From NCBI GenBank assembly GCA_031378375.1, contig JANNEF010000313.1, positions 3,893 through 67,892 of the forward strand: a stretch of 64,000 bases of DNA. Direction: 5' to 3'. The stretch is from Verrucomicrobiota bacterium. Its GTDB lineage: Bacteria; Verrucomicrobiota; Verrucomicrobiia; Limisphaerales; JANNEF01. The notes beneath the pieces were generated by a model. It worked only from the letters and a program-made list of their open reading frames with translations. It was not told where the DNA came from and ran no database searches. Shown here piece by piece: positions 1 through 64,000 of the stretch; positions within the stretch are counted from its first letter, which is position 1; the number at the start of each line of letters is the position of its first letter. Made by a program: the position numbers and the translations under genes.

Positions 1-120
1 GTGATGAACAGGACCATTGCCAGCAGACGAATCATGCGTTCTGGATACCAAAGGGCCGGCCGCAAAGGAAGGAAATTTCACGCCATCTCGCTGACTTTCG
101 GATGCGGTTCGGCAAGCGTC

Positions 121-588
121 TCAATATGGAATCTTGTCCTGCTTGCGCCGCCATTCGTCGAAAGCCGCCACCGCCGGATCGCGCAGGAGTTGTTCGCTGG
201 GCAGCCGGCGTTCGCGGGGCGGCAACGGAATCTCCCGGTAAATCAATTCATCATCAAACCCCGCCGCCGCCGCGTCCTGTCGTGTGGCTGCGTAAAACAG
301 CTTGCCGACGCGCGCCCAGTAGATCGCGCTCAGGCACATCGGGCACGGCTCACAACTGGAGTAGAGTTCGCACTCCGCCAGTTGGAAGTTGCCCAGCCGG
401 CGGCACGCCTCGCGCAGCGCGACGATCTCGGCGTGTGCGGTGGGATCGTTCGTCGAGGTCACCTGATTCCAGCCGCGCCCGATGATTTCGCCGGCCCGCA
501 CCACCACCGCGCCAAACGGTCCGCCCTGGCCCGCGCGCATTTTTTCGACGGAGAGGCGGATGGCCTCGCGCATGAATGCTTCGTTCAT
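121..588 (-). CDS. CDA-fold zinc deaminase, guanine deaminase (GuaD)-like
   Basis: 155 aa. HAE zinc/catalytic motif (TAHAEIVALR) and CEPCPMC zinc ligands. The GFDDELIY tail resembles Bacillus-type guanine deaminase (from memory). The ATG overlaps the stop of the upstream GNAT gene. Confidence 0.85.
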   Translation of the reverse strand: MNEAFMREAIRLSVEKMRAGQGGPFGAVVVRAGEIIGRGWNQVTSTNDPTAHAEIVALREACRRLGNFQLAECELYSSCEPCPMCLSAIYWARVGKLFYAATRQDAAAAGFDDELIYREIPLPPRERRLPSEQLLRDPAVAAFDEWRRKQDKIPY

Positions 589-1151
589 AATTCCACGTCT
601 CCCGGGATCAAAGAAAACATCACCGCGTCATGAAGCTGGCCGTGTTGGCGGATGCCGTTTCGCAGCACGCCTTCGCGTTTCGCCCCGGCCTTTTCCGCCA
701 CGCGCTGGCTGGCGAGGTTTTCCACCGCCGCCACGATTTCCAACCGGGTGAAGCCCAGTTCCTTCATTCCAAACCGCGCCGCCAGCCGTGTCGCCGCGCT
801 GGCGAACCCGCGCCTGGTGCGGCTGCTTCTCACCCAGTAGCCGACGTTGGCGAGGTTATGCACGCGGTTGATAAAATTCAGACCGACGCCACCGATGAAC
901 TCCCCGCCCGACTGCTCCGTAATTACGAAGCAATAGTGCTCGCCCTTCTCCCAGTCCGCGTCGCGCGATTGCACGAAGGCCGAACTGTCCGCCATCGAAT
1001 AATCCGGATGACACCATGGCAGCCAGCACGACAGGTCGCCGACCGATTCACGCACGGCCGCAAATAACAATGGCGCGTCGTCCGGGAGATAGCGCCGGAT
1101 GCACACCCGGCCCTCGGCGAATGTCGTCTTGAGTTGCTCTTCGGAATTCAT
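585..1151 (-). CDS. GNAT family N-acetyltransferase (RimJ/RimL-like)
   Basis: 188 aa. Acetyl-CoA binding-type segment VGYWVRSSRTRRGFASAATRLAARFG, and C-terminal ENLASQRVAEKAGAKREG typical of RimJ/RimL-type GNATs. Confidence 0.8.
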   Translation of the reverse strand: MNSEEQLKTTFAEGRVCIRRYLPDDAPLLFAAVRESVGDLSCWLPWCHPDYSMADSSAFVQSRDADWEKGEHYCFVITEQSGGEFIGGVGLNFINRVHNLANVGYWVRSSRTRRGFASAATRLAARFGMKELGFTRLEIVAAVENLASQRVAEKAGAKREGVLRNGIRQHGQLHDAVMFSLIPGDVEL

Positions 1152-1260
1152 GCGGGACGGCGGAAAGTCTCACCGCCGCGCCGGCCCGGCGCAAAACAAA
1201 TTTCCCGCAGCCTTTGACAATCTGAAATCGCGGTGCGACTTCTGCGCGATTTCGCGTGCG

Positions 1261-2265
1261 TCATTGGCTGATGCCGGCGTTCCGCGATTTCCATTGCACG
1301 CGGTGCAACTCAAACCGCGCCGGTTCCCGCGCCGCCGCGTCCAGTTCCACCGTGTAGAAGCCGCCGTCCTTGAGCAGTTCGATCCCCGTGAGTGACGGGC
1401 AGAGCCGCACGTTGAATGGCTTCCAGTGCCGTGCTTCGTTCAGCGCCGCCGTCAACCGCCGCGCCGTCGGACCTAGCCGTTCGAGCCGCGGCATCCCCGC
1501 CAGCAGGCGGCTCTTCCACAATAGCAGCGGCGTGTGCAGGTGCCCGATGATCGTTTGCTCCACCTGCGGCAATTTGCGGCGCACCGCCTCTTCGCGCAGC
1601 AGGAACGGCAGCGCCGTCGGGTCGTGACAGAAAAGCAGCACGCGCTGCTCCGGCCGCAAAGCGTCAAACGCCCGCGCCACCTCCGCAAGGTGCTCCTCGC
1701 GCAAGCACCGCCATTCCGCGCGCTCCTCCGGCAGCGTCTCCGGTTCGTAAACCGGCAGCGCCACCACCGTCGAGACCAGGCCGATCAAAACATAGTTGCC
1801 AAGCGTCACCTGCCAGAACGGTGGCAGGCCCAGTTCCCTCACCGCGCGGTGATAGCTGGAAAGCCGGGGGCCGCCCAGTTCCGCGCCCAGTTTCATCTTG
1901 CCCAACTCGTGATCGCCGAAGCTGGCCTGGAAGTTCGGGCTGAATTTCCCGCGCAGTTTCGCCAGGCATTCCGCCGCGCTCGCGCACGCCGCGTCGTCGC
2001 TCACGCCCACGAACGCGGAGTCGCATGAGTAATCGCCGTTGGCCACGACGAAATCCGGCGCGGGCGTCTGCTCCAGGAACTGGTCGAGCAGATGGTTGTG
2101 CGCGAAGGGATCGCGCAGCCAGATGAAGCGCCGGTACGCCCGCAGGAGCGCGCGCGCCAGGGGGCGCTGCATGCCCGCCAGCGTGTAATCCCCCCGCAGC
2201 CGCTCCGCCGCGCCGGCGTAATGCACGTCGCTGACAATCGCCACGCGAAAGGACGGCTGCCGCAT
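1261..2265 (-). CDS. calcineurin-like metallophosphoesterase
   Basis: 334 aa. Metallophosphoesterase signature blocks in order: VSDVHY, GDYSCD, GDHELG, CHDP, GHLH. Confidence 0.75.
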
Positions 2266-2266
2266 T

Positions 2267-3595
2267 TCACGTTCCCCGCCGGGCCGCCAGCCGGCGGTAT
2301 TTGGCCTGCGCCCAGCTTTGCCATTCGATCTTCTTCAGGTTGCGCGCGGCGGGGTCCTTCCACGCGCCGGCGGCCAGCGCGAGCGCCTCCGTCTCGGTGA
2401 GTGGCATGCGACCCAGTTCCGCCAGATCGGCGGGCGGCAGGCCGCGGGCGATGATGTTCCGCCAGGCCGACTGCAACTCGGCGTGCGTGTCCACCAGCAG
2501 CGCGCCGACGAGCGCGGCGACGACTTCGCGCCGCGCGCGGCTGAGTTTGGCGTCGTAGCGGAAGGTGGTTTTCAACTCGAAGGGCGAGAACTCGATGTTG
2601 CTCACGCCGCGAAACCGCTCGTAGAAATCGGGCCGCACGGACATGCGCTCGATGGAATGCCGGCGCGGCCCGTCGGGATGGCCGCGCGGCAGGAACCACA
2701 GCTTCTGCCCGTCCTCGGAAAGCACGTAGTCCACGAAGCGCCGCGCTGTGGCGAGGTTCGGAGCGCCCTTGAGGATGGCGATGCCGTCGGGGTTCACCGC
2801 CGTGAAATCCTGCGGCAGCGCGAAGGTCATGTTCGTGCGCCCCGCCACGGCGACCTGCGTGAAGCCGTAGAAATCAATCGCAAAGGCGTAGGCCGTTTCA
2901 CCGAGGGTCACATCCTTGGCGGTGCTGCTGGAGACGCGGTCGAACTTGCGCACGTTGCCGCCGATTTGCGCGAGCACCTGCCAGGCGCGCTCCCAGCCAT
3001 AGAACTGGAGGAACGCCTCGAACATCACGTTCATCGTGCCGCTGTTGCGCGGGTCGCCCGCGCCGACCCAGTTGAAGAGTTGCGGCTGCGCCAGTTCCTC
3101 CCAGCGCTGCACCAGCGGCAGGCCGACGATGCGCTGCACGCGCGTGTTCTGCAAAATGCCGAAGCTCGACAGCGCCGCGCCGAACCAGGTGTGGTTCGGA
3201 TCATAAACTTCCACGCCGTTCGCCGTCAGCGGAATGCCTGCGAGCAACTCAGCGGGCGGGTCGTAACGCTGCGAAAGTTTCTTGTCCGCGAGCAACAGGA
3301 ACGGCTCCTGGCCGCCGCCGAAGAAGCAGTCAATGCCGATGCCATCGGGCTTGCTGGTGAACTCCGACTGCACGAAGCGCAGCGCGTCCGCCGTGCCGCC
3401 GGTGTCGCGCCACTCGACCTCCGCCGCTACGCCGAACTGCGCCAGATGCCACCGCGCGAAGCCGCCGCCGAACTCGTGCCGGATGGCGTCCACATGCGGC
3501 GTGAGGATGATGACGCGCGGCGCGGCGCAGAGCGCGAGGGGGATGAGCAGCGTGGCGAGCCACAAACTTCCGACGCGGGAAGGTGCAAACTTCAT
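2267..3595 (-). CDS. ABC transporter periplasmic substrate-binding protein (family-1 SBP fold)
   Basis: The ORF track gives 2267..4321. I trimmed it to the ATG at 3595, which yields a signal peptide ([24 protein letters not shown]). The upstream extension is Arg/Gly-rich and overlaps purH. SBP-like sequence throughout; ligand not assignable. Confidence 0.65.
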
Positions 3596-3603
3596 GTTCG
3601 ACC

Positions 3604-5175
3604 TCAATGCCGGAAATGCCGCACGCCGGTGAACACCATCGCCACGCCGTGCTCGTCCGCAGCGGCGATCACCTCGGCGTCGCGCATCGAGCCGCCCGGT
3701 TGAATCGCGGCGGTCGCGCCGGCTTTGGCGGCGGCGATCAGCCCGTCGGGAAACGGGAAGAAGGCGTCGCTGCACACCACGCTGCCCGCCAGCGAAAGGC
3801 CGGCCTCGCCCGCCTTCCACACGGCGATGCGGCTGGAGTCCACGCGGCTCATCTGCCCCGCGCCGATACCGAGCGTGCGGTCGGGGCCGGCATAGACGAT
3901 GGCGTTGGATTTGATGTGCTTCACCACGCGCCAGCCGAAGAGCATCGCCTGCATCTCGGCGGGCGTGGGCGGGCGCTTGCTCACCACCTTGAGGTCCGCC
4001 ACGCCGACGCTCTTCAAATCGCGCTCCTGCATCAGAAAGGATTCCGCGCCGACGCTGCGCACTTCCAGCGGCGACGCGTTGAGCGGGCTTTGGAGAATCT
4101 TCAGCAGGCGCAGGTTCTTCTTCTTCTGCAACAACGCCGCCGCGTCCGGCGTGAAGTCCGGCGCGACGATGACCTCGCTGAAAATCTCCGCGATGGCCTC
4201 GGCCACCGGCAGGTCGAGCGTGCGGTTCACGGCGATGATGCCGCCAAAGGGCGCCTGCTTGTCCGTGGCGAACGCGCGCTCCCACGCCTCGCGCAAGGTG
4301 TCGCCCTGCCCGACGCCGCACGGGTTGGTGTGCTTGAGGATGGCGAGCGTCGGGCGGTCGTTGACGAATTCGGCGATGAGTTGCGCCGCCGCCGTGAGGT
4401 CCAGAATGTTGTTATACGAAAGCTCCTTGCCGTGAAGCTGCCGGAAGAACTCGTGGAAGCGCCCGTAGAGCGCGGCGCGCTGGTGCGGATTTTCCCCGTA
4501 CCGCAACGGCTGAACGCGCGACGCCTGGACGGCGAGCGACGCGGGTAGTTCGGTTGCCGCCGACGCCAGGGCAGGGGAGGGGGCGCCAAAAATTTTGCCC
4601 AGATACGCGGCAATGCCGGCGTCGTAAGCGGACGTGCGGGCGAAGACGCGCGCGGCCAGTTGCCGGCGCAGTTGGAGCGTGGTGCCGCCTGCGGCCTGGA
4701 CCTGCGCGGCGACTTCGGCGTAGTCCGCCGGGTCCACGATGACGGTGACGCTCTCGTGGTTCTTGGCCGCGCTGCGCAGCATGGAAGGGCCGCCAATGTC
4801 AATGTTCTCAATCGCTTCCTCCAGCGTGACGCCGGGCCGGGCGACGGTTTGCTCGAAGGGATAGAGGTTCACCACCACGAGATCAATGGGCGCGATGCCG
4901 TGCGCTTTGACGGCGGCCTCGTGCGTCGCGTTGCCGCGAATGTAAAGCAGTCCGCCGTGAATCTTCGGGTGCAGCGTCTTCACGCGGCCATCGAGCATTT
5001 CGGGAAAGCCGGTGTGCGCGCTCAAATCCGTGACGGTCAATCCGCCGTCGCGCAGCGCCTTCGCGGTTCCGCCGGTCGAGATGAGTTCAACGCCCGCCGC
5101 GGCCAGCGTCTGGGCGAAGGGCAGCAGGCCGGTCTTGTCGAAAACAGAAAGGAGCGCGCGTTGAATCTTTGCCAT
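3604..5175 (-). CDS. purH: bifunctional AICAR transformylase / IMP cyclohydrolase
   Basis: Canonical PurH N-terminus [17 protein letters not shown]...GGTAKAL...[13 protein letters not shown] and C-terminal QPGGSMRD motif. Start moved to the ATG at 5175 (the MAKIQ start). Confidence 0.95.
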
Positions 5176-5254
5176 AAAAAATTGAGGCGCAAAAATCCCC
5201 GGTGGGTTCGGCGGAGTCAACGGTAGAATCGGAGCGTGAGGCGGGGCAGGGAAC

Positions 5255-5389
5255 CAGTAGTCAGTAGTCAGTAGTCAGTAGTCAGTAGTCAGTAGTCAGT
5301 AGTCAGTAGTCAGTAGTCAGTAGTCAGTAGTCAGTAGTCAGTAGTCAGTAGTCAGTAGTCAGTAGTCAGTAGTCAGTAGGTCAGTAGGT
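5255..5389. repeat. heptanucleotide microsatellite: (CAGTAGT)x17 perfect, then 2x CAGTAGGT
   Basis: Counted directly. 17 uninterrupted 7-nt units span 5255-5373, followed by two 8-nt variants at 5374-5389. Located in the purH/phoU intergenic region. Confidence 0.97.
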
Positions 5390-5423
5390 CAGTGAACCCG
5401 CGCCGGCACCCGTCGCACCGCCG

Positions 5424-5464
5424 TCCCCACTGGTTCACTGGTTACTGACCTACTGATTACTGAT
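5424..5464 (+). repeat. ACTGA-type heptamer arm (reverse complement of the CAGTAGT family); right arm of an imperfect inverted repeat
   Basis: tccccactggttcactggttactgacctactgattactgat. It is complementary to ...gtcagtaggtcagtgaacc at 5380-5398 across a GC-rich ~25-35-nt spacer. Confidence 0.8.
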
Positions 5465-5531
5465 CTGGGCCGCGCGTTCGCCCGGCGGGCGGGAACTTTG
5501 CAATTTCCTTTCGCGCCGCTTTGGGTTTTCC

Positions 5532-6239
5532 TTGGGGCAACGAATTTTTATCGCTGTGCCCGCTCATCTGGAAACTGAACTTGCTGCGTTGAAGGAAAAC
5601 TTGATCGTCATGGCCAGCCATGCCGAGGCGGCGGTCAATCGCGCCGTCAAGGCGCTCATCAAACGCGATGACGATCTCGCCCGGCAGACCAAGGAGGAGG
5701 ACAGCGTGATTGACCGGCTGGAGATCGAGATTGACGAGGCGGCCATCGCCTTGTTGAGCCATCAGCCGGCGGCGACGGACGTGCGGCTCATCACGATGAC
5801 GATGAAGATCGCGCACGACCTGGAGCGCGTGGGCGACGAGGCGACGACGATTTCGCGGCGTTGCCTGGCCTTGAGCCGCGAGCCGCAGCTCAAGCAGGCC
5901 GCCAGCATCCCGCGCATGGCGGCGCTGGCGGTGCAGATGTTGAAGGACGCGCTGGATGCTTTCGTCCACCGCGACCCGGCCCGGGCGCGCGCGGTGATCC
6001 CGCGTGACGAGGCGGTGGACGCGTTGAACAAGCAGATGCGCCGCGAGCTGGCGGCGTGCATGGCCGCGCAGCCCGCGACCATCGGGCGGTGCCTGGACTT
6101 GATGGTGATTTCCAAGAGCGTGGAGCGCATCGCCGACCACGCCACGAACATCGCCGAGGAAGTGGTTTACCTGTGCGAAGGGCGCGACATCCGCCATGGC
6201 GGCAAGAAGGCCAAGGCCGCCACGCCCGCCACGACTTGA
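5532..6239 (+). CDS. phoU: phosphate signalling complex protein PhoU
   Basis: 235 aa. Duplicated PhoU repeat with DLERVGDEA and SVERIADHATNIAE motifs. TTG start at 5532; GTG at 5556 is an alternative. Confidence 0.9.
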   Translation: MGQRIFIAVPAHLETELAALKENLIVMASHAEAAVNRAVKALIKRDDDLARQTKEEDSVIDRLEIEIDEAAIALLSHQPAATDVRLITMTMKIAHDLERVGDEATTISRRCLALSREPQLKQAASIPRMAALAVQMLKDALDAFVHRDPARARAVIPRDEAVDALNKQMRRELAACMAAQPATIGRCLDLMVISKSVERIADHATNIAEEVVYLCEGRDIRHGGKKAKAATPATT

Positions 6240-6249
6240 AGCTCCTGTT

Positions 6250-6933
6250 ATGAAACAAAAAATCCTCGTGGTGGATGATGAGCCGGATGCGGTCGAACTC
6301 ATCGCGTTCAACCTGAAGGCCGCCGGTTATGACGTGGTGACGGCCGACGACGGGGCGGTCGCGTTGAAGAAGGCGCGCGCGGTCCTGCCCGACCTCATCA
6401 TCCTGGACCTGATGTTGCCGGAGGTGGACGGGTTGGAGGTGTGCAAGATCCTCCGGCGCGATCCGCAGACTTCGGCGATCCCGATCCTGATGCTCACGGC
6501 GAAGGTGGCGGAGATTGACCGGGTGCTGGGGCTGGAACTGGGCGCGGATGATTATGTGACGAAGCCGTTCAGCCCGCGCGAGCTGGTGCTGCGCGCGAAG
6601 CGGTTGTTGCGCGGCGCGCAACCGGCCGAGGCGGTCCGCGACCACATCGTCTGGAAGGAATTGACCGTGGATGTTCCCAAACATCTGGTCACGGTGAAAG
6701 GCAAGCCGGTGGATCTGACGGTCACGGAGTTCAAGCTGCTGACCGTGCTGGTGCAGCGGCGCGGGCGCGTGCAGTCGCGCGATCAGTTGCTCCGCGACGT
6801 GTGGGATTACGAGAACGTGATGGACACGCGCACGGTGGACACGCACATGCGGCGCTTGCGCGAGAAGATCGGACCGGCGGCCAAATACCTGGATACGGTG
6901 CGCGGCGTGGGCTACCGCTTCGTCGAGGAGTGA
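6250..6933 (+). CDS. phoB: OmpR/PhoB-family response regulator
   Basis: MKQKILVVDDE...DLIILDLMLPEVDG...KPF receiver domain plus a winged-helix C-terminus (VDTHMRRLREKIG...VRGVGYRF). Lies between phoU and a PhoR-like kinase. ATG at 6250 chosen over the 6196 ORF start. Confidence 0.9.
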   Translation: MKQKILVVDDEPDAVELIAFNLKAAGYDVVTADDGAVALKKARAVLPDLIILDLMLPEVDGLEVCKILRRDPQTSAIPILMLTAKVAEIDRVLGLELGADDYVTKPFSPRELVLRAKRLLRGAQPAEAVRDHIVWKELTVDVPKHLVTVKGKPVDLTVTEFKLLTVLVQRRGRVQSRDQLLRDVWDYENVMDTRTVDTHMRRLREKIGPAAKYLDTVRGVGYRFVEE

Positions 6934-6950
6934 GGGCCGGAGACCAACCG

Positions 6951-8072
6951 ATGCGTGACGCGAACCAATCGGAGTGCGAGCGGTTGCGCGCGGAACTGGC
7001 CGCGTTGCGCGACCAGCACGAGCAGGCCACCGCGCAAATCCAGGCGCAACAGCAGGCGCTTTTCAACAGCATGGCCGAAGGCGTTCTCGTACTCGACGCC
7101 GCCGGGCGCATCCTGCTGGTCAACCAATCGCTCGAACGGCTCTTCCGCCTCACGTCGGACGTGCGGGGCCGCACCATCCTCGAAGCCTTCCGCCTGCGCG
7201 AACTGGCCGAACTCGCGGCCCGCCTCCAACAGGAACGCATGGTCAGCGGTTGTGAACTTGAACTGCCGGGCGTGGACGAACGCTGGCTGGAGGTCAACGC
7301 CGCCGCCGTGCTCGACCGCGCCGGCGCGCATCAGGGCGCGATCCTGGTGTTCCACGATCTGACGCGCCTCAAGCAACTGGAGAACACGCGGCGGGAATTC
7401 GTCGCCAACGTCAGCCACGAACTGCGCACGCCGCTCTCGCTCATCAAAGGCTTCGTGGAAACGCTGCTCGACGGCGCGAAGGACGACCCCGCCACCGCCA
7501 CGCGCTTCCTGCAAACCATCGAGAAGCACGCCGACCGCCTGACGTATCTCATCGAGGATTTGCTGACCATCTCCCGGCTGGAGAGCGGTCGCATCGTGTT
7601 GAACCTGCAACCCGTCGAGTTGCGCGCGGAAGCCCAGCGCGTGCTCGATGATCTCCAGGCACGCGCGGCGGAGAAACACATCACGCTGGAGAACCTGCTG
7701 CCCGCCGGCCTGTCCGCCCGCGCCGATGCGGACCGGCTCGAACAGGTGTTGTTCAACCTCGTCGAGAACGCCCTCAAGTACGGCGCGCCCGCGGGCCGGG
7801 TGCAACTCGGCGCGCGTGCGCGGGCGGAGGGCGGCGTCGAGTTGTGGGTGCGCGATGACGGGCCGGGCATCCCGGAGGAGGCGCGCGAGCGCATCTTCGA
7901 GCGGTTCTATCGCGTGGACCGCGCCCGCTCGCGCGAAACCGGCGGCACGGGGCTGGGGTTGGCCATCGTCAAGCACATCGTCCAGGCGCACGGCGGCGAA
8001 GTGTGGGTGAAGAGCGAACCGGGCCACGGCGCGACCTTCTATTTCACGCTGCCACAGTCGGGGCGGGGTTGA
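6951..8072 (+). CDS. phoR: PAS-domain sensor histidine kinase, PhoR-like, apparently soluble
   Basis: H-box FVANVSHELRTPL, N/G1/G2 boxes (NLVENALKYG, DDGPGIP, GGTGLGLAIVKH), an upstream PAS-like segment and an N-terminal coiled coil. No hydrophobic TM segment seen. ATG at 6951. Confidence 0.85.
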   Translation: MRDANQSECERLRAELAALRDQHEQATAQIQAQQQALFNSMAEGVLVLDAAGRILLVNQSLERLFRLTSDVRGRTILEAFRLRELAELAARLQQERMVSGCELELPGVDERWLEVNAAAVLDRAGAHQGAILVFHDLTRLKQLENTRREFVANVSHELRTPLSLIKGFVETLLDGAKDDPATATRFLQTIEKHADRLTYLIEDLLTISRLESGRIVLNLQPVELRAEAQRVLDDLQARAAEKHITLENLLPAGLSARADADRLEQVLFNLVENALKYGAPAGRVQLGARARAEGGVELWVRDDGPGIPEEARERIFERFYRVDRARSRETGGTGLGLAIVKHIVQAHGGEVWVKSEPGHGATFYFTLPQSGRG

Positions 8073-8139
8073 ACGGAAACAGCCAGCGACCGACGCCCCC
8101 GGTGTCAATTCCACGCCGCAAAATTCCCGGAAAACGCGC

Positions 8140-8168
8140 TTGCAATCAATCCCCGCTTCGCCATACTC
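8140..8168 (+). promoter_or_regulatory. possible sigma70-type promoter (TTGCAA-N17-ATACTC)
   Basis: TTGCAA at 8140-8145, a 17-nt spacer, then ATACTC at 8163-8168. Weak -10 element. It faces into an 826-bp gene-free gap. Confidence 0.25.
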
Positions 8169-8348
8169 GCCACGTTCTCCATAATGGTTTTGCGCAGGTG
8201 AAAAGGTCTTGCGCAGCGGGCAAGGGTGCGGCAGATGAACGATTCAAGTTTTCAATCTCCCAACGCCATCCAACCTCAACCGAGGTTTGGCGCAGCGCCA
8301 CCGACACGCCCGCACACTCCCGGCCTTCGCGCCCTGAACCGCCGGATG

Positions 8349-8410
8349 TTTGTAGTCCCACCTTTAGGCGGTTGGAGGGCCGTGATTCCGCCTGAAGGCG
8401 GGACTACAAA
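8349..8410. repeat. REP-like palindromic element (tttgtagtccc...gggactacaaa)
   Basis: 23-nt arms at 8349-8371 and 8388-8410 are near-complementary, with a 16-nt loop. Confidence 0.85.
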
Positions 8411-8432
8411 CGGCGAACCACCCAGCCAGACC

Positions 8433-8728
8433 GATGCTTTCGGTTCTGCCAACCCCATCCTGCCCGGACGGACTGCCACTTTCGGACCCGAAAGCCCCAT
8501 CCGGCTGAACAGGACCACCTCATTCGGTACCGAAAGCCAGTTCCGCCAGGTCAGAATGCCTCTTTCAGACCCGAAAGCCTCATTCCCCCTGGACCGGACG
8601 CCACTTTCGGACCCGAAAATGCCATTCCGCTTCACCGGAACGCCACTTACAGAACCGAAAATGCCATTCCGCCACGCCAGTCTGCCACCTTCGGCCATGA
8701 AAATCAGCACCTTACGCAAAAACCATGG
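8433..8728. repeat. degenerate ~42-bp tandem array (6-7 units), each with a TTTCGG-ac-CCGAAA-type palindromic core
   Basis: Unit anchors at 8476, 8516, 8559, 8601, 8643 and 8685, with a weaker one at 8433. Both cores and inter-core segments are homologous between units. Confidence 0.8.
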
Positions 8729-8821
8729 TTTTCGCACTTTCGATGTAAGTGAAAATGCTCAAAAAACGCCACTTTTCCCATCCCAACTTGAAACCAGAAA
8801 CTAGAAACCAGAAACTTCCCC

Positions 8822-8867
8822 TCCCCACTGACCGACTGACTCACTGATTACTGACCTACTGATTACT
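8822..8867 (+). repeat. ACTGA-type heptamer arm, second copy
   Basis: tccccactgaccgactgactcactgattactgacctactgattact. It shares both ends (tccccactg... and ...ttactgacctactgattact) with the element at 5424-5464. It ends 31 nt before the ATG at 8899. Confidence 0.85.
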
Positions 8868-8898
8868 TCCCACTCCAACCCTTAACTCCCAACTAAAA

Positions 8899-9696
8899 AT
8901 GCCCTACCGCCGCCTCCCCAACTCCATGCCCGCCGTGCTGCGCACCCTCAAAGCCGCGCGCGACACCTACAAAAACACCCCCGTCGCCGCCGACCGCGCC
9001 ATCAGCGCCGCGCAATTTGCCCTGCTCGACGACGCGCTCCCCGCCAGCCTGCTCAACCGCCTCATCAAAGAAGCCAGCGACGTGGACCTCGCCCAAGCCG
9101 CCCAGGCCCCGCTCACCACCGCGCTGGCCCAGACCGCCGCGCGCCTGACGATGTTCGTCTCCCACTTTCATCAAGTGCTCGACCTGGGCATCTTGCGCGG
9201 CACGTTTGCCGCCGGGGCGCGTGGCTATTATGGACGCGACATCCACGCCACCACCATCCCCGACCTCTCCGACTACGACGCCGTGCAAGAAGCCGCCGAC
9301 CGGCTCACCGCCGGCGAAACCGCGCGCGGCATCGCCGAAGGCGCCGCCTACGTGCCGATGCAACTGCCCAACGCCAGCGAAGTCGCCCTGCTCGACGCGC
9401 AATTCCACACTTTGCGCAGCCAGGCCCAGGCCGCCGAAGTGCGGACCGACCGCGAACAGGAAGAAGCCAGCGCCCTCTACCCCGATGCGCAGGCGCTGGC
9501 GGTGGACATCTGCGACACCGTGGAATTTTTCTACCGCAAAGACCCGGACGCCAGCAGCCGCCGGGTGAAAGCGATGCGTTGGGGCGTGGTGTACATCTAC
9601 GAGCCGAACGAAACACCCGACCCCGGCGCCCCCGCCGGTGCCGGCGGAGCCACCGGCGGAACGACACCTACGCCGCCCCCGCCACCAACTCCCTGA
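8899..9696 (+). CDS. hypothetical protein with Pro/Thr/Gly-rich C-terminal tail
   Basis: 265-aa ORF with normal amino-acid composition, unlike the Arg/Gly/Ala-rich overlapping antisense ORF 8893..9801. No family recognised. Confidence 0.6.
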   Translation: MPYRRLPNSMPAVLRTLKAARDTYKNTPVAADRAISAAQFALLDDALPASLLNRLIKEASDVDLAQAAQAPLTTALAQTAARLTMFVSHFHQVLDLGILRGTFAAGARGYYGRDIHATTIPDLSDYDAVQEAADRLTAGETARGIAEGAAYVPMQLPNASEVALLDAQFHTLRSQAQAAEVRTDREQEEASALYPDAQALAVDICDTVEFFYRKDPDASSRRVKAMRWGVVYIYEPNETPDPGAPAGAGGATGGTTPTPPPPPTP

Positions 9697-9825
9697 ACCA
9701 ACGCACGCACTGATATAAATATGAACTTGAAAATGAAAACCACGGATGACGCGGATGGCACGGATGGGAAAGGCGTGGAATTGCGCAAGCCCCGTCCGCA
9801 CCGCCGCGAGGTCTTGGACTGCGGT

Positions 9826-9922
9826 GGCAAGTCCGACGCGACACCGCTTTGGAATCGTGCGACGCTTCTCGAAATCTCCGACACCTCAGCCCGTGCGAAA
9901 GCGCCGTCGCGTCCGACTTGCC
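9826..9922. repeat. REP-like palindromic element (ggcaagtccgacgcgac...gtcgcgtccgacttgcc)
   Basis: ~27-nt arms at 9826-9852 and 9896-9922 are near-complementary. Intergenic, upstream of the SBBP gene. Confidence 0.8.
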
Positions 9923-10017
9923 GGCGCACTCCACGACGCTGCCGCGACCTCCATGCCCCTGCTTTCCCTACTGCTGTATTACTTACATTGAAGACGATAC
10001 GATCTTTGACGGCGTCA

Positions 10018-12129
10018 ATGTTCATGCTTATTGTCGTGTCTTGCAGACTGATGGCATCTGCCCAGGCCGCCCCACCGGTTATTGTCGCACAACCTGGTTT
10101 TCAATTCAGTTGGGTTGGCTCGAATGTTACGTTTTCGGTCGCTGCCACCGGTTCAACACCCCTCTACTACCAGTGGTTCTTCAACGGGTCGGCACTGGCC
10201 TTGGCGACAAACGACACGCTGCCATTGAACAACCTCGCAACGAACAACGCGGGCAACTATTCAGTAACAATCAGCAATTCTGCCGGGTCGGTAACCAGCG
10301 ATAGCGCCGGCTTGCTGGTGCTGACGTTTTCCATCTCACAGCCCGATAGCTACAGAACATCGCAGGATACTCCCCTCTTGATTTTAGCCGCCAACCTGCT
10401 CACCAACGACACTCTTGCGTCGGCCATCCTTCCCCCTGATTTTCCTTTCCAGGTGCAATTGAGCGCATCCGTCACCGGTGTCAGCCCTGTCAGCGCGCAA
10501 GGAGGGACCGTGTCGCTGGCAAAGGATCAACTTTGGGTTGCTCACCACGGCGGTCAATTCTACAATTACAGTACGGCTTTGGCAGCGGATGGTGCCGGTA
10601 ATGTGTATGTCACTGGCATTGTAAGTACTGAATATACCCAAGACTCCTCCACCATCAAATACTCTAGCAACGGAACGCCGATCTGGACCAATCGCTACAA
10701 AGGCCCGGGTGATTTTTATATTTCCACGGCACTGGCCCTTGATGGGCTTGGCAATGTCTATGTCACCGGGTATTCACAGGGCGTGAATCCGTATCGACCA
10801 AGCAACCCCAAGCACGATTATGCAACATTAAAGTATGCAAACGATGGAACACCTATTTGGACAAACCGCTATAACGGTCCGGCTCAACAAGCACATGATA
10901 ATGCCATGGCGTTGGCGGTCGATAACTTGGGTAATGTTTATGTTACGGGGTATTCCGCAGGGACAGGCGTTTCCAATAATTACGACTATGCGACCATCAA
11001 GTATTCCAGTGATGGAAATGAGCTTTGGGTCAGCCGCTACGAAGGGCTGGGTGGCACAGATGACTATGCTCACTCGCTTGTGGTAGGTGGGTCGGGCAGT
11101 GTTTATGTCAATGGTATCTCCGGCGGTCATTTGACGACGTTGAAGTACGCAGGTGACGGAACCCCCATCTGGACCAACCGTTACGAGAGACCGACGAGCC
11201 AGGGCGATTCTAACGCGAGGCTGGCCCTCGACGGCGCGGATAATCTGTATGTTGCCTGTTCTTCAGCCGGCCTCGGTACTGGCTACGACTACGTGACGCT
11301 GAAGTACTCCAGTGACGGAACAGCACTCTGGACTAATCGCTACAACAGCCCGGACAGCGCGGACGATATCAACCGGGCGTTAATTGTGGACCATGCAGGA
11401 AGCGTCTATGTTACCGGATATTCGTTCGGATCAGCAGGCTTGCTTGCAAGCGCGACGGTGAAGTATGCTAGTGACGGAACGCCTCTTTGGAATAATTTTT
11501 TTGGTGCAATGGACTCCAGCGAGGCGCTGGCCGTGGACAAACAGGGCGATCTTTATGTGGGTGGATCCAGACCCGGCCCTGGGGGTGGGAAGGATTACGT
11601 GGTGGTGAAATTCGCCAGCAATGGAGTCAGTCTGTGGGAGGATGACTACAACGGCCCTGGCGATTTACACGACAGCCTTTCCGCGATTGCGGTGGACGAC
11701 ACCGGCAACGTCTATGTAACTGGAACCAGTCAATCCCCAGGTGAAAGTGATTATGCTACCGTGAAGTTCTCTCCGAACGCTCAGATTACCTATACTCCCC
11801 CAATGGGTTTCGAAGGTACGGACACATTCACGTACACAATTGCCGAATTGTTTGGGATTGTGCCGCCTGCGATTGGCGTAGTGACCGTAAATGTAGTTTC
11901 TCCATTTAGATTCAATATCTTCCCAAGCAGCTTTCGATTTACGACCAATGGCCTTTGGTTGCAACTTGATGGAACGGACGCCGAGCATACGGTGGTAGTC
12001 TATAGCTCCGAGAACTTGATGACGTGGAGACCGATGCTTACGAATCTTCCAATGACTGGAACGTTGCAATTTCTAGATTCATCCGCTACCAATACCAGCC
12101 AACGCTTTTACCGTGCCGTGTTGCAATAA
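10018..12129 (+). CDS. secreted Ig-like + SBBP beta-propeller repeat protein with C-terminal FYR-ending module
   Basis: Signal peptide ...MFMLIVVSCRLMASAQA. One I-set-like Ig domain (YYQWFFNGS...AGNYSVTISN). About 8 repeats of the SBBP type (GNVYVTGYS...DYATLKYSSDGTPIWTNRY). Ends ...QRFYRAVLQ. The ORF opens at 9721, but the first 100 codons cover REP DNA. A TTG at 9988 (MKTIRSLTAS...) is an alternative start. Confidence 0.8.
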   Translation: MFMLIVVSCRLMASAQAAPPVIVAQPGFQFSWVGSNVTFSVAATGSTPLYYQWFFNGSALALATNDTLPLNNLATNNAGNYSVTISNSAGSVTSDSAGLLVLTFSISQPDSYRTSQDTPLLILAANLLTNDTLASAILPPDFPFQVQLSASVTGVSPVSAQGGTVSLAKDQLWVAHHGGQFYNYSTALAADGAGNVYVTGIVSTEYTQDSSTIKYSSNGTPIWTNRYKGPGDFYISTALALDGLGNVYVTGYSQGVNPYRPSNPKHDYATLKYANDGTPIWTNRYNGPAQQAHDNAMALAVDNLGNVYVTGYSAGTGVSNNYDYATIKYSSDGNELWVSRYEGLGGTDDYAHSLVVGGSGSVYVNGISGGHLTTLKYAGDGTPIWTNRYERPTSQGDSNARLALDGADNLYVACSSAGLGTGYDYVTLKYSSDGTALWTNRYNSPDSADDINRALIVDHAGSVYVTGYSFGSAGLLASATVKYASDGTPLWNNFFGAMDSSEALAVDKQGDLYVGGSRPGPGGGKDYVVVKFASNGVSLWEDDYNGPGDLHDSLSAIAVDDTGNVYVTGTSQSPGESDYATVKFSPNAQITYTPPMGFEGTDTFTYTIAELFGIVPPAIGVVTVNVVSPFRFNIFPSSFRFTTNGLWLQLDGTDAEHTVVVYSSENLMTWRPMLTNLPMTGTLQFLDSSATNTSQRFYRAVLQ

Positions 12130-12555
12130 GGCACCTGCGTGCCTGCGAGCGAAGATGACGACAAGGGTGCCCCCGCGGTCCCCCGTGCCCATCTATCACG
12201 TGCAACGCCGTGCCGCCTTCGGCCCCGGGCGCGTGGCGGACCCGCCCGGACCCTTCGGCGACACGAACACGCTCGTCCCCTTCCCCGATACGAGCGCGAC
12301 GAACGCGCTGAATTTCTACCGCGTGCGCATGGGGGGCTATGACTACGGCGGGTGGAAGCCAACACTAACGAACTGTTCACCCTCGAAACCGCCACCAGCC
12401 TGAGCGTTCCCATCCCCTGGTCGCCGCTCCTGACCACCAACGTCTCCACCATGCCCTTCGACTACGTGGACTTCGACGTGAAGCTCTCCGGGAAGCCGCA
12501 GAAGTTCTACCGCGTCCGCAGCCGCAGGCGGAAGTTGATCGGTGGGGAGAGTTGA
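12130..12555 (+). pseudogene. out-of-frame remnants of two adhesin C-terminal (FYR-ending) modules
   Basis: Frame 2: ...VPFPDTSATNALNFYRVR (ends ~12328). Frame 1: FTLETATSLSVPIPWSPLLTT...KPQKFYRVRS (12352-12520). No plausible N-terminal parts. GC rises abruptly relative to the SBBP gene. Confidence 0.5.
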
Positions 12556-12570
12556 TGGTTGATAGCCCGA

Positions 12571-13110
12571 ATGGGCCGTGATGCGGCAGGCACGGCGTCG
12601 GGCAACGGCGCGTCCGCGCGTCCGGTGATGAGCGCCGATGGGCGCACGGTGTTGTTCCACAGTTTCGCCAGCGACCTGGTGGCGGGCGATTACAACGACT
12701 CGCGCGACGTCTTTGTGCTGCGCCTCGGCGGCGGGGACAGTGACAGCGATGGTCTGGATGATGACTGGGAGGTGGCTTACTTCGGCAACCTGGCCCGCGA
12801 CGGAACCGGCGACTTCGACAGTGACGGCGAAATGGATTCGCAGGAATTCCTCGCCGGCACCGACCCCACGAACAGCGGATCGATCCTGCGCGTGCTGACG
12901 GTCACTGCGCCGGGCAGCGGCAGCACAACCGTCCTCTGGAGCGCGGTGCCGGGGCGGAGTTATCGCGTGCAGTTCAAAGATGACCTGGGCGCGGCGGATT
13001 GGAGCGAGTTGGCCGGGACCGTCATCGCCAGCGGCACGACGGCCGGGAAGGCGGATGTCACCGCCAGCGGGCAGGTCCGGCGGTTTTACCGGGTGCTCCT
13101 GATTCCGTGA
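12571..13110 (+). CDS. truncated-looking surface protein fragment (acidic Asp-rich repeats plus FYR-ending module)
   Basis: Begins mid-motif (GNGASARPVMSADGRTVLFHSFASDL, normally internal to large beta-propeller proteins). Then DSDSDGLDDDWE...DFDSDGEMD acidic repeats. Ends RRFYRVLLIP. No signal peptide. Same frame as the preceding remnant, separated by one TGA. Confidence 0.5.
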   Translation: MGRDAAGTASGNGASARPVMSADGRTVLFHSFASDLVAGDYNDSRDVFVLRLGGGDSDSDGLDDDWEVAYFGNLARDGTGDFDSDGEMDSQEFLAGTDPTNSGSILRVLTVTAPGSGSTTVLWSAVPGRSYRVQFKDDLGAADWSELAGTVIASGTTAGKADVTASGQVRRFYRVLLIP

Positions 13111-13307
13111 AAGAGGAGGGCAGGGACGGGGTGGTTCAACCGAATACTTCCGAAGGCATGGGAGGACGGGTCCGCCTGCAGCCGTGTTCCCGCTTCACGC
13201 GCGCGAATTTATTCTGGTCCGTGAAAATAGATTTGCCCGTAACACAGATTTCACTTGCCAGTTTCGCCGGCTCACAGCATGGTTCTCACAGATCCGGAAT
13301 TTACGTT

Positions 13308-16304
13308 ATGCAAACTCGATTTCTGTTGGCGACTGTTCTTCTTGGCGCGTTGGGTCAATCTTCGCTGCTCGCGGTGGATCCGCCCCCGGCACCCCTCGTC
13401 ACAACCATCACCGTGAGCAACACCCAAAGGAAAGTGTCGTGGACGCCCTATCCGCACGCGCAACAGTATAATCTGTTGAGCGCGACGAATGTGGCCGGGC
13501 CTTACGGACCGGCGTTGCCGGGCGCCAACTCCGGCTACTCGTGGACGGGAACCAATTCGCGCCCGCGTGAATATTACCGGTTGCAGACCGTGCCGGTGGA
13601 CAGCAACAAGCTGGTGACGGCGCAAATGCTGAACCGCATGGCGTACGGTCCGACGCCGGACGAACTGGAACGCGTGCTGGCGATGGGGCCGGACGCCTAC
13701 ATCGCCGAGCAACTGGCGCCGGAGAACCTGCCGGAGCCGGGCGACAGCGTGTTCGCCTCGGTGGTCACGAATGCGAATCCTTTTGCACCGGTGTTTACGC
13801 CGACGAACGGTTGGGTGTTTGTGACGAACATCGGCACCTTGTCCAGCAACCGGCTTTACATGTACCTGCTGGCCGCCGGAGAAGGTTACATTGACGACGT
13901 GCGGCTGGTGGCGGGCACGGAGGCCGGCGTGGGGCCAAATTTCCTGGTGAACGGCGATTTCGAGTTGCCGCTCTCCAACGGATGGGCTGTGGCGGCCAAC
14001 CACATCGCTTCGGAAGTAACCAACAACCCTGCCTGCTCGGGCACGAACAGCCTGCACATGCGGGCCAATGCCGCCGGCTCGACGCTCAGTTCGTCCATCT
14101 CTCAATTCTTCCCCATCGCCATCAGCAACGGCGCACCCGCCGAACTGACCAACGGCCAGGTATGCACATTGAGCTACAGGTACTTGCCCGCCAGCAATTA
14201 CGCGAGCGTGACGCTCCGGCTTTCCGGCAACGGAGTATCAAGCACGGGCGGGCCGCTGGCCCCGCCGAAGCCGGCGACGTGGGTTTATTTCACGATGACC
14301 GGTCCAGGCACGACGTCTGGATCCTCCCCGACACCCACGATTTATCTTTACCTGAGCCAAGCGGGCATCCGAGAGGGATGGGTGGATGACATGAAACTCG
14401 TCGCGGGCACCGTGCCGGAGGCGGGAGCGAACCTGCTTGTAAACGGTAGTTTTGAGCAGCCGCTGACCACTGGCTGGACGGTTTCGTCGAACCTGTCAGG
14501 CTCCGAAATCACGACGAACATCTCGCGCTCAGGCGTCAGCAGTTTGCACCTGGTTTCCACCAGCGCCGGGAGCACGCTGGAAAGTTCCATCTACCAGACC
14601 AATCTGCCATTGACGGTCAACTCCATTTACACACTGAGTTTCTGGTACCTGTTGACCCCCGAAGGAGCGTTGCTCGACTCGGATGATTTCACCGCCCGGC
14701 TGGGCGGCAGCGGCATCAACCGCGTTAGCACGGCACCAATTGTAAACTTGGAAACCCGTGATGGCAGCCTTTCGGACTTGCGCGGATGGTTTTGCCGCAA
14801 TGCGGTGGAATCCAAACGACAGCTCCTGGAGGTCTTGTCCCAGTTCCTGGAAAACCATTTTGTCACCCAGTATTCGAAGCTCCAGGAATACATGGCCAAC
14901 AACAACAACAACACGCCGCGAGCCGGGATCCTGGCGGCGGACTTGGAATACCGCGAGATGAAGAAGTGGCGGCAGAAGCTGCTCGACCCGCTCTGCACGT
15001 TCCGGGATTTGTCGCTCATCAGCGCCGAAAGCCTGGCCATGATCATCTACCTCGACACGGTTGGCAGCAAGGGTAACGGCAGCAACATTGCCAACGAAAA
15101 CTACGCGCGTGAGTTACTCGAACTGTTTTGCAACGGCGTGGACAACGGCTACGATCAACAGGACATCATCCAGTTGTCCCGCTGTTGGACCGGCTGGTCG
15201 GGGCAGATTGTGGACGAGGCGAACATCAACAATCCCTTCGCACCGAAGACGACCCTGCCGATTGTGCCCGGTTCGACGGTCAACTCCAATCTGGCAGGTG
15301 TCTGGACCTTCAACTACAAGCAGGCCGACCATTACACCGGCGCCAAAGTCCTCTTTCCCGCCACGAACCACGTCGTGCCGATGCGCTTTGCGACCGCCTC
15401 GCCCCTGGCCGGGCAGACCTATCAACTAAATATCCCCGCCCGCACGGGCACCAACGGCATTCAGGACGGCTATCAGGTCATTGATTACCTGGCAGACCTC
15501 CCGTTCACGCAGGAATACATCAGCGTGAAGTTGTGCCGGCTGTTCGTGCATGACGACTTCGAGCACAATGTGTACGACTACAACAGCCCGAATCTCTCGG
15601 ATGAAGGCAAGTTGATCAAGCAGTGCATGTTGACCTGGAACGCGGGCAGTCCCAAAGGCCAGATTCGGCAGGTGCTCAAGACCATCTTCGATTCAGAACT
15701 CTTTCGCATGCATGCCGGGTCGCTGCAAAAGATCAAGACGCCATTTGAGTTTGTGGCGAGTTCCATCCGCTCCATGCGCGCAGTCAAGGCCGACGGCACC
15801 TACACTGCAACCACCTCCGGTGGCACCAGTTCATTCCAGGATCCAATGAACCGCATGGGGACCATGTTGCTTTTTGATCGCGACGCGCCCGATGGTTACC
15901 CCGAAACCGCGCCGTTTTGGATTAATGCCGGCAGCCTGGCCGAGCGCTTGCGCTACGTGCAGTCGCTGTTGCATTCCAGCAGCGGTCGCCCCTCCGACGC
16001 CGGCAGCAGCACGACCGACCCGGTCGCGCTCTTGCAGCGCAAGATCACCGATTCGGCCCAGTGGCGGAATGCAGGCGCGGTCGCAGACTTCTTCCTGGGC
16101 ATCCTCTATCCCGCCGAAGGCGCGGCCAACTTGAACCTCTACCGTCAGTCAGCAATGAACTTCCTCAACACGGCGGATGACGGCGTCACAGCATCGCTAT
16201 TCAGCGGCCTGACGGTCAGCGCCACCGCTGGAAGCACTTATGACACGCGCGTGCGCGGCATGGTGGCCATGCTGATGACTTTCCAACGCTTCCAGGAGCA
16301 ATAA
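13308..16304 (+). CDS. DUF1800 family protein with ~490-aa N-terminal extension (FN3-like module + two CBM4/9-like domains)
   Basis: Sec signal MQTRFLLATVLLGALGQSSLLA. Two LVNG(D/S)FE...GW...S(L/S)H(M/L) jelly-roll-like repeats. DUF1800 core motifs ENHFVTQYSK and NENYARELLELFCNGVDNGYDQQDI. Start trimmed from 12999 to the ATG at 13308. Confidence 0.85.
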   Translation: MQTRFLLATVLLGALGQSSLLAVDPPPAPLVTTITVSNTQRKVSWTPYPHAQQYNLLSATNVAGPYGPALPGANSGYSWTGTNSRPREYYRLQTVPVDSNKLVTAQMLNRMAYGPTPDELERVLAMGPDAYIAEQLAPENLPEPGDSVFASVVTNANPFAPVFTPTNGWVFVTNIGTLSSNRLYMYLLAAGEGYIDDVRLVAGTEAGVGPNFLVNGDFELPLSNGWAVAANHIASEVTNNPACSGTNSLHMRANAAGSTLSSSISQFFPIAISNGAPAELTNGQVCTLSYRYLPASNYASVTLRLSGNGVSSTGGPLAPPKPATWVYFTMTGPGTTSGSSPTPTIYLYLSQAGIREGWVDDMKLVAGTVPEAGANLLVNGSFEQPLTTGWTVSSNLSGSEITTNISRSGVSSLHLVSTSAGSTLESSIYQTNLPLTVNSIYTLSFWYLLTPEGALLDSDDFTARLGGSGINRVSTAPIVNLETRDGSLSDLRGWFCRNAVESKRQLLEVLSQFLENHFVTQYSKLQEYMANNNNNTPRAGILAADLEYREMKKWRQKLLDPLCTFRDLSLISAESLAMIIYLDTVGSKGNGSNIANENYARELLELFCNGVDNGYDQQDIIQLSRCWTGWSGQIVDEANINNPFAPKTTLPIVPGSTVNSNLAGVWTFNYKQADHYTGAKVLFPATNHVVPMRFATASPLAGQTYQLNIPARTGTNGIQDGYQVIDYLADLPFTQEYISVKLCRLFVHDDFEHNVYDYNSPNLSDEGKLIKQCMLTWNAGSPKGQIRQVLKTIFDSELFRMHAGSLQKIKTPFEFVASSIRSMRAVKADGTYTATTSGGTSSFQDPMNRMGTMLLFDRDAPDGYPETAPFWINAGSLAERLRYVQSLLHSSSGRPSDAGSSTTDPVALLQRKITDSAQWRNAGAVADFFLGILYPAEGAANLNLYRQSAMNFLNTADDGVTASLFSGLTVSATAGSTYDTRVRGMVAMLMTFQRFQEQ

Positions 16305-16310
16305 AAAAAT

Positions 16311-18002
16311 ATGCAACACATCAATCTCATCACACGGCGCGGTTTTTTGGACCGCAGCATGAAAATTGGGCTGGGCGTCACCCTGTCCACGATGGTGGAC
16401 GTGCCCTTCGTCCTCAAGCGCGCGCTGGCCGAAGGCAACATCGGCCTCAATGGCAAGAAACTGCTCTTCATCTGGCTGCGGTTTGGCAACGACTCGCTAA
16501 ACTCCGTAATCCCGGTCGAGGATCCCGGTTATCTCACCATGCGCCCGGTCGCGACGGGTGGATCGCCTGCGAACATCGGCATTCCCAAGGATCCCGGCAC
16601 CACCTACACGGACCGTGGGGCTTGTGACTTCCCGGTGGCCGGCACGGGGCCAACATTCGGCTACGCCAATGCCATCCGATTGGGCAACGGCTACGCGGGC
16701 TTGCATCCCTCGCTGAAGTTCCTCGCGCCCGTTTATAACGCCGGCGACCTCTCCATCATCCATCGCGTTGGCTATGCGAACCAGTCGCGCTCCCATTTCG
16801 ATTCCCAAATTTACTGGGAGAACGGCAATCCGCGAAACAACGTCTCCAAGGACGGCATTCTTTATCGGACGATCTACGAAGCCATTCAGGCCTCGCCCAC
16901 CGTGGCCAGTCGTGCGCTGACGGGAGTTTCCATTCAAACCACGCTGCCGTTGCTGCTGCGCGGCAAAGACGCGGCCATGACCAATCTCTCCGATGTCACT
17001 CGTTACGATTTGTTGAACGTTCCCAATTCGCTGAACACGAATCTGGTGACCAAGGCGGACATGGCGTTGACGGGTGCCAATGCGTATCCGTTCCCGGAGA
17101 AGGCGCAGCGCGAACTGCTTCAGGGGCAATATCAAAACCTGATGAACACGCTGCCCTTGTTCAAGGATATTGCGGCGGATCTCGCCACCCCGGTGCTTGA
17201 TGATGAAGCCACCGATGGGGATTATCCTTACAACCTCTTCCCGACCTCCAATAATACCAACGGCGGCTACGTGCGCGGAGGCGGTGCCCCTCCGGAAGCC
17301 GCCAAGTATGTCGTGCCCACCGACTCCTATTCTTTCTTCACCAAGCTCAAGGCGGCGGCGCTTGTGTTGAACAAGACCGAGGCCACCATCGCCGGTACCG
17401 AATACGGCGGGTTCGACACCCATTCCGCCCAGGGAGGAGTGACTGGTGCCCATTCCGATCTTAACCGACGCCTTGGCTGGTCGCTCTACGCGCTGCGGAA
17501 GTATTTCATGGCCCACTCAGACCAAGTGACGTGGGACAATCTGGTGGTGGTGACGCTCTCGGAATTCGGCCGCACCACGCGCGTCAACTCGGACTTCGGC
17601 ACCGACCACGGCGAAGCAGGCGTAATGTGGGTTGCTGGCGGCGCGGTCAAAGGGTTTGTCCCTGGCGCCGGTGCCAACCCGCCTGTTCGCTCCGGCGTTA
17701 TTGGCTGCCATGGCACGGCTGAACCTACGCGCGATCCCATTCCGTGGATACCGGGCACTGGGTCGAGTTCGTCCATGCTTGCCGTCGAAGGATCTTATCT
17801 CAAGCGAACGGCGGATTACAGATCGGTCATGGGCGAAATCATCCGGGAGCACCTTGGCGCGACCCAGGCACAATTGGATCGGATCATTCCCGGCTACGCG
17901 GATGAGGCGAATCACCATCTAAAGAACGGCGGCACAGTGGTGCCTCCAATCGAGAGAACCAACTACAACACGCAGATCCGGGGCGAACTGGACGTCGTCT
18001 AA
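16311..18002 (+). CDS. DUF1501 (sulfatase/alkaline-phosphatase-fold) protein with Tat signal
   Basis: Twin-arginine motif TRRGFL. DUF1501 C-terminal motifs GGFDTHS, LSEFGRT, FGTDHGEAG. 6 nt downstream of its DUF1800 partner. Confidence 0.9.
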   Translation: MQHINLITRRGFLDRSMKIGLGVTLSTMVDVPFVLKRALAEGNIGLNGKKLLFIWLRFGNDSLNSVIPVEDPGYLTMRPVATGGSPANIGIPKDPGTTYTDRGACDFPVAGTGPTFGYANAIRLGNGYAGLHPSLKFLAPVYNAGDLSIIHRVGYANQSRSHFDSQIYWENGNPRNNVSKDGILYRTIYEAIQASPTVASRALTGVSIQTTLPLLLRGKDAAMTNLSDVTRYDLLNVPNSLNTNLVTKADMALTGANAYPFPEKAQRELLQGQYQNLMNTLPLFKDIAADLATPVLDDEATDGDYPYNLFPTSNNTNGGYVRGGGAPPEAAKYVVPTDSYSFFTKLKAAALVLNKTEATIAGTEYGGFDTHSAQGGVTGAHSDLNRRLGWSLYALRKYFMAHSDQVTWDNLVVVTLSEFGRTTRVNSDFGTDHGEAGVMWVAGGAVKGFVPGAGANPPVRSGVIGCHGTAEPTRDPIPWIPGTGSSSSMLAVEGSYLKRTADYRSVMGEIIREHLGATQAQLDRIIPGYADEANHHLKNGGTVVPPIERTNYNTQIRGELDVV

Positions 18003-18030
18003 GCATCAGCCCAACGTTGAAACAGGGCTT

Positions 18031-18852
18031 GTGAAAGTGCGGCGAGTTGTACCGGTTTGCGCGGCGATTTTTTCGGCAGCAACATGTCTGTTTGTTCCCC
18101 AAGCGTGGGCGGAGGTGATGACATTCAACCCCGTGGCCGATACGACCCTGATTGAATTCAGGCCGGATCGAAACAACGGCGGCGAGGCGTGGTTTATCGC
18201 GGGCACCACGCAAAACTTCGAGCGTAATCGCGCTCTCCTACGATTCGACGTCGCTGCCGGTCTGCCGGCCCAAGCCGTGGTTCTCAACGTCTTCCTGTCC
18301 CTTGATGTCCTCCGCCAGCCCGCCGACGGATTCGCGCCGAATATCTTCGGCCTGCACCGGGTGTTGCAACCGTGGGGTGAGGGTGACAAGTACGCCATCG
18401 ACAACCGGGGCGGTCAAGGCGCGCCCGCGACCGCCGGCGAAGCGACTTGGAGTCACCGCTTCCTTGGGGGTGCCGCGTGGGCTGCTCCGGGCGGCTTGCC
18501 CGGCGTGGATTTCTTCATCGAGCCGGGCAGCACCGCATTCGTCGAAGGCGTCGGCGGGTCCCCCTACCTTTTCGGATCCACCGCCGACACGGTTGCAGAT
18601 GTGGAATTCTGGCGCGCTCATCCGGAGTCCAACTTTGGCTGGATGCTGCTGGCTCAGGCTGAAGACAGCAATTTCACCGCCCGCCAGTTCGGCTCCCGCA
18701 ACGGCGGATTCCCGCCGCTGCTCACGGTGGAGTTCGAAGTGGTGCCGGAACCGGGGTCGCTGGCGTTGTGGGGTCTGGGTTTGGCCGGTGCCAGTTGGCT
18801 CGCACGCCGCCGCCGCCGCAATGTCCCGGCGGACCCTTCCGAGCTTTCCTAG
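18031..18852 (+). CDS. PEP-CTERM-anchored secreted protein with DNRLRE-like domain
   Basis: Signal peptide ...FVPQAWA. N-terminal PVADTTL...RNRALLRFDV...L block resembles the DNRLRE domain (from memory). C-terminal VPEPGSLALWGLGLAGASWLARRRRR is a PEP-CTERM sorting signal. Confidence 0.8.
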   Translation: MKVRRVVPVCAAIFSAATCLFVPQAWAEVMTFNPVADTTLIEFRPDRNNGGEAWFIAGTTQNFERNRALLRFDVAAGLPAQAVVLNVFLSLDVLRQPADGFAPNIFGLHRVLQPWGEGDKYAIDNRGGQGAPATAGEATWSHRFLGGAAWAAPGGLPGVDFFIEPGSTAFVEGVGGSPYLFGSTADTVADVEFWRAHPESNFGWMLLAQAEDSNFTARQFGSRNGGFPPLLTVEFEVVPEPGSLALWGLGLAGASWLARRRRRNVPADPSELS

Positions 18853-18858
18853 CCGCGT

Positions 18859-19653
18859 ATGAAAAAACCTTGGCTTTTTCAACACGCCATCCTGTTGGTG
18901 GCGTTGATGGGATCGCCAGGGGCGAACGCGGAGGAATTCAGCCACACCTTTACGCCCATTGCCGACACGAGCCTCATTCAAATCGAACCGGACCGCAACC
19001 ACGGAGGCGCGCCGTTTTTCAATGCCGGCACCACGCGCACGGGCTGGCGCAATCGCGCGCTGATCCGTTTCGACCTCACCGAGATCCTTCCCGCCGGCGC
19101 GATCATCACCTCGGCCGATCTGGTGCTGGAACCGGTGCGACGCCCCATCATCGGCGCGGTATCGTCTTCGTTCGCGCTGCACCGCGTGCTGCGCGCCTGG
19201 GCCGAGGGTGACAAGATTTTCGAGGGAACCCTGGACGAGCCGATCAGCCCCGGCCTGGGGCTGCCCGCCTCGCCGAACGAGGCGACATGGAACGATCGTT
19301 TTGCTTTCAACGGCGGCTGGAGCGCGCCGGGCGGGATGGCGGGGGTTGATTTTTCCGGTCTGATCAGTGCGACGGCGGGGAGCGATGGATCGCCCGTGGT
19401 TTTTTCCTCCACGCCCGAGCTGGTGGCCGACTTGCAACACTGGGCAAATCAGCCTGCCGCCAACTTCGGCTGGCTGCTCATGAGTCAGTCGGAGGAGGTC
19501 TGGGGCACAGCCCGAGGCCTTGCTTCGCGTGAAAGCGAGTTTCCGCCGCAACTGGTGGTTACCTTCACCGTCGTGCCGGAGCCTGGTTCACTGGTGCTCT
19601 GGTGCCTGGGATTAGGAGTGGCGGCGGTTTGGTCGCGGCGCAAATCCAGATAG
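18859..19653 (+). CDS. PEP-CTERM-anchored secreted protein with DNRLRE-like domain (paralogue)
   Basis: Collinear with the previous gene (PIADTSLIQIEPDRNHGG...RNRALIRFDL...HRVLRAWAEGDK...). C-terminal VPEPGSLVLWCLGLGVAAVWSRRKSR. Confidence 0.8.
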   Translation: MKKPWLFQHAILLVALMGSPGANAEEFSHTFTPIADTSLIQIEPDRNHGGAPFFNAGTTRTGWRNRALIRFDLTEILPAGAIITSADLVLEPVRRPIIGAVSSSFALHRVLRAWAEGDKIFEGTLDEPISPGLGLPASPNEATWNDRFAFNGGWSAPGGMAGVDFSGLISATAGSDGSPVVFSSTPELVADLQHWANQPAANFGWLLMSQSEEVWGTARGLASRESEFPPQLVVTFTVVPEPGSLVLWCLGLGVAAVWSRRKSR

Positions 19654-19777
19654 GCGCCGGATTCGTGTGAATTGGTTCGATTGTTCCGCCCACCGCGAAG
19701 CAAAGTTGAGTCGGTGACTCGCGGTTGCGATGGCCGGAATGGTTGCAATATTGTGCCCCTGAATATGGAAGTATTTC

Positions 19778-19806
19778 TTGCAAGTTTGCGGGCGAGTTCC
19801 TAAATT
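19778..19806 (+). promoter_or_regulatory. possible sigma70-type promoter (TTGCAA-N17-TAAATT)
   Basis: TTGCAA at 19778-19783, a 17-nt spacer, then TAAATT at 19801-19806. Lies 14 nt upstream of the ATG at 19820, implying a very short leader. Confidence 0.35.
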
Positions 19807-19819
19807 GACGTAACAGCTT

Positions 19820-22414
19820 ATGAAAATTTGTCGTGTCTTCGGATGGTTGTCGTCTTTGCTTCTCTGCGCGGTTGCTGCGCCCCGCCTCTCCGCCGCAGAG
19901 GCCACGCCCCAGCCACCAGTCTTCACCGGCGGAGTCGTGACCAACGGCCAGCGGGTGTTTAGTTGGACGCCCTATCCCGCCGCCGACCAATACCGGATTC
20001 TCACGACTTCAAACCTGCTGGCCCCATTCATTGAGGATTTGGCGGGCGTGTTGTCCGGTAACACTTGGATCCAAAACTCGACGGCTCCGGTGGGATTTCA
20101 CCGGCTGCAGGTCACGCCGCTTTCCTCCAACGCCCTTTTTGCCGCGACGCTGCTCAACCGGATCACGTACGGGCCGTCGCCGGATTCCGTCGAGCGCATC
20201 GCCACCATCGGGCCGCAACGGTTTCTGGAGGAGCAATTGGCTTGGGAGCAAATCGCGGAGACGATTGACACGGACCCACCCATCACGAATGCGCCCATAA
20301 TCGTGCTGCCACCACCACCGCCGCCGCCGCTGACGAACTGGATACGCGTCGCGGTTACCGGCACCTCCTCTGGTCTCAATTTTGGAATGTATCTCAGCGG
20401 TGGATCGGGGCGGGTCTATGTTGACGACGTGAGGTTGGTTTACGGCACGAACGCGGACGTGGGTTCAAACCTCCTCGCGAATGCGGATTTTGAAGACCCG
20501 GAGTTGACGAACGGCTGGATTCGCGGAAGCAGCATCACCACCGGCACGATGATCACGAACAGCCCGACTGTGGACGGCCTCGCCGCCTCCGGCACCAATT
20601 GTGTGCTGCTGGTCGGCAACAACAATTCGACGCTCTCCGCCGGGTTGTATCAGCCTTTCACCAACGCGAACCCGCCAACGAGCCAGCGGTTTACATTGAG
20701 TTTCTCCTACCTGCCCGTGCGCCAGACTGTCAGCAACGTCTACCTCATCGTACGCACGTCCGGCACCGCTGCCACCTCGACCGTGCCGTTGCCCAACCCT
20801 CCGCCCACGCCGCCCACGCCGCCCACGCCGCCCACGCCGCCGCCGGCCGTTTCCCCCGCGTATGAGAAGCTGACGAACACGCTGGCGCAGATCGAAGACC
20901 TGCGCTCCTGGCACGTTCTCCACGCCGTCCGCAGCCAGCGCCAGCTTTACGAAATCCTCGTGCAATTCTTCGACAACCACTTCTGCACTCAGTATTCCAA
21001 AACGAAGGAATGGTTCGACAACGAGAAGGAGCAGTACGTGACCAACGAAACCGTCCGCGCGCGGCTGGCCACCGAGATGGATTGGCGCGAGCACGCCAAG
21101 TGGCGCGCGGCCCTGATGAACACCAACTGCAATTTTTACGATCTGCTCAAGATCAGCATTGAGAGTCCGGCGATGATCATCTACCTCGACACGGTGCTGA
21201 ACAAGAAGTCCGCTGCCAACGAGAACTACGGGCGCGAAATCCTCGAGCTCCACACCTTCGGCGCCGACAACGGTTACGTGCAGCAGGACATCGTGGATCT
21301 GGCCAAGGTCTGGACCGGCTGGTCGGTGGACAAAAAGGCTCCCGCCGATGCGAACAACCCCTTCGCCCCAGCCGTCCTCGACCGCACCAACGACGTCGGC
21401 GTGTGGACGCTGAACTTCGTCACCAACGATCACAGCTACGCCACCAAGCGGATGTTCACCAACGTGGTGGTTGCCCCGCGCTTCGGCCCGCCATACGGCG
21501 GCCAGCCCTACTCGCTCATCCTCTCCAACTACACCGGCACCAACGGGCTGGCCGAAGGCTACGCGGTCATAGATCATCTGGCCAAGTCGCCATACACCGC
21601 CGAGTTCCTGAGCGTGAAACTCTGCCGACTCTTCGTCCACGAGCACTTCGAAATCGACACCTATGACTACACCGCTCCGAATCCCTCGCTGGAAGTGCAA
21701 CTGGTCAAAGCGTGCATCACCGCGTGGGACACTCCGGCCGCCGACGGACGGCGCGGCAACATCCGTTCCATTCTCAACGTGATTCTCAACTCCGATCTCT
21801 TCCGCGGCCATGCGGCCTCGGCGCAGAAGGTCAAGACCCCGCTCGAACTGGCTGTGAGCGCCGTCCGTGCCCTGCGTTTGAACAGCACGGACATCAACGG
21901 CTGGGTCAGCAGCACGGGGGACACCGATGGCTACGGCATCGCTTACAGCAGCGGCAGTTCCAGCCCGCTCGTGCGCATGGGCAACATGAGCCTGTTCAAC
22001 AAGGCCGAGCCGGACGGCTACTCTGAATTCGGCCGCCTCTGGCTTAACACGGCCAACCTGTGCGAGCGCATGCGCTTCGTGCAGCACCTGCTGATGCCCA
22101 CGACCAGCAGCACCAAGTCTTCCGATTATGGAAGCGGCGGCACAAAGAACACCTCCAATCCGGCGGCGTTGGTCCGGGCGAAACTCCCCGCCGCCAGTTG
22201 GAACAACGCCGGCGCGGTCGCGGATTATTTCCTCGGAGTCCTTTACCCGGGAGAAGGCCGCGCCAACCTCGACCTGGACCGGCAGGCCGCCATCAATTTC
22301 CTGAACACCGACGACGCAGGCAACACCTCCACCTTCATTTTGGCGAGCCACGACACCCGGCTGCGCGGCATGGTGGCGATGCTGATGTGTTTTCCCCGCT
22401 TCCAGGAACAATAA
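19820..22414 (+). CDS. DUF1800 family protein with N-terminal FN3-like + CBM-like extension (paralogue)
   Basis: Signal MKICRVFGWLSSLLLCAVAAPRLSA. VYVDDVRLVYGTNADVGSNLLANADFE CBM-like domain. (PTP)n linker. DUF1800 core FFDNHFCTQYSK and NENYGREILELHTFGADNGYVQQDI. Confidence 0.85.
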   Translation: MKICRVFGWLSSLLLCAVAAPRLSAAEATPQPPVFTGGVVTNGQRVFSWTPYPAADQYRILTTSNLLAPFIEDLAGVLSGNTWIQNSTAPVGFHRLQVTPLSSNALFAATLLNRITYGPSPDSVERIATIGPQRFLEEQLAWEQIAETIDTDPPITNAPIIVLPPPPPPPLTNWIRVAVTGTSSGLNFGMYLSGGSGRVYVDDVRLVYGTNADVGSNLLANADFEDPELTNGWIRGSSITTGTMITNSPTVDGLAASGTNCVLLVGNNNSTLSAGLYQPFTNANPPTSQRFTLSFSYLPVRQTVSNVYLIVRTSGTAATSTVPLPNPPPTPPTPPTPPTPPPAVSPAYEKLTNTLAQIEDLRSWHVLHAVRSQRQLYEILVQFFDNHFCTQYSKTKEWFDNEKEQYVTNETVRARLATEMDWREHAKWRAALMNTNCNFYDLLKISIESPAMIIYLDTVLNKKSAANENYGREILELHTFGADNGYVQQDIVDLAKVWTGWSVDKKAPADANNPFAPAVLDRTNDVGVWTLNFVTNDHSYATKRMFTNVVVAPRFGPPYGGQPYSLILSNYTGTNGLAEGYAVIDHLAKSPYTAEFLSVKLCRLFVHEHFEIDTYDYTAPNPSLEVQLVKACITAWDTPAADGRRGNIRSILNVILNSDLFRGHAASAQKVKTPLELAVSAVRALRLNSTDINGWVSSTGDTDGYGIAYSSGSSSPLVRMGNMSLFNKAEPDGYSEFGRLWLNTANLCERMRFVQHLLMPTTSSTKSSDYGSGGTKNTSNPAALVRAKLPAASWNNAGAVADYFLGVLYPGEGRANLDLDRQAAINFLNTDDAGNTSTFILASHDTRLRGMVAMLMCFPRFQEQ

Positions 22415-22433
22415 AACCCAAACGATTACTGTT

Positions 22434-24005
22434 ATGGCAAATCTCATCACTCGACGCTCGTTTCTCCAGACCAGCTTTCAGGCCACTCTGGCCGCCAGCC
22501 TGGCCTCCGTGATGCATATCCCGCCCTTCCTCCAGCGCGCGCTGGCCGAAGGCAACATTGGCATCAGCGGCAAGAAGCTGCTCTTCATCTTCCTGCGCGG
22601 CGGCAATGACGGCATCAACAACCTCATCCCCATCCAGGATCCGAGCTACGCCCCGAACCGCCTGGCGATCGCGCTGCCGAAAGACGGTGCCGTGAACTAC
22701 GGCGTGGCGACCGGCGTTTGCGACACACCGGGTGCCGGCTATCCCTATGGCATCAACTTGGGCAATGGCTTCGCCGCGCTCAACCCGAACCTTTACGACC
22801 TGGCGCCGCTCTACAACACTGGCAAACTCGCGCTGCTGCACCGGGTCGGCTACCGCAGCCAGTCCCGCTCGCACTTCGATTCCGAAGTTTATTGGGAGAA
22901 AGGCTCCAGCGGCAGCCGCGCGGAGTACAGCACCATCAGCGACGGCATGTTCTATCGCGCCATGGTCGAGTCCGGCTGGAATCAAAACCACGCCCTGTCC
23001 GGCGTCTCCATCCAGTCGAACATGCCGCAGTGTCTGCGCGGACAGCAACCGATGACCAATCTCAGTTCCATCAATCGTTACAATCTCCTCGGCGTCGCCA
23101 GCCCGTCCGGCTCCACCAACACCGACCGGATTAAACTGCTCAACGCCATTGATGCCGCCAACCTCCGCGCGATGCCCGTGAAGGATAACCGCGACCTCGT
23201 CTCCGGTCTCGGCACGGCCTTCCGCGACACGCTGGACATCTTCCAAAGCCCGACCTTCGCCACCAACGACTTCAAAGACACGGACGGCACCACGCATCTG
23301 TTCCCCATTGACGCGGCCTCGGATCAAAAAGGCTTCAACAGCAACAACGCCTACGATTTCTTCAATAAGATCAAGGCCGCCGCGCAGGTGCTGGCCAACA
23401 CGGACGCCGTTATCGCCGGCACTGAGATGGGCGGCTTCGACACGCACACTGGACAGGTCACCATGGGCAGTCCTCACTTGGGTGGCCACGGCAGTCTCCT
23501 CAAGCGCATCGGCTGGGCGTTCTACGCGCTCTCGAAGTTCTTTGGCAACATCCCCAAGGCCGGAGGCGGCACCCTTTGGGATGATGTCGTTGTGGTAACC
23601 ATGTCCGAGTTCGGGCGCACCTCCGCAGAGAATGGCTCCGTGGGCACCGACCACGCCGAGGCCAGCGTGATGTATGTCGCCGGCGGCAGCGTCAACGGCG
23701 GCATCCATGGTTGCAGCGATACCCCCACGGCACGATTTGGCACCATAAAAAATTGGGACAAGGGCGATGGCGGCAAGAACGGCTCCATGTTCGTGGCCAA
23801 CAGCACCGTCGGTTACCTCCGGCGCCTGATTGACTACCGTTCCGTCATGGGCGAAATCATCCGCGACCATCTGGGCGCGACGCAAGGCCAGTTGGAACGC
23901 ATCATTCCTGGCTACGCCAACGACGGTGTCGAGAAACTCTTGAACGGCATTGCTCCCGGCCCTAACGTCACCACGCCCATCGTGGGTGAAGTCGGCATCC
24001 TGTAG
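22434..24005 (+). CDS. DUF1501 protein with Tat signal (paralogue)
   Basis: ITRRSFL twin-arginine motif. LRGGNDGINNLIP, GGFDTHT, MSEFGRT and VGTDHAEAS motifs. Confidence 0.9.
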   Translation: MANLITRRSFLQTSFQATLAASLASVMHIPPFLQRALAEGNIGISGKKLLFIFLRGGNDGINNLIPIQDPSYAPNRLAIALPKDGAVNYGVATGVCDTPGAGYPYGINLGNGFAALNPNLYDLAPLYNTGKLALLHRVGYRSQSRSHFDSEVYWEKGSSGSRAEYSTISDGMFYRAMVESGWNQNHALSGVSIQSNMPQCLRGQQPMTNLSSINRYNLLGVASPSGSTNTDRIKLLNAIDAANLRAMPVKDNRDLVSGLGTAFRDTLDIFQSPTFATNDFKDTDGTTHLFPIDAASDQKGFNSNNAYDFFNKIKAAAQVLANTDAVIAGTEMGGFDTHTGQVTMGSPHLGGHGSLLKRIGWAFYALSKFFGNIPKAGGGTLWDDVVVVTMSEFGRTSAENGSVGTDHAEASVMYVAGGSVNGGIHGCSDTPTARFGTIKNWDKGDGGKNGSMFVANSTVGYLRRLIDYRSVMGEIIRDHLGATQGQLERIIPGYANDGVEKLLNGIAPGPNVTTPIVGEVGIL

Positions 24006-24118
24006 GTGAGTTCGTCCTTTATGGCTGATGAAGGCTCTGGATCCTCAAGTGCTCAGCAGCGCCGTCTGAATTTTTTCTCGTCAAGCGCACTCACTTGCGC
24101 TACTTTTTCACCAGTTTT

Positions 24119-25408
24119 ATGAAAAACATTTTTGGATGGAACACGCTCACTCTCGCGGTCGCCACCTTGGTGATTTGGCCGGTGGTTCAGACGTTTGCGG
24201 CCGATCCGGCGGCCCCAACCCCGTTGTCCCCACCCTTGCCGGGTTTACGGCCGATTGTCACCAATCGGCAGGCGTTATTGACCCCGCCGAACCTGACCAA
24301 CCGGCAGATTACCGTAGCACCGCCCCCAGCCTCCGGGCAGCCGGTGGCGGCGAATGGGTTGCCCCCGGCGCCGACTGCGCGCGTGCTGCCGCAGCCGGTC
24401 ATACCGGGTCTGAACACGCCCCCCAACGCGATTGTCTGGGATGCCGAGATCAAGGAGGTCAACGCCACGTTTGGCGACACGAACGCGCATTTCACCTTCT
24501 GGCTCACGAACACGCACACCAGCGAAGTGCTCGTGAACAATGTTCGCACCTCCTGCGGTTGCACCGTCGCCAAGCTGCCGGAACAGCCCTGGCACATCGC
24601 GCCTGGTGCCAGCGGGCCGATTGAAGTCAGCATGGACCTTCGCGGCCGGCGCGGGGTGCAAAGCAAGAGTGTCACGGTTGAGAGCAGCAGCGGTATCAAG
24701 AGTCTCGTGGTCAAGGCGAACATCGCCGAGGTGGGCGCCACCGCCACGCCGGAAGACGGCAAGCGGGTGAACAATCTGCAGGCGGCACTGGCGGACCGGC
24801 AGGCGGTGTTCAAAGGCGATTGCGCCTCGTGCCACGTCGAGCCGGCCAAGGGCAAGATGGGTGCGGAGCTTTACACCGCCGCGTGCGCCATCTGCCACGA
24901 CGCCGAACATCGCGCGGCGATGGTGCCGGACCTGAAGGTGCGCCATCCGAGCACGGCTTACGATTGGAAGACCTGGATCATGTACGGTCGGCCCGGTTCG
25001 TTGATGCCCGGCTTCGCCAAGAGCGAGGGCGGCCCGTTGACCGACGAGCAGATCGCTTCACTGTCGGATCTTTTGTGGCAGAAATACGGCAGCCCCACAA
25101 CGGGGACCGTGCCCGGCATCAAGCCGGTTTCACCGGCTTTTTCGGTGCCGCCAGCTACGCCGCCCACGCCGCCCACGCCGCCCACGCCGCCTTCTACACC
25201 AGTAATCGCTCCACGCGCGGCGGTCGTTGCGCCCTCATCGCCTGCGGTTTCTCCTGTCGCAACGGCCCCGGCGCTGATTCGTCCGGCACCACCTGCTGCG
25301 GCCACGGCTCCGGTGCTGCCCGCCGCGCCCAAGGTGGCTGTGCCTGCCGTCAAGCCTGCTCCTCCAGCCAGCAGCATCAGCGTGTTCCCGTTCCCGAAGG
25401 ACAAATAG
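24119..25408 (+). CDS. DUF1573 domain / c-type cytochrome fusion protein with Pro-rich tail
   Basis: Signal-anchor MKNIFGWNTLTLAVATLVIWPVVQTFA. DUF1573 hallmark VRTSCGCTVAKL. Two CXXCH motifs (CASCH, CAICH) followed by GSLMPGF...LTDEQIASLSDLL, typical of class I cytochrome c. ATG at 24119 preferred over TTG at 24095. Confidence 0.8.
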   Translation: MKNIFGWNTLTLAVATLVIWPVVQTFAADPAAPTPLSPPLPGLRPIVTNRQALLTPPNLTNRQITVAPPPASGQPVAANGLPPAPTARVLPQPVIPGLNTPPNAIVWDAEIKEVNATFGDTNAHFTFWLTNTHTSEVLVNNVRTSCGCTVAKLPEQPWHIAPGASGPIEVSMDLRGRRGVQSKSVTVESSSGIKSLVVKANIAEVGATATPEDGKRVNNLQAALADRQAVFKGDCASCHVEPAKGKMGAELYTAACAICHDAEHRAAMVPDLKVRHPSTAYDWKTWIMYGRPGSLMPGFAKSEGGPLTDEQIASLSDLLWQKYGSPTTGTVPGIKPVSPAFSVPPATPPTPPTPPTPPSTPVIAPRAAVVAPSSPAVSPVATAPALIRPAPPAAATAPVLPAAPKVAVPAVKPAPPASSISVFPFPKDK

Positions 25409-25520
25409 TCGTGGCAGCGGCCGGATTGGCAGCACGTGGCGCGGGGTTCTTGTCTCCGAGTTCGGGCGGCGTTTTTTCCTCGGAGAAATTCCTCGGTCCA
25501 GTCATCCGGTTGCCACTGCC

Positions 25521-26237
25521 ATGAGTGGCACGTTCATCACCTTCGAGGGGACGGAAGGCAGCGGCAAGTCCACCCAAATACAAATTCTTGCCGAGCGCTT
25601 GCGCGCCATGGGGCTTGCCATTCGTGTGCTGCGTGAGCCTGGTGGCACGCTCATCGGCGAGGAAATCCGCCACACCCTGAAACACAGCGAGCACAACCAC
25701 GCCATGACCGCTGAGGCCGAGTTGCTGCTCATGAACGCCAGCCGCGCGCAACTCGTTCGCGAAATCATCCGCCCCGCTTTGACCGCCGGGGAGATTGTCG
25801 TCTGCGACCGCTTCTTCGATTCCACGACCGCGTATCAAGGTTACGGGCGGCGTCTGAATCTCGCCCAAGTCAAAGCGGTGATTGATTTTGCGGTTGGAAG
25901 CACGCGACCGGATTTGACAGTGCTGCTCGACATTCCTTTGAGCGTCAGCGAGGCCCGCCGGCTGTCGCGCCAGGCCAAACTGATCGATGTGCCGCCAACC
26001 GCCACTCACCCGCGCACCAAGCTCGCCTTCAACGAGCCATTGCGCGACCGTATGGAAGAGGCTGACCGGGCTTTTTTTGAGCGCGTTCACGAAGGCTACG
26101 CCGACTTGACGGCCGCTGATCCGGCGCGCGTGCGGGTGATTGATGCGACCGGTGCACCCGAAGAAGTCAGTGCTGCCGTCTGGGCGGTGGTTCTGCCACT
26201 GGTATCGCCCAGGAAAAAAGCCAAAGGCGGTCGTTGA
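25521..26237 (+). CDS. tmk: thymidylate kinase
   Basis: FITFEGTEGSGKSTQ P-loop, REPGGT, DRF...S..AYQG motifs. Confidence 0.92.
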   Translation: MSGTFITFEGTEGSGKSTQIQILAERLRAMGLAIRVLREPGGTLIGEEIRHTLKHSEHNHAMTAEAELLLMNASRAQLVREIIRPALTAGEIVVCDRFFDSTTAYQGYGRRLNLAQVKAVIDFAVGSTRPDLTVLLDIPLSVSEARRLSRQAKLIDVPPTATHPRTKLAFNEPLRDRMEEADRAFFERVHEGYADLTAADPARVRVIDATGAPEEVSAAVWAVVLPLVSPRKKAKGGR

Positions 26238-26296
26238 CAAGGCCGGTGGTTTCGATACGGTTACGCCCCTGATTTAGAAAATTGCACTAGAAGAAT

Positions 26297-26560
26297 ATGC
26301 CGAACACGAAGTCCGCCAAACGCCGGGTCCGCAGCAGCGCCCGCAAGCAACTGAACAACCATAGCATTAAATCCCGCCTCAAGACCTTGGAGCGTGGTTA
26401 TCTCAGCGCCGTCACCAACGGCAAGAAGGATGAAGCCTCGCTGGCATTTCGCGGTGTGAGTTCGGCTTTCGACAAGGCGGTGAAGAGCGGCGTCGTCCAC
26501 CGGGCGACGGCCAACCGGAAAAAATCCCGTCTGGCCGCGCAGCTTGCCACCATCAAGTAA
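26297..26560 (+). CDS. rpsT: 30S ribosomal protein S20
   Basis: 87 aa. MPNTKSAKRRVRSSARKQLNN...; basic, S20-typical N-terminus. Confidence 0.92.
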   Translation: MPNTKSAKRRVRSSARKQLNNHSIKSRLKTLERGYLSAVTNGKKDEASLAFRGVSSAFDKAVKSGVVHRATANRKKSRLAAQLATIK

Positions 26561-26583
26561 GCGGCAGCTGATTTTCAAATGAA

Positions 26584-26607
26584 GGCGCCGGCTGCGGCGC
26601 CTTTTTT
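26584..26607 (+). terminator. rho-independent terminator of rpsT
   Basis: ggcgccg-gctg-cggcgcc: 7-bp GC stem and 4-nt loop, followed by tttttt. Confidence 0.8.
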
Positions 26608-26621
26608 GTGGGGTGAAGGAG

Positions 26622-26699
26622 TGGTCGGAGCGACAGGATTCGAACCTGCGACTTCGTGGACCCAAACCACGCGCTCTAGCCAGGCTGAGCTACGCTCCG
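26622..26699 (-). tRNA. tRNA-Pro (anticodon TGG), CCA encoded
   Basis: Manual fold. Acceptor CGGAGCG/CGCTCCG, D-arm GCTC..GAGC, anticodon stem CGTGG/CCACG with loop TTTGGGT, T-loop TTCGAAT. 78 nt. Confidence 0.9.
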
Positions 26700-26809
26700 T
26701 CTGCGCCGCAGACTATCCCCGGAACTGAAGTGCGGCGCAATCAGTATTTCAGAGATTTCGATTCTGTCGAACCGCCTCGAAATCAGGCGTCCGCCCGCCA
26801 GAGTTTGCA

Positions 26810-29665
<2,856 letters not shown>

Positions 29666-29689
29666 AACGAAAGCTGTCACCACAGAACC

Positions 29690-30109
29690 ATGAACGAGCG
29701 CATGAACCCACGTTTGAAAAGAGCTGGTTGGCTGGCTTTGATCGGGTGTGGGCTGCTGGTGGTGTGGAGCCTGACGACCAACGAACTGACTGTCTGCGTA
29801 AGGAACAACGCCGTTCCGAGGTTGAAGCAACTGGTCGTGTGGCGACCGTGGTTGATCAACCGGCGTGATCGGTGGGGCCGGACGCCTTTGTTTCACGCGG
29901 CGCACGTTGGCAATCTTGGAGCATTCAAAGTCTTGATGGAACACAACGCGCACTTTGACCGGAAGGACACCTTGGGCTACACCATCGAGCAACAGCTAAG
30001 TGCCGAAGCCTGGGGCCGACCCGAAGTAAAGCCGGGGATGCTGGAGTTGATCAAACAAGCGCGGGCCGAGGCGGAGGCAAAGAAACACGCGCTGAAGTGG
30101 TGGCAATGA
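29690..30109 (+). CDS. membrane-anchored ankyrin-repeat protein
   Basis: 139 aa. N-terminal TM (WLALIGCGLLVVWSL). Ankyrin consensus GRTPLFHAAHVGNLGAFKVLMEHNAHFDRKDTLGYT. Its stop overlaps the ATG of the next gene (ATGA). Confidence 0.7.
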   Translation: MNERMNPRLKRAGWLALIGCGLLVVWSLTTNELTVCVRNNAVPRLKQLVVWRPWLINRRDRWGRTPLFHAAHVGNLGAFKVLMEHNAHFDRKDTLGYTIEQQLSAEAWGRPEVKPGMLELIKQARAEAEAKKHALKWWQ

Positions 30110-31554
30110 GCATCCCCAATCACCTTGATTTCTCCCGCCGCGAATTTCTTTGGCGCTTTGGCGGCGGGCTGGGCGGCGTCGCGCTGGCGCATCTGCTGGG
30201 CGAGCACGACTTGCTGGCGGACAATGCGCCGCTCAAACCGCGCGCTGACTTGAACGGCGGTCTGCACCATCGCGCCAAGGTCCGCCGTATCGTGCAGCTT
30301 TTCATGAACGGCGGGGCCAGCCAGTGCGACACGTTTGATTACAAACCCGAACTCATCAAACGCAGCGGGCAGAAGTTCGACCCCGGCACGCGCGTCGAAG
30401 CGGCCACCAGTGATCCGGGCAACCTGATGAAGCCGCCGTTCGAGTGGCGGCAGCACGGGCAGTGCGGGCGCTGGGTGAGCAGCGTCTTCCCGCACATCGC
30501 CGGCTGCGTGGACGACCTCGCGTTCCTCATGGCGATGGCGTCCAAGACCAACGTCCACGGCCCCGGCAGCTACATGATGAACACCGGTTTCACGCTGCCC
30601 GGCTTCCCGTGCATGGGCGCGTGGATTTCCTACGCGCTCGGCAACCTGAGCGACAACCTGCCCACGTTCGTTGTGCTACCGGACCCGCGCGGCCTGCCTT
30701 ACAACCAGAAAGGAAACTTTTCGTCCGGCTTTCTGCCGGTGACTCATCAGGGCGTCATCATCAAAGCTAACGCCCCAACGCCCATCGAGGATTTGTTCGC
30801 GCCGCCGTCGGCGAAGTTCATCACCAAGTCGAGCGAGGCGGAAGGGTTGGCGCTCTTGAAGAAATTAAACAGCCAGCATCTCGCTCAAAACGCCGGCGAC
30901 TCGCGGCTCGATGCCCGCATCGCCTCCTACGAACTGGCGGCGAAGATGCAACTCAGCGCGCCCGACGCACTCGACCTCGCCGGTGAATCGGAGGCGACGC
31001 ACAAACTCTACGGCCTCGACGAGAAAGTGACGGCGGACTTCGGCAAGAGCTGTCTCACCGCGCGACGGTTGCTGGAGCGCGGCGTGCGTTTCGTGCAGGT
31101 GTGGAGCGGCGCGGGCGGGCCCAAGGACAATTGGGACAACCACGCCGACATCCCCAAGGAACTCCCCGCGATGGCCAACGCCACGGACAAGCCGGTGGCC
31201 GCGCTGGTGAAGGACTTGAAGGCGCGCGGCCTGTTTGAGGACACGCTCGTCGTGTGGAGCACCGAGTTCGGGCGGATGCCGTTCAGCCAGGGCAGCACCG
31301 GCCGCGACCACAACGGTGGCACGTCAGTAACATGGCTGGCAGGCGCGGGCATCAAGGGCGGCGTGGCGCACGGGGAAAGCGATGAGTGGTCCTGGAAAGC
31401 GGCGCGCGACAAAACTTATTGCTACGACCTCCACGCGACGATCCTGCACCTGCTGGGCATTGACCACGAGAAGCTCACGTTCCGTCATAACGGCGCGAAC
31501 CGCCGGCTGACGGACGTGCATGGGGATGTCGTCCGTGAAATTCTTCAAACGTAG
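30106..31554 (+). CDS. DUF1501 protein with Tat signal (PSCyt/PSD partner type)
   Basis: SRREFL twin-arginine motif. FMNGGASQCDTFDYKPE, WSTEFGRMP, GRDHNGG motifs. Confidence 0.9.
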   Translation: MSIPNHLDFSRREFLWRFGGGLGGVALAHLLGEHDLLADNAPLKPRADLNGGLHHRAKVRRIVQLFMNGGASQCDTFDYKPELIKRSGQKFDPGTRVEAATSDPGNLMKPPFEWRQHGQCGRWVSSVFPHIAGCVDDLAFLMAMASKTNVHGPGSYMMNTGFTLPGFPCMGAWISYALGNLSDNLPTFVVLPDPRGLPYNQKGNFSSGFLPVTHQGVIIKANAPTPIEDLFAPPSAKFITKSSEAEGLALLKKLNSQHLAQNAGDSRLDARIASYELAAKMQLSAPDALDLAGESEATHKLYGLDEKVTADFGKSCLTARRLLERGVRFVQVWSGAGGPKDNWDNHADIPKELPAMANATDKPVAALVKDLKARGLFEDTLVVWSTEFGRMPFSQGSTGRDHNGGTSVTWLAGAGIKGGVAHGESDEWSWKAARDKTYCYDLHATILHLLGIDHEKLTFRHNGANRRLTDVHGDVVREILQT

Positions 31555-31580
31555 CAGCCTCCTCCCGTCAGGAACGCTGG

Positions 31581-32699
31581 CTACGTGTAAAGCTCCACCG
31601 GCTCGATTTTGAATTTCGGAAAAATCTGGCCAAGGTCCGCACCCGCGCTGTGGCGCTGGAGAATCGGCGCGAGCACGTTGCGGTAGTTGTGCAGCACGGG
31701 CAGATCGCCGGGGCCTTCGAGCACGTCGCCTTTCAAGCCGGGCCAGCGGCCCAGCACGCGCCCGCCTTTGACGCCGCCGCCGATGACAAACATCGCGCCG
31801 CCGCGCCCGTGGTCGGTGCCGAAGGACGCGTTCTCGCGCACGCGCCGGCCAAACTCCGTCATCACGACGACGGTGGTGTGATCCATCGCCCGGCCCAGGT
31901 CGCGGTAAAACGCGGCGAGACCTTTGGACAGCTTCACCATCAGCGGATCCATCATCGTGCCTTGCGTGAAGTGCGAATCCCACCCGCCCAGGTCAATGGA
32001 AACGGCTTCGAGACCGACGCGGGCCTTGATGAGCCGCGCCACCTGCTTGAGGCCTTGCGCGAACCCGTCCTTCGCGTATTCCGCGCCGTGTTCGGGTTGG
32101 TAAGGCGTGTTGCGCAGTTTCTCGATGCGCCGCAACGCGTCGAGCGTGTCGCGGGCCGCGCCGCCCAGCGCGTCGCTTTCCAGCGCGTAAAGCCTCTCCA
32201 ACTCCCCGGCCAGCGTCCCGGAAGCGCCGAGTGAAAATTCGTCAATGGACTGCATCACTGTTGCCGAGGGCGCTCCGCGAAGACATTCGGGAAGCTCCCG
32301 GCCCACGGCGATGGCGGAAAGCGCGCCGCGTCCGGCCTGGGGACGAAAGCGCAGAAAACGTCCGAGCCAACCGCCGGCAACAAGGCCGCCGTGTTCCATC
32401 AAATCCTGCGCTTCGAAGTGCGAGCGCGTGTCGTCCTCTGAGCCGGTGCAGTGAAGGATGGCCATCGAACCGTCCTGGTAGATTGGCCCGATCTCCTTGA
32501 GCAGCGGATTCAAGCCGAAGAAGCCGTCGAGCCGCACTGCCTGCGCTTTGCTCACCGCGATGCGCGGACGCGCTTTGTGATATTCGTCGTCTTCGATCGG
32601 TGCGACGAGGCTGAGGCCATCCGCGCCGCCACGCAGGAACACAGCGACCAACGTCTGCTGGCGATCGCCGTTGCCGGAGAGGAAAGTTTCTGTGGCCAT
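31581..32699 (-). CDS. DUF1501 protein, apparently without its own signal peptide
   Basis: LVAVFLRGGADGLSLVAPIED, GGWDSHF, MTEFGRR, FGTDHGRGG. ATG at 32699 lies 2 nt after the DUF1800 stop. The only longer alternative (ATG at 32795) would overlap the DUF1800 gene by 94 nt. Confidence 0.85.
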   Translation of the reverse strand: MATETFLSGNGDRQQTLVAVFLRGGADGLSLVAPIEDDEYHKARPRIAVSKAQAVRLDGFFGLNPLLKEIGPIYQDGSMAILHCTGSEDDTRSHFEAQDLMEHGGLVAGGWLGRFLRFRPQAGRGALSAIAVGRELPECLRGAPSATVMQSIDEFSLGASGTLAGELERLYALESDALGGAARDTLDALRRIEKLRNTPYQPEHGAEYAKDGFAQGLKQVARLIKARVGLEAVSIDLGGWDSHFTQGTMMDPLMVKLSKGLAAFYRDLGRAMDHTTVVVMTEFGRRVRENASFGTDHGRGGAMFVIGGGVKGGRVLGRWPGLKGDVLEGPGDLPVLHNYRNVLAPILQRHSAGADLGQIFPKFKIEPVELYT

Positions 32700-32701
32700 G
32701 G

Positions 32702-34180
32702 TCAACACCTTTGAAATCCCGGCGACGCCAGCAGTAAGGCCAGCCCCGCGCCGGAGCCGTGGTAGCCTTGCTTTTCCGCGGCGGTCGCGCGGCATCCGAG
32801 GAAATGCGCCATCAGGCCGTCGTCGCCACCGAGAGTTTGTTTGAGCGACTTCAGGTTGACGCGCGCGCCTTTGATTTTGTTGTCGTTCAGCGCGACGGCG
32901 AAATTCCAGCGCCAGAGCAGCGTGCCCATCCACGGCGAGGCTTCCTCGGGATAACCATCCGGCGTCGGGTAGCCGAAGGGCGCGTGGCCCATGCGCAGCA
33001 GGTAGTCAATGACCTTGGGGTCCGCGTCGGTTTCAGCATCAGCGCCGCGAAGCGCGGAGACGATGAAGTGGAAGGGGCGTTTGAATTTCGCGCCTCGCGC
33101 AACCTGAAACTCCGGCGTGCCGAACAACGCGCGAAGTGTGGCGCGGAGGTCGCCCTGACTATTTGAAAATGCTTCCGCCACCACCGTCACCGCACTGGCC
33201 GGCGGTTCGTCCGCGATGAAACGTCGGCACAGTTTTGTGGCCAGGTAACGCGCGGTGGACGGATGCAGCGCAACGATGTCCAGCACGCGGTCGAGGTCTT
33301 TCTCGCCCAAGCCGGCGGGAATGCGCTGGCCGAGGACTTCCTTGGTGCCGTTGTCGTGGAGATGTTTCTTGAACTCCACTTTGCCTTTGTAGAACGGCTC
33401 CTTGGAGCGGACGTGCCAGCCGGTCAGGCAGCGGGCGACTTCCATCACGTCGCGCTGCGTGTAGCCGCCGTGAACGCCGAGCGTGTGCAGTTCCATCAAC
33501 TCGCGCGCGTAGTTTTCGTTCGGTTTGTCGTCGGGCTGCTGCTTGCGATTTGCGCGCCCGTCGAGATACCAGAGCATCGCCGGACTGAGGGCGGAGGCGC
33601 GGAGCAATGCCGGGAATTTACCCAGCGCGTGCGCGCGAATCACCGTGCGGTCATCGGCGGCCTTGAGCCACTTACAATCGCCCTTGGACGGATCAATGTT
33701 GAAGTGGTCGGTCCAGAACTGGACCATTACCTCGTGAAGCTGGCGCTCAGTGAGCACGGCGCGCAACACGGACTCGCGCATCATCTCGTTGAGCAGGAAT
33801 TTTTCCTGATACTCGAACAGATCGCCGGCGGGCTGGTTAAGCGTTTCCGTGAAGCGACGCAATGAGTAATCGCACCAGGAGTCGTCAATCTTCGCCGGAG
33901 ACAGTTGCTCTTCGACGTAGGCGCGGAACGCCTCCTCGCTGGTCGGCGCCAGGCGGTTGATGCGCGCGTAGTCGCCGGGCCGCGCGCCAAAGGAGAGACG
34001 GTTAAGCGCGTGCGCAATGAGGTCAATGGATTCGGCGACGGGTGGATGGAACGGGCCGCGGCGGACGGGTCTGGATTGGAAGCCGAATAGAAGATTGCGG
34101 GGAACTTGCTCGCAGCCCGTTGCGGCGAGGAGCGCGGCGCTACCGCCGGCTTGCAGGAAAATGCGCCGCGAGATGTTCAT
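32702..34180 (-). CDS. DUF1800 protein with Tat-type lipoprotein-like signal
   Basis: MNISRRIFLQAGGSAALLAATGC (RR motif plus a lipobox-like LAATGC). Core motifs WTDHFNI and NENYARELMELHTLGVHGGYTQRDV. Trimmed from the 34369 ORF start. Confidence 0.88.
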   Translation of the reverse strand: MNISRRIFLQAGGSAALLAATGCEQVPRNLLFGFQSRPVRRGPFHPPVAESIDLIAHALNRLSFGARPGDYARINRLAPTSEEAFRAYVEEQLSPAKIDDSWCDYSLRRFTETLNQPAGDLFEYQEKFLLNEMMRESVLRAVLTERQLHEVMVQFWTDHFNIDPSKGDCKWLKAADDRTVIRAHALGKFPALLRASALSPAMLWYLDGRANRKQQPDDKPNENYARELMELHTLGVHGGYTQRDVMEVARCLTGWHVRSKEPFYKGKVEFKKHLHDNGTKEVLGQRIPAGLGEKDLDRVLDIVALHPSTARYLATKLCRRFIADEPPASAVTVVAEAFSNSQGDLRATLRALFGTPEFQVARGAKFKRPFHFIVSALRGADAETDADPKVIDYLLRMGHAPFGYPTPDGYPEEASPWMGTLLWRWNFAVALNDNKIKGARVNLKSLKQTLGGDDGLMAHFLGCRATAAEKQGYHGSGAGLALLLASPGFQRC

Positions 34181-34710
34181 CAAGCCGGTTCCTTCGCCGT
34201 GTCCAGCGCAGGGATGGACTCGGTTTGCGATTGCTTCTTCATCCTGATGGCAACGACTACGGCACCCAGGCCGCTGACAATTGCCCAAGGCATCACGACG
34301 AACCAACCGATGAACGGCAGCAGAAACGTCAGCGACAGCACGACGCCGCCGCGCAATCCCCGCCGCCATGGATGCAGTTCGTCAATCGCCGACGGCAAAC
34401 CGGCGCCGATACGCTGGCTCAAGCCGGCCGAGCCGAGCAACCCCAACAAGGCAGGCACGCCGTACAAGACCACACTCAGGGCTTTCGCCGCCGGATGCGC
34501 GGCCTGGCCGATCAACGCGCCCAAGCCGGCCAACGGCAACAGCACGAGCAGGCCCATGAGGGTGATTTTGACCGGGTGCGCCTGGTATTGCTGGCTGGCG
34601 CGCTCCACCAGCGCCGGAAAGAGTGCCGTCGCGGCCAGCCAGTAACTGATGTACACGAGCACCACGCCCAGGATGAGGAACACGAACTTCAACACATCAG
34701 CCATGATCAT
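34180..34710 (-). CDS. hypothetical polytopic membrane protein
   Basis: 176 aa with 4-5 hydrophobic helices. Its stop overlaps the start of the DUF1800 gene, which suggests co-translation. Confidence 0.6.
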   Translation of the reverse strand: MIMADVLKFVFLILGVVLVYISYWLAATALFPALVERASQQYQAHPVKITLMGLLVLLPLAGLGALIGQAAHPAAKALSVVLYGVPALLGLLGSAGLSQRIGAGLPSAIDELHPWRRGLRGGVVLSLTFLLPFIGWFVVMPWAIVSGLGAVVVAIRMKKQSQTESIPALDTAKEPA

Positions 34711-34860
34711 AGAAATGTCTTTCTCAATCTGCCGCCTCGCGACTTCAATTTGAAGAGCCTGTGTGACGGCGTTTGCATCTGCTCGAAGGACACGCGGAGA
34801 ACATCCCCGGTTGCAAAAATATTTTCTCTGGCCGCGACTTGCCGACCAAGAAAGCGCACT

Positions 34861-35886
34861 TCACTCGCGTGGGCGAAACGGAGACTCGCGCGCAAGTTGA
34901 TCCCACAATTTGCGTTCGGAGTCGGTGATGTTTTCCGGCAGCCGAATGCGCGCCACGACGAGCAGGTCACCGCGCGCCCCGCCCTTGCCCAGACCGCGTC
35001 CACGCACGCGCAGGCGCGCGTTGTTTTGAGTTCCCGGCGGGATCTTGATGTTTACCCGCCCTTCCAGAGTCGGCACCGAGACGCTTGCACCCAACACTGC
35101 TTCCCAAGGTGCCAGATCGATGTCCAAGTAAAGGCAGCCGTCTTCCACCCGGAAGTCAGGGTGCCTGGCCAAACGCACACGCAGCAACAAATCGCCGGCT
35201 TGGCCTCCGCTGGCGCCCGCTTCGCCCTTGCCGCCCACGCGCAAACGCTGGCCTTCGCTTACCCCAGCGGGGATTTTGACTTTGTAGGACTCGGTGTGGG
35301 TGGATTGCCCGGTACCGCCGCACGCCGGACAGACACGGTTGCGCACCGCGCCGGTGCCGCGACACTCTTTGCACACAACCGACCGGCGCAGGGAGATGGC
35401 GCGAACGGAGCCCTGCAACGCTTCTTCCAGCGTGACCAGCAGGTCGGCTTCCACGTCATCGCCACGCTCGGTGGTTTCTTCGGTCGTGAATCCGGTGGCT
35501 CCGGCAAAACCGTGTCCACGTCCCCGAGTTCCAAACAGTTGCTCAAAAAAATCACTGAACCCGGTTCCGCCAAAATGAAATTCAGAACGCTCTTCGCGCC
35601 CCGCAGTTGATCTACCCGTTGATTCCCACCCCGAGGGCGGGCGAAAGTCAGCGCCCTGTTTCCAATGCGCGCCCAAGGCGTCGTATTTCTTGCGCTTCTC
35701 CGCATCGCTCAGGACTTCGTAAGCTTCGTTGATCTCCTTGAACTTCTCCTCGGCCTGGGCCTTGTTTTTGGCCACATCGGGGTGGTATTCGCGCGCCAGT
35801 TTTCGGAACGCTTTGCGAATCTCGTCGGCGCTCGCAGAACGAGGTGCGCCGATTACTTCGTAATAATCTTTGAACCGGACGGCCAT
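34861..35886 (-). CDS. DnaJ-class co-chaperone (J domain, Gly/Phe region, reduced zinc finger, CTD)
   Basis: DYYEVIG...YHPDVAK...EAYEVLSD J domain. Only two CxxCxGxG units ([16 protein letters not shown]). DnaJ/CbpA-like C-terminal domains. Confidence 0.85.
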
Positions 35887-35991
35887 AGGATTCTGAATTG
35901 GAAATGCAGGCGGTTATGCCTTGCCTGTCAAAAACTTTGAGCCTGACTGAAGACGGGGTCAAGCGTGGTGGCGAAATTGGCCGGACAAGTG

Positions 35992-36066
35992 TGGAGCCAG
36001 TTGTCGGGATTGAACCGACGACCGACGGTTTACAAAACCGTTGCTCTACCACTGAGCTAAACTGGC
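35992..36066 (-). tRNA. tRNA-Thr (anticodon TGT), CCA encoded
   Basis: Manual fold. GCCAGTT/AACTGGC acceptor, GCTC..GAGC D-arm, ACGGT-TTTGTAA-ACCGT anticodon arm, GTCGG-TTCAATC-CCGAC T-arm. 75 nt. Confidence 0.9.
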
Positions 36067-36306
36067 TGTCGGCGTTTGAACGTGGCTGCTAAATTCAAAC
36101 CTGACGCAGATATTTTGGCGGCTGAATTCACGATTTACAATCCTGATTTCACGCTGGCCGCCCTTCCGAAACGGATACTCGGGCCGAAAAGATTCTGGCG
36201 CAGACGCCAAGGAGGTGGGGGTAGGGAACCCCGCAGAGGAAACGATCTGTCAACCGAATCAAAGCCTCCGGCGTGTTTCCAACCGACGGACAACGACAAA
36301 GGGCAG

Positions 36307-36786
36307 TCAGTTGCCTCCGACTCCAATCGTGAATCCAGCTTTTTGCGCGTGCATGTTGAACTGGTTGAATGGCGATGATGTGGTCATAACCGGAGTTGTG
36401 CTGCCGGGGATTTCCTCCGGTCGCAAGATCGACCTCGAAGTGGTGCCGGCGGTCATCGCTGTTGTGCTTGGGTATGCCGACACATTCCCATCGCGGCCAG
36501 ATTTACCCGACGCCAATGCCGACGGACTTAACTGCGTAGCGGCGATTATACCCGTCAGCAACAAACCGCAGACGATTACTCCCAACGCGCAGACCATGGC
36601 CGGCTTGGGGTCGTAACCGAAGCCCAGACGCTGAAACCAAGCGGCCCATCCCTGTTGGTGGTCGGCGCGGAGCCGGGCGATGACCTTCTCTGAGAAGTCA
36701 TTAAAATACCGGGGCGGTGGCTGTTCATGTCGTTTCAAGGTCAGCAACTTTTGCAATGAGTTAAAATTTTCCGGTTCGGTATTCAT
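36307..36786 (-). CDS. putative anti-sigma factor (single-pass membrane protein)
   Basis: 159 aa, 4 nt downstream of the ECF sigma gene. One TM (MVCALGVIVCGLLLTGIIAA) and a Ser/Thr-rich periplasmic tail. Assignment is by context only. Confidence 0.5.
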   Translation of the reverse strand: MNTEPENFNSLQKLLTLKRHEQPPPRYFNDFSEKVIARLRADHQQGWAAWFQRLGFGYDPKPAMVCALGVIVCGLLLTGIIAATQLSPSALASGKSGRDGNVSAYPSTTAMTAGTTSRSILRPEEIPGSTTPVMTTSSPFNQFNMHAQKAGFTIGVGGN

Positions 36787-36790
36787 ACGT

Positions 36791-37444
36791 TTACTTCAAA
36801 TAGTCTGAGAGATGCCCTTGCAACTGCTGCCGGGCGTAAAAAAGGCGCGACCGGACAGTGCCCACATTGGAATCCATGACTTTTCCTATTTCTTCATGCG
36901 ACAGTCCCTGCACATCATGCAGAGTGACGACTAATCTGTGAACTTCTGACAGTTTCATCATCGCTGCGTTCAATTTCTCCTGCAGTTCCGCCAGGGCTGC
37001 GTCCCGGCGGGGTGTCTTGTCCGAGATCAGCGACACCAAGTCCGGGTCGTTTTCCGCATGAACGTCCAAATCGTTGAGGCTCATGTGCGTGCGATTCTTC
37101 CGTTGTTTGAGGAAGTTGATCGTCTTGTTCACGGCGATCCGGTAAACCCAGGTGTAAAAACTCGAATCACCTTTGAACGACTGTAACGCCTGGTAACCCT
37201 TGATGAACGTCTCCTGGGCCAGATCATTGGCATCTTCGTGGTTGGAGGTCATGTGGTATACCGTGGCATACACCCGCTCCTGATAGCGTCGGATCAGGTC
37301 ATCGTACGCCGCCATGTCACCTCGCTGGGCGCGTTGCACGAGAACCAAATCGTTTTCTTCCACGACGACGGGCGTGACCTCCGGCGGATCCATCGCCAGC
37401 GAGGCTATCGTCGCTTTGTGGGAGACTGGTTTGTTCATCGTCAA
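36791..37444 (-). CDS. ECF (sigma-70 group 4) RNA polymerase sigma factor
   Basis: Region 2 (DLAQETFIKGYQALQSFKGDSSFYTWVYRIAVN) and region 4 (HRLVVTLHDVQGLSHEEIGKVMDSNVGTVRSRLFYARQQL). Confidence 0.88.
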   Translation of the reverse strand: MTMNKPVSHKATIASLAMDPPEVTPVVVEENDLVLVQRAQRGDMAAYDDLIRRYQERVYATVYHMTSNHEDANDLAQETFIKGYQALQSFKGDSSFYTWVYRIAVNKTINFLKQRKNRTHMSLNDLDVHAENDPDLVSLISDKTPRRDAALAELQEKLNAAMMKLSEVHRLVVTLHDVQGLSHEEIGKVMDSNVGTVRSRLFYARQQLQGHLSDYLK

Positions 37445-37449
37445 AGTTT

Positions 37450-38502
37450 TCAGTTGGTTTGGCCCAACACCTCGGTTTGCTGCTCCAAATACTCAGCCAA
37501 ACCCAACAAACCATTTCGGCTTTCTGATTCTGGTAAGTTACCCAACCTGTCCCGGGCCGAACGCAGGTATTCCCGAACTACCTGCCGCGACTGTTCGAGG
37601 GTGCGGTAATGACACAACAATTCCAGCAGTTGCGGAAAGCTACCTGGTTCCCACTCCCGTAACAGGGCTTGAATCCGGGATCGTTCACTCGTTCCTGCTT
37701 GCTCCAAGAGCAACAGTATTGGCAGCGTCAATTTCCCCTTTGCCAAGTCCGTGCCCAGTGACTTGCCGGCGGCGGTTTCAGAGCCGAACAGGTCCAGGCA
37801 GTCGTCATAAACTTGATAGGCCGTGCCGACGGCCAGGCCGAATTGGCGCAAGGCTGTGCGCCGGATCGCGTCCGCCCCACTCAGGTATGCGCCCAGATCG
37901 CAGGACAGAGCGAACAGTTCACCGGTTTTCATCTGTAACACTTTGAAATAATCCGAGCGGGAAAGTTCAAAAGTTTTCCGGCGCTGGGTCTGTAAAATTT
38001 CCCCCGAACAGACCGTGTTGGTGGCCGCCGCCACTGCCCGGCAGATTTCCGTGGTTGGGAAACTGGCTGCCAGTCTCAAAGCGTGGGCGAAGAGGCAGTC
38101 ACCCAGCAGCACGGAAAGCTCATTCCCCCAATTGGCCGCGAGCGTCGGCCGGCCTCGACGAATTTGCGCCTCATCCATCACGTCGTCATGCACCAGCGTG
38201 GCCAGATGCACCATTTCAATGATGACGGCGACGAGCACATGCGAATCATTCAGCCTGCCGGTGGCTCCCGCGCTCAACGCGACGAGCGTCGGGCGCAACT
38301 GCTTCCCTTGCCCCGTCAGCGCATACTCTGCGTACGCGGCGATGTCCGGGTCAAAAGTGTCAACCTGTTCGGCTAAACGGCGGCTGACGGCCAAGAGGAA
38401 CGGATCCGCCGAGCCTACGATCCGCTTCCACGCCAACAGGTTTTTCGGAGACAGCGCAATTGATTCAGGAGCAGCGACCGCACTGGTTTCGGTTGCCAAC
38501 AT
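37450..38502 (-). CDS. trans-polyprenyl diphosphate synthase (IspB/HepT-like)
   Basis: First DDxxxxD motif LVHDDVMDEAQIRRGRPT and second DDxxD motif YQVYDDCLD. ATG at 38502; TTG at 38538 is the alternative. Confidence 0.88.
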   Translation of the reverse strand: MLATETSAVAAPESIALSPKNLLAWKRIVGSADPFLLAVSRRLAEQVDTFDPDIAAYAEYALTGQGKQLRPTLVALSAGATGRLNDSHVLVAVIIEMVHLATLVHDDVMDEAQIRRGRPTLAANWGNELSVLLGDCLFAHALRLAASFPTTEICRAVAAATNTVCSGEILQTQRRKTFELSRSDYFKVLQMKTGELFALSCDLGAYLSGADAIRRTALRQFGLAVGTAYQVYDDCLDLFGSETAAGKSLGTDLAKGKLTLPILLLLEQAGTSERSRIQALLREWEPGSFPQLLELLCHYRTLEQSRQVVREYLRSARDRLGNLPESESRNGLLGLAEYLEQQTEVLGQTN

Positions 38503-38699
38503 GCCGGCAAAGCTACGGTCCGCGCCAAACCAAGTCAAACCGTTATCATATTATCAAGTGCCTGCGAGTTGACTCTGGGACACCGTGGATAGGGTTGGGG
38601 AGGGGAAGCGGCTCGTCTTCAGGAAGCCAGGCACAACGGCCACTGGGAAGATCTCTGGAACCCCCCGATCCCAACCAAGATGAAAAGTTGCGCCCAGAC

Positions 38700-38775
38700 T
38701 GGTGGAGCCTAAGGGATTCGAACCCTTGACCCCCACAATGCCATTGTGGTGCTCTACCAACTGAGCTAAGACCCC
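38700..38775 (-). tRNA. tRNA-Ala (anticodon GGC), CCA encoded
   Basis: Manual fold. Acceptor GGGGTCT/AGGCTCC with the G3:U70 alanine identity pair. Anticodon loop ATGGCAT. T-loop TTCGAAT. 76 nt. Confidence 0.9.
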
Positions 38776-39109
38776 AGCCAACTTGCGCCTGACGGTAGAA
38801 AGTCGCCGATAATTTGTCAAAAACTTTCTCGGAGCTTTCACGACTCAGTGTATATCCTGCGACTTGCCCCGGCGCGCGCCTGCAAGCCGCTGCAGCAACC
38901 GAACTGGCTCGGATAAAACGCTGGCCGGTACGGTTGCGACGGTGAAGCGTCGCAAACGCCATGCGCCGCCGTGTTTTGCATTTGGGGACAAACTTTCCGG
39001 GTGAAAAGTCTTGAAATATATCGGGGAAAGTGGATTCTTTCAAGGTTCATGCCCTCACACGACTTAACTGATTTGGCTTTGCCTGTCTAAACATCCGAGA
39101 CCTACCCTC

Positions 39110-42100
39110 ATGAAGATCATTGCTGTCTGGTCGCCAATGCAAGCTGTGCGGTTGCTGGTGCTCCTTTGGCCGCTCCTCGCGCCGGGACAAGCCGCGTTCG
39201 CCATCCCCGCCATCTCGACGCAGCCCACCAACCAGTCTGTGACCTCCGGAGCAAGTGCGAGCTTCACCGTGGCCGCCAACGGCTCCAGCTTGACTTACCA
39301 GTGGCGGCATAATGACGCGAACCTCCCGCAGGCGACCAACGCCATCCTCTCGCTGACAAGTGTCCAAGTCCGTGACGCCGGCGCCTACGCCGTGGAAGTC
39401 CGCGACAATTCCGGCGCGGTCACCAGTCAGGTGGCGGTTCTGACGATTGATGCGCACCTGACGTTCAAAGTCACCGGCCTCGCCACGAACGGCTTCATCG
39501 CGTTTGAACACAGTGGACTCACTGGCGACGACCGCGGCGGCATCGCCGTCTCCGGCACGCAGGTTTTTTACACCGGCGACAACAGCACGGCGCGGTGGAA
39601 CATCGAGTATCTGAACGGCGGCACCACACTCTCGACGCGCTTCGATGCGTTGGTGAGTGACCTCCGGACCGCCACCGTCTATTCGCTGGCCAACGGCACC
39701 ACGGCGCTCACCTCGCCGGGTGGCACCGCGAATTCGCTGCTGGAACACAACGGCGCGACCGGGGCGCTCACGGGCAATCGGATCGACCTCTCCGCCAGCA
39801 TCGCGCTGAATAACAACCAGAACATCGGTATCTTCGCCGGGTTCGGGCGAATTGTGCTCCACGATGGGACGCGCGCCTATGACGTCGCGTTGCCTTCAGG
39901 AGTGGTGACGGACCTGGGCGAGGTGTTCATTCCGCAGCACGCCAACACCGAAAACTGGGCCTACTGGGGTCTGGCCGAATACATCGGCGGCGCGATTCAC
40001 CTCGTTTACGTGCGCGACAACCAAAGTATCGTGCGCACACGCGTGACAGACGGGGCCACCAGCGTGGCCGCGAGTTTCGAAAACCTTTCCGACATGGCGG
40101 CAATTTCCTTCTCCGTCGCTTTCAGCCGCTGGTTTTTCCACCACGAAGGCACTTCTCAGTTCAACTCCGCCGACGAAACCATCGGTTCCGCCAAGGCGTT
40201 CTACACGACCAACCCCGGCTACCCGGCCATTCTCCGTGAACCGCAGGGCCAATCCTCTTTTCCCGGCGGCACCGTCACGTTCACGGTCCTCGCCACCGGC
40301 GGCGAGCCGTTGACTTATCAGTGGCGGGTCAACGGCCAAGCCATCGCCGGCGTCAACGGCCCGACACTCATGCTCACTAACATTCAGCCCGGCGACGCAG
40401 GCAATTACGACGTCGAAGTCAGCAACGCCTTCGGTGCCGTCACAAGCCTGGAGGCGGTGTTGCAGGTGTTCACCGTGCCCACCATCGTGGCGGACCCTTC
40501 GGGCCAGGCCACGTATCCGGGAGGCAGCGCCTCGTTCAGTGTGTCGGTTGTCGGTGCGCCGCCGCTCAGCTATCAATGGCGCTACAACGGTACCAGTATT
40601 AACGGTGCCACCAACGACACGCTGTCCCTCTCAAACATCGCGCCCGCGAGTGCCGGTAACTACAGCGTGCGCGTGAGCAACACTTACGGCAGCGCCACCA
40701 GTGCGGATGCGACGCTGGACGTGATTACGGTTCCGTTCGTTCTGATCGATCCGCAGGGGCAGACGGTGGCGCAAGGCGCTGCCGCGACGTTTTCCGTGCT
40801 CGCCGACGGCGCTCCACCGCTGCGCTATCAATGGTTCTTCAACAACGCCACAATCGCGGGTGCTACCAACGACACGCTGCTGCTGACCAATGTGACCCCC
40901 GCCCTGGCCGGACTCTATGGCGTGCGCGTCACCAACATTTATGGAGCGACCACCAGCGCGGTTGCCGTGCTGACGGTGCTGGGTGCGCCGGAAATTCTCA
41001 CGCAGCCGGCGAGCCAGTCGGTGTTTCCCGGACAGAGCACGTCCTTCTCGGTCTCTGTGTCGGGCGCGACGCCCTTGCGTTTCCAATGGCTGCTCAACGG
41101 CAACATCGTCACCAACGCCACCAGCGCCACGCTCAATCTGAACAATATCCAGACCAACCAGGCGGGCCTCTACAGCGTGCGCGTGACCAACCAGTTCGGC
41201 GCGGTGATCAGTTCCAGCGCACTGCTGACGGTCATCTTTTTCGAGGACGACGGCTCGGTCTTCCGCATTGCCAGCCTGCAGACCAACAACCCGCGCACGG
41301 CCCTCACCGGTCCAATCCTGGGCGGGAACTACGAGCGCGGTCCCATTGCCGTTTCAGCGAGCAATGTTTTTTTCTCGGGTCCCACCTTCTCCGCCCGGGC
41401 CAACGCCGAAACCCTCACCGGACTCGCTTCCGTCGGGCGATACTACGGCGGCCTCTGCGCCAACCTGCGCACCGAAAATGTTTATGCGCTGGGTAACGGC
41501 ACCAATGTCATCGGCGAAGGCGGTGGCACCGTCACCACGCTGCTGGAGTTGAACGGACTCACCGGTGCCCTCACGAACCGGAGCGTCACCCTGTCCTCCT
41601 CCATTCCGGCCACGGAATCCGGCGGCCAGGTCGGCATCTATTCCGGCTATGATCGGATTGTCATCCACAACGGCTCGCGCGTGTACAACATCGCGCTGCC
41701 GTCCGGTACGGTGTCGGATTTTGGACCGCTGAGTTCGCCGACGCATCCGTTTTCGTTCGGCTGGGCGTATGGCGGCATCGCCGAGCACTTCGGTGGCGTC
41801 GTGCATCTCGTTTATGCGCAAAACAGTACCACCATCGTCCGTCGCAGCGTGGCCACGGGGACGATTACCACGGTCACTAATTTCTTGAACCTTTCCCCGT
41901 ACATGAACGCCCTGGGCGCTTCCATCGCGCGCGGCCGTTGGTACTTTCATCACCTGCTCGCATCGCAGTTTGGCAACAACAATAACGACAACAACCTCCT
42001 CGGCTACGCTCCGGCGACTTTCACCATCAACTCCGGTCAGAACATCGATCACTTTGACTTCGCTCCGATTAACGCCCTCCAGGTCGTCAATGTTCCCTTC

Positions 42101-45100
42101 ACGGTGACCCTGACCGCGCGGACGACCGGTGGAACGCTCGCCAGCAACTACACGGGCACCGCGTTTCTGACCGGTCGGCACATCACCAGTGGCGCCCTGG
42201 TCTCGATTTCACCCGCCTCCGTCACCCTCACCAACGGTGTCGCCACCGGCCCTGTCACCGTCTCGGTCGGTTCGCCTGGCATGACGCTGCGCGCCGACGA
42301 CCGTAACGGCAACCTCGGTGCCAGCGCGCCGTTCTCCGTCAGCCCGCTGAACGATCTCGTCGTCAGCGTCACGGATGCGCCGGACCCGGTTCTGCTCGGC
42401 TCCAACCTCACCTACGTTGTCACCGTCACGAATATCGGCCCCACCACCGCCACGGCCGTGACGATCACGAACACGCTGCCACCCACGGTCACCCTTGTTT
42501 CCGTCGCCACCACGCAAGGCAGTTGCACCACCAACGGGAACGTCATCCGCTGCGCGCTTGGCTCCGTCGCGACCGGTGCCACCGTCACCATTGTCGTCGT
42601 CCCGCCCGCGCCAGGCCTCATCACCAACCGCGTGGCCATCGGGCGCGGCGAAAGCGATCCCAACGCGGCCAACAACGCCGCGACCAATGTCACCACGGTC
42701 ACGTTGCCCGCGTTGTTCGTCAGTGGCGCGACCGTCGCCGAAGGTAATAGCGGGACCAATGCCCTGCTGTTTACTGTGAGTTTGGATCCCGCCGCGACCA
42801 ACACTGTCACCGTCAATTATGCCACCGCCAACGGCACCGCCATTTCAGCCGGTGCCAACGCCGACTACGTTTCCATCTCCGGGCAACTGACTTTCCTCGC
42901 GGGCGAAACCAACAAAACCATCAGCGTCAGCATCCGCGGCGACACCACGTTCGAAACCAACGAAACGTTCTTCGTCAACCTGAGCAATCCCGTCAACGCC
43001 ACGACCAACAACAACCAGGCCAACGGCCTGATTCTGAACGACGACCAACCGCCGACCGTCAGCGTGACGGATGTGACGATCACGGAAGGTAACTCGGGCA
43101 CGAACAACGCCGTGTTCCGCGTGGGGCTGTCCGCCACCTCCGGCGTGGGCATCCAGGTGCCTTACTCCACCGCCAACGGCACCGCCCGGTCTGTCACCGA
43201 TTATATCGCGCGCAGCGGTGTGCTGAACTTCACGCCGAACACCGCCACGCTGACGCAGACGCTGACCATCTCGGTGCTGGGCGACACGGTGGTTGAGCCG
43301 AACGAGGTTTTTTACCTGAACCTGCTGGGCGCGACCAATGCCACGCTCATGAACACGCAGGGTGTCTGCACGATTCTCGCCGATGACGGCATCGGCGTGG
43401 TGGAACATTTTGTCTTTGACCCGGTCGCGTCGCCGCAGCGCACCAACGAGCCATTCACGGTCACGGTGACGGCGAAGGATGTGTTTGAGACGACCATCAG
43501 CAATTTCACCGGGACGGTCACGCTCTCCGGTCTGTTCGGTACGCCGCCGGTGCAGGACCGGATCGTGGGCGACCTGGCGGCGACCAACACTGGCACGGGC
43601 GACTACACTCTCGGTTTCGCGTTCACGCCGACGAATGACCTGCGCGTAACGCATGTGCGGCACTATTCCGGCACAAAAGTTTCCATCTGGACCAGCGGGG
43701 GTGCGCTGCTGGCCAGCCGGAACGTGACCAGCACGCCGGGCACCTGGGTAGAGACACCACTGACTGAACCGCTGCTGCTGCCGGCGGGCAGCACTTACGT
43801 CGTGGCGGCCTATACGGGTGGCGGCAGCGGCAGTTATTTCTTCGAAACCAATCCGACGACCAATTTCAACCACGGCTTGCTTGGGAGAAACCTTTTCAAT
43901 TCCGGCGACACCTTTCCCACCCAAGAACCGGGCGCTCTTTTCCTGGTGGATTTGGTTTACGAAACAGGCGCGCCGCCGGCGCCGGTGCCGGTGTCGCCAA
44001 CTATGTCAGGCAATTTTGTGGACGGCGTCTGGACCGGCGTCATCGCGGTGGAGCAGGCCAGGACCAACATGCAGTTAAGGGCGACGGACGCGGCGCAGCA
44101 CACGGGCCTCAGCAATCCCTTCGACGCGGTGCCGGTCACCGTCGTTTTGCCCGCGCTGGCCATCAGTGGGGCGACCTTGGCTGAAGGCAACAGCGGGACC
44201 AATGACCTGATGTTCACCGTGAGTTTGGATCCCGCTTCGGCGAACACCGTCATCGTCAATTATGCCACCGCCAACGGCACGGCGCTCTCAGCGGGTGCCA
44301 ATGCCGACTACGTTTCCACTTCCGGGCAATTGACCTTCCTCGCGGGCGAAACCAACAAGACCATCAGCGTCGGCATCCGCGGTGACACCACGTACGAAAC
44401 CAACGAAACGTTTTTCGTCAACCTGAGTAACCCTGTTAACGCCACGACCAACAACAGTCAGGGCATCGGCCTGATACTGAACGACGACCAACCGCCGACC
44501 GTCAGCGTGACGGACGTGACGATCACGGAAGGCAATTCGGGGACCAATAACGCGGTGTTCCGCGTGGGCTTGTCCGCCACCTCCGGCGTGGGCATCCAGG
44601 TGCCCTACGCCACCGCCAACGGCACCGCCGTGGCCGGCAGCGATTACATCGCGCGCAGCGGCGTGCTCAACTTCACGCCAAACACCGCCACGCTGACGCA
44701 GACACTGACCATCTCGGTGCTGGGCGACACGGTGGTTGAGCCGAACGAGGTCTTCTACCTAATCCTGCTCGGCGCGACCAACGCCACGCTCATGAACACG
44801 CAGGGTGTCTGTACGATTCTCGCCGATGACGGCATCGGCGTGCTGGACCATTTCGTCTTTGACCCGATCGCGTCGCCCCAGCCGGCCTACACGCCGTTCG
44901 CGATCACGGTGACGGCGAAGGACGTTTCCGAGACGACGATCAGCAATTTCACCGGAACGGTTTCGCTGTCCGGGTTGGTCGGCTCGCCTTCGGTGCCCGT
45001 GCCGGTGTTGCCGACGGTGTCGGCCAATTTTGTGGCGGGCGTCTGGACCGGCGTCATCGCGGTGGAACAGGTCGCAACCAACCTGCAGTTACAGGCCACG

Positions 45101-45898
45101 GACGCGGCGCAACACACGGGCCTCAGCAATCCTTTCGACGCCGTCTCTGGATCAGACGCGGATCTTTCGCTCGCGGTTGTTGCGGCCCCCAGCCCGGCCC
45201 CGTTCACGAGCAACGTGACGTTCGCTGTGACGATCACCAATCGCGGGCCACACGATGCTTCGAGCGTGATTCTGTCCAACCAACTGCCCGTCGGCGCGGC
45301 ATTGCTTTCCGTCCAATTCAGTCAGGGCGGTTGCACCAATGGCAACGGGTGGATTAGCTGCGATCTGGGCAGCCTGACCAACGGTGGCGGCGCCACGGTT
45401 TCCTTCGCCGTCCAACCGGCGGCATCCGGCACGCTCTCGAACTTCGTCGCCATCACCGCCGTGGAGCCGGACTCCGCTCCCGGCAACAATGCCGCCGCGA
45501 CGCTCGTCACCGTCTGCACCGACTGCGATGGCGACGGATTGCCCAACGACTGGGAATGGCTCTACGGATTGAACGCCATGGATTCCGCCGACGCCGCGTG
45601 GGACGGCGACAACGACGGCGCGTTGAACTGGGAAGAGTACGTGGCTGGCACCAGCCCGGTTGATGCCGCGAGTGTGCTGCGCATTGTCCGCATCCAACGC
45701 AGCGGTGCCGACGTGGAGATCGCCTTCGACGCTGTGGCGGGGAAACGCTACCGCCTGGAGCGCTTGGATGGCATGGCTGGCGCCGCCTGGTCGGGCATGG
45801 TGGATTTTCGCGTCAGTCAAAAAACCACCGTTGAGTTACTCGACACCGGTGCCGCCGGCCACCTCTCCCGCTTCTACCGCATCCGCGTGCTGCCGTGA
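39110..45898 (+). CDS. giant secreted multidomain adhesin-like protein (Ig, unknown X domain x2, DUF11 x2, Calx-beta x4, DUF4082, acidic repeats, FYR-ending module)
   Basis: 2262 aa. Signal peptide. Five I-set-like Ig domains (LxYQWxxNG...AGxYxVxVxN). Calx-beta (ATANGTA..G.DY....G.L.F..GE..KTI). DUF11-like (LTYVVTVTNIGPTTA; VTFAVTITNRGPHDA). DUF4082-like (YTLGFAFTPTNDLRVTHVRHY...). C-terminus DCDGDGLPNDWE...DGDNDG...RFYRIRVLP. Confidence 0.9.
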   Translation: MKIIAVWSPMQAVRLLVLLWPLLAPGQAAFAIPAISTQPTNQSVTSGASASFTVAANGSSLTYQWRHNDANLPQATNAILSLTSVQVRDAGAYAVEVRDNSGAVTSQVAVLTIDAHLTFKVTGLATNGFIAFEHSGLTGDDRGGIAVSGTQVFYTGDNSTARWNIEYLNGGTTLSTRFDALVSDLRTATVYSLANGTTALTSPGGTANSLLEHNGATGALTGNRIDLSASIALNNNQNIGIFAGFGRIVLHDGTRAYDVALPSGVVTDLGEVFIPQHANTENWAYWGLAEYIGGAIHLVYVRDNQSIVRTRVTDGATSVAASFENLSDMAAISFSVAFSRWFFHHEGTSQFNSADETIGSAKAFYTTNPGYPAILREPQGQSSFPGGTVTFTVLATGGEPLTYQWRVNGQAIAGVNGPTLMLTNIQPGDAGNYDVEVSNAFGAVTSLEAVLQVFTVPTIVADPSGQATYPGGSASFSVSVVGAPPLSYQWRYNGTSINGATNDTLSLSNIAPASAGNYSVRVSNTYGSATSADATLDVITVPFVLIDPQGQTVAQGAAATFSVLADGAPPLRYQWFFNNATIAGATNDTLLLTNVTPALAGLYGVRVTNIYGATTSAVAVLTVLGAPEILTQPASQSVFPGQSTSFSVSVSGATPLRFQWLLNGNIVTNATSATLNLNNIQTNQAGLYSVRVTNQFGAVISSSALLTVIFFEDDGSVFRIASLQTNNPRTALTGPILGGNYERGPIAVSASNVFFSGPTFSARANAETLTGLASVGRYYGGLCANLRTENVYALGNGTNVIGEGGGTVTTLLELNGLTGALTNRSVTLSSSIPATESGGQVGIYSGYDRIVIHNGSRVYNIALPSGTVSDFGPLSSPTHPFSFGWAYGGIAEHFGGVVHLVYAQNSTTIVRRSVATGTITTVTNFLNLSPYMNALGASIARGRWYFHHLLASQFGNNNNDNNLLGYAPATFTINSGQNIDHFDFAPINALQVVNVPFTVTLTARTTGGTLASNYTGTAFLTGRHITSGALVSISPASVTLTNGVATGPVTVSVGSPGMTLRADDRNGNLGASAPFSVSPLNDLVVSVTDAPDPVLLGSNLTYVVTVTNIGPTTATAVTITNTLPPTVTLVSVATTQGSCTTNGNVIRCALGSVATGATVTIVVVPPAPGLITNRVAIGRGESDPNAANNAATNVTTVTLPALFVSGATVAEGNSGTNALLFTVSLDPAATNTVTVNYATANGTAISAGANADYVSISGQLTFLAGETNKTISVSIRGDTTFETNETFFVNLSNPVNATTNNNQANGLILNDDQPPTVSVTDVTITEGNSGTNNAVFRVGLSATSGVGIQVPYSTANGTARSVTDYIARSGVLNFTPNTATLTQTLTISVLGDTVVEPNEVFYLNLLGATNATLMNTQGVCTILADDGIGVVEHFVFDPVASPQRTNEPFTVTVTAKDVFETTISNFTGTVTLSGLFGTPPVQDRIVGDLAATNTGTGDYTLGFAFTPTNDLRVTHVRHYSGTKVSIWTSGGALLASRNVTSTPGTWVETPLTEPLLLPAGSTYVVAAYTGGGSGSYFFETNPTTNFNHGLLGRNLFNSGDTFPTQEPGALFLVDLVYETGAPPAPVPVSPTMSGNFVDGVWTGVIAVEQARTNMQLRATDAAQHTGLSNPFDAVPVTVVLPALAISGATLAEGNSGTNDLMFTVSLDPASANTVIVNYATANGTALSAGANADYVSTSGQLTFLAGETNKTISVGIRGDTTYETNETFFVNLSNPVNATTNNSQGIGLILNDDQPPTVSVTDVTITEGNSGTNNAVFRVGLSATSGVGIQVPYATANGTAVAGSDYIARSGVLNFTPNTATLTQTLTISVLGDTVVEPNEVFYLILLGATNATLMNTQGVCTILADDGIGVLDHFVFDPIASPQPAYTPFAITVTAKDVSETTISNFTGTVSLSGLVGSPSVPVPVLPTVSANFVAGVWTGVIAVEQVATNLQLQATDAAQHTGLSNPFDAVSGSDADLSLAVVAAPSPAPFTSNVTFAVTITNRGPHDASSVILSNQLPVGAALLSVQFSQGGCTNGNGWISCDLGSLTNGGGATVSFAVQPAASGTLSNFVAITAVEPDSAPGNNAAATLVTVCTDCDGDGLPNDWEWLYGLNAMDSADAAWDGDNDGALNWEEYVAGTSPVDAASVLRIVRIQRSGADVEIAFDAVAGKRYRLERLDGMAGAAWSGMVDFRVSQKTTVELLDTGAAGHLSRFYRIRVLP
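42704..44146 (+). repeat. intragenic tandem duplication, copy 1 (2x Calx-beta + Ig-like + DUF4082 insert + NFVDGVWTGVIAVEQ segment)
   Basis: 42704-43540 aligns colinearly with 44147-44983 at an in-frame offset of 1443 nt. 43978-44130 aligns with 44990-45145. Confidence 0.85.
44147..45150 (+). repeat. intragenic tandem duplication, copy 2 (lacks the ~440-bp DUF4082 segment)
   Basis: See copy 1. Long identical nucleotide runs, e.g. gacgaccaaccgccgaccgtcagcgtgacgg and ctgtccgccacctccggcgtgggcatccaggtgcc. Confidence 0.85.
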
Positions 45899-45922
45899 GC
45901 GCACGGTCTGCTGACGCCGGAC

Positions 45923-47410
45923 TCAAGCGCCCGTTGGCTTCTTGATTTCCTTCAACTGCTGGAATTCCGGTTTCGCGCTGTAATACTTGTCGAGCGGATA
46001 GCAGCCGCTGATCAATCCGTTGCGGGGCGCAGTGGTGCAATCGCTGAACGTGCGGCAAATCAGCTTCGGAGTGACTGCGCCATCTGCCACCGCGTCCGCA
46101 AACAGGTCCGGATACGACAGCACCATCCGACCGAGACCGACCAGGTCCGTCCAGCCGGAGCGCAGGACGGATTGCGCGACGTGCGGCAGATACTCCTGCA
46201 AATAACTGTAAGCCGTGCCGATCAGCGCGAGGCCCGGCGGTGCCTTGGCCTTGAGTTGGCGCACGACGTTGATCTGCCGCGCCACGTCAATGAGCGGATC
46301 GTGCGCGGGCTGGTAGCCGTCGCTCGGCGGGTACGCCGCCGGCCGCTGGAGGTGGGGATTATAGTAAGGCGAACCGGCGCTGACATTCAGAAGCTTGACG
46401 CCGAGCCGCGCGCACAATTCCACGAACTGGAAGGTCTCGGCAAGGTCCGGCTCGACCGGATGGTTTTGGTTCACCCCGAAGGCGAAGCGATACGGCAGGC
46501 ATTGTGAAAAATCCTCCGGCACGCCCGGCCCCGGCTTGCCGGGCTGCGAGAGTGCCGGGTCCGGCTTGAACGGGACGAAGTCAAACGCGCTCAACCGCAC
46601 GCCCAGTTCGATCCGGTTGCCGCTCGCGCGAATGCCGGAAACGATCTCGCGCAGGATGCGCGTCCGATTCTCGAAGGAGCCGCCGTATTTGCCGGGCCGA
46701 GTGAAGGCGCTCAGGAACTCGTGCAGCAGGTAGCCGTGGCAGTGCTTGATGTCCACGAAGTCCGCGCCGGCGTCCCATGCAACCTTCGCCGCCGCGACGT
46801 AACACTCGACGAGTCGCTCGATCTCGCCGTCCGAGAAGACCTGCGCGTCGCTCGTCACGTTGAATTTCCGGTCAAGGATCGGATGCCGGTAGGCGACACG
46901 CGGCTCCATGCGCTTCTTGTCGGTGGGCTTGCAGAACCGGCCCGAGTGCGTCAGTTGAAATCCAATCACCAGATCGTCGGCCCCGCCAAACCGCTCGCGG
47001 TGCGCCCGCACGAGCGTCTCGCGCAGCCCGGCCAGCCCTGCCAGGTTCGTGTCGTTGATGATGAGTTGATTGGGGTTCGCGCGTCCGTCCGGCCGCACGG
47101 CCATCGCTTCGCCGCCGTAAATCAGCTTCGCGCCGCTTTCGCCAAATCGCTGCCAGCGCCGCCGGACTTCGTCGGTGACGCCGCCTGTCGTGGTGGCGTC
47201 CCATCCTTCCATCGGATGGATCGCGCAACGGTTGCCAATGGTCTTTCCGTTGATCGTCACACCGGGAACCGGCTGCGCCAGCGGAGAACTGGCGCCGGCG
47301 ACAATCTGATCGTCGCACGGCAAGTCCAGTCCCAGGCCGGCGACATGCTGGCGAAAATCCGCCACGGTCTTGAGCGACGGAATCCGCGTAAGTTTGAAGG
47401 TGTCGGGCAT
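45923..47410 (-). CDS. NADH:flavin oxidoreductase, Old Yellow Enzyme / 2,4-dienoyl-CoA reductase-like family
   Basis: 495 aa. QLTHSGRF, DIKHCHGYLLHEFLS and GLGRMVLSYPD motifs typical of OYE-fold TIM barrels. Confidence 0.8.
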   Translation of the reverse strand: MPDTFKLTRIPSLKTVADFRQHVAGLGLDLPCDDQIVAGASSPLAQPVPGVTINGKTIGNRCAIHPMEGWDATTTGGVTDEVRRRWQRFGESGAKLIYGGEAMAVRPDGRANPNQLIINDTNLAGLAGLRETLVRAHRERFGGADDLVIGFQLTHSGRFCKPTDKKRMEPRVAYRHPILDRKFNVTSDAQVFSDGEIERLVECYVAAAKVAWDAGADFVDIKHCHGYLLHEFLSAFTRPGKYGGSFENRTRILREIVSGIRASGNRIELGVRLSAFDFVPFKPDPALSQPGKPGPGVPEDFSQCLPYRFAFGVNQNHPVEPDLAETFQFVELCARLGVKLLNVSAGSPYYNPHLQRPAAYPPSDGYQPAHDPLIDVARQINVVRQLKAKAPPGLALIGTAYSYLQEYLPHVAQSVLRSGWTDLVGLGRMVLSYPDLFADAVADGAVTPKLICRTFSDCTTAPRNGLISGCYPLDKYYSAKPEFQQLKEIKKPTGA

Positions 47411-47531
47411 AGCGAGTCAGTGCAACGGGCCCGCCGATGACACCACTGACGCCAGCCCCGGTCAAGCCACGTGCCCGCGCCGAAATCTTTGCGCTTTGGA
47501 GGGTCGCGGTTCCGTGCTACTGTTCGCGCGT

Positions 47532-47825
47532 ATGCCAAACTCCGCCGATGCCTTGCGCCGCTGGCTGGGGATGTTTTGTCTGGCGATGGCAGCCGGCATG
47601 TTGATTTGGGGCCGGACGGTGTTGCAGCCCCATCTGACCGGCGTGGGGTTTGTGTGCTACTGGCTGGGATGCTTCACCTTCACCTTCGCGGCCATTTTCG
47701 TCGCCATGCTGGACTTGCGCACCCTGCGCCGGCGGGCGCAGGAACAACACCGGGAGTTGATTCGCCGGACGTTGGACGAAACCACCGCGTCCGCCCGGCG
47801 CGAAAGCGATCCGTCGGAGCATTGA
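47532..47825 (+). CDS. small hypothetical membrane protein
   Basis: 97 aa from the internal ATG. Two hydrophobic helices (WLGMFCLAMAAGMLIWG; FVCYWLGCFTFTFAAIFVAML). No family recognised. Confidence 0.4.
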   Translation: MPNSADALRRWLGMFCLAMAAGMLIWGRTVLQPHLTGVGFVCYWLGCFTFTFAAIFVAMLDLRTLRRRAQEQHRELIRRTLDETTASARRESDPSEH

Positions 47826-47919
47826 TCCGCCGCACCGGCACGCGATTTTTCCGGTGTTACCTCACGATTTGAATTGATTTCTTTCCGCCGCCCTGTCAGG
47901 CTGCCGCCATCTCAGGAGT

Positions 47920-48789
47920 ATGCAGACCATTGTCAAAACTGCGGGCGCAACTCTGCCGGACAACCAACGGTTGGCCTTGATCAGCCTCCTGGTGGACGAG
48001 GACCCGGCGATTTACCAGATGGTGCGGCGTCGCCTGCTCGCTTACGGCCAGGCCGCCTGCGAATGGCTCCGCCCCCACATGTTGAGCAACGACCCGTTGA
48101 TGCGGCGCCGGGCGCTGGAAATCGTCCACCACCTTTCGCGCGCGGCCAGCGACGGGGATTTTCTGGAGTACTGCCTGAACCACGGCGAGGAACTTGACCT
48201 GGAGTGCGCCGTGGGACTGCTGTCCCAAACGCAGTATCCCGACATCCAAACCGAGGCCTACCAGGCGCTCTACGATGTCTGGGCCGCCGATCTGCGGGAG
48301 CGCATGGATGTGTCGGCCGGCGCGGAGAAAAACCTGGCCGCCATCAACCAGTATCTTTTTGGCGAACTGGGTTTCGCGGGCACTGAACAGTTCGTCTATA
48401 ACCCCGAAAGCTCGTATCTCAACCGGGTGGTGGACCGCCGCGTTGGCAACCCGATCAGCCTGTGCGCCATCTACCTGTTCCTCAGCCGGCGGCTGTGTCT
48501 CCCCATCACCGGCATCGGCCTGCCGGGCCATTTCCTGTGCCGCTATCAATCCGCCACCCGGGAGATCTACATTGACGCCTTCAACCGGGGCCGCTTCTGG
48601 ACCAAGGCCGATTGCGTGAAATACCTTCAGCAAAACAACTACGGCCTGCAGGAAGGCTACCTCGCGCCGGTGACGCCCCGCCGGATGTTGCTCCGCATGT
48701 GCTCCAACCTGCATCAAACCTACTCGCGCCTCGAAATGATCGAGGAGGCGACGCGGCTCCAGCGTTATCTGGTGGCGCTGGCGAGATAG
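47920..48789 (+). CDS. transglutaminase-like (SirB1/YchA-type) protein
   Basis: RVGNPISLCAIYLFLSRRLCLPITGIGLPGHFLCRY matches the Transglut_core2/SirB1 core from memory, followed by a TPR-like tail. Confidence 0.7.
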   Translation: MQTIVKTAGATLPDNQRLALISLLVDEDPAIYQMVRRRLLAYGQAACEWLRPHMLSNDPLMRRRALEIVHHLSRAASDGDFLEYCLNHGEELDLECAVGLLSQTQYPDIQTEAYQALYDVWAADLRERMDVSAGAEKNLAAINQYLFGELGFAGTEQFVYNPESSYLNRVVDRRVGNPISLCAIYLFLSRRLCLPITGIGLPGHFLCRYQSATREIYIDAFNRGRFWTKADCVKYLQQNNYGLQEGYLAPVTPRRMLLRMCSNLHQTYSRLEMIEEATRLQRYLVALAR

Positions 48790-49039
48790 GAAGCGCGCCG
48801 GGCGTGATTCGGACCTGAGTGCGTCACGTTCCGTTGCGTGGCATTCGTAGAGTGCCACGACCGGCCACAAAAACTCGTGTTCACATCATCTCGCCAAGCT
48901 GTATCCAGGCGCTGCGACCGGAGACCGGTCGCGCTCTTATCGAAGCATTACGGCTAGGGTAGTTTCCAGCCGCGCGCTCCGCCTTCTTGATCGCGGCTAC
49001 GCCGTGGAGTCAGCGGGAGGTAGGCTCAAAGGCCCGCGT

Positions 49040-49984
49040 TCACTTCTGCCCGGCCTCAATCGAATCGAACAAACTCTCCAGGTTGTTCAGCGGCGCGTCC
49101 CGGCGGGGGCCGGGGTTGAGCGTCTGGCGCAGGTAATCAATCGCCTCCGGGATGCCGCGGATGGACTTGGGCATGGTCGCGCCGCAGGCGTTGGCGTGGC
49201 CGCCGCCCTGGAGTTTCTCGGCCACCTTGAGCGCCTCGCCGTTGCGGCTGCGCAGGCTGGCGATGACCACGCCGTTGGCGCGCCGAAACAGCGTGAGCAA
49301 CACCGGGTAGGGCGTGGCCTGCTTCTCGAGCAGTTGATGAACAATCAGATTGTTGTTGCCCAGGATGGTGTCCACGAAGCCGATGGTCGGACTGAGGGCG
49401 ACGACGTTCTTCCGGCTCCACTCGAACCCCAGCGGGTCTTCCACGCGCCGTTTGACGGCCATCACTTCGAGCAGCGGATGGTCGAGCAGTTTTTCGATCT
49501 GCCCGTTCAGGAGCGAATGCAGATTCCAGAAGCCATAAACTTTCACGAGGTTCGCGTAATCATTCGCCAGCGTGAACTCCGGGTCGTCTTCGAGGAACAG
49601 GTCGGAGACGTTGTTCAGATGCACCAGCCGGTCCAGCTCCGGGGAGGTCAGCTCGTGGTCGCGGCACACGTCGTAACACAGCCGGCCGGCGGACTTGGTC
49701 AAATCGTGGATGAACTGCGCCTTCTTCGGTTGCACCTCGGTCGCGTGATGGTCAATCACCAGCCAGTTCGGCCGGTCCAGCCGCGCCTCGAAGCTGAGGT
49801 CGCACACCCACGCGGCGGCTTCGCGCGGCTCGCGCTGACGCCAGGTGTGGTAATGGTGCGCTTCGAGCCGCACGTCCACGTCGTAGAGTTTCCGCGCCAA
49901 CCGGCGCAACAGAACGCCGGACACCAGCCCGTCGAGATCGCTCTCGTGGGTGAGGATTACATCGGGCTTGGGCAGCGAAATCAT
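49040..49984 (-). CDS. DHH/DHHA1 family phosphoesterase (NrnA-like)
   Basis: DLDG, IDHH and GGGH (KLQGGGHANACG) motifs in canonical order. Confidence 0.8.
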   Translation of the reverse strand: MISLPKPDVILTHESDLDGLVSGVLLRRLARKLYDVDVRLEAHHYHTWRQREPREAAAWVCDLSFEARLDRPNWLVIDHHATEVQPKKAQFIHDLTKSAGRLCYDVCRDHELTSPELDRLVHLNNVSDLFLEDDPEFTLANDYANLVKVYGFWNLHSLLNGQIEKLLDHPLLEVMAVKRRVEDPLGFEWSRKNVVALSPTIGFVDTILGNNNLIVHQLLEKQATPYPVLLTLFRRANGVVIASLRSRNGEALKVAEKLQGGGHANACGATMPKSIRGIPEAIDYLRQTLNPGPRRDAPLNNLESLFDSIEAGQK

Positions 49985-50233
49985 GCGGTGAAGCTAAGGC
50001 AGTGCGCGGAACGTGGCTAGTTTTAACCTGAATTCCGAAACAGCCAGTGAGCGAAACCGCGCCGGTGCGCCCGGAGCGCGGCGTTCACGCCGCCTCAACA
50101 TGCGAGCGGAAAAGCTCATGATTCGGCCACCGAGTTGGGGACGTCGAGGCGGCCTGAAGGCCGCGCGCCTGCTCCCGTCCTGCCGCCAACTTCGGAGTTT
50201 TGGTTTAAGCGCCTGTTTGAATTGTGCACCGGA

Positions 50234-50277
50234 GCGGGCGCCTCGCCCGCCGTGCGTTCTGCGGGCGAGGCGCCCGC
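50234..50277. repeat. perfect 17-bp GC-rich inverted repeat (REP-like hairpin)
   Basis: gcgggcgcctcgcccgc, a 10-nt loop, then gcgggcgaggcgcccgc. The arms are exact reverse complements. No U-tract on either strand. Confidence 0.9.
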
Positions 50278-50312
50278 AGGACTATCGCTGGCGGGGGCGC
50301 CAGCGCCACTGG

Positions 50313-50711
50313 TCAGGAAGCGGACTTGCGCGCCACGCGGCGGGCGAAACTCTCCACGCGGATGACGGCGCGCTTGTGTTGGCCGCGCGCGATGATCTCG
50401 TGCTCGTCGCGCGCCTCGACGTGGAAGGTGATTTGCGCGCCCTCCGCGTGGACGACTCGCGCGGTGCAGGTCACGGTCTGGCCAAGTGGCGTCGGCGCGA
50501 GGTGGCGCAGGTCTATCTCCGCGCCCACGGTGCGCTCGCCGGCTTCGAGGAACGGCAGCAACGCCTCGCGCGCCGTCCGCTCCAACAGGCCGATGAGCCG
50601 GGGCGTGCTCAACACGGCGGGCATTCCGTCCGTGGCGAAATCAATCACATGCTCCGGGCCGACGATGAATTTCAACTCGCCCGCCGTGCCGATCTTCGGT
50701 CGCGCTTTCAT
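50313..50711 (-). CDS. hotdog-fold thioesterase (fluoroacetyl-CoA thioesterase-like)
   Basis: 132 aa. The pattern ...VLSTPRLIGLLE....E.....GAEIDLRHLAPTPLG..V...A.V resembles the FlK-type thioesterase family. Confidence 0.7.
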   Translation of the reverse strand: MKARPKIGTAGELKFIVGPEHVIDFATDGMPAVLSTPRLIGLLERTAREALLPFLEAGERTVGAEIDLRHLAPTPLGQTVTCTARVVHAEGAQITFHVEARDEHEIIARGQHKRAVIRVESFARRVARKSAS

Positions 50712-50720
50712 GACGTTCGC

Positions 50721-51167
50721 TCAACTTTGCCGGCAGCCCATCGTGAGCAGCACGTTGGCCCAGAGCGACTGGTCGGCGGTCTGGATCGTCAACACATGAT
50801 CGGGCGAGGCGACGGCTTCGTAGAAATCCCACTTCTGGATCGGCTCCAGTTTGAGTTTTAGCCGCGCCTGCTTGATCACCTGGCGGTATTCGTGCCACAC
50901 CGGCGGCTCGCCTTCGCGCGCGTAAGGATCGTCGGCGGGGATGCCCATCGTGTTTACGGCGTCCACCGGCGCGGCGCTCAACACGGCGCGCAGCACTTGC
51001 GCCACGGTCACGATGCCGGGCGCGAGGTTCAGGCAGACGAGTTGCGCGTTCGGACCTTTCTTGGTCGAGGCGGGGTAGTTGCCGTCGGCGATGAGAATCT
51101 TCGCGTGATGCCCGGCGCGGCCGAGGATTTCGTTGATCTGCGGGTGAAGGAGTTCGTGCTTGAGCAT
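50721..51167 (-). CDS. RbsD/FucU family sugar mutarotase/pyranase
   Basis: MLKHELLHPQINEILGRAGHHAKILIADGNYP... matches the RbsD/FucU N-terminal His-containing motif. Confidence 0.8.
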   Translation of the reverse strand: MLKHELLHPQINEILGRAGHHAKILIADGNYPASTKKGPNAQLVCLNLAPGIVTVAQVLRAVLSAAPVDAVNTMGIPADDPYAREGEPPVWHEYRQVIKQARLKLKLEPIQKWDFYEAVASPDHVLTIQTADQSLWANVLLTMGCRQS

Positions 51168-51216
51168 GTGCCGGAGTAATCAGTGGGTCAGTAATCAGTG
51201 AACCAGTTGTCAGTCG
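51168..51216 (-). repeat. ACTGA-type heptamer arm, third copy (reads gacgactgacaactggttcactgattactgacccactgattact on the minus strand)
   Basis: It occupies the whole 49-nt gap between the isomerase stop (51217) and the FucU-like start (51167). Orientation relative to the downstream start codon is the same as at 5424 and 8822. Confidence 0.85.
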
Positions 51217-52038
51217 TCACGGGCGGGGGAAGAATTTGCGGAAGCTCTCGATGGTTTGCTTTGCCGCCGTTGCGGAGTCGGGCAGCGGCAGCGCCTCCGC
51301 CGAGAGGAAGCCGGCGTAGCCGATGTCGCGCAACGCCCGTGCCACGGCGGCGACATCCGTGTGGCCGAAGCCGATCGCGCGCCGGTTGCTGTCCACGAAA
51401 TGGATGTGGCCGATGTGCGGGCCGCCGGCGCGCAGGGCGTCGGCCACGGACGCCTCCTCGATGTTCATGTGGAACAGGTCGCTCAGGAGCTTCACGTTTT
51501 TCGTCTGGAGCGTGCCGAGGAAGGCGACGGCATCGGCGGTGACGTTGAGCAGGTTGGTTTCAAAGCGGTTCAACGGCTCGTACAGCAACGCCACGCCGTG
51601 AGCCTGCGCGCGCGGGGCCAGCAGTTCCAACGCTTCGCGCAACCAGTCCAGCGCCTGCTCGCGGGAGACGCCGCCCTCGAAGCGCCCCTGCATGGAGCCG
51701 ATGATCGCGGGAGCGCCGAAGCCGCCGGCCAGATCAATGACGCTGCCGATGAATTCCCGCGCGGCGCGGCGCACCGCCGCATCGGCATCGGTGAGGCGTA
51801 ACTTGTGGACGACCCAGCCCGCGCCCGTGCCCATCGCGGCGAGCTTGAGGCGGTGTTGCGCGAGCAAAGCTTTCAGTTGGGGCGCGTCAAATGTTTCGAC
51901 GGCGCGGGGAAACACTTCCACCGCGTCAAATCCGAGCGCGGCGGCCTGCGCGCAGCCGGCGGCGAGGTCGTCCCAGAAGACGAACGGCCCACCGCGCGCT
52001 TCGGGCACGAGGGAAATGGTGACGGCGGATTGAATCAT
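51217..52038 (-). CDS. xylose-isomerase-like TIM-barrel sugar phosphate isomerase/epimerase
   Basis: 273 aa from ATG 52038. GFDAVE, ...LYEPLNRFE..., HIHFVDSNR metal-site-type motifs. Confidence 0.75.
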   Translation of the reverse strand: MIQSAVTISLVPEARGGPFVFWDDLAAGCAQAAALGFDAVEVFPRAVETFDAPQLKALLAQHRLKLAAMGTGAGWVVHKLRLTDADAAVRRAAREFIGSVIDLAGGFGAPAIIGSMQGRFEGGVSREQALDWLREALELLAPRAQAHGVALLYEPLNRFETNLLNVTADAVAFLGTLQTKNVKLLSDLFHMNIEEASVADALRAGGPHIGHIHFVDSNRRAIGFGHTDVAAVARALRDIGYAGFLSAEALPLPDSATAAKQTIESFRKFFPRP

Positions 52039-52046
52039 GGCGTGGT

Positions 52047-52703
52047 TCAGGGCAGGACGATGACCGGGCGGCAGAACGCGCCGGTGTGGCCTTTCAAGTT
52101 GATGGGCAGGCTCCAGAATTGAAACGGCTGCGGCAGCGCGAAAACTTCCTCCGGGAAAAACAGTTCCTCGACGATCCACACGCCGGCTTTCAACAGCACC
52201 TCGTGCGTGAGCGAATTCATCGGGTCGCGCGAGCCGGCGATGGAGTAGTGGTCAATTCCGACCGCGCGGATTTTCTGTTCGACGAACCACTCCGCGCCGT
52301 CGGGCGAAAGATAGGGCGGATGGTAAAGCCACTCGTCGGACTTCGCGCGCTTGTTGCCCCAGCCGGTGGCGAGCAGGACGATGTGGTCCTCCAGCGGTCG
52401 GTCGCGCAACCGCTGGCTCAAGATCGTGGACGTGAGCGGCTGGTCGGGGCGCGCGTCGCGGAAGTCGGCGAGGACGGCGGGGCCGGCGAACTTTTCCAGC
52501 GGGATTTGATCGAGGTTCGCGCCGCCGGCCAGCTTGTGATACGGCGCGTCCACATGGCTGCCGGTGTGGCTGGCGAGCGTGAGCAACTCAACGCGCCAGC
52601 CGTCCTTCGGATGGTCGGCGATGATTTCCGATTTGACGGGCGGATGCGCCGGGCAGTTCGGGCAGTCGTGGTAAAGCGGCTGTGAGAGGTCAATGAGTTT
52701 CAC
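52047..52703 (-). CDS. cyclase family protein (kynurenine formamidase-like fold)
   Basis: GTG start giving VKLIDLSQPL. HTGSHVDAPYH motif and ...GIDHYS... typical of Pfam Cyclase (from memory). Confidence 0.75.
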   Translation of the reverse strand: MKLIDLSQPLYHDCPNCPAHPPVKSEIIADHPKDGWRVELLTLASHTGSHVDAPYHKLAGGANLDQIPLEKFAGPAVLADFRDARPDQPLTSTILSQRLRDRPLEDHIVLLATGWGNKRAKSDEWLYHPPYLSPDGAEWFVEQKIRAVGIDHYSIAGSRDPMNSLTHEVLLKAGVWIVEELFFPEEVFALPQPFQFWSLPINLKGHTGAFCRPVIVLP

Positions 52704-52725
52704 GGCGGGCAGGGCAGGGGACGGG

Positions 52726-53412
52726 TCAGTTCTCCAGCGCCTTGGGCGGGCCGAGAATGACCGACGCGATGATGGCCGACTGAAGGGATTGTCGCTGGCG
52801 CACGAGCGCGCGGGCCTGGGCGATTTGCGGACGGTTCGCGATTGCTCGCGACTGCGGGGAGCAATGAGTGACCATCCCGGTCCGATGGCCCAGGTGTTCG
52901 GCCGCCTGCTCATCAATCTGGCTGGCGCGGTGGTGGGCGGCGGCGGCTTCCGCCATCGCGCCGCGGGCGCGCATCCGCTCCGCCACCCGGTCGTCAATCG
53001 TGCTGCCGCGCAAGTATGCCTGGGCGGATTCCGTCAACGTCGGCATGTGGACGGGCAATCCCTCATCCTCCTCGTTCACTTCCGGAACGGTCACGCGCGA
53101 CGGGCGGGGAACCGGCGGCGGCGGCGCGACGGCGCGCGGTGATGGGGCGGGCCGGGGCTTCTCCTGAACGATCACGGGCGGTGGCCGGGGCGCGGACTCG
53201 GTTTCGCCACCTTCGAGGATGCGTCGCAATTCCTCCTCCCACTTCGCCGCCTTGGTGGGGCGCGGCTTCTGGTCCAGCGGCGGCGCGGGATCGGCGCCGG
53301 TCTCGTCGGGTTGCTGACGGTTCTTCAGCCAGTTGGAGATCACGCCGATGCCGAGGAAAACCAGCAGCGTGACGATTGATTCCCAACCCGCGGCGGCGAA
53401 GAACAGTGTCAT
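52726..53412 (-). CDS. hypothetical N-terminally anchored Pro-rich protein
   Basis: 228 aa from ATG 53412. TM helix IVTLLVFLGIGVISNWL, then a Pro-rich linker. 10 nt downstream of floA. Confidence 0.5.
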   Translation of the reverse strand: MTLFFAAAGWESIVTLLVFLGIGVISNWLKNRQQPDETGADPAPPLDQKPRPTKAAKWEEELRRILEGGETESAPRPPPVIVQEKPRPAPSPRAVAPPPPVPRPSRVTVPEVNEEDEGLPVHMPTLTESAQAYLRGSTIDDRVAERMRARGAMAEAAAAHHRASQIDEQAAEHLGHRTGMVTHCSPQSRAIANRPQIAQARALVRQRQSLQSAIIASVILGPPKALEN

Positions 53413-53422
53413 GTGTCGGCTC

Positions 53423-54546
53423 CTAACTCGCAGGCGGCTTGCCCGCAGCTCCGCCGGCGGTTCCACCCGCGCCGCCCGTGCCGCCGCCGGCGATGCTGTC
53501 CCTCATGCCGGTGTCGGCCTGCATGTTCTTCATGCGATAGTAATCCATGATGCCCAGGTTGCCGGAGCGGAACGCCTCGGCCATCGCCATCGGCACCTGC
53601 GCCTCCGCTTCCACCACGCGCGCGCGCATCTCCTGCACGCGCGCGAGCATTTCCTGTTCGACGGCCACCGCCGCCGCGCGCCGCACTTCCGCGTGCGCCT
53701 GCGCGATGAGCTTGTTCGCCTCGGCCTGCTCGGCCTGCAACTTCGCGCCCACGTTTTCGCCCACGTCCACGTCGGCGATGTCTATGGAAAGAATTTCAAA
53801 CGCGGTGTTCGAGTCGAGCGCCTTGTCGAGCACCGTCTTGGAAATGCGGTCGGGGTTTTCCAGCACGTCCTTGTAACTGTTCGCCGAGCCGATGTGGTGA
53901 CGATGCCCTCGCCCACGCGCGCGATGATCGTCTCCTCCGTCGCGCCGCCGACGAAGCGGTCGAGGTTCGTGCGCACGGTGACGCGCGCCTTGGCCTTGAT
54001 GACGATGCCGTCCTTGGCCACGGCGTCTATGGTGATCTTGCCCGACGCGGGATTCGGGCAGTCAATGACCTTGGGGTTGACGGAGGTGCGCACGGCTTCG
54101 ATGACCGTCTTGCCCGTGCCCTTGGTCGCGAGGTCAATCGCGCACGCGCGGTCGAAGTCCAGGTGAATGCTCGCCTTCTGCGCGTTGATGAGCGACATGA
54201 CCACCATCTCGACGTTGCCGCCGGCCATGTAATGCGCGGACAAATCATCAATGGTGATCAGCCGCAACTGTTGCGACGTCTGGTCCTTCACGCGCAGGCC
54301 GGACTTCACGCCCGTGATGCGGCTGTCCACGATGAGCGCCACCGGGATGCGCTGCAAACGCAGCGCGACCAGTTCGGTGAACTTCACGCGCGCGCCCGAC
54401 GTGAGCGCGCGTACCCAGATCATGCCGAAGTTCAGGAAGATGATCGCGAAGATGAACGCCCCCAGTGCCAGCGCCCCCCAGAGGATGAGTGTGATGAGGT
54501 TGCCGCTGGTTGTCGCCTGTGCGAATAACGTGTCGAATGAGTTCAT
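53423..54546 (-). pseudogene. floA: flotillin-like protein FloA (UPF0365/YqfA), interrupted by a 1-nt frameshift
   Basis: The N-terminal 218 codons (MNSFDTLF...[15 protein letters not shown]) are in one frame. The C-terminal part ([43 protein letters not shown]...) is in another. The frames meet at ~53893-53897 (gtcaccac-atcggc). The span is 1124 nt, which is 3n+2. Confidence 0.85.
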
Positions 54547-55046
54547 GTTTTGTTTTGATTGTTTGGTTCCCGCAAGTTTGCCGCTCCCTCCGTCTGCGTC
54601 CGCACCACGACGCGCAAGCCCTCGATGCCGACGACTTTGATCGCCGTGCCGCGCTCGATCAGGCCGCCCTCCGTCACCACGTCCACCCGTTTGCCGCCGA
54701 TGATCGCCGTGCCTGACGGGCGCAAGTTCGAGTGCGCCACGCCCGTTTGGTGCAGCAATTCCGGCTGGTCCGTCCCGATGCTCCCGACCTCCCGTTGCGA
54801 TACCAGCACGCGGCCCATCGGGCTGTCGGGGAAGAATTTGATCCACGCGCAGAACCCGCCAGTCAGCCCCGCAATCACGGCGAACAAGATCCAGTTGCCC
54901 GTGCGCAGGCCGAACTCCACGTAACCGAACGCGACCCCGGCCACCAGGCAGCCGAAACCCACTATGCCCGCAATCATTCCCGGCAGGACTGTCTCCAGGA
55001 GCAGCAGCACGACGCCCGCGACCAAGAGTGTGACGACCAATGCCAT
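54543..55046 (-). CDS. nfeD: NfeD family membrane protein
   Basis: 167 aa. Three N-terminal TM helices plus a C-terminal OB-like domain ([47 protein letters not shown]). Its stop overlaps the floA ATG. Confidence 0.8.
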
Positions 55047-55136
55047 GTGGCGAGGGTATGAAGCCCCCGCGCGGGCGCAAGTAAAAAGGGCGGCGGGAAA
55101 TTATTCAGCCGACCCGCTGCGGCGCGTGTCGCCGCT

Positions 55137-55955
55137 TCAAGGCGCCTTCTGCTCAGGCGTGCCCAAGTTCAGCTTGTCGAAGTCCATCTCGAGGAATTCC
55201 ATCAACTCGGGGCCAAGTCCCGCCTTCTCGGCGGCGCCGGGTGGAAGGATGCCCTTCAAGCCGTTGGCGGTTTGCTCGTTGAAGGCGTCGCGCCGGTGCT
55301 CCCAGGCTTCTTCGAGCTTCGGGTCGGTCGGCTCCTCGGCGGAGTTGAGTTCCTGTTGATTCATCACGATGCCGCGCTGGCGCATGAATTCCTGGACCTG
55401 CGCCGCCTGCGGGTCCGTCAGGCCGGCCGCCTGCTGGAGCATGCTGCTGAAGAAACGCCCGTACTCGTCCGGGTTGTCCTGGAAGGCGGTGATTTGCGGC
55501 AGCGCGCCCAGCAACTTGGCGTGATCGCGTTGCAGCTCCAGGAGCCGGCGCTTCTCCTCCGGGGAAAGCGTGTTGCGGTCGCGGCCCGCCAGCGCCGACA
55601 ACTCGCCCATCGCCGGCAGGAAGACGCCCGCGCGCTTGCCGATGTCCTCCACCTTGCCCAGCGAGACCACCACATTGGTTTCCAACGGCGCCACCTGCTC
55701 GCGGAGCGCGGCGGCCTCGGCTTCGGCGACCTGGCGGGCGCGCTGTTCCTCGGCCAGCCGCCCTTTGAGTTTCGACACCTCCGCGCTGCGTTCGGGCGCG
55801 GGCGTTGCCAGGGCCTCCACGGTGCGGGTCTCGACTGGCGGTTCGGCGGGCGAGCCGGGCGGTTCCGCGTGGCGGGGACGCAATGTTTGCACGAGCAGGA
55901 CGATGGCGCCGAGGACACCGATTCCGACGATGGTTTTGGTGATGGTGGATGACAT
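55137..55955 (-). CDS. hypothetical membrane-anchored coiled-coil protein
   Basis: 272 aa from ATG 55955. TM (IVGIGVLGAIVLLV), then a coiled-coil (KLKGRLAEEQRARQVAEAEAAALREQ). No family recognised. Confidence 0.5.
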   Translation of the reverse strand: MSSTITKTIVGIGVLGAIVLLVQTLRPRHAEPPGSPAEPPVETRTVEALATPAPERSAEVSKLKGRLAEEQRARQVAEAEAAALREQVAPLETNVVVSLGKVEDIGKRAGVFLPAMGELSALAGRDRNTLSPEEKRRLLELQRDHAKLLGALPQITAFQDNPDEYGRFFSSMLQQAAGLTDPQAAQVQEFMRQRGIVMNQQELNSAEEPTDPKLEEAWEHRRDAFNEQTANGLKGILPPGAAEKAGLGPELMEFLEMDFDKLNLGTPEQKAP

Positions 55956-56034
55956 GTTTCGTGATGTTGTGATGAAGTTAGTTAATCGGAAGATCGGGCC
56001 GACTGGTTGCCCTCTGGTTTGTGGCGCGGCAGCG

Positions 56035-56358
56035 TCATGCGATGAACAACGTGACAAACGACAGCAGCAGACCCAAGGCGACCAGGCCGGAAACAATCCG
56101 GTGTGTTGTCAGGACGCCCGCACTGTCGCCGTCCGACTCGTCGCCCGTTTTTCGGCGCGCAAGGAAACTGGACGGCAACCCAAACAGCATCCATCCGCCA
56201 AATGTCGCGGGGAAATAGAAGAAGGTGATGAGCATCCCGCCTTGATCGTGAAATGTGCCCGCCGGCCGGGTGAGAATCCAAGCCCACACGCCGAGCGTAA
56301 ACAGCATGGACATTGCCGCGAGAGTCATCGCGATTCGAGACCGGGTGCGAGTGGTCAT
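56035..56358 (-). CDS. small hypothetical membrane protein
   Basis: 107 aa with three hydrophobic helices. No family recognised. Confidence 0.45.
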   Translation of the reverse strand: MTTRTRSRIAMTLAAMSMLFTLGVWAWILTRPAGTFHDQGGMLITFFYFPATFGGWMLFGLPSSFLARRKTGDESDGDSAGVLTTHRIVSGLVALGLLLSFVTLFIA

Positions 56359-56457
56359 ACGTGCAATTGGCTGTGTGAATAGGCGGCTGTCGAGTCGCGA
56401 CGCGACCGGTGCGAAGACTCCGGCGACGGGTTGATCAGAAAGTTTTTCATGTCCACC

Positions 56458-56853
56458 TCAAATTCCGTCCGAGCGCCGGCAAATCACACGATTGCCATGC
56501 AGTCCCACGATGTATCTGCGGTATTTCCTTCCGTTTACGAAGGACACGGTTCCTTCATTGGGGTTGAAACTCCAGCGGACGAAATATTTGTCGGGCGTTC
56601 CGTCCGGAGCTTTGCTGGGAGGCTGATCCACGCGCGTGGGTTGCCACAGGTTCACGGCGCTACTCTCCATGTTCATTGTTTGACGGGCTTTGGAAAGGGC
56701 CAGTTCCTCGGTCAGAAAAGGCGGCGCTGGCTCGACGGAAAAAATGTGATCCGGCCCGGACCGCGGCGCGACCGTGAGGATGCAGCCACTCATTAAGAGG
56801 AGCAGCACCGCCGCCGCACTTTTGAGGCATTGAACAATCTTTGATTGCAGCAT
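56458..56853 (-). CDS. hypothetical lipoprotein
   Basis: 131 aa from ATG 56853. Lipobox LLLLMSGC. The rest of the 433-aa ORF in the track is Arg/Gly-rich and antisense to the TauE gene. Confidence 0.55.
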   Translation of the reverse strand: MLQSKIVQCLKSAAAVLLLLMSGCILTVAPRSGPDHIFSVEPAPPFLTEELALSKARQTMNMESSAVNLWQPTRVDQPPSKAPDGTPDKYFVRWSFNPNEGTVSFVNGRKYRRYIVGLHGNRVICRRSDGI

Positions 56854-56972
56854 GTGACGCCGCCGACGGTGAAGGTCGGCGACGATCGCTGGCGAGCAGA
56901 ATCGTTCATGCAAGGTGCGTCCCCATCGCCGCCCCGCCCCGGGTGCTGCGGCGCGCTGGTCCGGCCGGTTGC

Positions 56973-57710
56973 TCATTTGGTGAAGATTAACTTCGAGCCG
57001 GCGATGAGGAGCACGGCGGCCAGCAACAGGCAGACGGTGCGCACTGGAAAACGCCGGCTGCCCAGGTGCGATCCGAGCGTGCCGCCCATCACGGCCGCCA
57101 CCGCCAGCGTCCAGGCAAATGACGGCACGGGTTGGCCGCTGCTGCAATGCCCCGCCAGCCCCGCCACCGAGTTGACCAGGATGAACAGGGCGGAAACCGC
57201 CGCCGCCGGTCGCGTGCGTGCCCACCGGCAGAACAGCAACAACGGCGTGAGAAAAATGCCGCCGCCGGTGCCGGTGAGGCCCGACAAGAATCCGATGCCG
57301 GCACCAATCCCCATGGCCGTGGGCAAGGCCGGCGGCGAAACCTCTGCCGGGTCGCCCCGGCGAAAGCACAGCCGGACGGCGGAGAATAAAAGTACGACGC
57401 CGACCAACGGCTTGAAGATGGCAACGGGCAGATGCAGGTAGCCGCCGAGAAAGGCGGCGGGCACGGCCAGGGCCGCAAATGGCCAGAACAACTGCCAGGA
57501 GAAATGCCCGGCCCGCCAGAATTGGAATGTGCCGATGCTCGCCACGAGGATGTTGAGCACCAGCGCGGTTGGTTTGATCATGGCGGGGGCAAATCCGCAC
57601 AACGTCAGGGTGGCGATGTAGCCCGAGGCGCCCGCATGCCCCACCGAGGAGTAGAGAAACGCCACGAGGCCGATGGCCGCGGCGATCAAGGCGAGTTGCG
57701 TGTTGTCCAT
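56973..57710 (-). CDS. TauE/SafE (DUF81) family sulfite/anion exporter
   Basis: 245 aa, polytopic. SSVGHAGASGY and GTGGGIFLTPLLL motifs typical of TauE/SafE. Confidence 0.8.
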   Translation of the reverse strand: MDNTQLALIAAAIGLVAFLYSSVGHAGASGYIATLTLCGFAPAMIKPTALVLNILVASIGTFQFWRAGHFSWQLFWPFAALAVPAAFLGGYLHLPVAIFKPLVGVVLLFSAVRLCFRRGDPAEVSPPALPTAMGIGAGIGFLSGLTGTGGGIFLTPLLLFCRWARTRPAAAVSALFILVNSVAGLAGHCSSGQPVPSFAWTLAVAAVMGGTLGSHLGSRRFPVRTVCLLLAAVLLIAGSKLIFTK

Positions 57711-57971
57711 GCGCGCGTAAAGGTTGGCCCCAAAGGTTAGTGCGTCGCGCCCGCGGCACGAGGAGATGCCAGGCGACGTGTCGGGATCTCTTTCGCCTCG
57801 CTCACGTCAGTCATTGAGAGCAGGCAAACAGAGCAGCGCATTTGGTTCAAGGACTATCGCCAAGGTGGCAGCGTCTCAGGGATGGATTCGTGGCTTCAAG
57901 TGCAGGTGCGAAGTCAGGCGCGCGCGAACTTTGACCTTTGCCCCGTGGGGGTTTGGTGGCACGGTGGCCGG

Positions 57972-58805
<834 letters not shown>

Positions 58806-58869
58806 CGCAGCACGGCGGTCGCGGGTGAAACTTTAGCGCGCAACAGGTTATCAATACAGAGTCTAGTCT

Positions 58870-60144
58870 ATGCCACAATTTGCTTACAAGGCCCGGCGGC
58901 GTTCGGGCGAGGTCGTGCAGGGGGTTCTCGACGTGGCGGACCGTTCGGCGGCGCTCGTGCAGATCGAACGGCAGGGCTTGTTCCCCGTAATGGTGGACGC
59001 CGCCAAGGGCGCGGTCGCTGCCGCTGAAAAAGAAGCCGAACGCAAGCCGGGCAAATCGTCCTCGTTGATGCCGGTGGCGATGCGCGAGGCCATGGGGCGC
59101 AAGCGCAAGCCGAAGTTGCAGGAACTGGCGACGTTCACCCAGCAGTTGGCCAACCTGCTCAAGTGCGGCATGCCGCTGACGGTGGCGCTGCAAAGCATGT
59201 CACACCTGGAGTCCAAGGGCATCCCCTCGGACGTGAGCAAGGATCTCAAGCAGGACGTCATGGAGGGCAAAAGCCTGTCCGACGCGATGGCCAAGAAGCC
59301 CGACATCTTCTCCGACCTCTACGTGAACATGGTCAAAGCCGGCGAGCAGGCGGGCGCGCTGGTCGAGGTGCTCAGGCGTCTGGCCACTCACTTCGAACGG
59401 TTCGCGGAGGTGCAGTCCAAGTTCACCTCCGCGCTGATTTACCCGGCGATCGTGGCGACGGTGGGCATCGTCATCATCATTTTCTTCATGACCTTCATGC
59501 TGCCGAAGTTCATGACGATCTTTCAGGGATTGAAGGTTCCGTTGCCGTGGGCGACCCGGATGCTGATGGGGGCGTCGGACTTTTTCACCTATTATTGGTG
59601 GTTGATGCTGGCGGTGCTCATCGTCGCTTCGGTGATCTGGAAACGGTTTTCGGCCACGGAGGAAGGCAAGCGCAAGATTGACGGGTGGAAGATGCGCGCG
59701 CCCATTTTGGGCAAAGCGGTAAAGTTGAATCTGTTCGGTCAGTTCGCGCGCACCCTTTCGACGTTGCTCATCAACGGCGTGCCCGTGCTCACGGCGCTCA
59801 AAATCACCGAGCAAATCGTGCCCAACCGCATTCTGAAGGAAGCCATCGCCCAAACGCGCGAAGGTGTGACTGACGGTAAAACCATCGCCCAGCCGCTGGC
59901 CAAGAGCAAACTGTTCCCGCAACTCATGATTGACCTGCTGAAGATTGGCGAGGAAACCGGCGATGTCCCGGGCGCGTTGCAGAACATCGCCGAGACTTAC
60001 GAGAGTGAACTGAGCATCCAGTTGCGCGTGATGACCAATTTGATCGAGCCGATCATGATCATCTGCATGGCCGTGGGCGTGGGCTTCCTGCTGTTCAGCG
60101 TGCTTTCAGCCATGTTCGCCATCACGAGCAGCATCAACCGGTGA
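58870..60144 (+). CDS. gspF: type II secretion / type IV pilus platform protein (GspF/PilC family)
   Basis: 424 aa. Duplicated T2SF domains (FTQQLANLLKCGMPLTVAL...; FARTLSTLLINGVPVLTAL...) and three TM segments. Confidence 0.9.
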   Translation: MPQFAYKARRRSGEVVQGVLDVADRSAALVQIERQGLFPVMVDAAKGAVAAAEKEAERKPGKSSSLMPVAMREAMGRKRKPKLQELATFTQQLANLLKCGMPLTVALQSMSHLESKGIPSDVSKDLKQDVMEGKSLSDAMAKKPDIFSDLYVNMVKAGEQAGALVEVLRRLATHFERFAEVQSKFTSALIYPAIVATVGIVIIIFFMTFMLPKFMTIFQGLKVPLPWATRMLMGASDFFTYYWWLMLAVLIVASVIWKRFSATEEGKRKIDGWKMRAPILGKAVKLNLFGQFARTLSTLLINGVPVLTALKITEQIVPNRILKEAIAQTREGVTDGKTIAQPLAKSKLFPQLMIDLLKIGEETGDVPGALQNIAETYESELSIQLRVMTNLIEPIMIICMAVGVGFLLFSVLSAMFAITSSINR

Positions 60145-60148
60145 GATT

Positions 60149-60769
60149 ATGAGAGTTCGTAGTCAGTGGTCAGTCGTCAGTAGTCAGGGCCTGCGCAGGC
60201 GTGGGCTGCGGACTACGGACTGCGGACTACGGACTGGCTGCGCCTTCACGCTCGTCGAAATCATGGTTGTCGTTGCCATCATGGGCGTGGTGATGACGAT
60301 GGCCATCCCGTCCATGTGGCGGAAGCTGCACCCTGAATCCATGCAGAAAGCCGTCTCGGACATGATGGAGGCGTGCAGCCACGCGCGGGCGAACGCGATT
60401 TTGGGCGGCGTGATCACCGAACTGGTCGTCCGTCCCTACGACCGGCAAATCAGCGTCCACGCCACCGGCAGTGCCACGGCGGATGATTCGCCATATGGCG
60501 GAGGAGACGCACCGCCATCGCCGAAATCAGGAGGCGGTGGGGAGGGTTTTTCCTTCCGCGTGGCCGAGAACATCATGATCGAAGGGATCCGGTTGAACTT
60601 GGAGGACTGGACGGAGGACGAGGAGGTGCGCGTGCGTTTTTATCCGAATGGAACGGCGGATGAGTTCAGCATTTTTTTCGTTTCGGACAAGGCGGAGCGA
60701 CGGCAGATTTTTCTGGAAGTGACGACGGGGCTCGCGGATCTGGAGTCGGATCCGCTAAAATTCAGGTGA
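60149..60769 (+). CDS. pseudopilin with prepilin-type N-terminal methylation motif (GspH-like), unusually long leader
   Basis: AFTLVEIMVVVAIMGVVMTMAIPS motif begins at codon 32-33. The only in-frame start upstream of it is the ATG at 60149. C-terminus is GspH-like (RVRFYPNGTADEFSIFF). Confidence 0.8.
   Translation: MRVRSQWSVVSSQGLRRRGLRTTDCGLRTGCAFTLVEIMVVVAIMGVVMTMAIPSMWRKLHPESMQKAVSDMMEACSHARANAILGGVITELVVRPYDRQISVHATGSATADDSPYGGGDAPPSPKSGGGGEGFSFRVAENIMIEGIRLNLEDWTEDEEVRVRFYPNGTADEFSIFFVSDKAERRQIFLEVTTGLADLESDPLKFR
60158..60236. repeat. heptamer-repeat inverted pair: (GTNGTCA)x4, GC spacer, (CGGACTR)x4
   Basis: cgtagtcagtggtcagtcgtcagtagtcag (60158-60187) and cggactacggactgcggactacggactgg (60209-60236). 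gtagtc and gactac are complementary. Same heptamer family as 5255-5373. Confidence 0.8.
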
Positions 60770-60773
60770 ACGC

Positions 60774-61238
60774 GTGAACCTTTTGATTTTCACTCACGAT
60801 TCACACGCCACGCGCCACGGCGCGCGCACCAGCGCGTTCACCCTGCTGGAAGTCATCGTGGCGTGCGCGATTTTCTTCATGGCAGTATTCTCGATTTTAT
60901 CACTGGTGACGGGCGGACTGGCAGCCGCGCGAGCGTTGCAACAACGCGAGCCGGACGCGGGGATGATTGCATCCGTGGACATCCAGACGAACATCATGGT
61001 GGAGGAAAGCCGGCAGGGGGATTTCGAGGATTTGTATCCCGGCCTGTATCCGGGCTACTCCTGGGGTTTCGATTCGGTGGAAATCGGGAGCAACGGTTTG
61101 TTTCAGGTGGATTACGTCGTGGCCCGCGCGCAAGGCAAGAAGGGCGTTTCCGAAACCCGCATGCAAGTTCTGATGTTCATGCCCGGTTCGCCGCCTGGCA
61201 GCGCCTCGAAGGCGATGGGAGGATTGGGAGGAAGATGA
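60774..61238 (+). CDS. pseudopilin (GspI-like) with prepilin-type N-terminal motif
   Basis: SAFTLLEVIVACAIFFMAVFSILSL. 154 aa. GTG start. Confidence 0.75.
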   Translation: MNLLIFTHDSHATRHGARTSAFTLLEVIVACAIFFMAVFSILSLVTGGLAAARALQQREPDAGMIASVDIQTNIMVEESRQGDFEDLYPGLYPGYSWGFDSVEIGSNGLFQVDYVVARAQGKKGVSETRMQVLMFMPGSPPGSASKAMGGLGGR

Positions 61239-62068
61239 TGCCCGTCGCGTTCAAATGGAACGGTTCGATCCTCGCCGCCCGGCGCAGTCGCAGTCGCGCT
61301 GCGTTTACCATCCTGGAAATCATGATCGCCATCTCGATTTTCGCGATGGTACTGACGGCGATTTATACCATTTGGATTTCGATTCTGAAAGGATCGAAGA
61401 CTGCCATGGCCGCCGCCGCAGGAGTGCAACGGTCGCGCATCGCCATCCGTTCCATCGAAGACGCGCTGCTGACAACGACGATGTACAGCGCGAACGTCAA
61501 CGAGTATTCCTTCGTCGGCGAGGCCAACAGTGTGAGCATGTTGGCTCGGCTGCCGGCGACTTTTCCAGGCGTTGGCCGCTACGGCGATCAGGTGGTGCGA
61601 CGGGTGAGCTTTTACACCCAGGCCGGAAAAGACGGGATGGACGAACTGGTCATGTCGCAGCATCCCATGCTGCTGGACACAACTGGAACGGTCGAGGCCT
61701 ACACAATCACACTGGCGCGCGATGTGAGCGAGTTCTCATTGGAGTATTATGACGCTCAAAAAAAGAAGTGGAGCGAAGATTGGATCATCACCACCAACCA
61801 ACTGCCGAAGATGGTACGGGTCATTCTTGGATTGGGCAAGCTGCCCGGGTCGAACTCGAAAGCGCAGGATGTGGTAGCGAAGATTGTGGCCTTGCCGGCA
61901 ACCGCGGTGGGGCCGGATCTCCAGGGAGCTGTGCCGGCCACGGGCGGTTTGAACACAAACCGGCTGGGCCAGGATTCGCGAATGGGGAACGACAGGCTGC
62001 GGCAAGGCGGCGGCGGCGGCACGCAGCCGGGCGGGAACCAGTTCAAGAACCCCAAGAATCCCTTCTAA
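61235..62068 (+). CDS. pseudopilin (GspJ-like) with prepilin-type N-terminal motif
   Basis: AAFTILEIMIAISIFAMVLTAIYT. ATG at 61235 overlaps the previous stop (ATGA). Gly-rich tail. Confidence 0.75.
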   Translation: MMPVAFKWNGSILAARRSRSRAAFTILEIMIAISIFAMVLTAIYTIWISILKGSKTAMAAAAGVQRSRIAIRSIEDALLTTTMYSANVNEYSFVGEANSVSMLARLPATFPGVGRYGDQVVRRVSFYTQAGKDGMDELVMSQHPMLLDTTGTVEAYTITLARDVSEFSLEYYDAQKKKWSEDWIITTNQLPKMVRVILGLGKLPGSNSKAQDVVAKIVALPATAVGPDLQGAVPATGGLNTNRLGQDSRMGNDRLRQGGGGGTQPGGNQFKNPKNPF

Positions 62069-62082
62069 GGGTGGTCCCGGGC

Positions 62083-63183
62083 ATGAAGATAAAACCGCAT
62101 TCAACTTCCTCCGGCATCGCGCTCATCATGGTGATGATCGTGGTGATGGTGCTGGCGATTCTGGCGGGCGGCTTCGCTTATTCGATGAAGGTGGAGACGA
62201 AGCTGGCGCGTAATGCGTCGAATGACTCGGAGTTGGAATGGATGGGGCGGTCGGGAATTGAACTGGCGAAATACATCCTCGCGCAGGAGTTTCAAAAACG
62301 CGACGGGCGTTACGATTCATTGCGAGACCGATGGGCGGGTGGCCCAGGCGATACGAACGGCGTGCTGGCCGAAATCCCCATGGACCATTACCAACTGGGC
62401 AACGGCTGGTTCTCGCTGAAAATGGTGGACATGGACCGCAAGTTCAACATCAACGTGGCCGCCAACCCGCGCCAGCGCCAACCGGAGGTGCTGCGGCGTG
62501 CGCTCACACTCGTCGGCGTGGACGCAGCGGCGGTTCCGACGATTGTGGATTCCATTTTGGACTGGTGCGATCCGAATGACAGCACCGAACCCAATGGAAC
62601 GGAGAGTGATACTTACCAGCATTCGACCCCGCCGTATTTTGCCAAGAACGGGCCGATTGACGACCTTTCGGAATTGCTGCTTATCAACGGGGTGACGCCG
62701 GCGATGTATTGGGGTTCTTCTGGCGGTGGCGCCCGTGTTCAGGTGATGAATCGCCCCGTACTCGGTCGGCGAACGCCGAGCGAGGAGCCGGCCTATCTGG
62801 TCGGATTCGTGGAATTATTTACGACGATTTCGAGTGGGAAAATCAACGCCAACACGGCTTCGCTCACGGATTTACAGGTATTGCCGTTCATTGAGGAGAA
62901 CATAGCAGCAGCGATTATTTCAGGGCCAGCTGGTCGCGCCGGCCCGAATGGTACAGACGGCGATGAGGATGACATGCCCTTTCATAGCGTGGGCGAAATG
63001 GCGCGAGTCCCTGAACTCCAACAGGTGCCGCCACAGTTTCTACAACAGTTTTTCACCACGCAAAGCCTTGTCTTCGAGGTTCGTGTTGATGCGAATATTA
63101 ACGGCAGCCGCCGTCAGTTTGTGGCGTTAGTGCGCCGCAATAGCCCGCGCGATATTCAGATCCTGAATCTGAGCTGGAAATAA
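62083..63183 (+). CDS. gspK: type II secretion minor pseudopilin GspK-like
   Basis: SSGIALIMVMIVVMVLAIL anchor. GspK-typical KFNINVA, LDWCDPNDS and ELLLINGVTPAMY segments. Confidence 0.8.
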   Translation: MKIKPHSTSSGIALIMVMIVVMVLAILAGGFAYSMKVETKLARNASNDSELEWMGRSGIELAKYILAQEFQKRDGRYDSLRDRWAGGPGDTNGVLAEIPMDHYQLGNGWFSLKMVDMDRKFNINVAANPRQRQPEVLRRALTLVGVDAAAVPTIVDSILDWCDPNDSTEPNGTESDTYQHSTPPYFAKNGPIDDLSELLLINGVTPAMYWGSSGGGARVQVMNRPVLGRRTPSEEPAYLVGFVELFTTISSGKINANTASLTDLQVLPFIEENIAAAIISGPAGRAGPNGTDGDEDDMPFHSVGEMARVPELQQVPPQFLQQFFTTQSLVFEVRVDANINGSRRQFVALVRRNSPRDIQILNLSWK

Positions 63184-63197
63184 TCCCACTCGCTCAC

Positions 63198-63941
63198 TTG
63201 GGAAAAATTGTTTTTGTCACGGGAACTGACACGGGCGCTGGCAAGACGCTGCTGACCGCCTCGTTGCTTCTTCATCTGCGCCAAAGTGGAGTGAAGGCGT
63301 TGGCAATGAAGCCATTTTGTTCGGGGCCGCGCTCGGACGTTCGACTGATTCAGAATATCCAGAATTCGGAAGTTCCGGACGAAGTGGTGAACCCGTTTTA
63401 CTTTCCTGAATCGCTCGCTCCACTCGTCGCATCCAGGAAGCATCGGAAAAGAATTCTTATCGCCGACGTTCTCGAACGCATCAGCAGCATTAGTGAAGAA
63501 TGCGATTATCTGCTGGTGGAGGGTGCTGGCGGTTTGCTCGCGCCACTCGGTGAACATTACACGGCACTGGACATCATAAGGGAGCTGCGCTGTGGGGTGC
63601 TTGTAGTCGCTCGCAACCGGTTGGGCACGCTTAACCACACCCTACTCACCGTTAAGGCCCTGGAGAGTGTCGCGCATGGCGGGTTTACGGTCGTTTTGTC
63701 AGACGAGCGGCTACCTGACGATTCTGCGGAAACGAACCTCTTAACTTTGCAAGAATTGCTGGCGCCAGCGGAAGTATTGACGCTTCCATATTTGGGAAAG
63801 CGCGCGACCCAGTTGATGGGCGTGAGAAAGAATCAAAAAAAAGTCAAAAAAGTACTTGCACCGATTCTGGGTTCCGCTATTTTCGGCGTCGTTCGCAGTG
63901 ACAGCACGCGAATGTTAAAGACAAGTAACAAAACCTGTTGA
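63198..63941 (+). CDS. bioD: dethiobiotin synthase
   Basis: VTGTDTGAGKT P-loop and LLVEGAGGLLAPL motif. TTG start. Confidence 0.85.
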   Translation: MGKIVFVTGTDTGAGKTLLTASLLLHLRQSGVKALAMKPFCSGPRSDVRLIQNIQNSEVPDEVVNPFYFPESLAPLVASRKHRKRILIADVLERISSISEECDYLLVEGAGGLLAPLGEHYTALDIIRELRCGVLVVARNRLGTLNHTLLTVKALESVAHGGFTVVLSDERLPDDSAETNLLTLQELLAPAEVLTLPYLGKRATQLMGVRKNQKKVKKVLAPILGSAIFGVVRSDSTRMLKTSNKTC

Positions 63942-64000
63942 CAGTCTTTTGAGAAAAAGGGTATTTTTTCTCCACACGGAACTGATAACTCAGATGCCGA

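Follow-up and report, generated by a model that had tools for sequence, protein, structure and literature searches.

A heptanucleotide repeat element between purH and phoU in a Verrucomicrobiota bacterium: probably one copy of a dispersed intergenic repeat family

Introduction

Does a long, perfect run of heptanucleotide repeats between purH and a phosphate signalling operon control the phosphate regulators by changing its unit number, or does it belong to something more general? The question is raised by a locus in a 64-kb window (the whole stretch of DNA analysed), for which an earlier note had named phase-variable control of the phoU-phoB-phoR operon as conceivable. If the tract tuned this operon, a free-living environmental bacterium would be hedging its bets on a core nutrient regulator by means of a repeat, which would be a rare case. 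The known loci of such bet-hedging are found in host-adapted pathogens, and the evidence assembled here points against tuning of phosphate control. Intergenic heptamer repeat families, including convergent pairs of arrays, have already been described, and the purH-phoU element is a further case that is not specific to pho genes. Here we describe the anatomy of the element, its position relative to conserved sequences upstream of both genes and its relatives in metagenomes and phages, and weigh the explanations that these suggest.

Results

The element is a pair of converging heptamer arrays

Direct reading and TRF agree on the 17 uninterrupted CAGTAGT units that had first drawn attention to the locus (5255–5373, plus strand; ACTACTG when read on the minus strand). 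These units make up the outer, expanded part of the 5′ arm. TRF reports a period of 7 over 5255–5393 (19.6 copies, 99% matches, score 260), and the periodicity is perfect over 125 nt (5255–5379). A two-unit pattern allowing up to three mismatches has 26 matches in the window compared to 0.88 expected from shuffled sequences, so that a chance origin of the tract is excluded and its length is, as claimed, far beyond chance. With 17 perfect units and this TRF score the tract is a long simple-sequence repeat of the heptanucleotide class, in the sense of Mrazek 2007 as far as it is cited in PMC4679880: perfect or near-perfect head-to-tail units of 1–11 nt, in a length beyond the chance expectation of the genome.

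The tract leads into an inner 5′ arm of 8-nt variant units (5374–5397, plus strand), which pairs with the 3′ arm. Two such variants had been described; there are three, CAGTAGGT at 5374–5381, CAGTAGGT again at 5382–5389 and CAGTGAAC at 5390–5397. A GC-rich spacer (about 5398–5427) forms the hairpin loop and is followed by the 3′ arm of ACTG-type units, CACTGGTT CACTGGTT ACTGACCT ACTGATT ACTGATC (5428–5465, plus strand), whose reverse complement reads GATCAGT AATCAGT AGGTCAGT AACCAGTG AACCAGTG. This is the inverted heptamer arm of the earlier note, with limits of 5428–5465 rather than 5424–5464; two TRF rows cover it (5428–5447 and 5437–5464).

Folding gives a hairpin or cruciform core at 5366–5463, in which inner arms of 21 nt each (5366–5386 and 5443–5463) are 95% complementary and enclose an inner helix of 9 bp. 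The folding energy of the element is −32.2 kcal/mol as DNA (z = −4.6) and about −60 kcal/mol as RNA on either strand (z = −7.4 and −6.7), which bears out the capacity for a long hairpin or cruciform. The two arrays thus form a convergent heptamer-array pair: they lie on opposite strands, close together, and are capable of forming a stem-loop. No known RNA family in Rfam 15 matched positions 5100–5650 up to E = 1, and a terminator scan of the spacer found none. In the window as a whole, Rfam matches are confined to three tRNAs. We also considered Dam (GATC) and CcrM (GANTC) methylation sites as a general trait of the repeats and rejected them, since by eye GATC occurs in some variants and is absent from CAGTAGT.

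The count of 17 units may be a lower bound

An unrelated contig (L124, GC 0.48) carries the same CAGTAGT unit in 17 copies, and its periodic stretch is also exactly 125 nt. This stretch and the window tract are the two longest internal ones among the 324 contigs examined. Every stretch above 125 nt (127 and 162 nt) is at the edge of a contig or locus. Several contigs terminate within arrays, as MacGregor noted for such repeat regions (PMC4679880). Because 125 nt recurs in an unrelated contig and longer stretches are found only at edges, the count may be a ceiling of short-read assembly and is best read as ‘at least about 17’. We regard it as possible, though not the likelier case, that the tract is real but that assembler or read length determined how many units the contig shows. 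As it bears on the unit number alone, not on the existence or nature of the element, this explanation is compatible with all the others considered below. Against it, the flanks, variant units and inverted arm are unique sequence and consistently joined. Short-read assemblies are prone to break off or be capped at heptamer arrays, whose lengths are therefore probably under-reported as a rule.

The tract lies between conserved blocks upstream of purH and phoU

On one side of the element is purH (3604–5175, minus strand; ATG at 5175–5173), which passes its NCBIfam cut-off. On the other is phoU (5556–6239, plus strand), which passes TIGR02135. The best supported start of phoU is the GTG at 5556 (the profile alignment begins at residue 4) and not the TTG at 5532; NCBI annotates a later ATG at 5610. 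Downstream, on the same strand, follow a PhoB-like response regulator (6250–6933) and a PhoR/PnpS-like histidine kinase ending at 8072. The identities first given to purH and phoU are thereby confirmed, and those of the next two genes hold as best matches in profile searches (PhoB and PnpS/PhoR), just under the curated cut-offs. With purH starting at the ATG 5175–5173 and phoU at the GTG 5556, the spacer between them measures 380 nt instead of 357 nt. The distance of the tract from the purH ATG is then 79 nt (given before as 80), and that of the end of the inverted arm from phoU is about 90 nt (before, about 70). Neither purH nor a phosphate signalling operon is among the surface, host-interaction or restriction-modification genes that neighbour contingency loci.

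A promoter-like block (TTGAC, 17 nt, GATTTT or GAATTT, about 15 nt, ATG) is conserved in an alignment of four species and is placed between the tract and the purH ATG. In the window it corresponds to a candidate purH promoter on the minus strand (5192–5220), with a −35 hexamer TTGACT (5220–5215), a 17-nt spacer and a −10 hexamer GATTTT (5197–5192); 34 nt separate the −35 hexamer from the tract upstream of it. On the opposite flank, some 60 nt directly before phoU (5494–5555, plus strand), on the gene side of the element, are conserved in relatives at 76–78% PhoU identity and form a candidate phoU promoter and operator. This block contains a 15-nt direct repeat at 23-nt spacing (CTTTGCAATTTCCTT at 5496–5510 and CTTTGGGTTTTCCTT at 5519–5533), which would be a better candidate for a PhoB operator than the heptamer tract. 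The Pho box, to which PhoB binds, consists of direct 7-bp repeats at a spacing of about 11 bp, one helical turn. The tract has a strict 7-nt period in TRF, not one of 11, and its identity as a Pho box was therefore rejected.

Since each start codon is separated from the element by a conserved promoter-like block, the tract appears to occupy the non-conserved middle of the spacer, distal to the promoter-proximal blocks of both genes. It had been suggested that changes in unit number would shift promoter elements against each other. This does not fit a locus in which the conserved blocks sit on the gene side of the tract on both flanks. The same note had named a tract outside both promoters and leaders as part of the outcome that would speak against its proposal, and the comparison of relatives comes close to placing it there.

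A second sequence of this species covering the locus was not found, as the PurH and PhoU clusters contain one member each (the next relatives are at 85% and 78%). Adjacency of purH and phoU is not conserved among relatives. PurH relatives at 81–85% have different neighbour genes, phoU in most relatives follows pstB, and relatives at 76–78% PhoU identity keep the phoU-regulator-kinase operon with different genes upstream. None of the latter has a heptamer array upstream of the phoU operon, and the nearest PurH relatives contain no run of at least four units. L324, the closest by PurH (85%), has a heptamer-armed hairpin of a different unit at the same position, just upstream of the conserved purH promoter block, a hint that selection may maintain some structure here.

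The window contains three further loci of the same family

Counting the purH-phoU element, there are four TCAGTNN-type heptamer loci in the 64-kb window, and the genes that flank them are unrelated: purH and phoU, a hypothetical gene, a sugar mutarotase gene, and a T2SS-F gene with a prepilin-type gene. The second locus (8785–8867, plus strand; TRF, pattern search, folding) has four AACCAGA/AACTAGA units (8785–8816) followed by five ACTG-type units (8827–8867); it lies 31 nt upstream of an ORF starting at 8899 and gives no fold. The third (51175–51217, plus strand; TRF, pattern search) consists of five or six CAGT-type units, which take up the whole interval between two minus-strand genes, one xylose-isomerase-like and one RbsD/FucU, and end 7 nt before the ATG at 51167. 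The fourth (60157–60236, plus strand; TRF, pattern search, folding) is a hairpin of four GTAGTCA-type and four CGGACTA-type units with an RNA folding energy of −49 kcal/mol. It begins 13 nt past the T2SS-F stop codon, within the predicted leader-coding part of the prepilin-type gene, and shows no indel compared to a relative that is about 93% identical.

The purH-phoU element shares the unit core of this family, ACTGA/TCAGT at 7-nt phase, in the minus-strand reading CTACTGA of the tract and in the units ACTGATT, ACTGATC and ACTGACCT of the 3′ arm; the exact unit TAACTGA is absent from it. The family is dispersed, with four sets beside unrelated genes within the window, and its design recurs in many unrelated bacteria and phages. 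A specific link to phosphate control is not supported by this comparison.

The class across metagenomes and phages has a fixed arm order

We searched metagenome and viral collections with 5-unit patterns; the class statistics below refer to the matches listed. The design (CAGTNNT)n-spacer-(ANNACTG)m recurs in metagenomic and phage contigs of at least 44 unrelated families, which span a GC content of 0.35–0.70. Among the matches listed there are at least 391 distinct elements, with F, R or F-then-R as the only patterns, and CAGTTAT is the commonest unit of those from metagenomes. The F-then-R arm order prevails by 141:0 under strict and 185:8 under relaxed criteria in the 44 families among these matches, with L171 as a plausible true exception within the family. 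An order fixed in 44 lineages suggests some constraint or recognition beyond pure neutral slippage. As a rule for all heptamer families we rejected it, since two others, L047 (GGGGACT/AGTCCCC) and L007 (GAAGGCT/TTCAGCC), have the opposite sense relative to their ACTG/TCAG cores. A universally purine-rich 5′ arm was likewise discarded, the 5′ arm of L084 being pyrimidine-rich. So was the rule that ACTG-type arrays always stand forward just upstream of start codons. All four window loci and the Beggiatoa genome do follow this pattern; single arrays among the matches listed have 74 gene starts and 72 gene ends on their 3′ side.

Arrays of this class vary in length, as had been expected. Seven of 37 ortholog groups are polymorphic, with array length differences of 7, 7, 7 and 21 nt between near-identical contigs among the matches listed, in agreement with the literature (PMC4679880, PMC4692102). 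Near-identical contigs also show differences of 50 or 72 nt in whole arm-plus-spacer modules. Long perfect runs are rare (at least 17 identical units in three of 538 arrays among the matches listed). In 83 reference loci the tandem repeats are predominantly of period 7 (61 arrays, compared to 22 of period 6), and 1.3 Mb of other genomes contained a single run of four or more units. Elements between divergent genes number 8 of 103 among the matches listed and are also a minority in Xanthomonas (7–8%, PMC4692102), so the purH-phoU copy is atypically placed.

In phage operons such hairpins stand between co-directional genes, and in tailed phages nearly every gap between structural genes is filled; given this placement they are almost certainly transcribed. 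We looked for selection on the sense-strand RNA as an asymmetry of G-U over A-C pairs in 63 co-directional hairpins and found none (sense −48.8 kcal/mol, antisense −49.1 kcal/mol, p = 0.74). At variable positions the arms are complementary in 63% compared to 55% in cross-locus controls, a small excess, and shuffling the order of units had no effect on arm complementarity. Conserved across the class are the oriented CAGT/ACTG core and the 7-nt phasing, but exact arm complementarity is not.

Discussion

We suggest that the purH-phoU element is probably a copy of a dispersed, lineage-specific intergenic TCAGTNN/NNACTGA family of heptamer repeats, one arm of which has been expanded by slippage at a promoter-distal site, with little, if any, on/off role expected. 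It takes the usual two-arm form of the family, a CAGT-type array, a spacer and a converging ACTG-type array, of which the inner 40 or so nt of both arms would pair as a hairpin or cruciform. As so few of the arrays listed reach 17 identical units, the outer units probably arose by a recent replication-slippage expansion of one arm, and a tract with this origin is very likely hypermutable in 7-nt steps. Lying outside the conserved blocks, it would be expected to change length with little, if any, on/off effect on purH or phoU-phoB-phoR, the −35/−10 spacing staying as it is. At most, a length change would stretch the spacer between the divergent promoters and alter a structure-prone insulator there. 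Judged from the sequence comparisons, phase-variable control of phoU-phoB-phoR by the tract thus appears unsupported.

Four observations sit less well with this explanation. The arm order fixed in 44 lineages exceeds what neutral slippage explains, and the placement between divergent genes is atypical for the class. In L324, a hairpin of another unit occupies the equivalent site near the purH promoter block. Finally, a weak plus-strand site would put the whole element into a phoU leader (see below).

A broader reading treats all converging TCAGTNN/NNACTGA pairs as one cross-phylum class of cis-elements, whose arm order stems from a conserved factor or from hairpin copying and whose copies are made into heritable rheostats by slippage. 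Its hosts may include Verrucomicrobiota, many other uncultured bacteria and tailed phages. Examples of such rheostats would be a leader hairpin of phoU-phoB-phoR like that of the Haemophilus influenzae hmw genes and a frameshift switch in the leader of the prepilin-type gene at 60149. We hold this broader reading to be unlikely.

The first of these examples can be weighed on its own. Here, a promoter on the purH side would place the element in the phoU 5′-UTR, the hairpin would be cut by a double-strand-specific RNase, and unit number would tune the phosphate regulators heritably and reversibly. The layout matches that tested for H. influenzae hmw1A (PMC12721329), the hairpin is predicted to be highly stable as RNA (about −60 kcal/mol, z = −7.4) and hairpins of a like kind in phage operons are almost certainly transcribed. 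A sigma-70-like site, the sole consensus match of this type in the spacer, is found on the plus strand at 5169–5196 (TTGCCA, 16 nt, AAAAAT), and if used, it would give a phoU leader of about 350 nt that includes the whole element. However, this match is weak (9/12) and overlaps the purH start codon. The block where a phoU promoter or operator would be expected lies directly upstream of phoU, and it is conserved in relatives that lack a heptamer array. Across the 63 co-directional hairpins the sense strand has no advantage in stability over the antisense strand, the variable arm positions are barely more complementary than controls, and housekeeping regulators are unlike the surface and host-interaction genes usual at contingency loci. 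We therefore consider an RNA rheostat at this locus unlikely.

Alternatively, the element could act at the level of DNA, as a cruciform extruded under negative supercoiling or as a set of oriented factor-binding sites, and thereby link the transcription of purH and phoU or shield one from the other. Both strands give structures of equal stability, the arms of class hairpins are equal in mean length, and the core orientation and 7-nt phasing are conserved rather than exact complementarity. Oriented sites also predict an arm order like that fixed in the 44 lineages. The five-unit MTYCTGA arrays of Geobacter metallireducens, which are mostly paired, are predicted global-regulator sites (PMC2700814), and the heptamer hairpin of L324 has an equivalent place relative to the purH promoter. 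Against this stand the lack of a candidate binding protein, the wide differences in units among lineages and the rarity of cruciform extrusion in vivo. The spacer between arms, moreover, varies from −5 to more than 100 nt, so that a rigid dimeric protein is hard to fit. An action of this kind thus seems to us improbable.

A mobile hairpin of the REPIN or MITE type, copied as a two-arm unit by a hairpin-recognising transposase and lengthened by secondary slippage in one inserted copy, would explain the fixed arm order, which recalls REP doublets, and could draw on the GTAG within CAGTAGT, the REP tag (PMC3733652), on a phage family in which several hairpins of one genome have identical spacers (one of 35 nt occurs twice, and GGCA loops recur), and on the modules that differ by 50 or 72 nt, but it is very unlikely, as the four window copies share neither spacer nor unit composition, target duplications do not flank them and near-identical copies are absent, GTAG is confined to the CAGTAGT variant and lies inside the paired stem and not in an unpaired tag, and REPs are unique 20–40-bp palindromes rather than arrays.

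Returning to the dispersed repeat family as the preferred explanation, our results extend the TCAGT-core heptamer family to Verrucomicrobiota and phage genomes and document for it a strict arm-order rule and 7-nt polymorphism. Phages that carry arrays in nearly all structural-gene gaps could be a tractable system for the function of the family.

Comparison with known systems

Dispersed tandem heptamers are shared with the cyanobacterial STRR sequences, which belong to another phylum, have low GC and are used mainly for strain fingerprinting. Of the three heptanucleotide units ascribed to Mazel et al. in 1990, two reportedly contain CAGT. To our knowledge a paired architecture has not been noted for these sequences. 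Three tandem heptanucleotides are reported from Calothrix PCC 7601 (PMC4692102).

In Geobacter metallireducens, class 3 global regulator sites consist of five tandem MTYCTGA heptamers, mostly paired (PMC2700814). They resemble the present class as short, multi-copy, paired arrays with a CTGA core that are drawn as hairpins, and differ in their fixed number of five units, in the unit itself and in being predicted protein-binding sites. REP and REPIN elements are GTAG- or CGTC-tagged palindromes of 20–40 bp with an unpaired 4-nt tag, present in many near-identical copies and linked to RAYT transposases (Di Nocera 2013, PMC3733652). Like the elements described here they are dispersed intergenic hairpins, often in inverted pairs of fixed orientation, mostly between co-directional or convergent genes. 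We rejected membership of this group, as the arms here are tandem heptamer arrays of variable length and sequence and the four window copies differ in unit and spacer.

The (ATCTTTC)n tracts of hmw1A and hmw2A in H. influenzae likewise pair with a downstream complement in a long hairpin and change by slippage of units (PMC12721329; PMC8262952). In hmw1A the heptamer tract is the left arm of a long 5′-UTR hairpin that is cleaved by RNase III; expression varies in inverse proportion to repeat number, and repeat-number change requires the hairpin (PMC12721329). There the tract is transcribed and sets the level of an adhesin, whereas here the comparison of relatives suggests that the promoters lie between the element and the genes. 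Moreover, hmw tracts stand at a single locus before a surface adhesin, while the present family is dispersed beside housekeeping genes.

TAACTGA direct repeats occur between genes in marine Beggiatoaceae, Cyanobacteria and Bacteroidetes. They reach 43 copies, and Cyanothece strains differ in them by 7-nt indels (MacGregor 2015, PMC4679880). The reverse complement of TAACTGA is TCAGTTA, which corresponds to the CAGTTAT unit, and the window unit, read as CTACTGA, is identical to TAACTGA at five of seven positions. Both families are intergenic, with many sets per genome, mixed related heptamers and no assigned function (PMC4679880). Direct sets outnumber inverted repeats by 169 to one there (PMC4679880), whereas a converging pair is usual here. 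Beggiatoa arrays end a few nt from start codons, unlike the purH-phoU element at 79 and about 90 nt; the window locus at 51175–51217, 7 nt before an ATG, does fit that pattern. Single arrays in our set, among the matches listed, have no orientation preference relative to gene starts, and the present host is a Pedosphaera-like member of Verrucomicrobiota, a phylum not listed in PMC4679880.

Finally, GGGAATC in Xanthomonas and GGGGAYT in Nostoc are genome-wide heptamer repeats of 2–26 units, about 90% of them intergenic (Rehm et al. 2015, PMC4692102). The unit there is G-rich and G-quadruplex-forming, and this chemistry does not apply to CAGTAGT, which has no G-tract. Xanthomonas repeats vary extensively in length between species and lie mostly between co-directional genes, with 7–8% between divergent ones; their neighbours are of all gene classes, phase variation was judged unlikely and no function was found (PMC4692102). 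With 70–75 convergent pairs per genome, capable of forming stem-loops or cruciforms (PMC4692102), they share with the element between purH and phoU the convergent, stem-loop capable pairing of a single heptamer family.

Anatomy of the purH-phoU element

The spacer between purH and phoU carries one member of a family of intergenic heptamer repeats, in the form of a converging pair. Read directly in the sequence, 17 CAGTAGT units follow one another without interruption at 5255-5373; after them come the variant units CAGTAGGT, CAGTAGGT and CAGTGAAC, reaching 5397, then a GC-rich spacer and an inverted arm of ACTG-type units (NNACTGA) at 5428-5465. The earlier note had reported this run, variant units and an inverted arm, and all are present. 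Tandem Repeats Finder (TRF) describes 5255-5393 as period 7 in 19.6 copies with 99% matches (score 260). That the repeat exceeds chance was borne out: allowing at most three mismatches, a two-unit pattern matched the window 26 times, where dinucleotide-preserving shuffles predict 0.88. At 5366-5386 and 5443-5463 the inner arms (21 nt each) are 95% complementary, an unusually good pairing compared with the class, and the hairpin proposed earlier folds better than shuffled controls (DNA −32 kcal/mol, z = −4.6); as RNA, either strand folds at about −60 kcal/mol. With 20 units, 17 of them identical, the window arm ranks in the top 1% of 538 arrays. Recent expansion of one arm via slippage is likely, and the element is probably hypermutable in 7-nt steps.

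The identities of purH and phoU were upheld, both scoring above curated NCBIfam cut-offs. For the genes previously called phoB and phoR the top matches are indeed PhoB and PnpS/PhoR, with scores falling just under the curated cut-offs. The purH ATG lies at 5175-5173, which corrects the earlier note. Profile alignment favours GTG 5556 as the phoU start (227 aa), where public annotation uses the later ATG 5610 (209 aa, P0241); with this best-supported GTG the control region, formerly given as 357 bp, becomes a spacer of 380 nt. Further along, the 826-nt gap 3' of the PhoR-like gene holds seven copies of a 42-nt unit (8409-8709), 60-76% identical and each with a small CTTTCGG...CCGAAAG hairpin. 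This array has no Rfam match, and the ORF that covers it (8226-8804) has an unconvincing translation.

Position relative to candidate promoters

Alignment of the purH-proximal blocks (A1) identified a block common to the window and three relatives, consisting of GATTCTnCCnTTGAC, 17 nt, GATTTT or GAATTT, about 15 nt and the ATG. Based on this conservation we propose a candidate purH promoter whose −35-like hexamer is TTGACT (5220-5215) and whose −10-like hexamer is GATTTT (5197-5192). On the other side, PhoU relatives (76-78% identity) retain the phoU-regulator-kinase operon behind different upstream genes and share with the window a block of about 60 nt (5494-5555, alignment A3), which holds a 15-nt direct repeat at 23-nt spacing; none of these relatives has a heptamer array upstream of phoU. 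Since conserved blocks lie on both the purH and the phoU sides, the element appears to occupy the non-conserved middle of the spacer. Given the position of TTGACT, the tract begins 34 nt upstream of the candidate −35 hexamer and outside both conserved blocks, which argues against the suggestion that unit changes shift promoter elements against each other.

We also find a weak plus-strand promoter-like site at 5169-5196 and, if it is real, the entire element would lie within the phoU leader. Control of expression by a heptamer tract with a complementary arm has one tested example, hmw1A of Haemophilus influenzae (PMC12721329): transcription of the tract yields a hairpin in the leader, RNase III cleaves it, and the amount of adhesin depends on the tract. 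We regard a comparable leader mechanism for the phoU operon as unlikely. The contingency switch of the phosphate regulators envisaged in the earlier note is disfavoured by the element's position, its membership of a family, and its absence from relatives with the same operon.

In the closest PurH relative (L324, 85%), a hairpin with heptamer arms CAAAGCT/AGCTTTG (57-186) sits in the same place as the window element, immediately 5' of the conserved promoter-like block of purH, following a co-directional gene. Such a heptamer-armed hairpin, built of another unit at the same site, lends some weight to a functional role. Two distant genomes, a Verrucomicrobia MAG (L004 6808-7005, AGAAGCG... and CTACTCG x5) and one of Nitrospirota (L050 9947-9973, TGACTGC x4), also have heptamer arrays immediately 5' of phoU, where it follows pstB, probably by coincidence since such arrays are so common. 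In a relative with 76% PhoU identity (L328 2903-2955), the stretch between the PhoB-like gene and the PhoR-like gene is taken up by two adjoining heptamer arrays, GTGATGC x3.3 and ATTCGAC x4.1.

Further loci in the window and lineage range

TRF and a search for CAGT/ACTG recurring at 7-8-nt spacing revealed three further loci within the 64-kb window. The genes adjoining the window loci are functionally unrelated, and the purH-phoU element is one copy of a heptamer family that is not specific to the pho locus. The second locus (8785-8867), upstream of a hypothetical ORF, consists of single arrays with no folding: another kind of heptamer, AACCAGA/AACTAGA x4 (8785-8816), stands immediately 5' of an ACTG-type array (8827-8867), and the two do not pair (RNA ΔG −1.5 kcal/mol). 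The third, a single array (51175-51217), occupies the entire gap from a xylose-isomerase-like gene to an RbsD/FucU gene, co-directional on the minus strand. It stops 7 nt short of the RbsD/FucU ATG, where no Shine-Dalgarno-like sequence is visible, an arrangement like that described by MacGregor in Beggiatoa. The fourth (60157-60236) is a hairpin (RNA ΔG −49 kcal/mol) with a T2SS-F gene on one side and a prepilin-type gene on the other. It falls within the sole open frame entering the latter, from an ATG at 60149, 4 nt past the T2SS-F stop; read from there, the N-methylation motif lies at residues 32-53, and one 7-nt unit gained or lost would change the frame. The true start is uncertain because homologue leaders vary widely (13-65 residues). 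In L327, about 93% identical, the ATG, frame and length are retained and substitutions are confined to the 5' arm. The TRF table also lists perfect 9-nt tandem repeats at 20801-20841 (CCGCCCACG x4.6) and 25157-25191 (ACGCCGCCC x3.9), presumably coding, 9 being divisible by three.

The host is a Pedosphaera-like Verrucomicrobiota. Across 80 other genomes (1.3 Mb in all) only one run of at least four such units was found, with none in the nearest PurH relatives (81-85%), suggesting that the family in its window form is restricted to a narrow lineage.

A class with the same design

A degenerate five-unit pattern (CAGTNNT x4 plus CAGT) matched at least 120 loci in a metagenome collection and at least 120 in a viral collection. 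After duplicate removal, 391 distinct elements remained among the matches listed, and these show CAGT-type units alone, ACTG-type units alone, or CAGT-type followed by ACTG-type, with no other pattern. Where both arms have at least three units and lie at most 150 nt apart, the CAGT-type arm precedes the ACTG-type arm in 141 cases and follows it in none, among the matches listed (L084-L323). Accepting a two-unit partner arm gives 185:8 among the same matches, one of the eight, L171, being a plausible true exception. As either order reads the same on the opposite strand, the arm order is a real structural rule. Among the matches listed it is kept in 44 sequence families with GC of 0.35-0.70 and no common 18-mers outside the arrays. 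Period 7 is the commonest tandem repeat in 83 reference loci (61 arrays against 22 of period 6 and at most 11 of any other), many of these arrays being converging pairs of quite different units; two loci, L047 and L007, have the opposite sense relative to their ACTG/TCAG cores. The rule thus belongs to individual families and does not hold universally.

Two-arm elements among the matches listed lie between co-directional genes in 59 of 103 cases (8 divergent, 6 convergent) and stop a median of 19 nt 5' of the next start codon; unequal arms are the rule (96 of 116), and the median spacer is 16 nt. One family comprises genuine tailed-phage structural modules (capsid-like protein, head-tail adaptor, neck proteins), with hairpins in almost every gap separating co-directional genes. 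These modules, on IMG/VR contigs L276, L230, L247, L223 and L234 (GC about 0.6), frequently have AAAGGCAAAAA as the hairpin loop, and identical 35-nt spacers are repeated inside one genome. Between related phage contigs whole arm-plus-spacer modules differ (50 and 72 nt).

In 63 hairpins between co-directional genes, among the matches listed, arms were equally long and sense and antisense stability did not differ (p = 0.74). The three variable unit positions match in 63% between arms against 55% between unrelated loci, a slight excess, and shuffling the unit order had no effect on this match. The class conserves an oriented core and a 7-nt phase; exact pairing is not conserved. At all four window loci an ACTG-type array reads in the same direction as the gene downstream of it; as a class rule this was dropped, single arrays dividing 74 to 72 among the matches listed.

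Unit number and a possible assembly ceiling

The earlier expectation that unit number changes in such tracts holds at class level: among the matches listed, elements whose flanks are near-identical on different contigs form 37 groups, 7 of which vary. The differences of 7, 7, 7 and 21 nt make unit-number change between close relatives real for the class; two whole modules (50 and 72 nt) were also gained or lost. The perfect 7-periodic stretch of the window tract measures exactly 125 nt, as does a 17-copy CAGTAGT array on an unrelated metagenomic contig (L124 1514-1638; GC 0.48 against 0.62 in the window). These are the two longest contig-internal periodic stretches among 324 contigs; longer ones (127 and 162 nt) occur only at the edge of a contig or locus, and several contigs terminate within an array. 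MacGregor likewise remarks on assemblies stopping in such repeats (PMC4679880). The matching lengths suggest a short-read assembly ceiling and, together with the edge stretches and the contigs ending in arrays, lead us to read the copy number as about 17 or more.

Comparison with known systems

Among the long simple-sequence repeats of prokaryotes, those with a seven-nucleotide unit are the most frequent (Mrazek 2007, cited in both PMC4679880 and PMC4692102). REPs have a dispersed hairpin habit like that of the window family and differ in construction (PMC3733652). In Geobacter metallireducens, paired MTYCTGA x5 arrays are predicted regulator sites (PMC2700814). Xanthomonas genomes each carry 70-75 converging pairs of GGGAATC arrays, mostly intergenic, seldom between divergent genes and adjoining all gene classes; their length differs between species, phase variation was judged unlikely and no function was found (Rehm et al., PMC4692102). 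As far as the literature can be searched, the suggested assembly ceiling on heptamer array length, the strict arm order over 44 lineages among the matches listed, and the reach of a TCAGT-core family into Verrucomicrobiota and phage genomes are new. The window family has this core in common with the intergenic TAACTGA arrays of Beggiatoaceae, 15 cyanobacteria and 5 Bacteroidetes, which run to as many as 43 copies and differ between strains by 7-nt indels, with a single inverted repeat noted (MacGregor, PMC4679880).

Follow-up and report, generated by a model that had tools for sequence, protein, structure and literature searches.

The window analyzed here was a 64-kb stretch of DNA; its locus is denoted W, and L-numbers denote the other loci that were compared. 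The ORFs scanned against Pfam between 3.6 and 18 kb comprised purH, phoU, a phoB-like gene, a phoR-like gene, MPY, an SBBP propeller, a DUF1800 gene and a DUF1501 gene, and the array locus thus has a chromosomal context (purH, phoUBR). Between the phoR-like kinase (6801-8072) and the 265-aa ORF at 8899 lies a gap of 826 bp, which an earlier, sequence-only reading had described as gene-free; that description was upheld. The features of the gap and of the adjoining MPY gene are collected in Table 1.

Table 1. Positions of the array, its units and palindromes, and the flanking features (numbering of the window).
Feature	Position	Strand	Remarks
Promoter-like region	8119..8185	+	left edge of gap; consensus match, putative function
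REP/REPIN-like inverted repeat	8348..8411		24-nt arms, 92% complementary; contains GTAG; repeat search
42-nt tandem array	8409..8725	+	GCCAC register
Degenerate spacer of first unit	8409-8432
Units	8433-8474, 8475-8516, 8517-8557, 8558-8599, 8600-8641, 8642-8683	+	8517-8557 is 41 nt
Terminal variant unit	8684-8725	+
Palindrome A core	8438-8451		TTTCGGTTCTGCCA
Palindrome A core	8480..8493		TTTCGGACCCGAAA, perfect
Palindrome A core	8522-8535		ATTCGGTACCGAAA
Palindrome A core	8563-8576		TTTCAGACCCGAAA
Palindrome A core	8605-8618		perfect
Palindrome A core	8647-8660		TTACAGAACCGAAA
Palindrome A core	8689-8702		CTTCGGCCATGAAA
Palindrome B, best copy	8624..8639		TTCCG-CTTCAC-CGGAA; consensus CATTCCG-N6-CGGAATG, weaker in other units
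Terminal variant unit + tail box	8690..8724	+	TTCGGCCATGAAAATCAGCACCTTACGCAAAAACC
G-poor, C/A-rich tail	8726..8898	+	up to start codon; GC skew -0.50
MPY gene	8899..9696	+	265 aa (MPYRRLPNS...); conserved partner of array

A repeat search recovered one family of seven 42-nt copies (8409 to 8709; 60-76% identity to the reference copy) with start-to-start steps of 42, 42, 41, 42, 42 and 42 nt, and Tandem Repeats Finder reported a period of 42 at 8453-8618, 8469-8670 and 8598-8680. The phased palindrome array proposed in the sequence-only reading is therefore real, and its anchors had been placed correctly to within 1-2 bases; its unit lengths (40, 43, 42, 42 and 42) must be replaced by the steps given above, and an additional unit is present at 8433. 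A TTTCGG-NN-CCGAAA-like core occurs in five of the seven units, where TTTCGGNNCCGAAA was matched with two or fewer mismatches (at 8480, 8522, 8563, 8605 and 8647); degenerate cores are also found at 8438 and 8689. Elsewhere in the 64 kb, TTTCGGNNCCGAAA had five scattered matches, each with two mismatches. The centers of palindromes A and B are ca. 21 nt apart, and the stretch 8600-8646 folds into a hairpin A and a hairpin B. The G+C content of the array region was 49-65%. Both the pattern search and a covariance model (R1, trained on 70 units from 11 loci) identified the array as the sole such locus in the window. Matches to the model with E<0.05 were confined to the array, a result that is partly built in, six of the window's own units having been used for training.

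Five tails (W, L044, L050, L049 and L046) were aligned, and the tail box TTCGGCCATGAAAATCAGCACCTTACGCAAAAACC was the best-conserved stretch of the gap. Sigma-54, ECF and Bacteroidetes-type promoters were considered for this box by eye, and none fitted. A degenerate half-unit (ACGCCACTTT, 8766-8775) lies in the G-poor tail, as do short tandem repeats (7-15 nt; 8785-8816 and 8827-8867). By eye, the MPY ATG is not preceded by a Shine-Dalgarno-like sequence.

MPY had 271 homologues, the best 120 of which were 56-100% identical; the organism names among the matches listed were only Verrucomicrobia and Limisphaerales. The protein had no family match in Pfam, NCBIfam, PHROG or PADLOC. Its AlphaFold2 model was all-helical (pLDDT 91), and no significant sequence or fold match was found in the PDB, DNA-binding proteins included.

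The sequence-only reading had named relatives as a place to look for the array. Homologous arrays of 3-15 units were found there upstream of the MPY orthologue in eight of the eight other gene-linked loci with recovered upstream DNA (L039, L044/45, L046, L047/48, L049, L050, L054/55 and L056/57). The MPY proteins of these loci are 64-76% identical to that of W. The orientation of the array is constant, the C-rich strand being the MPY coding strand in all nine loci, and the upstream neighbors differ (phoR, ispD, dnaN, an E2 acyltransferase, a 3-keto-disaccharide hydrolase, ugd, a PemK/antitoxin pair and amt). Four contigs from four samples agreed in the length of the gap before MPY. Because the same kind of array precedes MPY in many related Verrucomicrobia, it is a real conserved element; this conserved, fixed-orientation linkage is the key fact beyond the first reading of the locus.

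Across the loci, the step between units was 42 nt in 58 of 65 cases, 41 nt in four and 43 nt in three. The best-conserved columns of the unit were C9 and C14-C15-G16 (92-98%), the only ones above 90%. In many units, and throughout the arrays of L047, L050 and L054, the left arm has given way to another sequence; whole arrays in relatives carry CTGGCAATCCCGCCAA or CCGGCCATCCCGCCGG in place of TTTCGG..CCGAAA. The terminal modules of the arrays are conserved (GAGAC-WTTCG-GTCACAC or a CTTACGCAAAAA box), and each array has its own loop sequences (AC in W, CC in L033, TC/TT in L029).

Scanning of genomes with a two-core pattern yielded 37 loci, two of which (L029 and L033) were true relatives, and one of six loci from a metagenome scan was true. 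Among the further loci whose sequences were read, L004 was a chance match in coding sequence, and L008 and L018 were two-copy palindrome pairs; the rest (e.g. 10 in one Pseudonocardiaceae MAG) were discarded by taxon and multi-locus pattern. The strict form of the pattern was found at one locus in each of two Verrucomicrobia MAGs. L029 and L033, both from Verrucomicrobia, have well-formed arrays with the terminal hairpin of the family, and by eye their tails look related; no MPY lies within 8 kb. The L029 array is situated between convergent genes. No similar sequence was present in 72,556 plasmid or 50,697 phage records, viral searches were empty or gave chance matches, and a search of Rfam 15 (cmscan, E<=10) returned only chance microRNA and pseudoknot matches. 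A literature search found no description of the element. The array is a conserved, lineage-specific, non-coding element absent from Rfam, and it adds a previously undescribed element to a poorly studied clade, the soil and freshwater Verrucomicrobia.

At the left edge of the gap, A-tracts (AAAATTCCCGGAAAACGCGC, 8120-8139) are followed by TTGCAA (8140-8145), a 16-nt spacer and CATACT (8162-8167); another promoter candidate, TCGCCA-16-CATAAT (8158-8185), overlaps this one. A promoter scan gave one site on the + strand and none on the - strand, compared to 0.2 expected. This stretch aligns with CAAAATTCGGGAAAAAAGTC-TTGACG-16-GATACT of L044, and the A-tract region upstream of the -35 element is common to both loci. 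A TTGAC(A/G/T) hexamer was found at the matching place in L044, L046, L047, L049, L054 and L056. Seven loci have candidate sigma-70-like promoters on the + strand with -35 hexamers of the TTGAC type and spacers of 16-17 nt, located 100-380 nt before the array. As judged by eye, terminator-like hairpins with U-runs, belonging to the upstream gene, precede the candidate promoter in L056 and L047. In base composition, the skew of the 150 nt before the array had a mean near zero (range -0.36 to +0.22); an excess of C over G sets in with the array (-0.12 to -0.31), is stronger in the tail (-0.29 to -0.61) and persists in the MPY coding region (-0.11 to -0.35).

Pairing was assessed over the aligned units. 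With the arms in register, 57% of cells were paired, as opposed to 30-48% when the partners were slid. Compared to shuffles, pairing was 57.0% vs. 53.6%, and the covariation score was 0.187 vs. 0.143, a value reached by none of 500 shuffles. The sequence-only reading had put forward covariation as a check; hairpin B had almost none beyond the consensus. Stem variants that keep the pairing include UUUCGG/CCGAAA, UUUCCG/CGGAAA (L056), CUGUCGG/CCGACAG (L046), UGGC/GCCA and CCGGC/GCCGG, and perfect 11-bp stems occur in L039 and L046. G·U pairs were not enriched over the column-shuffled expectation on either strand, and the folding z-scores of 11 arrays showed no consistent strand preference; these results count against an RNA, since an RNA selected on one strand should show such a preference. 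In W, the - strand folds better than the + strand (z of -3.7 vs. -2.0). A strand call from G·U versus A·C mismatches was abandoned, as the raw surplus of A·C (73 vs. 15, + strand) vanished after control for column composition.

The likeliest function of the array is the control of MPY. Our best reading, which is put forward tentatively, is that the array belongs to a transcribed, multivalent leader RNA and acts as a cis element within the MPY transcription unit. In its favor are the linkage to MPY in fixed orientation, the promoter-like sites before the array, the C>G skew, the in-register pairing and the stem variants that keep it, the non-coding nature of the array and the constant gap length in four samples. 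Transcription would start on the + strand at the sigma-70-like promoter (~8140-8167) and enter MPY after crossing the array and the G-poor tail, so that the leader would measure ~0.7 kb. Each 42-nt unit would form two short hairpins in the RNA: hairpin A (CUUUCGG-NN-CCGAAAG, or UGGC-AAUCCC-GCCA in variant units) and hairpin B (AUUCCG-loop-CGGAAU), with C-rich single-stranded stretches (YCCCG, ACCCCA) between them. A trans-acting factor that sets the expression of MPY could then bind the 3-15 units as a multivalent platform. This factor would most simply be an RNA-binding regulator of the invariant C-rich motif or Rho, the latter because a long, C>G, untranslated leader is an ideal Rho loading site. 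Array growth and the upkeep of the register may have proceeded by whole-unit duplication and gene conversion.

Rho-loading rut leaders, which are C-rich and G-poor, weakly structured and at least 80 nt long, precede, for example, rho, mgtA, corA and rpoS in enterobacteria. The putative leader of MPY would resemble them in being untranslated, several hundred nt long and richer in C than G, with dispensable short hairpins between C-rich stretches; known rut regions are not, however, built from conserved tandem units, and the link of the array to Rho is putative. Several observations weigh against the leader-RNA reading. L029 and L033 have arrays but no nearby MPY, and the arrays of L047, L049 and L050 fold weakly while their step is kept. 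Good promoter-like sites lie downstream of the array in L033 and L054, hairpin B lacks the covariation noted above, and single units of the window, taken as + strand RNA, were not more stable than shuffled ones (z of -0.95 to +0.69). Finally, the strict 42-nt register has no obvious reason at the RNA level.

The comparative sequence data do not decisively favor a multi-hairpin RNA or a DNA site array. The latter, a somewhat unlikely explanation but a serious rival, posits a phased double-stranded array in which a DNA-binding protein (a regulator, a nucleoid organizer or a centromere-like protein) reads the motif of each unit, namely the core YCCCG and its flanks, with or without the palindromes. 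The 42-bp step would amount to four helical turns and so set the units on one face of the DNA, where binding upstream of the MPY promoter, or across it, could be cooperative. This reading is a serious rival because the folding of single units is weak, neither strand is enriched in G·U pairs and the spacing is kept where hairpins have decayed: the L047, L049 and L050 arrays have weak local-fold z-scores (-0.4 to -1.4), yet their 42-nt step is exact or nearly so. The 21-bp separation of the palindrome centers, an enrichment limited to Watson-Crick complementarity with no strand preference, and a conservation that peaks in a short sequence motif instead of covering a whole stem are also consistent with DNA sites, as are the downstream promoter-like sites in L033 and L054 and the arrays without MPY (L029 and L033). 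On the other hand, stems differ among the units of one array while complementarity is kept (L046, L044), and this disfavors DNA sites because a single base-reading protein would not favor varied stems. Variant units lose the left half-site, or their loop grows from 2 to 6 nt. No gene for a DNA-binding protein is linked to the array, MPY being a helical bundle without a PDB match. The conserved promoter-like site is upstream of the array, not downstream, the C>G skew is continuous with the transcription unit, and the fixed period is also explained by whole-unit duplication and gene conversion, as the array-specific loops suggest.

A close architectural parallel for a DNA array is sopC, the centromere of the F plasmid, in which 12 tandem 43-bp units each carry a 16-bp inverted repeat bound by SopB. 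The likeness extends to the nearly equal unit size, one short palindrome per unit, the head-to-tail arrangement and a step of about four helical turns. By contrast, the units of sopC are near-identical and lie beside sopAB on a plasmid, whereas those of the array are 60-76% alike and their palindrome is dispensable in whole arrays. A sopC/parS-type partition site was rejected: the neighbors contain no parA/parB-type domains, no plasmid matched, and the core is not conserved in relatives. Iterons, direct repeats of 17-22 bp, adjoin a rep gene and are accompanied by DnaA boxes or an AT-rich stretch. These were rejected as well, given the unit of 42 bp, the G+C content of 49-65%, the absence of a rep gene nearby and the presence of dnaN as a neighbor in only one of nine loci. 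The iteron and partition readings offered in the sequence-only reading accordingly fail, there being no rep or par gene nearby and no plasmid or phage match, with the palindromic core not the conserved part.

Another explanation, which we consider unlikely, treats the array as a BOX/MIRU-like minisatellite: a modular intergenic repeat, either inert or selfish, that travels with MPY and has no function of its own. In a long, repeat-tolerant leader, slippage or unequal recombination would have multiplied a hairpin-bearing unit. The copy number of 3 to 15, the homogenization of units within arrays and the presence of decayed arrays (L049, L050, L056) agree with this origin, as do unrelated tandem repeats in the leaders (heptads in W, (CAGA)n in L054, and, in L056/L057, a 14-nt unit in 4 vs. 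5 copies) and the occurrence of the same terminal hairpin on arrays at other loci (L029, L033). Against it, the position is kept though MPY differs by 24-36% and upstream synteny is lost, and short motifs are near-invariant, with no fixed indels, despite a substitution divergence of 30-40%. Only one locus is present per 64-kb window, with one strict-pattern locus in each of the two scanned MAGs, and the gap is of equal size in four samples. Bacterial deletion bias removes useless DNA and should have purged 300-600 bp of it here. BOX elements (boxA-(boxB)n-boxC, with a boxB of 45 nt) are pneumococcal, and MIRUs are mycobacterial. Like them, the array has tandem intergenic or leader units of 40-80 nt, variable copy number, hairpin potential, a terminal module and small spurious ORFs. 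BOX elements and MIRUs are, however, dispersed in tens to hundreds of copies per genome, whereas the array family was found at a single locus in each examined stretch; it is linked to one gene family in many lineages and has an almost invariant period.

A free-standing, trans-acting ncRNA, transcribed from either strand and acting, for example, as a CsrB/RsmZ-like decoy for an RNA-binding regulator, is comparably improbable. On the - strand, each unit would present a GGA motif (GCGGAAU, CAGGAUG, CCGGAUG), and variant units would give CGGGAUUG hairpin loops. Of the 70 units, 55 had GGA where it was expected on the - strand and 40 on the + strand, and CAGGAUG, the repeat reported for E. coli CsrB, occurred in five units on the - strand and three on the + strand. 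The MPY-less but well-formed arrays of L029 and L033 would be expected of a trans-acting gene, and the better folding of the - strand in W points the same way. Nevertheless, most GGA motifs belong to a stem arm, that of palindrome B, and not to loops, the A-N-GGA context is rare, and no Csr/Rsm family of Rfam matched. A tblastn search found no csrA in the 64-kb window or the loci, no conserved promoter or terminator was found on the - strand, and the 11 arrays had no overall strand preference. The idea of a CsrA sponge was disfavored on account of the unconvincing GGA count and context and the lack of csrA in the window and loci. The array shares with CsrB and RsmX/Y/Z the many short hairpins and the recurring GGA motif (CAGGAUG in some units); it differs from them in the stem-arm location of most GGA motifs, in having no detected terminator and in its strict register, which is not a feature of Csr/Rsm RNAs.

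More doubtful still is the notion of a periodic nucleic-acid scaffold peculiar to Limisphaerales-type Verrucomicrobia, on which a protein, possibly MPY itself, assembles cooperatively with one module per unit. Were this true, the strict 42-nt register would be explained by cooperative assembly, array and MPY would constitute a self-contained nucleoprotein system instead of an ordinary leader, and the MPY-less arrays (L029 and L033) would be additional assembly sites in trans.

The weakest alternative, a proline-rich protein with 14-residue repeats encoded by the 192-aa ORF at 8226-8804 and its counterparts, is very improbable: although 42 nt equals 14 codons, most arrays leave frames 0 and 1 open and gene callers placed ORFs in L044, L045, L046 and L056, the frame of the unit differs among loci and changes within W, L033 and L044 where a unit has 41 or 43 nt. 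The translated array matched one protein, P0001, which, like the closest MPY homologue (P0003), is on a 6,858-nt contig; P0001 matches in the flanks only. A second translated array had no match among 5.8 billion proteins, and no Pfam match was obtained. Conservation did not follow a codon rhythm, and the fourfold-degenerate third positions of the two open frames are among the most conserved bases. When matched, apparently orthologous units of L039 and L047 were compared, 5-8 synonymous vs. 31-36 non-synonymous changed codons were counted in every frame. ORF lengths were as in shuffled flanks (P of 0.06-0.74). The ORFs over the array are artefacts because the 42-nt unit lacks stop codons. The sequence-only reading was right that the drawn ORFs are not genes, given the frame switches, the missing codon pattern and the shuffled-like ORF length.

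Its rejection of a CRISPR array also holds. The whole 42-nt unit repeats, inter-core stretches included, and no cas genes were present among the Pfam-scanned ORFs from 3.6 to 18 kb.

As the array is tied to a highly conserved gene without an assigned function, it provides an experimental handle on MPY, and both the array and its variable copy number are directly manipulable. It also offers a clean system for asking, more generally, whether tandem palindromes in strict phase work at the DNA or the RNA level when they lie in a bacterial leader. The array explains the repeated breaks in metagenome assemblies just upstream of MPY.

REP sequences number in the hundreds, frequently alternate in orientation and are associated with RAYT genes. 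The array resembles REP, BIME and REPIN elements as a cluster of extragenic palindromes, but its units have no GTAG head and are arranged head-to-tail at one locus. A REP-like nature was rejected: the unit is confined to the array in the 64 kb, and the Verrucomicrobia MAGs have one locus each, compared to 10 in the REP-rich Pseudonocardiaceae MAG. The REPIN-like doublet that adjoins the array is unrelated in sequence to the repeat units. It is single-copy in the window and was not seen by eye in the homologous gap of L044; it looks like an insertion into the leader, outside the 42-nt repeat family.

The 826-bp gap that houses the array separates a phoU/phoB-like/phoR-like operon (5532-8072, + strand) from the 265-aa ORF termed MPY (8899-9696, + strand). 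Tandem Repeats Finder returned a period of 42 over 8453-8680, and a repeat search placed seven in-register copies from 8409 to 8709 (60-76% identity to the reference copy). A pattern search of the 64 kb for the core TTTCGGNNCCGAAA with up to 2 mismatches located it at 8480, 8522, 8563, 8605, and 8647; the five remaining matches were scattered and at chance level, and the cores at 8438 and 8689 were more degenerate. The sequence-only reading, which had described a phased ~42-bp palindrome array at 8433-8728, was accurate apart from its unit lengths; the real spacing is 42, 42, 41, 42, 42, and 42 nt.

Related loci are designated by L-numbers, with paired numbers denoting one locus. Viterbi chaining yielded 65 unit-to-unit steps: 42 nt in 58, 41 nt in four, and 43 nt in three; the step was 42 without exception in L029, L046, L047, and L050. 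The consensus unit, GCCACTTTCGGTCCCGAAAACCCCATTCCGCCTGGCCGGAAT, features two palindromes whose centers are 21 nt apart: A (CTTTCGG-NN-CCGAAAG, extending to 11 bp in some units) and B (CATTCCG-N6-CGGAATG). The most conserved columns were C9 (92%) and C14-C15-G16 (95-98%); C24, G39, and C28 came next. In many units, including most of those in L047, L050, and L054, TTTCGG..CCGAAA was replaced by CTGGCAATCCCGCC(A/G)A or CCGGCCATCCCGCCGG; the register was unchanged in these variants, and columns 6-9 pair with 16-19, enclosing a six-base loop that ends in CCC. Other stem variants were UUUCCG/CGGAAA (L056) and CUGUCGG/CCGACAG (L046). The palindrome A loop differs by array (AC in the window, CC in L033, TC/TT in L029); this shows that units are homogenised within an array.

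When the two-hairpin structure was applied to the 70-unit alignment, 57% of the cells were paired, compared to 30-48% when the partners were shifted by 1-3 columns and to 53.6% after shuffling. Covariation, which had been proposed as a check on the array, scored 0.187 in this alignment versus 0.143 in shuffles, and 0 of 500 shuffles reached the former value. Most of the pairing support came from palindrome A, and palindrome B added little beyond its own consensus. Judged from the alignment, the complementarity of the unit is real, with modest support.

When 185,579 species genomes were scanned with a two-core pattern, 37 loci resulted; those outside Verrucomicrobia, among those read, were chance or unrelated palindrome matches. 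The search for the core in other genomes, suggested by the sequence-only reading, located homologous arrays in two Verrucomicrobia MAGs (L029, 7 units; L033, 10 units) and in L039, which was contributed by a metagenome scan and in which the array is followed by an MPY orthologue. Further loci were contigs reached through MPY homologues. In every locus with enough upstream DNA, the array preceded MPY in the same orientation, in a gap of 580-1090 bp, and the far-side neighbor was never the same (phoR, ispD, dnaN, E2 acyltransferase, 3-keto-disaccharide hydrolase, ugd, a toxin-antitoxin pair, amt). The element is real, conserved, non-coding, and part of the MPY gene unit. The MPY gene was not found within 8 kb of the L029 or L033 arrays; both retain the family terminal hairpin, GAGAC-WTTCG-GTCACAC, and by eye their tails resemble family tails. 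For an MPY variant (P0026), four contigs, each from a different sample, had upstream gaps of equal length; therefore, the array is not hypervariable there. Many short metagenome contigs with MPY (L051-L053, L055, L045, L039) end 150-320 nt before the start codon or within the array, a pattern suggestive of assembly breaks at the repeat.

Arrays, terminal modules, and other repeats in the window and related loci
Feature	Locus	Position	Description
Array	L044/45	upstream of MPY	15 units
Array	L046	upstream of MPY	9 units
Array	L047/48	upstream of MPY	8 units
Array	L049	upstream of MPY	5 units
Array	L050	upstream of MPY	7 units
Array	L054/55	upstream of MPY	3 units + terminal hairpin
Array	L056/57	upstream of MPY	3 units, decayed
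Terminal unit/box	window	8690-8724	
Terminal unit/box	L044	2836-2880	
Terminal unit/box	L050	2334-2375	
Terminal unit/box	L049	2298-2335	
Terminal unit/box	L046	2812-2850	
REP/REPIN-like inverted repeat	window	8348-8411	GTTTGTAGTCCCACCTTTAGGCGG / CCGCCTGAAGGCGGGACTACAAAC; 24-nt arms, 92% complementarity
Short intergenic tandem micro-repeats	window	5255-5393; 8785-8867; 51175-51207; 60159-60236	

Several features are suggestive of + strand transcription together with MPY. A promoter scan gave one promoter-like site in the window locus and one in L044; each lies on the + strand, at the gap's left edge. At the matching place in L044, L046, L047, L049, L054, and L056, a TTGAC-type -35 hexamer is followed by a 16-17-nt spacer; the window has TTGCAA there, and an A-tract region upstream of the -35 is common to the window and L044. 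By reading, a terminator-like hairpin and U-run of the upstream gene precede the promoter-like site in L056 and L047. A C>G skew sets in at the array, is stronger in the tail, and extends into the MPY coding region; in the 150 nt preceding the array, the skew averages near zero (range -0.36 to +0.22). The tail is G-poor and, by eye, has no Shine-Dalgarno sequence.

Our tentatively favored reading of these sequence features is that the array is transcribed with MPY as a multivalent leader RNA, which would recruit a trans-acting factor (a C-motif RNA-binding protein, or Rho) that would set MPY expression. Single window units folded no better than shuffles (z from -0.95 to +0.69), and array-level local-fold z reached significance only where the units of the array are canonical. 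Over 11 arrays, the z sums were -25 (+ strand) and -28 (- strand), i.e. without strand preference, and G·U pairs occurred at the column-composition expectation on either strand; the raw + strand excess of A·C over G·T (73 vs. 15) was compositional and was rejected as a strand signal. The 42-nt step persisted where hairpins had decayed. Together, these observations count against a classical structured RNA. Confidence in the leader model is held down mainly because it leaves the strict register and the MPY-less L029 and L033 arrays unexplained.

The same weak folding, strand symmetry, G·U frequency, and retained step are what a phased array of double-stranded DNA-binding sites predicts. However, stems vary within one array yet stay complementary, and units can do without the left half-site. 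No linked gene encodes a DNA-binding protein, and the MPY model is a helical bundle that has no significant fold match in the PDB; the register would also be kept by whole-unit duplication with gene conversion. A DNA-binding array is less likely than the leader RNA but a serious rival to it. That the array is a BOX/MIRU-like minisatellite without function is improbable, and that it is a free-standing, sponge-type ncRNA, on either strand, is about equally so.

That the array encodes a protein is very improbable. The unit is devoid of stop codons, so ORFs run through the arrays on either strand, but their length is that obtained from shuffled flanks (P 0.06-0.74). As the sequence-only reading had argued, the frame does not hold: it differs among loci and switches at 41-/43-nt units within the window, L033, and L044. 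Conservation had no codon periodicity (phase means 0.77, 0.69, and 0.86), and fourfold-degenerate third positions of both open frames were among the most conserved bases. Units of L039 and L047 that match in position and appear to be orthologous (70% identical) differed by 5-8 synonymous versus 31-36 non-synonymous codon changes in every frame. The sole protein match, P0001, is encoded on a contig equal in length to that of the closest MPY homologue and agrees with the window ORF in the flanks, not in the repeats, and a second translated array had zero matches in 5.8 billion proteins.

Covariance model R1 (70 units, 11 loci) gave E<0.05 in the 64-kb window solely inside the array (its training set included six window units), and a REP-like identity was rejected on this basis. 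The array is not CRISPR, as had been noted, because the entire unit repeats. The neighbors scanned included no par, rep, or cas genes, and no similar DNA was present in plasmid, phage, or viral collections; the iteron or partition reading offered earlier was accordingly abandoned. There was no Rfam family match, and the element appears to be undescribed because nothing in the libraries searched matched it.

The most conserved part of the gap, in five loci, is a terminal variant unit plus a box, TTCGGCCNTGAAAAYCA-N5-CTTACGCAAAAA. In a second subfamily (L029, L033, L039, L047, L054), the end is the GAGAC-type hairpin followed by CAGAAAACCAG. The terminal unit/box could act as a promoter or processing site or mark a 3' end. 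The CTTACG of the box pairs with CGTAAG or TGTAAG further downstream in the window and L044.

The inverted repeat preceding the window array is outside the array repeat family; it looks inserted into the leader because it is single-copy in the window and was not seen in the homologous L044 gap. The leaders of L039 (about 330-480) and L033 (about 1535-1680) contain unrelated REP-like inserts, and in L051 a Y1_Tnp (RAYT-type) gene lies 780 nt downstream of MPY. The P0001 protein shows good conservation of the leader start (8226-8260, translated MNDSSFQSPNAIQPQPRFGAAPPTRP) and of the post-array stretch (FRTFDVSENAQKTPL), but not of the intervening repeats; non-repeat leader parts may carry signals of their own. 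The micro-repeats include (CAGTAGT) x19.6 between purH and phoU and 7-15-nt repeats (ACTGAYY and AACTAGA types) within the MPY leader tail and at two further window sites. The tandem repeats of homologous leaders are different: L054 contains (CAGA)n, and the 14-nt GGCTCGCCGGTCAC occurs x4 in L056 and x5 in L057.

MPY (MPYRRLPNS...) has 271 homologues; the best 120 of these are 56-100% identical, and the organism names among them are Verrucomicrobia and Limisphaerales only. Searches of Pfam, NCBIfam, PHROG, and PADLOC gave no match. The AlphaFold2 model (pLDDT 91) is a bundle with two ~50-residue helices, closed by N- and C-terminal strands, for which a fold search against the PDB gave nothing better than E=0.3. 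MPY is a conserved protein that deserves study in its own right. Further downstream (12999-18002), a DUF1800/DUF1501 gene pair follows an SBBP beta-propeller gene; this pairing, which agrees with the taxonomic position of the window indicated by the named MPY homologues, is common in Planctomycetes and Verrucomicrobia.

Follow-up and report, generated by a model that had tools for sequence, protein, structure and literature searches.

The stretch of DNA analysed here, a 64-kb window of a Verrucomicrobiota contig, contains five arrays of 7- and 8-nt units with an ACTG core, spread over four loci (Table 1). They make up one full element with two arms (5252-5465), two solo arms (8827-8867 and 51214-51175) and one variant hairpin (60159-60236). 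All coordinates given for these copies in the earlier note (5424-5464, 8822-8867, minus-strand 51216-51168 and a related pair at 60158-60236) were confirmed. The focal copy, at 8822-8867, ends 31 nt before the ATG of orf8899 (8899-9696), a conserved hypothetical gene, and the minus-strand arm ends 7 nt before the ATG of a FucU-like gene (51167), both as previously described; the TGA of the gene upstream of fucU lies only 2 nt before that arm.

Table 1. Repeat arrays and associated features in the 64-kb window
Feature	Position	Strand	Description
Left arm, hyper-expanded, ~20 units	5252..5393	-	+ strand: (CAGTAGT)x18 + 2 x CAGTAGGT
GC-rich loop, 35 nt	5394..5428	.	Between both arms
Right arm, five units	5429..5465	+	ACTGGTTC ACTGGTT ACTGACCT ACTGATT ACTGATC, with tcccc immediately before; stem of ~35 bp with innermost part of left array
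Adjoining different-heptamer array	8785..8816	+	AACCAGA/AACTAGA, four units; composite with ACTG arm
Focal solo arm	8827..8867	+	ACTGACCG ACTGACTC ACTGATT ACTGACCT ACTGATT ACT (five 7/8-nt units + terminal ACT), with ctcccc immediately before; no inverted partner
Solo arm	51175..51214	-	ACTGACA ACTGGTTC ACTGATT ACTGACCC ACTGATT ACT (51214-51175); 40 of the 49 nt between xylose-isomerase-like TIM-barrel stop and RbsD/FucU ATG
Left arm, variant hairpin	60159..60187	-	+ strand units GTAGTCA, GTGGTCA, GTCGTCA; just past T2SS protein F stop
Right arm, variant hairpin	60206..60236	+	Other heptamer CGGACTA/CGGACTG; imperfect pairing with left arm

The 20-mer TTACTGACCYACTGATTACT occurs exactly three times in the window against 0.00 expected (100 dinucleotide shuffles), and ACTG-N3/4-ACTG doublets number 34 against an expected 1.98 +/- 1.3. 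The three intergenic copies can be aligned unit for unit, including the positions of 7-nt versus 8-nt units, and have the same termini, which agrees with the earlier claim of one conserved dispersed element rather than independent microsatellites. All three also face a start codon in the same orientation, as had been reported.

The focal arm forms a composite with a different heptamer array. As RNA, the region 8780-8905 is predicted to have practically no structure (MFE -1.5 kcal/mol). Two orthologues of orf8899 (L167 and L169) have the ATG and the upstream repeat architecture of the window but lack this arm; one of them (L167) has a related AAC-type heptamer array at the same upstream position as 8785-8816. 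Other Verrucomicrobiota genomes have similar composites in which (CTCCTAG)n precedes (ACTGATT)n, the eight cases having poor gene calls and being too few for statistics.

The full element occupies the spacer separating two divergent genes, purH (ATG about 5175, minus strand) and phoU (plus strand), both assigned by Pfam. Tandem Repeats Finder (TRF) gives 19.6 copies with 99% matches for its left array, including 18 perfect CAGTAGT units. The RNA fold of 5240-5475 has an MFE of -72.3 kcal/mol (z = -4.1), and the stem of ~35 bp is present in the centroid structure. The earlier note did not mention that 5429-5465 has a hairpin partner, the (CAGTAGT)n array at 5252-5393, for which it serves as right arm. 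The array does lie upstream of phoU, as stated there, but the distance of 68 nt is uncertain: it is 67 nt from the longest ORF (TTG 5532), 90 nt from the gene model start at 5556 and 144 nt if translation starts at 5610, as implied by a 209-aa database product (P0001). A metagenome scan with the window-specific loop for strain-level variants in unit number gave no match. Exact look-ups of the proteins orf8899, FucU and P0001 matched no recorded contig, and their homologues carry Verrucomicrobiota names.

The variant hairpin folds strongly as well (60145-60245: -49.2 kcal/mol, z = -3.9). Both of its arms lie within the ORF starting at ATG 60149, the sole in-frame ORF that keeps the pseudopilin N-methylation motif, and the arms therefore appear to be translated within the leader peptide (MRVRSQWSVVSSQGLRRRGLRTTDCGLRTGCAFTLVEIM). 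Apart from three tRNAs, Rfam 15 gave no match in the window at the gathering score. A consensus scan for Rho-independent terminators found none at any window copy and no U-tract, the 3' flank of the arrays being ACTT(T) at best, and when 5000-9100 was scanned with consensus sequences for sigma-70 promoters and terminators, no hit fell on the arrays.

Distribution and architecture of the repeat family

The 20-mer TTACTGACCYACTGATTACT was matched in more than 109 genome stretches, mainly from Verrucomicrobiota and Chloroflexota. By record title, the matches listed include 65 Verrucomicrobiota and 37 Chloroflexota, among them contigs of several Mb, and no cyanobacterial record is found among the 109 loci listed. 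Carriers include NZ_OZ244997.1 (Ca. Leptofilum) and, from Verrucomicrobiae, CAWIPH010000002.1 and CAVXLD010000003.1. The exact 20-mer was absent from viral contigs; phages were detected through the purer (ACTGATT)3 pattern only. In one phage, array clusters stand at nearly every gene junction of the structural module, and the hairpin arrays take up roughly 17% of the contig, as estimated from coordinates.

An arm is a tandem array of mostly four units (about 29-31 bp), each of 7 or 8 nt, whose core is YTACTGA, or TCAGTAR when read from the opposite strand. Among the units, ACTGATT accounts for 41%, ACTGACCT for 18% and ACTGACCC for 6%, others making up the rest, these shares being biased by the selection of all genome loci through the single 20-mer. 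The order of units seen in the window copies recurs in other genomes. About 75% of the arrays form one arm of an imperfect hairpin whose arm order is fixed: in the listed loci, an inverted partner stands 5' of 148 of the 196 arrays, and 4 arrays have one solely on the 3' side. The element reads 5'-(CAGTAAT/CAGTAGGT)n, variable loop, (ACTGATT/ACTGACCY)n-3' or, complete with its termini, 5'-AAGT(AATCAGT/AGGTCAGT)n, variable loop, (ACTGATT/ACTGACCY)n ACTT-3'. A generic pattern count gave 181 elements in the normal order (45 + 136) and none reversed, and the two matches to the reversed pattern in 241 million metagenome records are both junctions of two adjacent normal elements. If all copies descend from a common ancestor by copying, such uniformity of arm order is to be expected.

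The outer terminus ACTGATTACTT is kept in 56 of the 196 arrays though it lies beyond the search pattern. The stems fold with a median MFE of -44 kcal/mol. Loops measure 1-122 nt and are mutually non-homologous, and the arms are better conserved than the loops: in one orthologous pair (L011/L033) the arm bearing the 20-mer does not differ, its partner arm shows partial conservation and the loops have drifted apart. Numbers of units or blocks vary between copies that are orthologous or even 99.9% identical. Tandem repeats with a period of 7 nt, built from many other unit sequences, dominate the spacers of these genomes, and some of them also form hairpins. An A-rich 5' arm and U-rich 3' arm, as in a bidirectional terminator, was considered as the cause of the arm order and rejected, since in the other heptamer hairpins at orthologous sites of the same genomes the A-rich arm switches side.

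Placement relative to genes, and filled and empty sites

Across the 109 listed loci of other genomes, with gene calls from a crude in-house model, the outer end of an arm lies within 30 nt of a stop codon 65 times and of a start codon 25 times (~2.6-fold). The elements fill a median of 88% of the host intergenic spacer, the stop codon of the neighbouring gene falls within the array in 34 of 86 cases, and convergent gene pairs are mildly enriched (10/36 versus a 16% baseline). Start-proximal arrays end no more than 22 nt from the ATG in 25 of 52 cases, and their spacing to the ATG has no preferred value. Because the arm order of the palindrome is fixed, geometry alone places a forward ACTGAYY arm at any adjoining gene start. 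The window, in which all three intergenic copies face a start against about 29% start-proximal overall, deviates at roughly p = 0.03 with n = 3.

The view in the earlier note that a site immediately before start codons characterises the element, which could then be a structure of the 5' UTR or an array for binding, is not supported, given the prevalence of stop-proximal arms, the missing arm at orthologues of orf8899 and phoU and the copies within coding sequences. The note had also named random orientation and position among genes as the finding that would speak against its view; placement is strongly non-random, yet otherwise than proposed.

Three sets of orthologous sites, filled and empty, were found: uvrA, the fucU junction and orf8899/phoU. 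Where one UvrA protein (L041) has the element within a 50-codon segment, another (L068) has five codons (net +45 codons); the context of the insertion is conserved and the orthologue has no seed of the repeat. A second uvrA element is common to both proteins and is translated. At the fucU junction, an orthologous locus with 95% identity (L162) has the same five-unit arm, its central 30 nt identical and the coding flank about 90% identical. In another (L163) the arm is interrupted by a further palindrome, and in two with 87% identity (L165 and L166) the arm is absent. No arm was found upstream of the phoU orthologues. A GlyRS-like ORF contains a translated in-frame solo arm that is conserved between two species. 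The alternation of 7- and 8-nt units has a period of 15 nt and leaves one open frame per strand (LITDL and RSVIS), in agreement with the copies that are translated. Stops in all three frames of both strands were rejected as a selected property, as that alternation leaves one used open frame on each strand.

The elements flank ordinary housekeeping genes that share no function, and wherever loci could be compared the surrounding gene order is kept. A Pfam scan of 10 element-flanked genes found no transposase or RAYT-like gene, and no target-site duplication was visible, the elements not being flanked by direct repeats. Folding energies of the sense and antisense strands, compared at 18 tandem sites as a test for a signature of selection at the RNA level, did not differ (7 versus 11, p = 0.30). 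Explanations by IHF, DnaA, Chi or restriction sites were also considered, and no feature in their favour came to light. The array at 8822-8867 is a real, non-random sequence, an arm belonging to a high-copy family of hairpin-forming repeats in at least two phyla, and does not qualify as a control element tied to the starts of genes.

Likeness to known repeats

The closest published counterpart in unit sequence that we compared is the family of TAACTGA heptamer direct repeats of marine Beggiatoaceae and some Cyanobacteria and Bacteroidetes (MacGregor, 2015, PMC4679880). Its unit is one base off TTACTGA/CTACTGA, and it forms short sets of 2-6 copies, often 'split' by related units, that are intergenic, scattered across phyla and next to genes without a common function. 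In one genome these sets stand mostly forward, just before starts without an RBS, as do the three window copies, and indels in steps of 7 nt distinguish related strains. TTACTGA repeats are rare in the Beggiatoaceae genome, with a single set (PMC4679880). The family described here shares the short-array format, but ACTGATA, the rotated form of TAACTGA, accounts for 2 of 710 units, and forward placement before starts with rare inversion, found in all three window copies, does not extend to the loci as a whole. One of 170 Beggiatoaceae sets is inverted, as against ~75% hairpin arms with a fixed order here; our family also mixes in 8-nt units, is placed mainly near stop codons and has hosts that include Verrucomicrobiota, Chloroflexota and phages. 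The cyanobacterial STRR (short tandemly repeated repetitive) heptamers of Mazel et al. 1990 reportedly comprise three classic units, two of which, CCCCAGT and CAACAGT, have the CAGT core of our family. Both families consist of dispersed intergenic tandem heptamers, but the units differ, and the STRR taxa are heterocystous cyanobacteria.

REPINs are mobilised by RAYT (Y1/HUH) transposases, whose gene the repeats typically flank, and REP palindromes bear a conserved GTAG or CGTC tag at one end, the tetranucleotide GTAG being typical of many REPs. Here GTAG is present in CAGTAGT, the unit of the long arm in the window, and in CAGTAGGT; GTAA is found in most arms, in CAGTAAT, which is the most frequent unit, and at the outer terminus AAGTAATC. 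Set beside REPs (defined in PMC3733652), BIMEs and REPINs, our elements are alike in being high-copy extragenic palindromes, in forming hairpins as inverted doublets and leaving singlet remnants, in favouring gene ends and operon spacers and in lacking target-site duplications. They differ in that each arm is a tandem array of 7/8-nt units where a REP has a unique palindrome of 20-40 nt, their loops vary in length and sequence instead of keeping a conserved spacing, no RAYT was found among the 10 flanking genes scanned, and the family occurs in more than one phylum, unlike REP families, which are as a rule confined to a lineage.

Rickettsia RPEs and MITEs (PMC10969869) are likewise palindromes of about 100-150 bp that occur in spacers and are translated in frame in unrelated housekeeping genes, but RPEs are conserved over their full length within one genus, whereas only the simple-repeat arms are kept here. 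Insertion polymorphism of the MITE or RPE kind is seen at uvrA and at the fucU junction, in-frame translation occurs in uvrA and the GlyRS-like ORF, and the absolute arm order with the conserved ACTGATTACTT terminus corresponds to the inverted termini of MITEs. Neither target-site duplications nor internal sequence of a parent IS was seen, the loops being unrelated; variable, non-homologous loops are unlike those of classical MITEs or REPINs. The heptanucleotide SSRs upstream of the Haemophilus influenzae hmw adhesin genes (PMC8262952 and PMC12721329) may bear on the ~20-unit tract at 5252-5393; they form a single-locus contingency switch for a surface protein and not a dispersed palindromic family.

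Origin, alternatives and significance

With family membership, arm order, filled and empty sites, in-frame translated copies and the conservation of arms against the divergence of loops established here, we consider 8822-8867 to be probably a solo arm of a high-copy miniature palindromic repeat family, of a REP/REPIN-, MITE- or Rickettsia RPE-like kind. The earlier note had listed a small mobile repeat as one option, and our analysis favours it. Insertion would put copies into spacers and, more rarely, within genes in the reading frame; the number of units in an arm would then be altered by slippage, the loops being free to drift, and solo arms would be remnants or half-insertions. Mobilisation may take place in trans, by a putative orientation-specific factor. 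The main molecular consequence would be felt at the transcript level, where full elements are predicted to form an imperfect stem-loop of roughly 30 bp between cistrons and solo arms (8827-8867 and 51214-51175) an unstructured, AUG-free leader without a Shine-Dalgarno sequence. This origin is qualified by the arms themselves, which as simple tandem arrays could be created and resized by slippage alone, and by the dominance of period-7 repeats of many units in the spacers, which implies that a general mutational or selective bias contributes.

An unlikely reading goes further: more than selfish repeats, the YTACTGA hairpins would be recognition sites of a putative orientation-specific factor common to distant phyla and exploited by phages, forming a system of 'gene punctuation' or cassette boundaries. 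Such recognition would explain why the arm order is never violated, why the outer terminus is conserved, why the 7+8-nt design is translatable and why arrays saturate the structural operon of a phage.

Improbable to a similar degree is that the hairpins are RNA punctuation selected by the host, intercistronic stem-loops that act as bidirectional terminators, shield the 3' ends of mRNAs or are processed by RNase III and have spread through function rather than selfish mobility. The long and stable stems, the filled spacers with neighbouring stop codons inside arrays, the excess of convergent pairs and the better conservation of arms are consistent with such a role, as is a phage that retains hairpins at nearly all structural-operon junctions despite their share of its contig, and the modal four-unit arm has a length compatible with the size of an RNase III substrate. 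Yet the two strands fold alike at tandem sites, the window has neither a U-tract nor a terminator call, and structure by itself leaves the missing reversed order unexplained, given that other heptamer hairpins swap the A-rich arm. Furthermore, 5252-5465 lies between divergent gene starts, solo arms are unable to fold, and the translated uvrA copies cannot be punctuation.

We give still less credence to a cis-regulatory 5'-UTR element that is bound by a protein, ribosomal protein S1 or the ribosome and controls translation initiation downstream. This was the reading of the earlier note and is the model proposed for the TAACTGA repeats in Beggiatoaceae. The three intergenic window copies do stand forward at 7-31 nt from a start (up to about 145 nt for phoU) with no Shine-Dalgarno motif between array and ATG, their solo arms are unstructured as RNA, many start-proximal arrays elsewhere finish close to the ATG, the TAACTGA sets one base different are mostly forward and directly before starts in one Beggiatoaceae genome (PMC4679880), and the centre of the fucU arm is better conserved than the coding flank. 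However, stop-proximal arms outnumber start-proximal ones without any favoured spacing to the ATG, orthologues of orf8899 and phoU with the same start codon have no arm, other copies lie inside ORFs, the downstream genes are functionally unrelated, and the forward orientation is automatic from the fixed arm order.

Independent simple-sequence repeats grown in place by slippage, to which heptamers would be the most prone, with similarity by convergence and (CAGTAGT)n as a possible phase-variable switch, seem very unlikely. The 18 perfect CAGTAGT units, the differing unit numbers of orthologous copies and the prevalence of period 7 among intergenic tandem repeats fit such growth; heptamers are reportedly the commonest long SSR in prokaryotes (Mrazek, 2007, cited in PMC4679880), and heptanucleotide SSRs tune expression in Haemophilus hmw genes (PMC8262952 and PMC12721329). 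Convergence does not account for one ordered series of 7- and 8-nt units with shared termini in three window copies and again in other genomes, for the absolute arm order or for complete arm-loop-arm units in a conserved uvrA codon context that is seedless in the orthologue, and the neighbours of the perfect tract, purH and phoU, are housekeeping rather than typical contingency genes.

Inverted pairs are typical of uptake sequences and REP/BIME elements. We hold it most improbable that the family consists of DNA-level binding or recombination sites (sites of a nucleoid or topology protein, uptake-signal-like sequences or gene-shuffling linkers between genomes and phages): the inverted pairs here, a sequence common to several phyla and phages, the position at gene boundaries, the symmetric folding of both strands, the palindrome nested in an arm (L163) and the rearrangement role suggested for long TAACTGA arrays (PMC4679880) agree with it, but a candidate binding protein did not turn up, the genes around the elements keep their order at all loci that could be compared, and the results fit a selfish repeat equally well.

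Heptamers are reportedly the commonest long simple repeats of prokaryotes, and this family is a concrete handle on explaining them: one sequence-defined element across Verrucomicrobiota, Chloroflexota and phages, with an arm order that is never reversed. Filled and empty sites, translated copies in essential genes such as uvrA and the arm order make mobility and a recognising factor directly testable. The arm upstream of orf8899 does not warrant annotation as a gene-specific regulatory element. Since the elements take up most of many spacers, they affect gene calling, the inference of 5' and 3' UTRs and assembly in lineages of soil, freshwater and sludge that are widely studied. They provide stop codons, remodel gene ends and sometimes add peptide segments to proteins.

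Heptamer arrays of the window

By scanning the window for ACTG cores spaced 7–9 nt apart, we found five arrays at four loci (see table), and re-reading the sequence confirmed the array coordinates of the earlier note. The window has a G+C content of ~62% and the nearest named relatives of its proteins are in Verrucomicrobiota. A 20-mer common to the copies, TTACTGACCYACTGATTACT, occurs exactly three times against 0.00 expected (100 dinucleotide shuffles), and ACTG-N3/4-ACTG doublets occur 34 times against 1.98 ± 1.3 expected. The 8827 and 51214 copies line up unit for unit, with matching positions of their 7-nt and 8-nt units. They thus go back to one particular sequence rather than being arbitrary microsatellites, which bears out the previous claim that they did not arise as independent microsatellites.

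ACTG arrays in the window
Feature	Position	Strand	Remark
ACTG array	5393..5252	-	~20 units
ACTG array	5429..5465	+	
ACTG array	8827..8864(67)	+	focal arm
ACTG array	51214..51178(75)	-	
ACTG array	60181..60161	-	

The first two arrays form one hairpin, flanked by the divergent genes purH and phoU (5252-5465; MFE -72.3 kcal/mol, z = -4.1). Its left arm consists of (CAGTAGT)x18 and (CAGTAGGT)x2 (TRF 19.6 copies, 99% matches), and the distance from array to phoU, previously put at 68 nt, ranges from 67 to 144 nt with the choice of start codon. Between a TIM-barrel gene and fucU, the arm 51214-51175 takes up 40 nt of a 49-nt spacer. The focal arm (8827-8867) is preceded by another heptamer array (AACYAGA x4, 8785-8816) and followed, 31 nt downstream, by the ATG of the conserved hypothetical gene orf8899, a start backed by the annotated product and two orthologues. 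The two solo arms of the window, which have no inverted partner, lack structure as RNA and score no better than shuffled sequence (MFE -1.5 and -8.5 kcal/mol). The pair at 60159-60236, whose fold reaches -49 kcal/mol, lies inside the sole ORF keeping a pseudopilin N-methylation motif. This motif (AFTLVEIM) is kept only with a start at ATG 60149 (window 60149-60240), so that the heptamer hairpin would encode the leader MRVRSQWSVVSSQGLRRRGLRTTDCGLRTGC, in which one unit reads GTGGTCA instead of GTAGTCA and avoids an in-frame TAG. None of the window copies matches an Rfam family or a consensus promoter or terminator.

Other repeats are present in the window. The long spacer 8073-8898, shared with the focal arm, holds a REP-like palindrome with perfect arms at 8353-8410 (GTAGTCCCACCTTTAGGCGG...CCGCCTGAAGGCGGGACTAC, GTAG/CTAC ends; MFE -47 kcal/mol, z = -7.4). 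At 8453-8680, an array of ~42-nt period without Rfam match comprises five copies of a small hairpin motif, GCCACTTTCGGACCCGAAA, each with ~22 variable nt. It is also found upstream of orf8899 orthologues (MPYRR[IL]PNSMPAV...) in two Verrucomicrobiota contigs, with ~13 copies in L167 (about 1790-2330) and ~8 in L169 (about 2000-2300), and so belongs to what is conserved in this upstream region. Four to five CTGGTKC-like units at 19573-19612 (period 7-8 nt), within the predicted gene 18907-19653, are unrelated to the ACTG family.

A palindromic family with a single arm order

A scan of 185,579 species-representative genomes returned at least 109 stretches, and unit frequencies among them are biased because all genome loci were gathered through one 20-mer. 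Among the matches listed, some of them on contigs of several Mb and one on a complete chromosome, 65 stretches are labelled Verrucomicrobiota, 37 Chloroflexota and 7 other, labels that may include MAG contamination. L011, labelled as a Bifidobacterium MAG, has its orthologue in an Akkermansia MAG contig (nucleotide identity about 80%), and L068, labelled Acidoferrum like L030 and L049, has 70-72% nucleotide identity to a Limisphaerales contig. These identities suggest that some of the other records are mis-binned, L011 and L068 probably being Verrucomicrobiota DNA, and caution is therefore needed over the apparent occurrence of the family in Actinomycetota and Acidobacteriota.

The usual form is a palindrome, AAGT(AATCAGT/AGGTCAGT)n, loop, (ACTGATT/ACTGACCY)n ACTT, with cores 7 or 8 nt apart. 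Counting both arms of a hairpin separately and taking a duplex below -18 kcal/mol as pairing, 148 of 196 arrays have a partner on the 5' side and 4 on the 3' side only, and 56 of the 196 share the outer terminus ACTGATTACTT, which is not part of the search pattern (among the matches listed). Hairpins with three or more units in each arm (n = 55) most often have four-unit arms; the median MFE is -44 kcal/mol and the loops (1-122 nt) are unrelated in sequence. L160 (2400-2700) and L161 carry two tandem elements in which ACTG-family arms surround a conserved ~95-nt centre, unlike the variable loops elsewhere.

The arm order is absolute. The normal order (three CAGT cores, gap, three ACTG cores) has 45 matches in genome loci and 136 in viral loci, the reversed generic pattern has none in either, and the 20-mer search is neutral as to order. 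A strict reversed pattern has no match in viral contigs versus four for the normal order, and its two matches in 241 million metagenome records are both junctions of two neighbouring normal elements. Because the order is fixed, a gene start beside an element always meets the forward ACTGAYY arm and a gene end always meets CAGTAAT. The common orientation toward each downstream gene, reported in the earlier note, is thus real, but fixed arm order suffices for it and a 5'-UTR function is not needed.

Placement relative to genes

Gene calls came from a self-trained 3-periodic Markov model that recovers the Pfam-supported genes of the window and misses some genes. Among the matches listed, the outer arm end lies within 30 nt of a gene end 65 times and of a gene start 25 times (p = 3e-5), and for 34 of 86 stop-proximal cases the array contains the neighbour's stop codon. 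The median share of a spacer taken up by a full element is 88%, and the junctions of full elements are tandem in 21 cases, convergent in 10 and divergent in 5, against baselines of 70%, 16% and 14%. Sense and antisense folding do not differ (n = 18, p = 0.30), and the bracketed genes are ordinary (ftsA, groES, holA, BMC shell protein, Rrf2, Usp, ADH).

The family also occurs in phages: (ACTGATT)3 is present in 45 IMG/VR stretches, and one phage (L129, L116, L127, L133, L145, L153, L155 and others), which at least nine metagenome samples yielded at 99.9% identity, has ten hairpin clusters in 9.1 kb, at ~3 arrays per kb and ~17% of its sequence (a rough estimate from coordinates). It encodes a head-tail connector, head-completion protein, Phage_tail_S and Gp77-adaptor, and clusters stand at nearly every structural-gene junction save gene overlaps, with stop codons adjoining or entering the array, start codons 1-25 nt after it and a loop that is often AAAGGCAAAA. 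Near-identical contigs differ by one 50-nt unit block (3 versus 4), and other phages (L150/L124, L142/L143) share the pattern. It seems unlikely that a phage would have efficient terminators separating all its late structural genes; the hairpins there are presumably either tolerated selfish DNA or processing/stability elements. We consider it rather unlikely that the hairpins of the family are RNA punctuation selected by the host.

The earlier model of a translation-initiation element appears more doubtful still. For 25 of 52 start-proximal arrays, 0-22 nt separate the array end from the ATG, with no preferred spacing. Solo arms, too, mostly have the outer end facing the gene that is nearest (17 cases versus 2 within 40 nt).

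Turnover, probable insertion and class

At the fucU junction, L162 (95% amino acid identity) has the same five-unit arm with its central 30 nt identical. In L163 (95%; 654-803), the arm is split by another palindrome of ~100 nt made of GATTAAGA/GATTACGA 8-mers, one repeat family being nested within another. L164 (90%) has ACKGACC heptamers in place of the arm, and L165/L166 (87%) have a 28-nt spacer without array. At orf8899, L167 (76%) and L169 (74%) keep the ATG and the 42-nt repeat array, with AAC- or TCC-type heptamers upstream and no ACTG arm; at phoU, L110-L112 (74-76%) have no array and different neighbouring genes. Between L011 and L033, identity is complete in the arm with the search 20-mer and conservation partial in the other arm, and the loop has diverged. 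L083 and L092 share, at ~95% conservation, a (CTCCTAG)n and (ACTGATT)n composite that precedes an rluB-like ATG, with an unalignable centre and a distal arm of 5 units in one genome versus 2 in the other. Single copies therefore turn over at about genus level, and the family itself is old and widespread.

Copies also lie inside genes. The UvrA proteins of L041 (Limisphaerales; gene 3398-6733) and L068 (407-3673) are 63% identical, and residues 441-490 of the former read LPWSAKR-VISGPVISESVTSNQ-SETSPAALLN-TDLLITGSLITGSLITD-C where the latter has ING-LT. This 50-codon segment contains a complete arm-loop-arm element and amounts to a net in-frame gain of 45 codons. The two proteins share a further element around residue 875 (SVIS...LITD), whose arms are conserved and whose loop has diverged, and a solo arm is translated as VEVISGSVISETV in the GlyRS-like ORF of L047 and L079. 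Arrays also lie within long predicted ORFs of L066, L038 and L077. In-gene copies survive because a 7-nt plus an 8-nt unit give a 15-nt period that keeps one frame open on each strand (CTG ATT ACT GAC CTA = LITDL; AGG TCA GTA ATC AGT = RSVIS). An element in a conserved codon context whose orthologue holds no seed is what insertion predicts and would be hard to obtain by slippage in place; slippage would account for unit-number changes and the 20-unit arm, and that the arrays as a whole are independent slippage microsatellites seems highly improbable. Rickettsia palindromic elements offer a parallel to such in-gene insertion (PMC10969869).

The nearest description is that of TAACTGA repeats reported in Beggiatoaceae, Cyanobacteria and Bacteroidetes, which are one base apart from the ACTG family, have equal array sizes and in one genome sit in forward orientation directly before start codons, but are almost never inverted (PMC4679880). 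A functional pattern is lacking in both. We give very little credence to the arrays being DNA-binding or recombination sites. Full-text searches with Verrucomicrobia/Chloroflexi as optional terms, and on cyanobacterial heptamers and 'TAACTGA', found no description of such a family, and heptamers and Verrucomicrobiota/Chloroflexota are both absent from a review of prokaryotic MITEs published in 2024 (PMC10969869). We class the ACTG family with the REP/MITE/RPE kind, as a variant with STRR/TAACTGA-like units, because the defining features of REPINs (conserved spacing) and MITEs (target-site duplication, conserved interior) are lacking while the behavioural ones hold (high copy number, inverted termini, insertion polymorphism, in-frame insertions).

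We lean toward a palindromic repeat that is, or once was, mobile. Copying would produce the invariant arm order, conserved termini, filled and empty sites and in-gene copies, drift would diversify the loops, and purifying selection would leave elements ending exactly at coding boundaries. A Pfam search of 10 element-flanked genes revealed no transposase. Full elements could affect expression as stem-loops, and solo arms as an unstructured leader without Shine-Dalgarno sequence.

Other intergenic hairpins of tandem 7/8-nt units (L011 554-776 and 2070-2173, L033 1921-2075, L037 2743-2909) have unrelated units (GTTGAATC, CGTAAAT, CCGAAAT, AGTGGACC), orthologous spacers holding the architecture and swapping the unit sequence. 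Even with units containing ACTG or CAGT left out, period 7 is foremost among extragenic tandem repeats of the loci (TRF; 94, versus 39 for period 8, 24 for period 6 and 20 for period 9), and orthologous spacers of L011 and L033 bear heptamer hairpins with different units, CGTAAAT versus CCGAAAT. These genomes therefore have a general tendency to heptamer-based hairpins, of which the ACTG family is the most widespread sequence-defined member.
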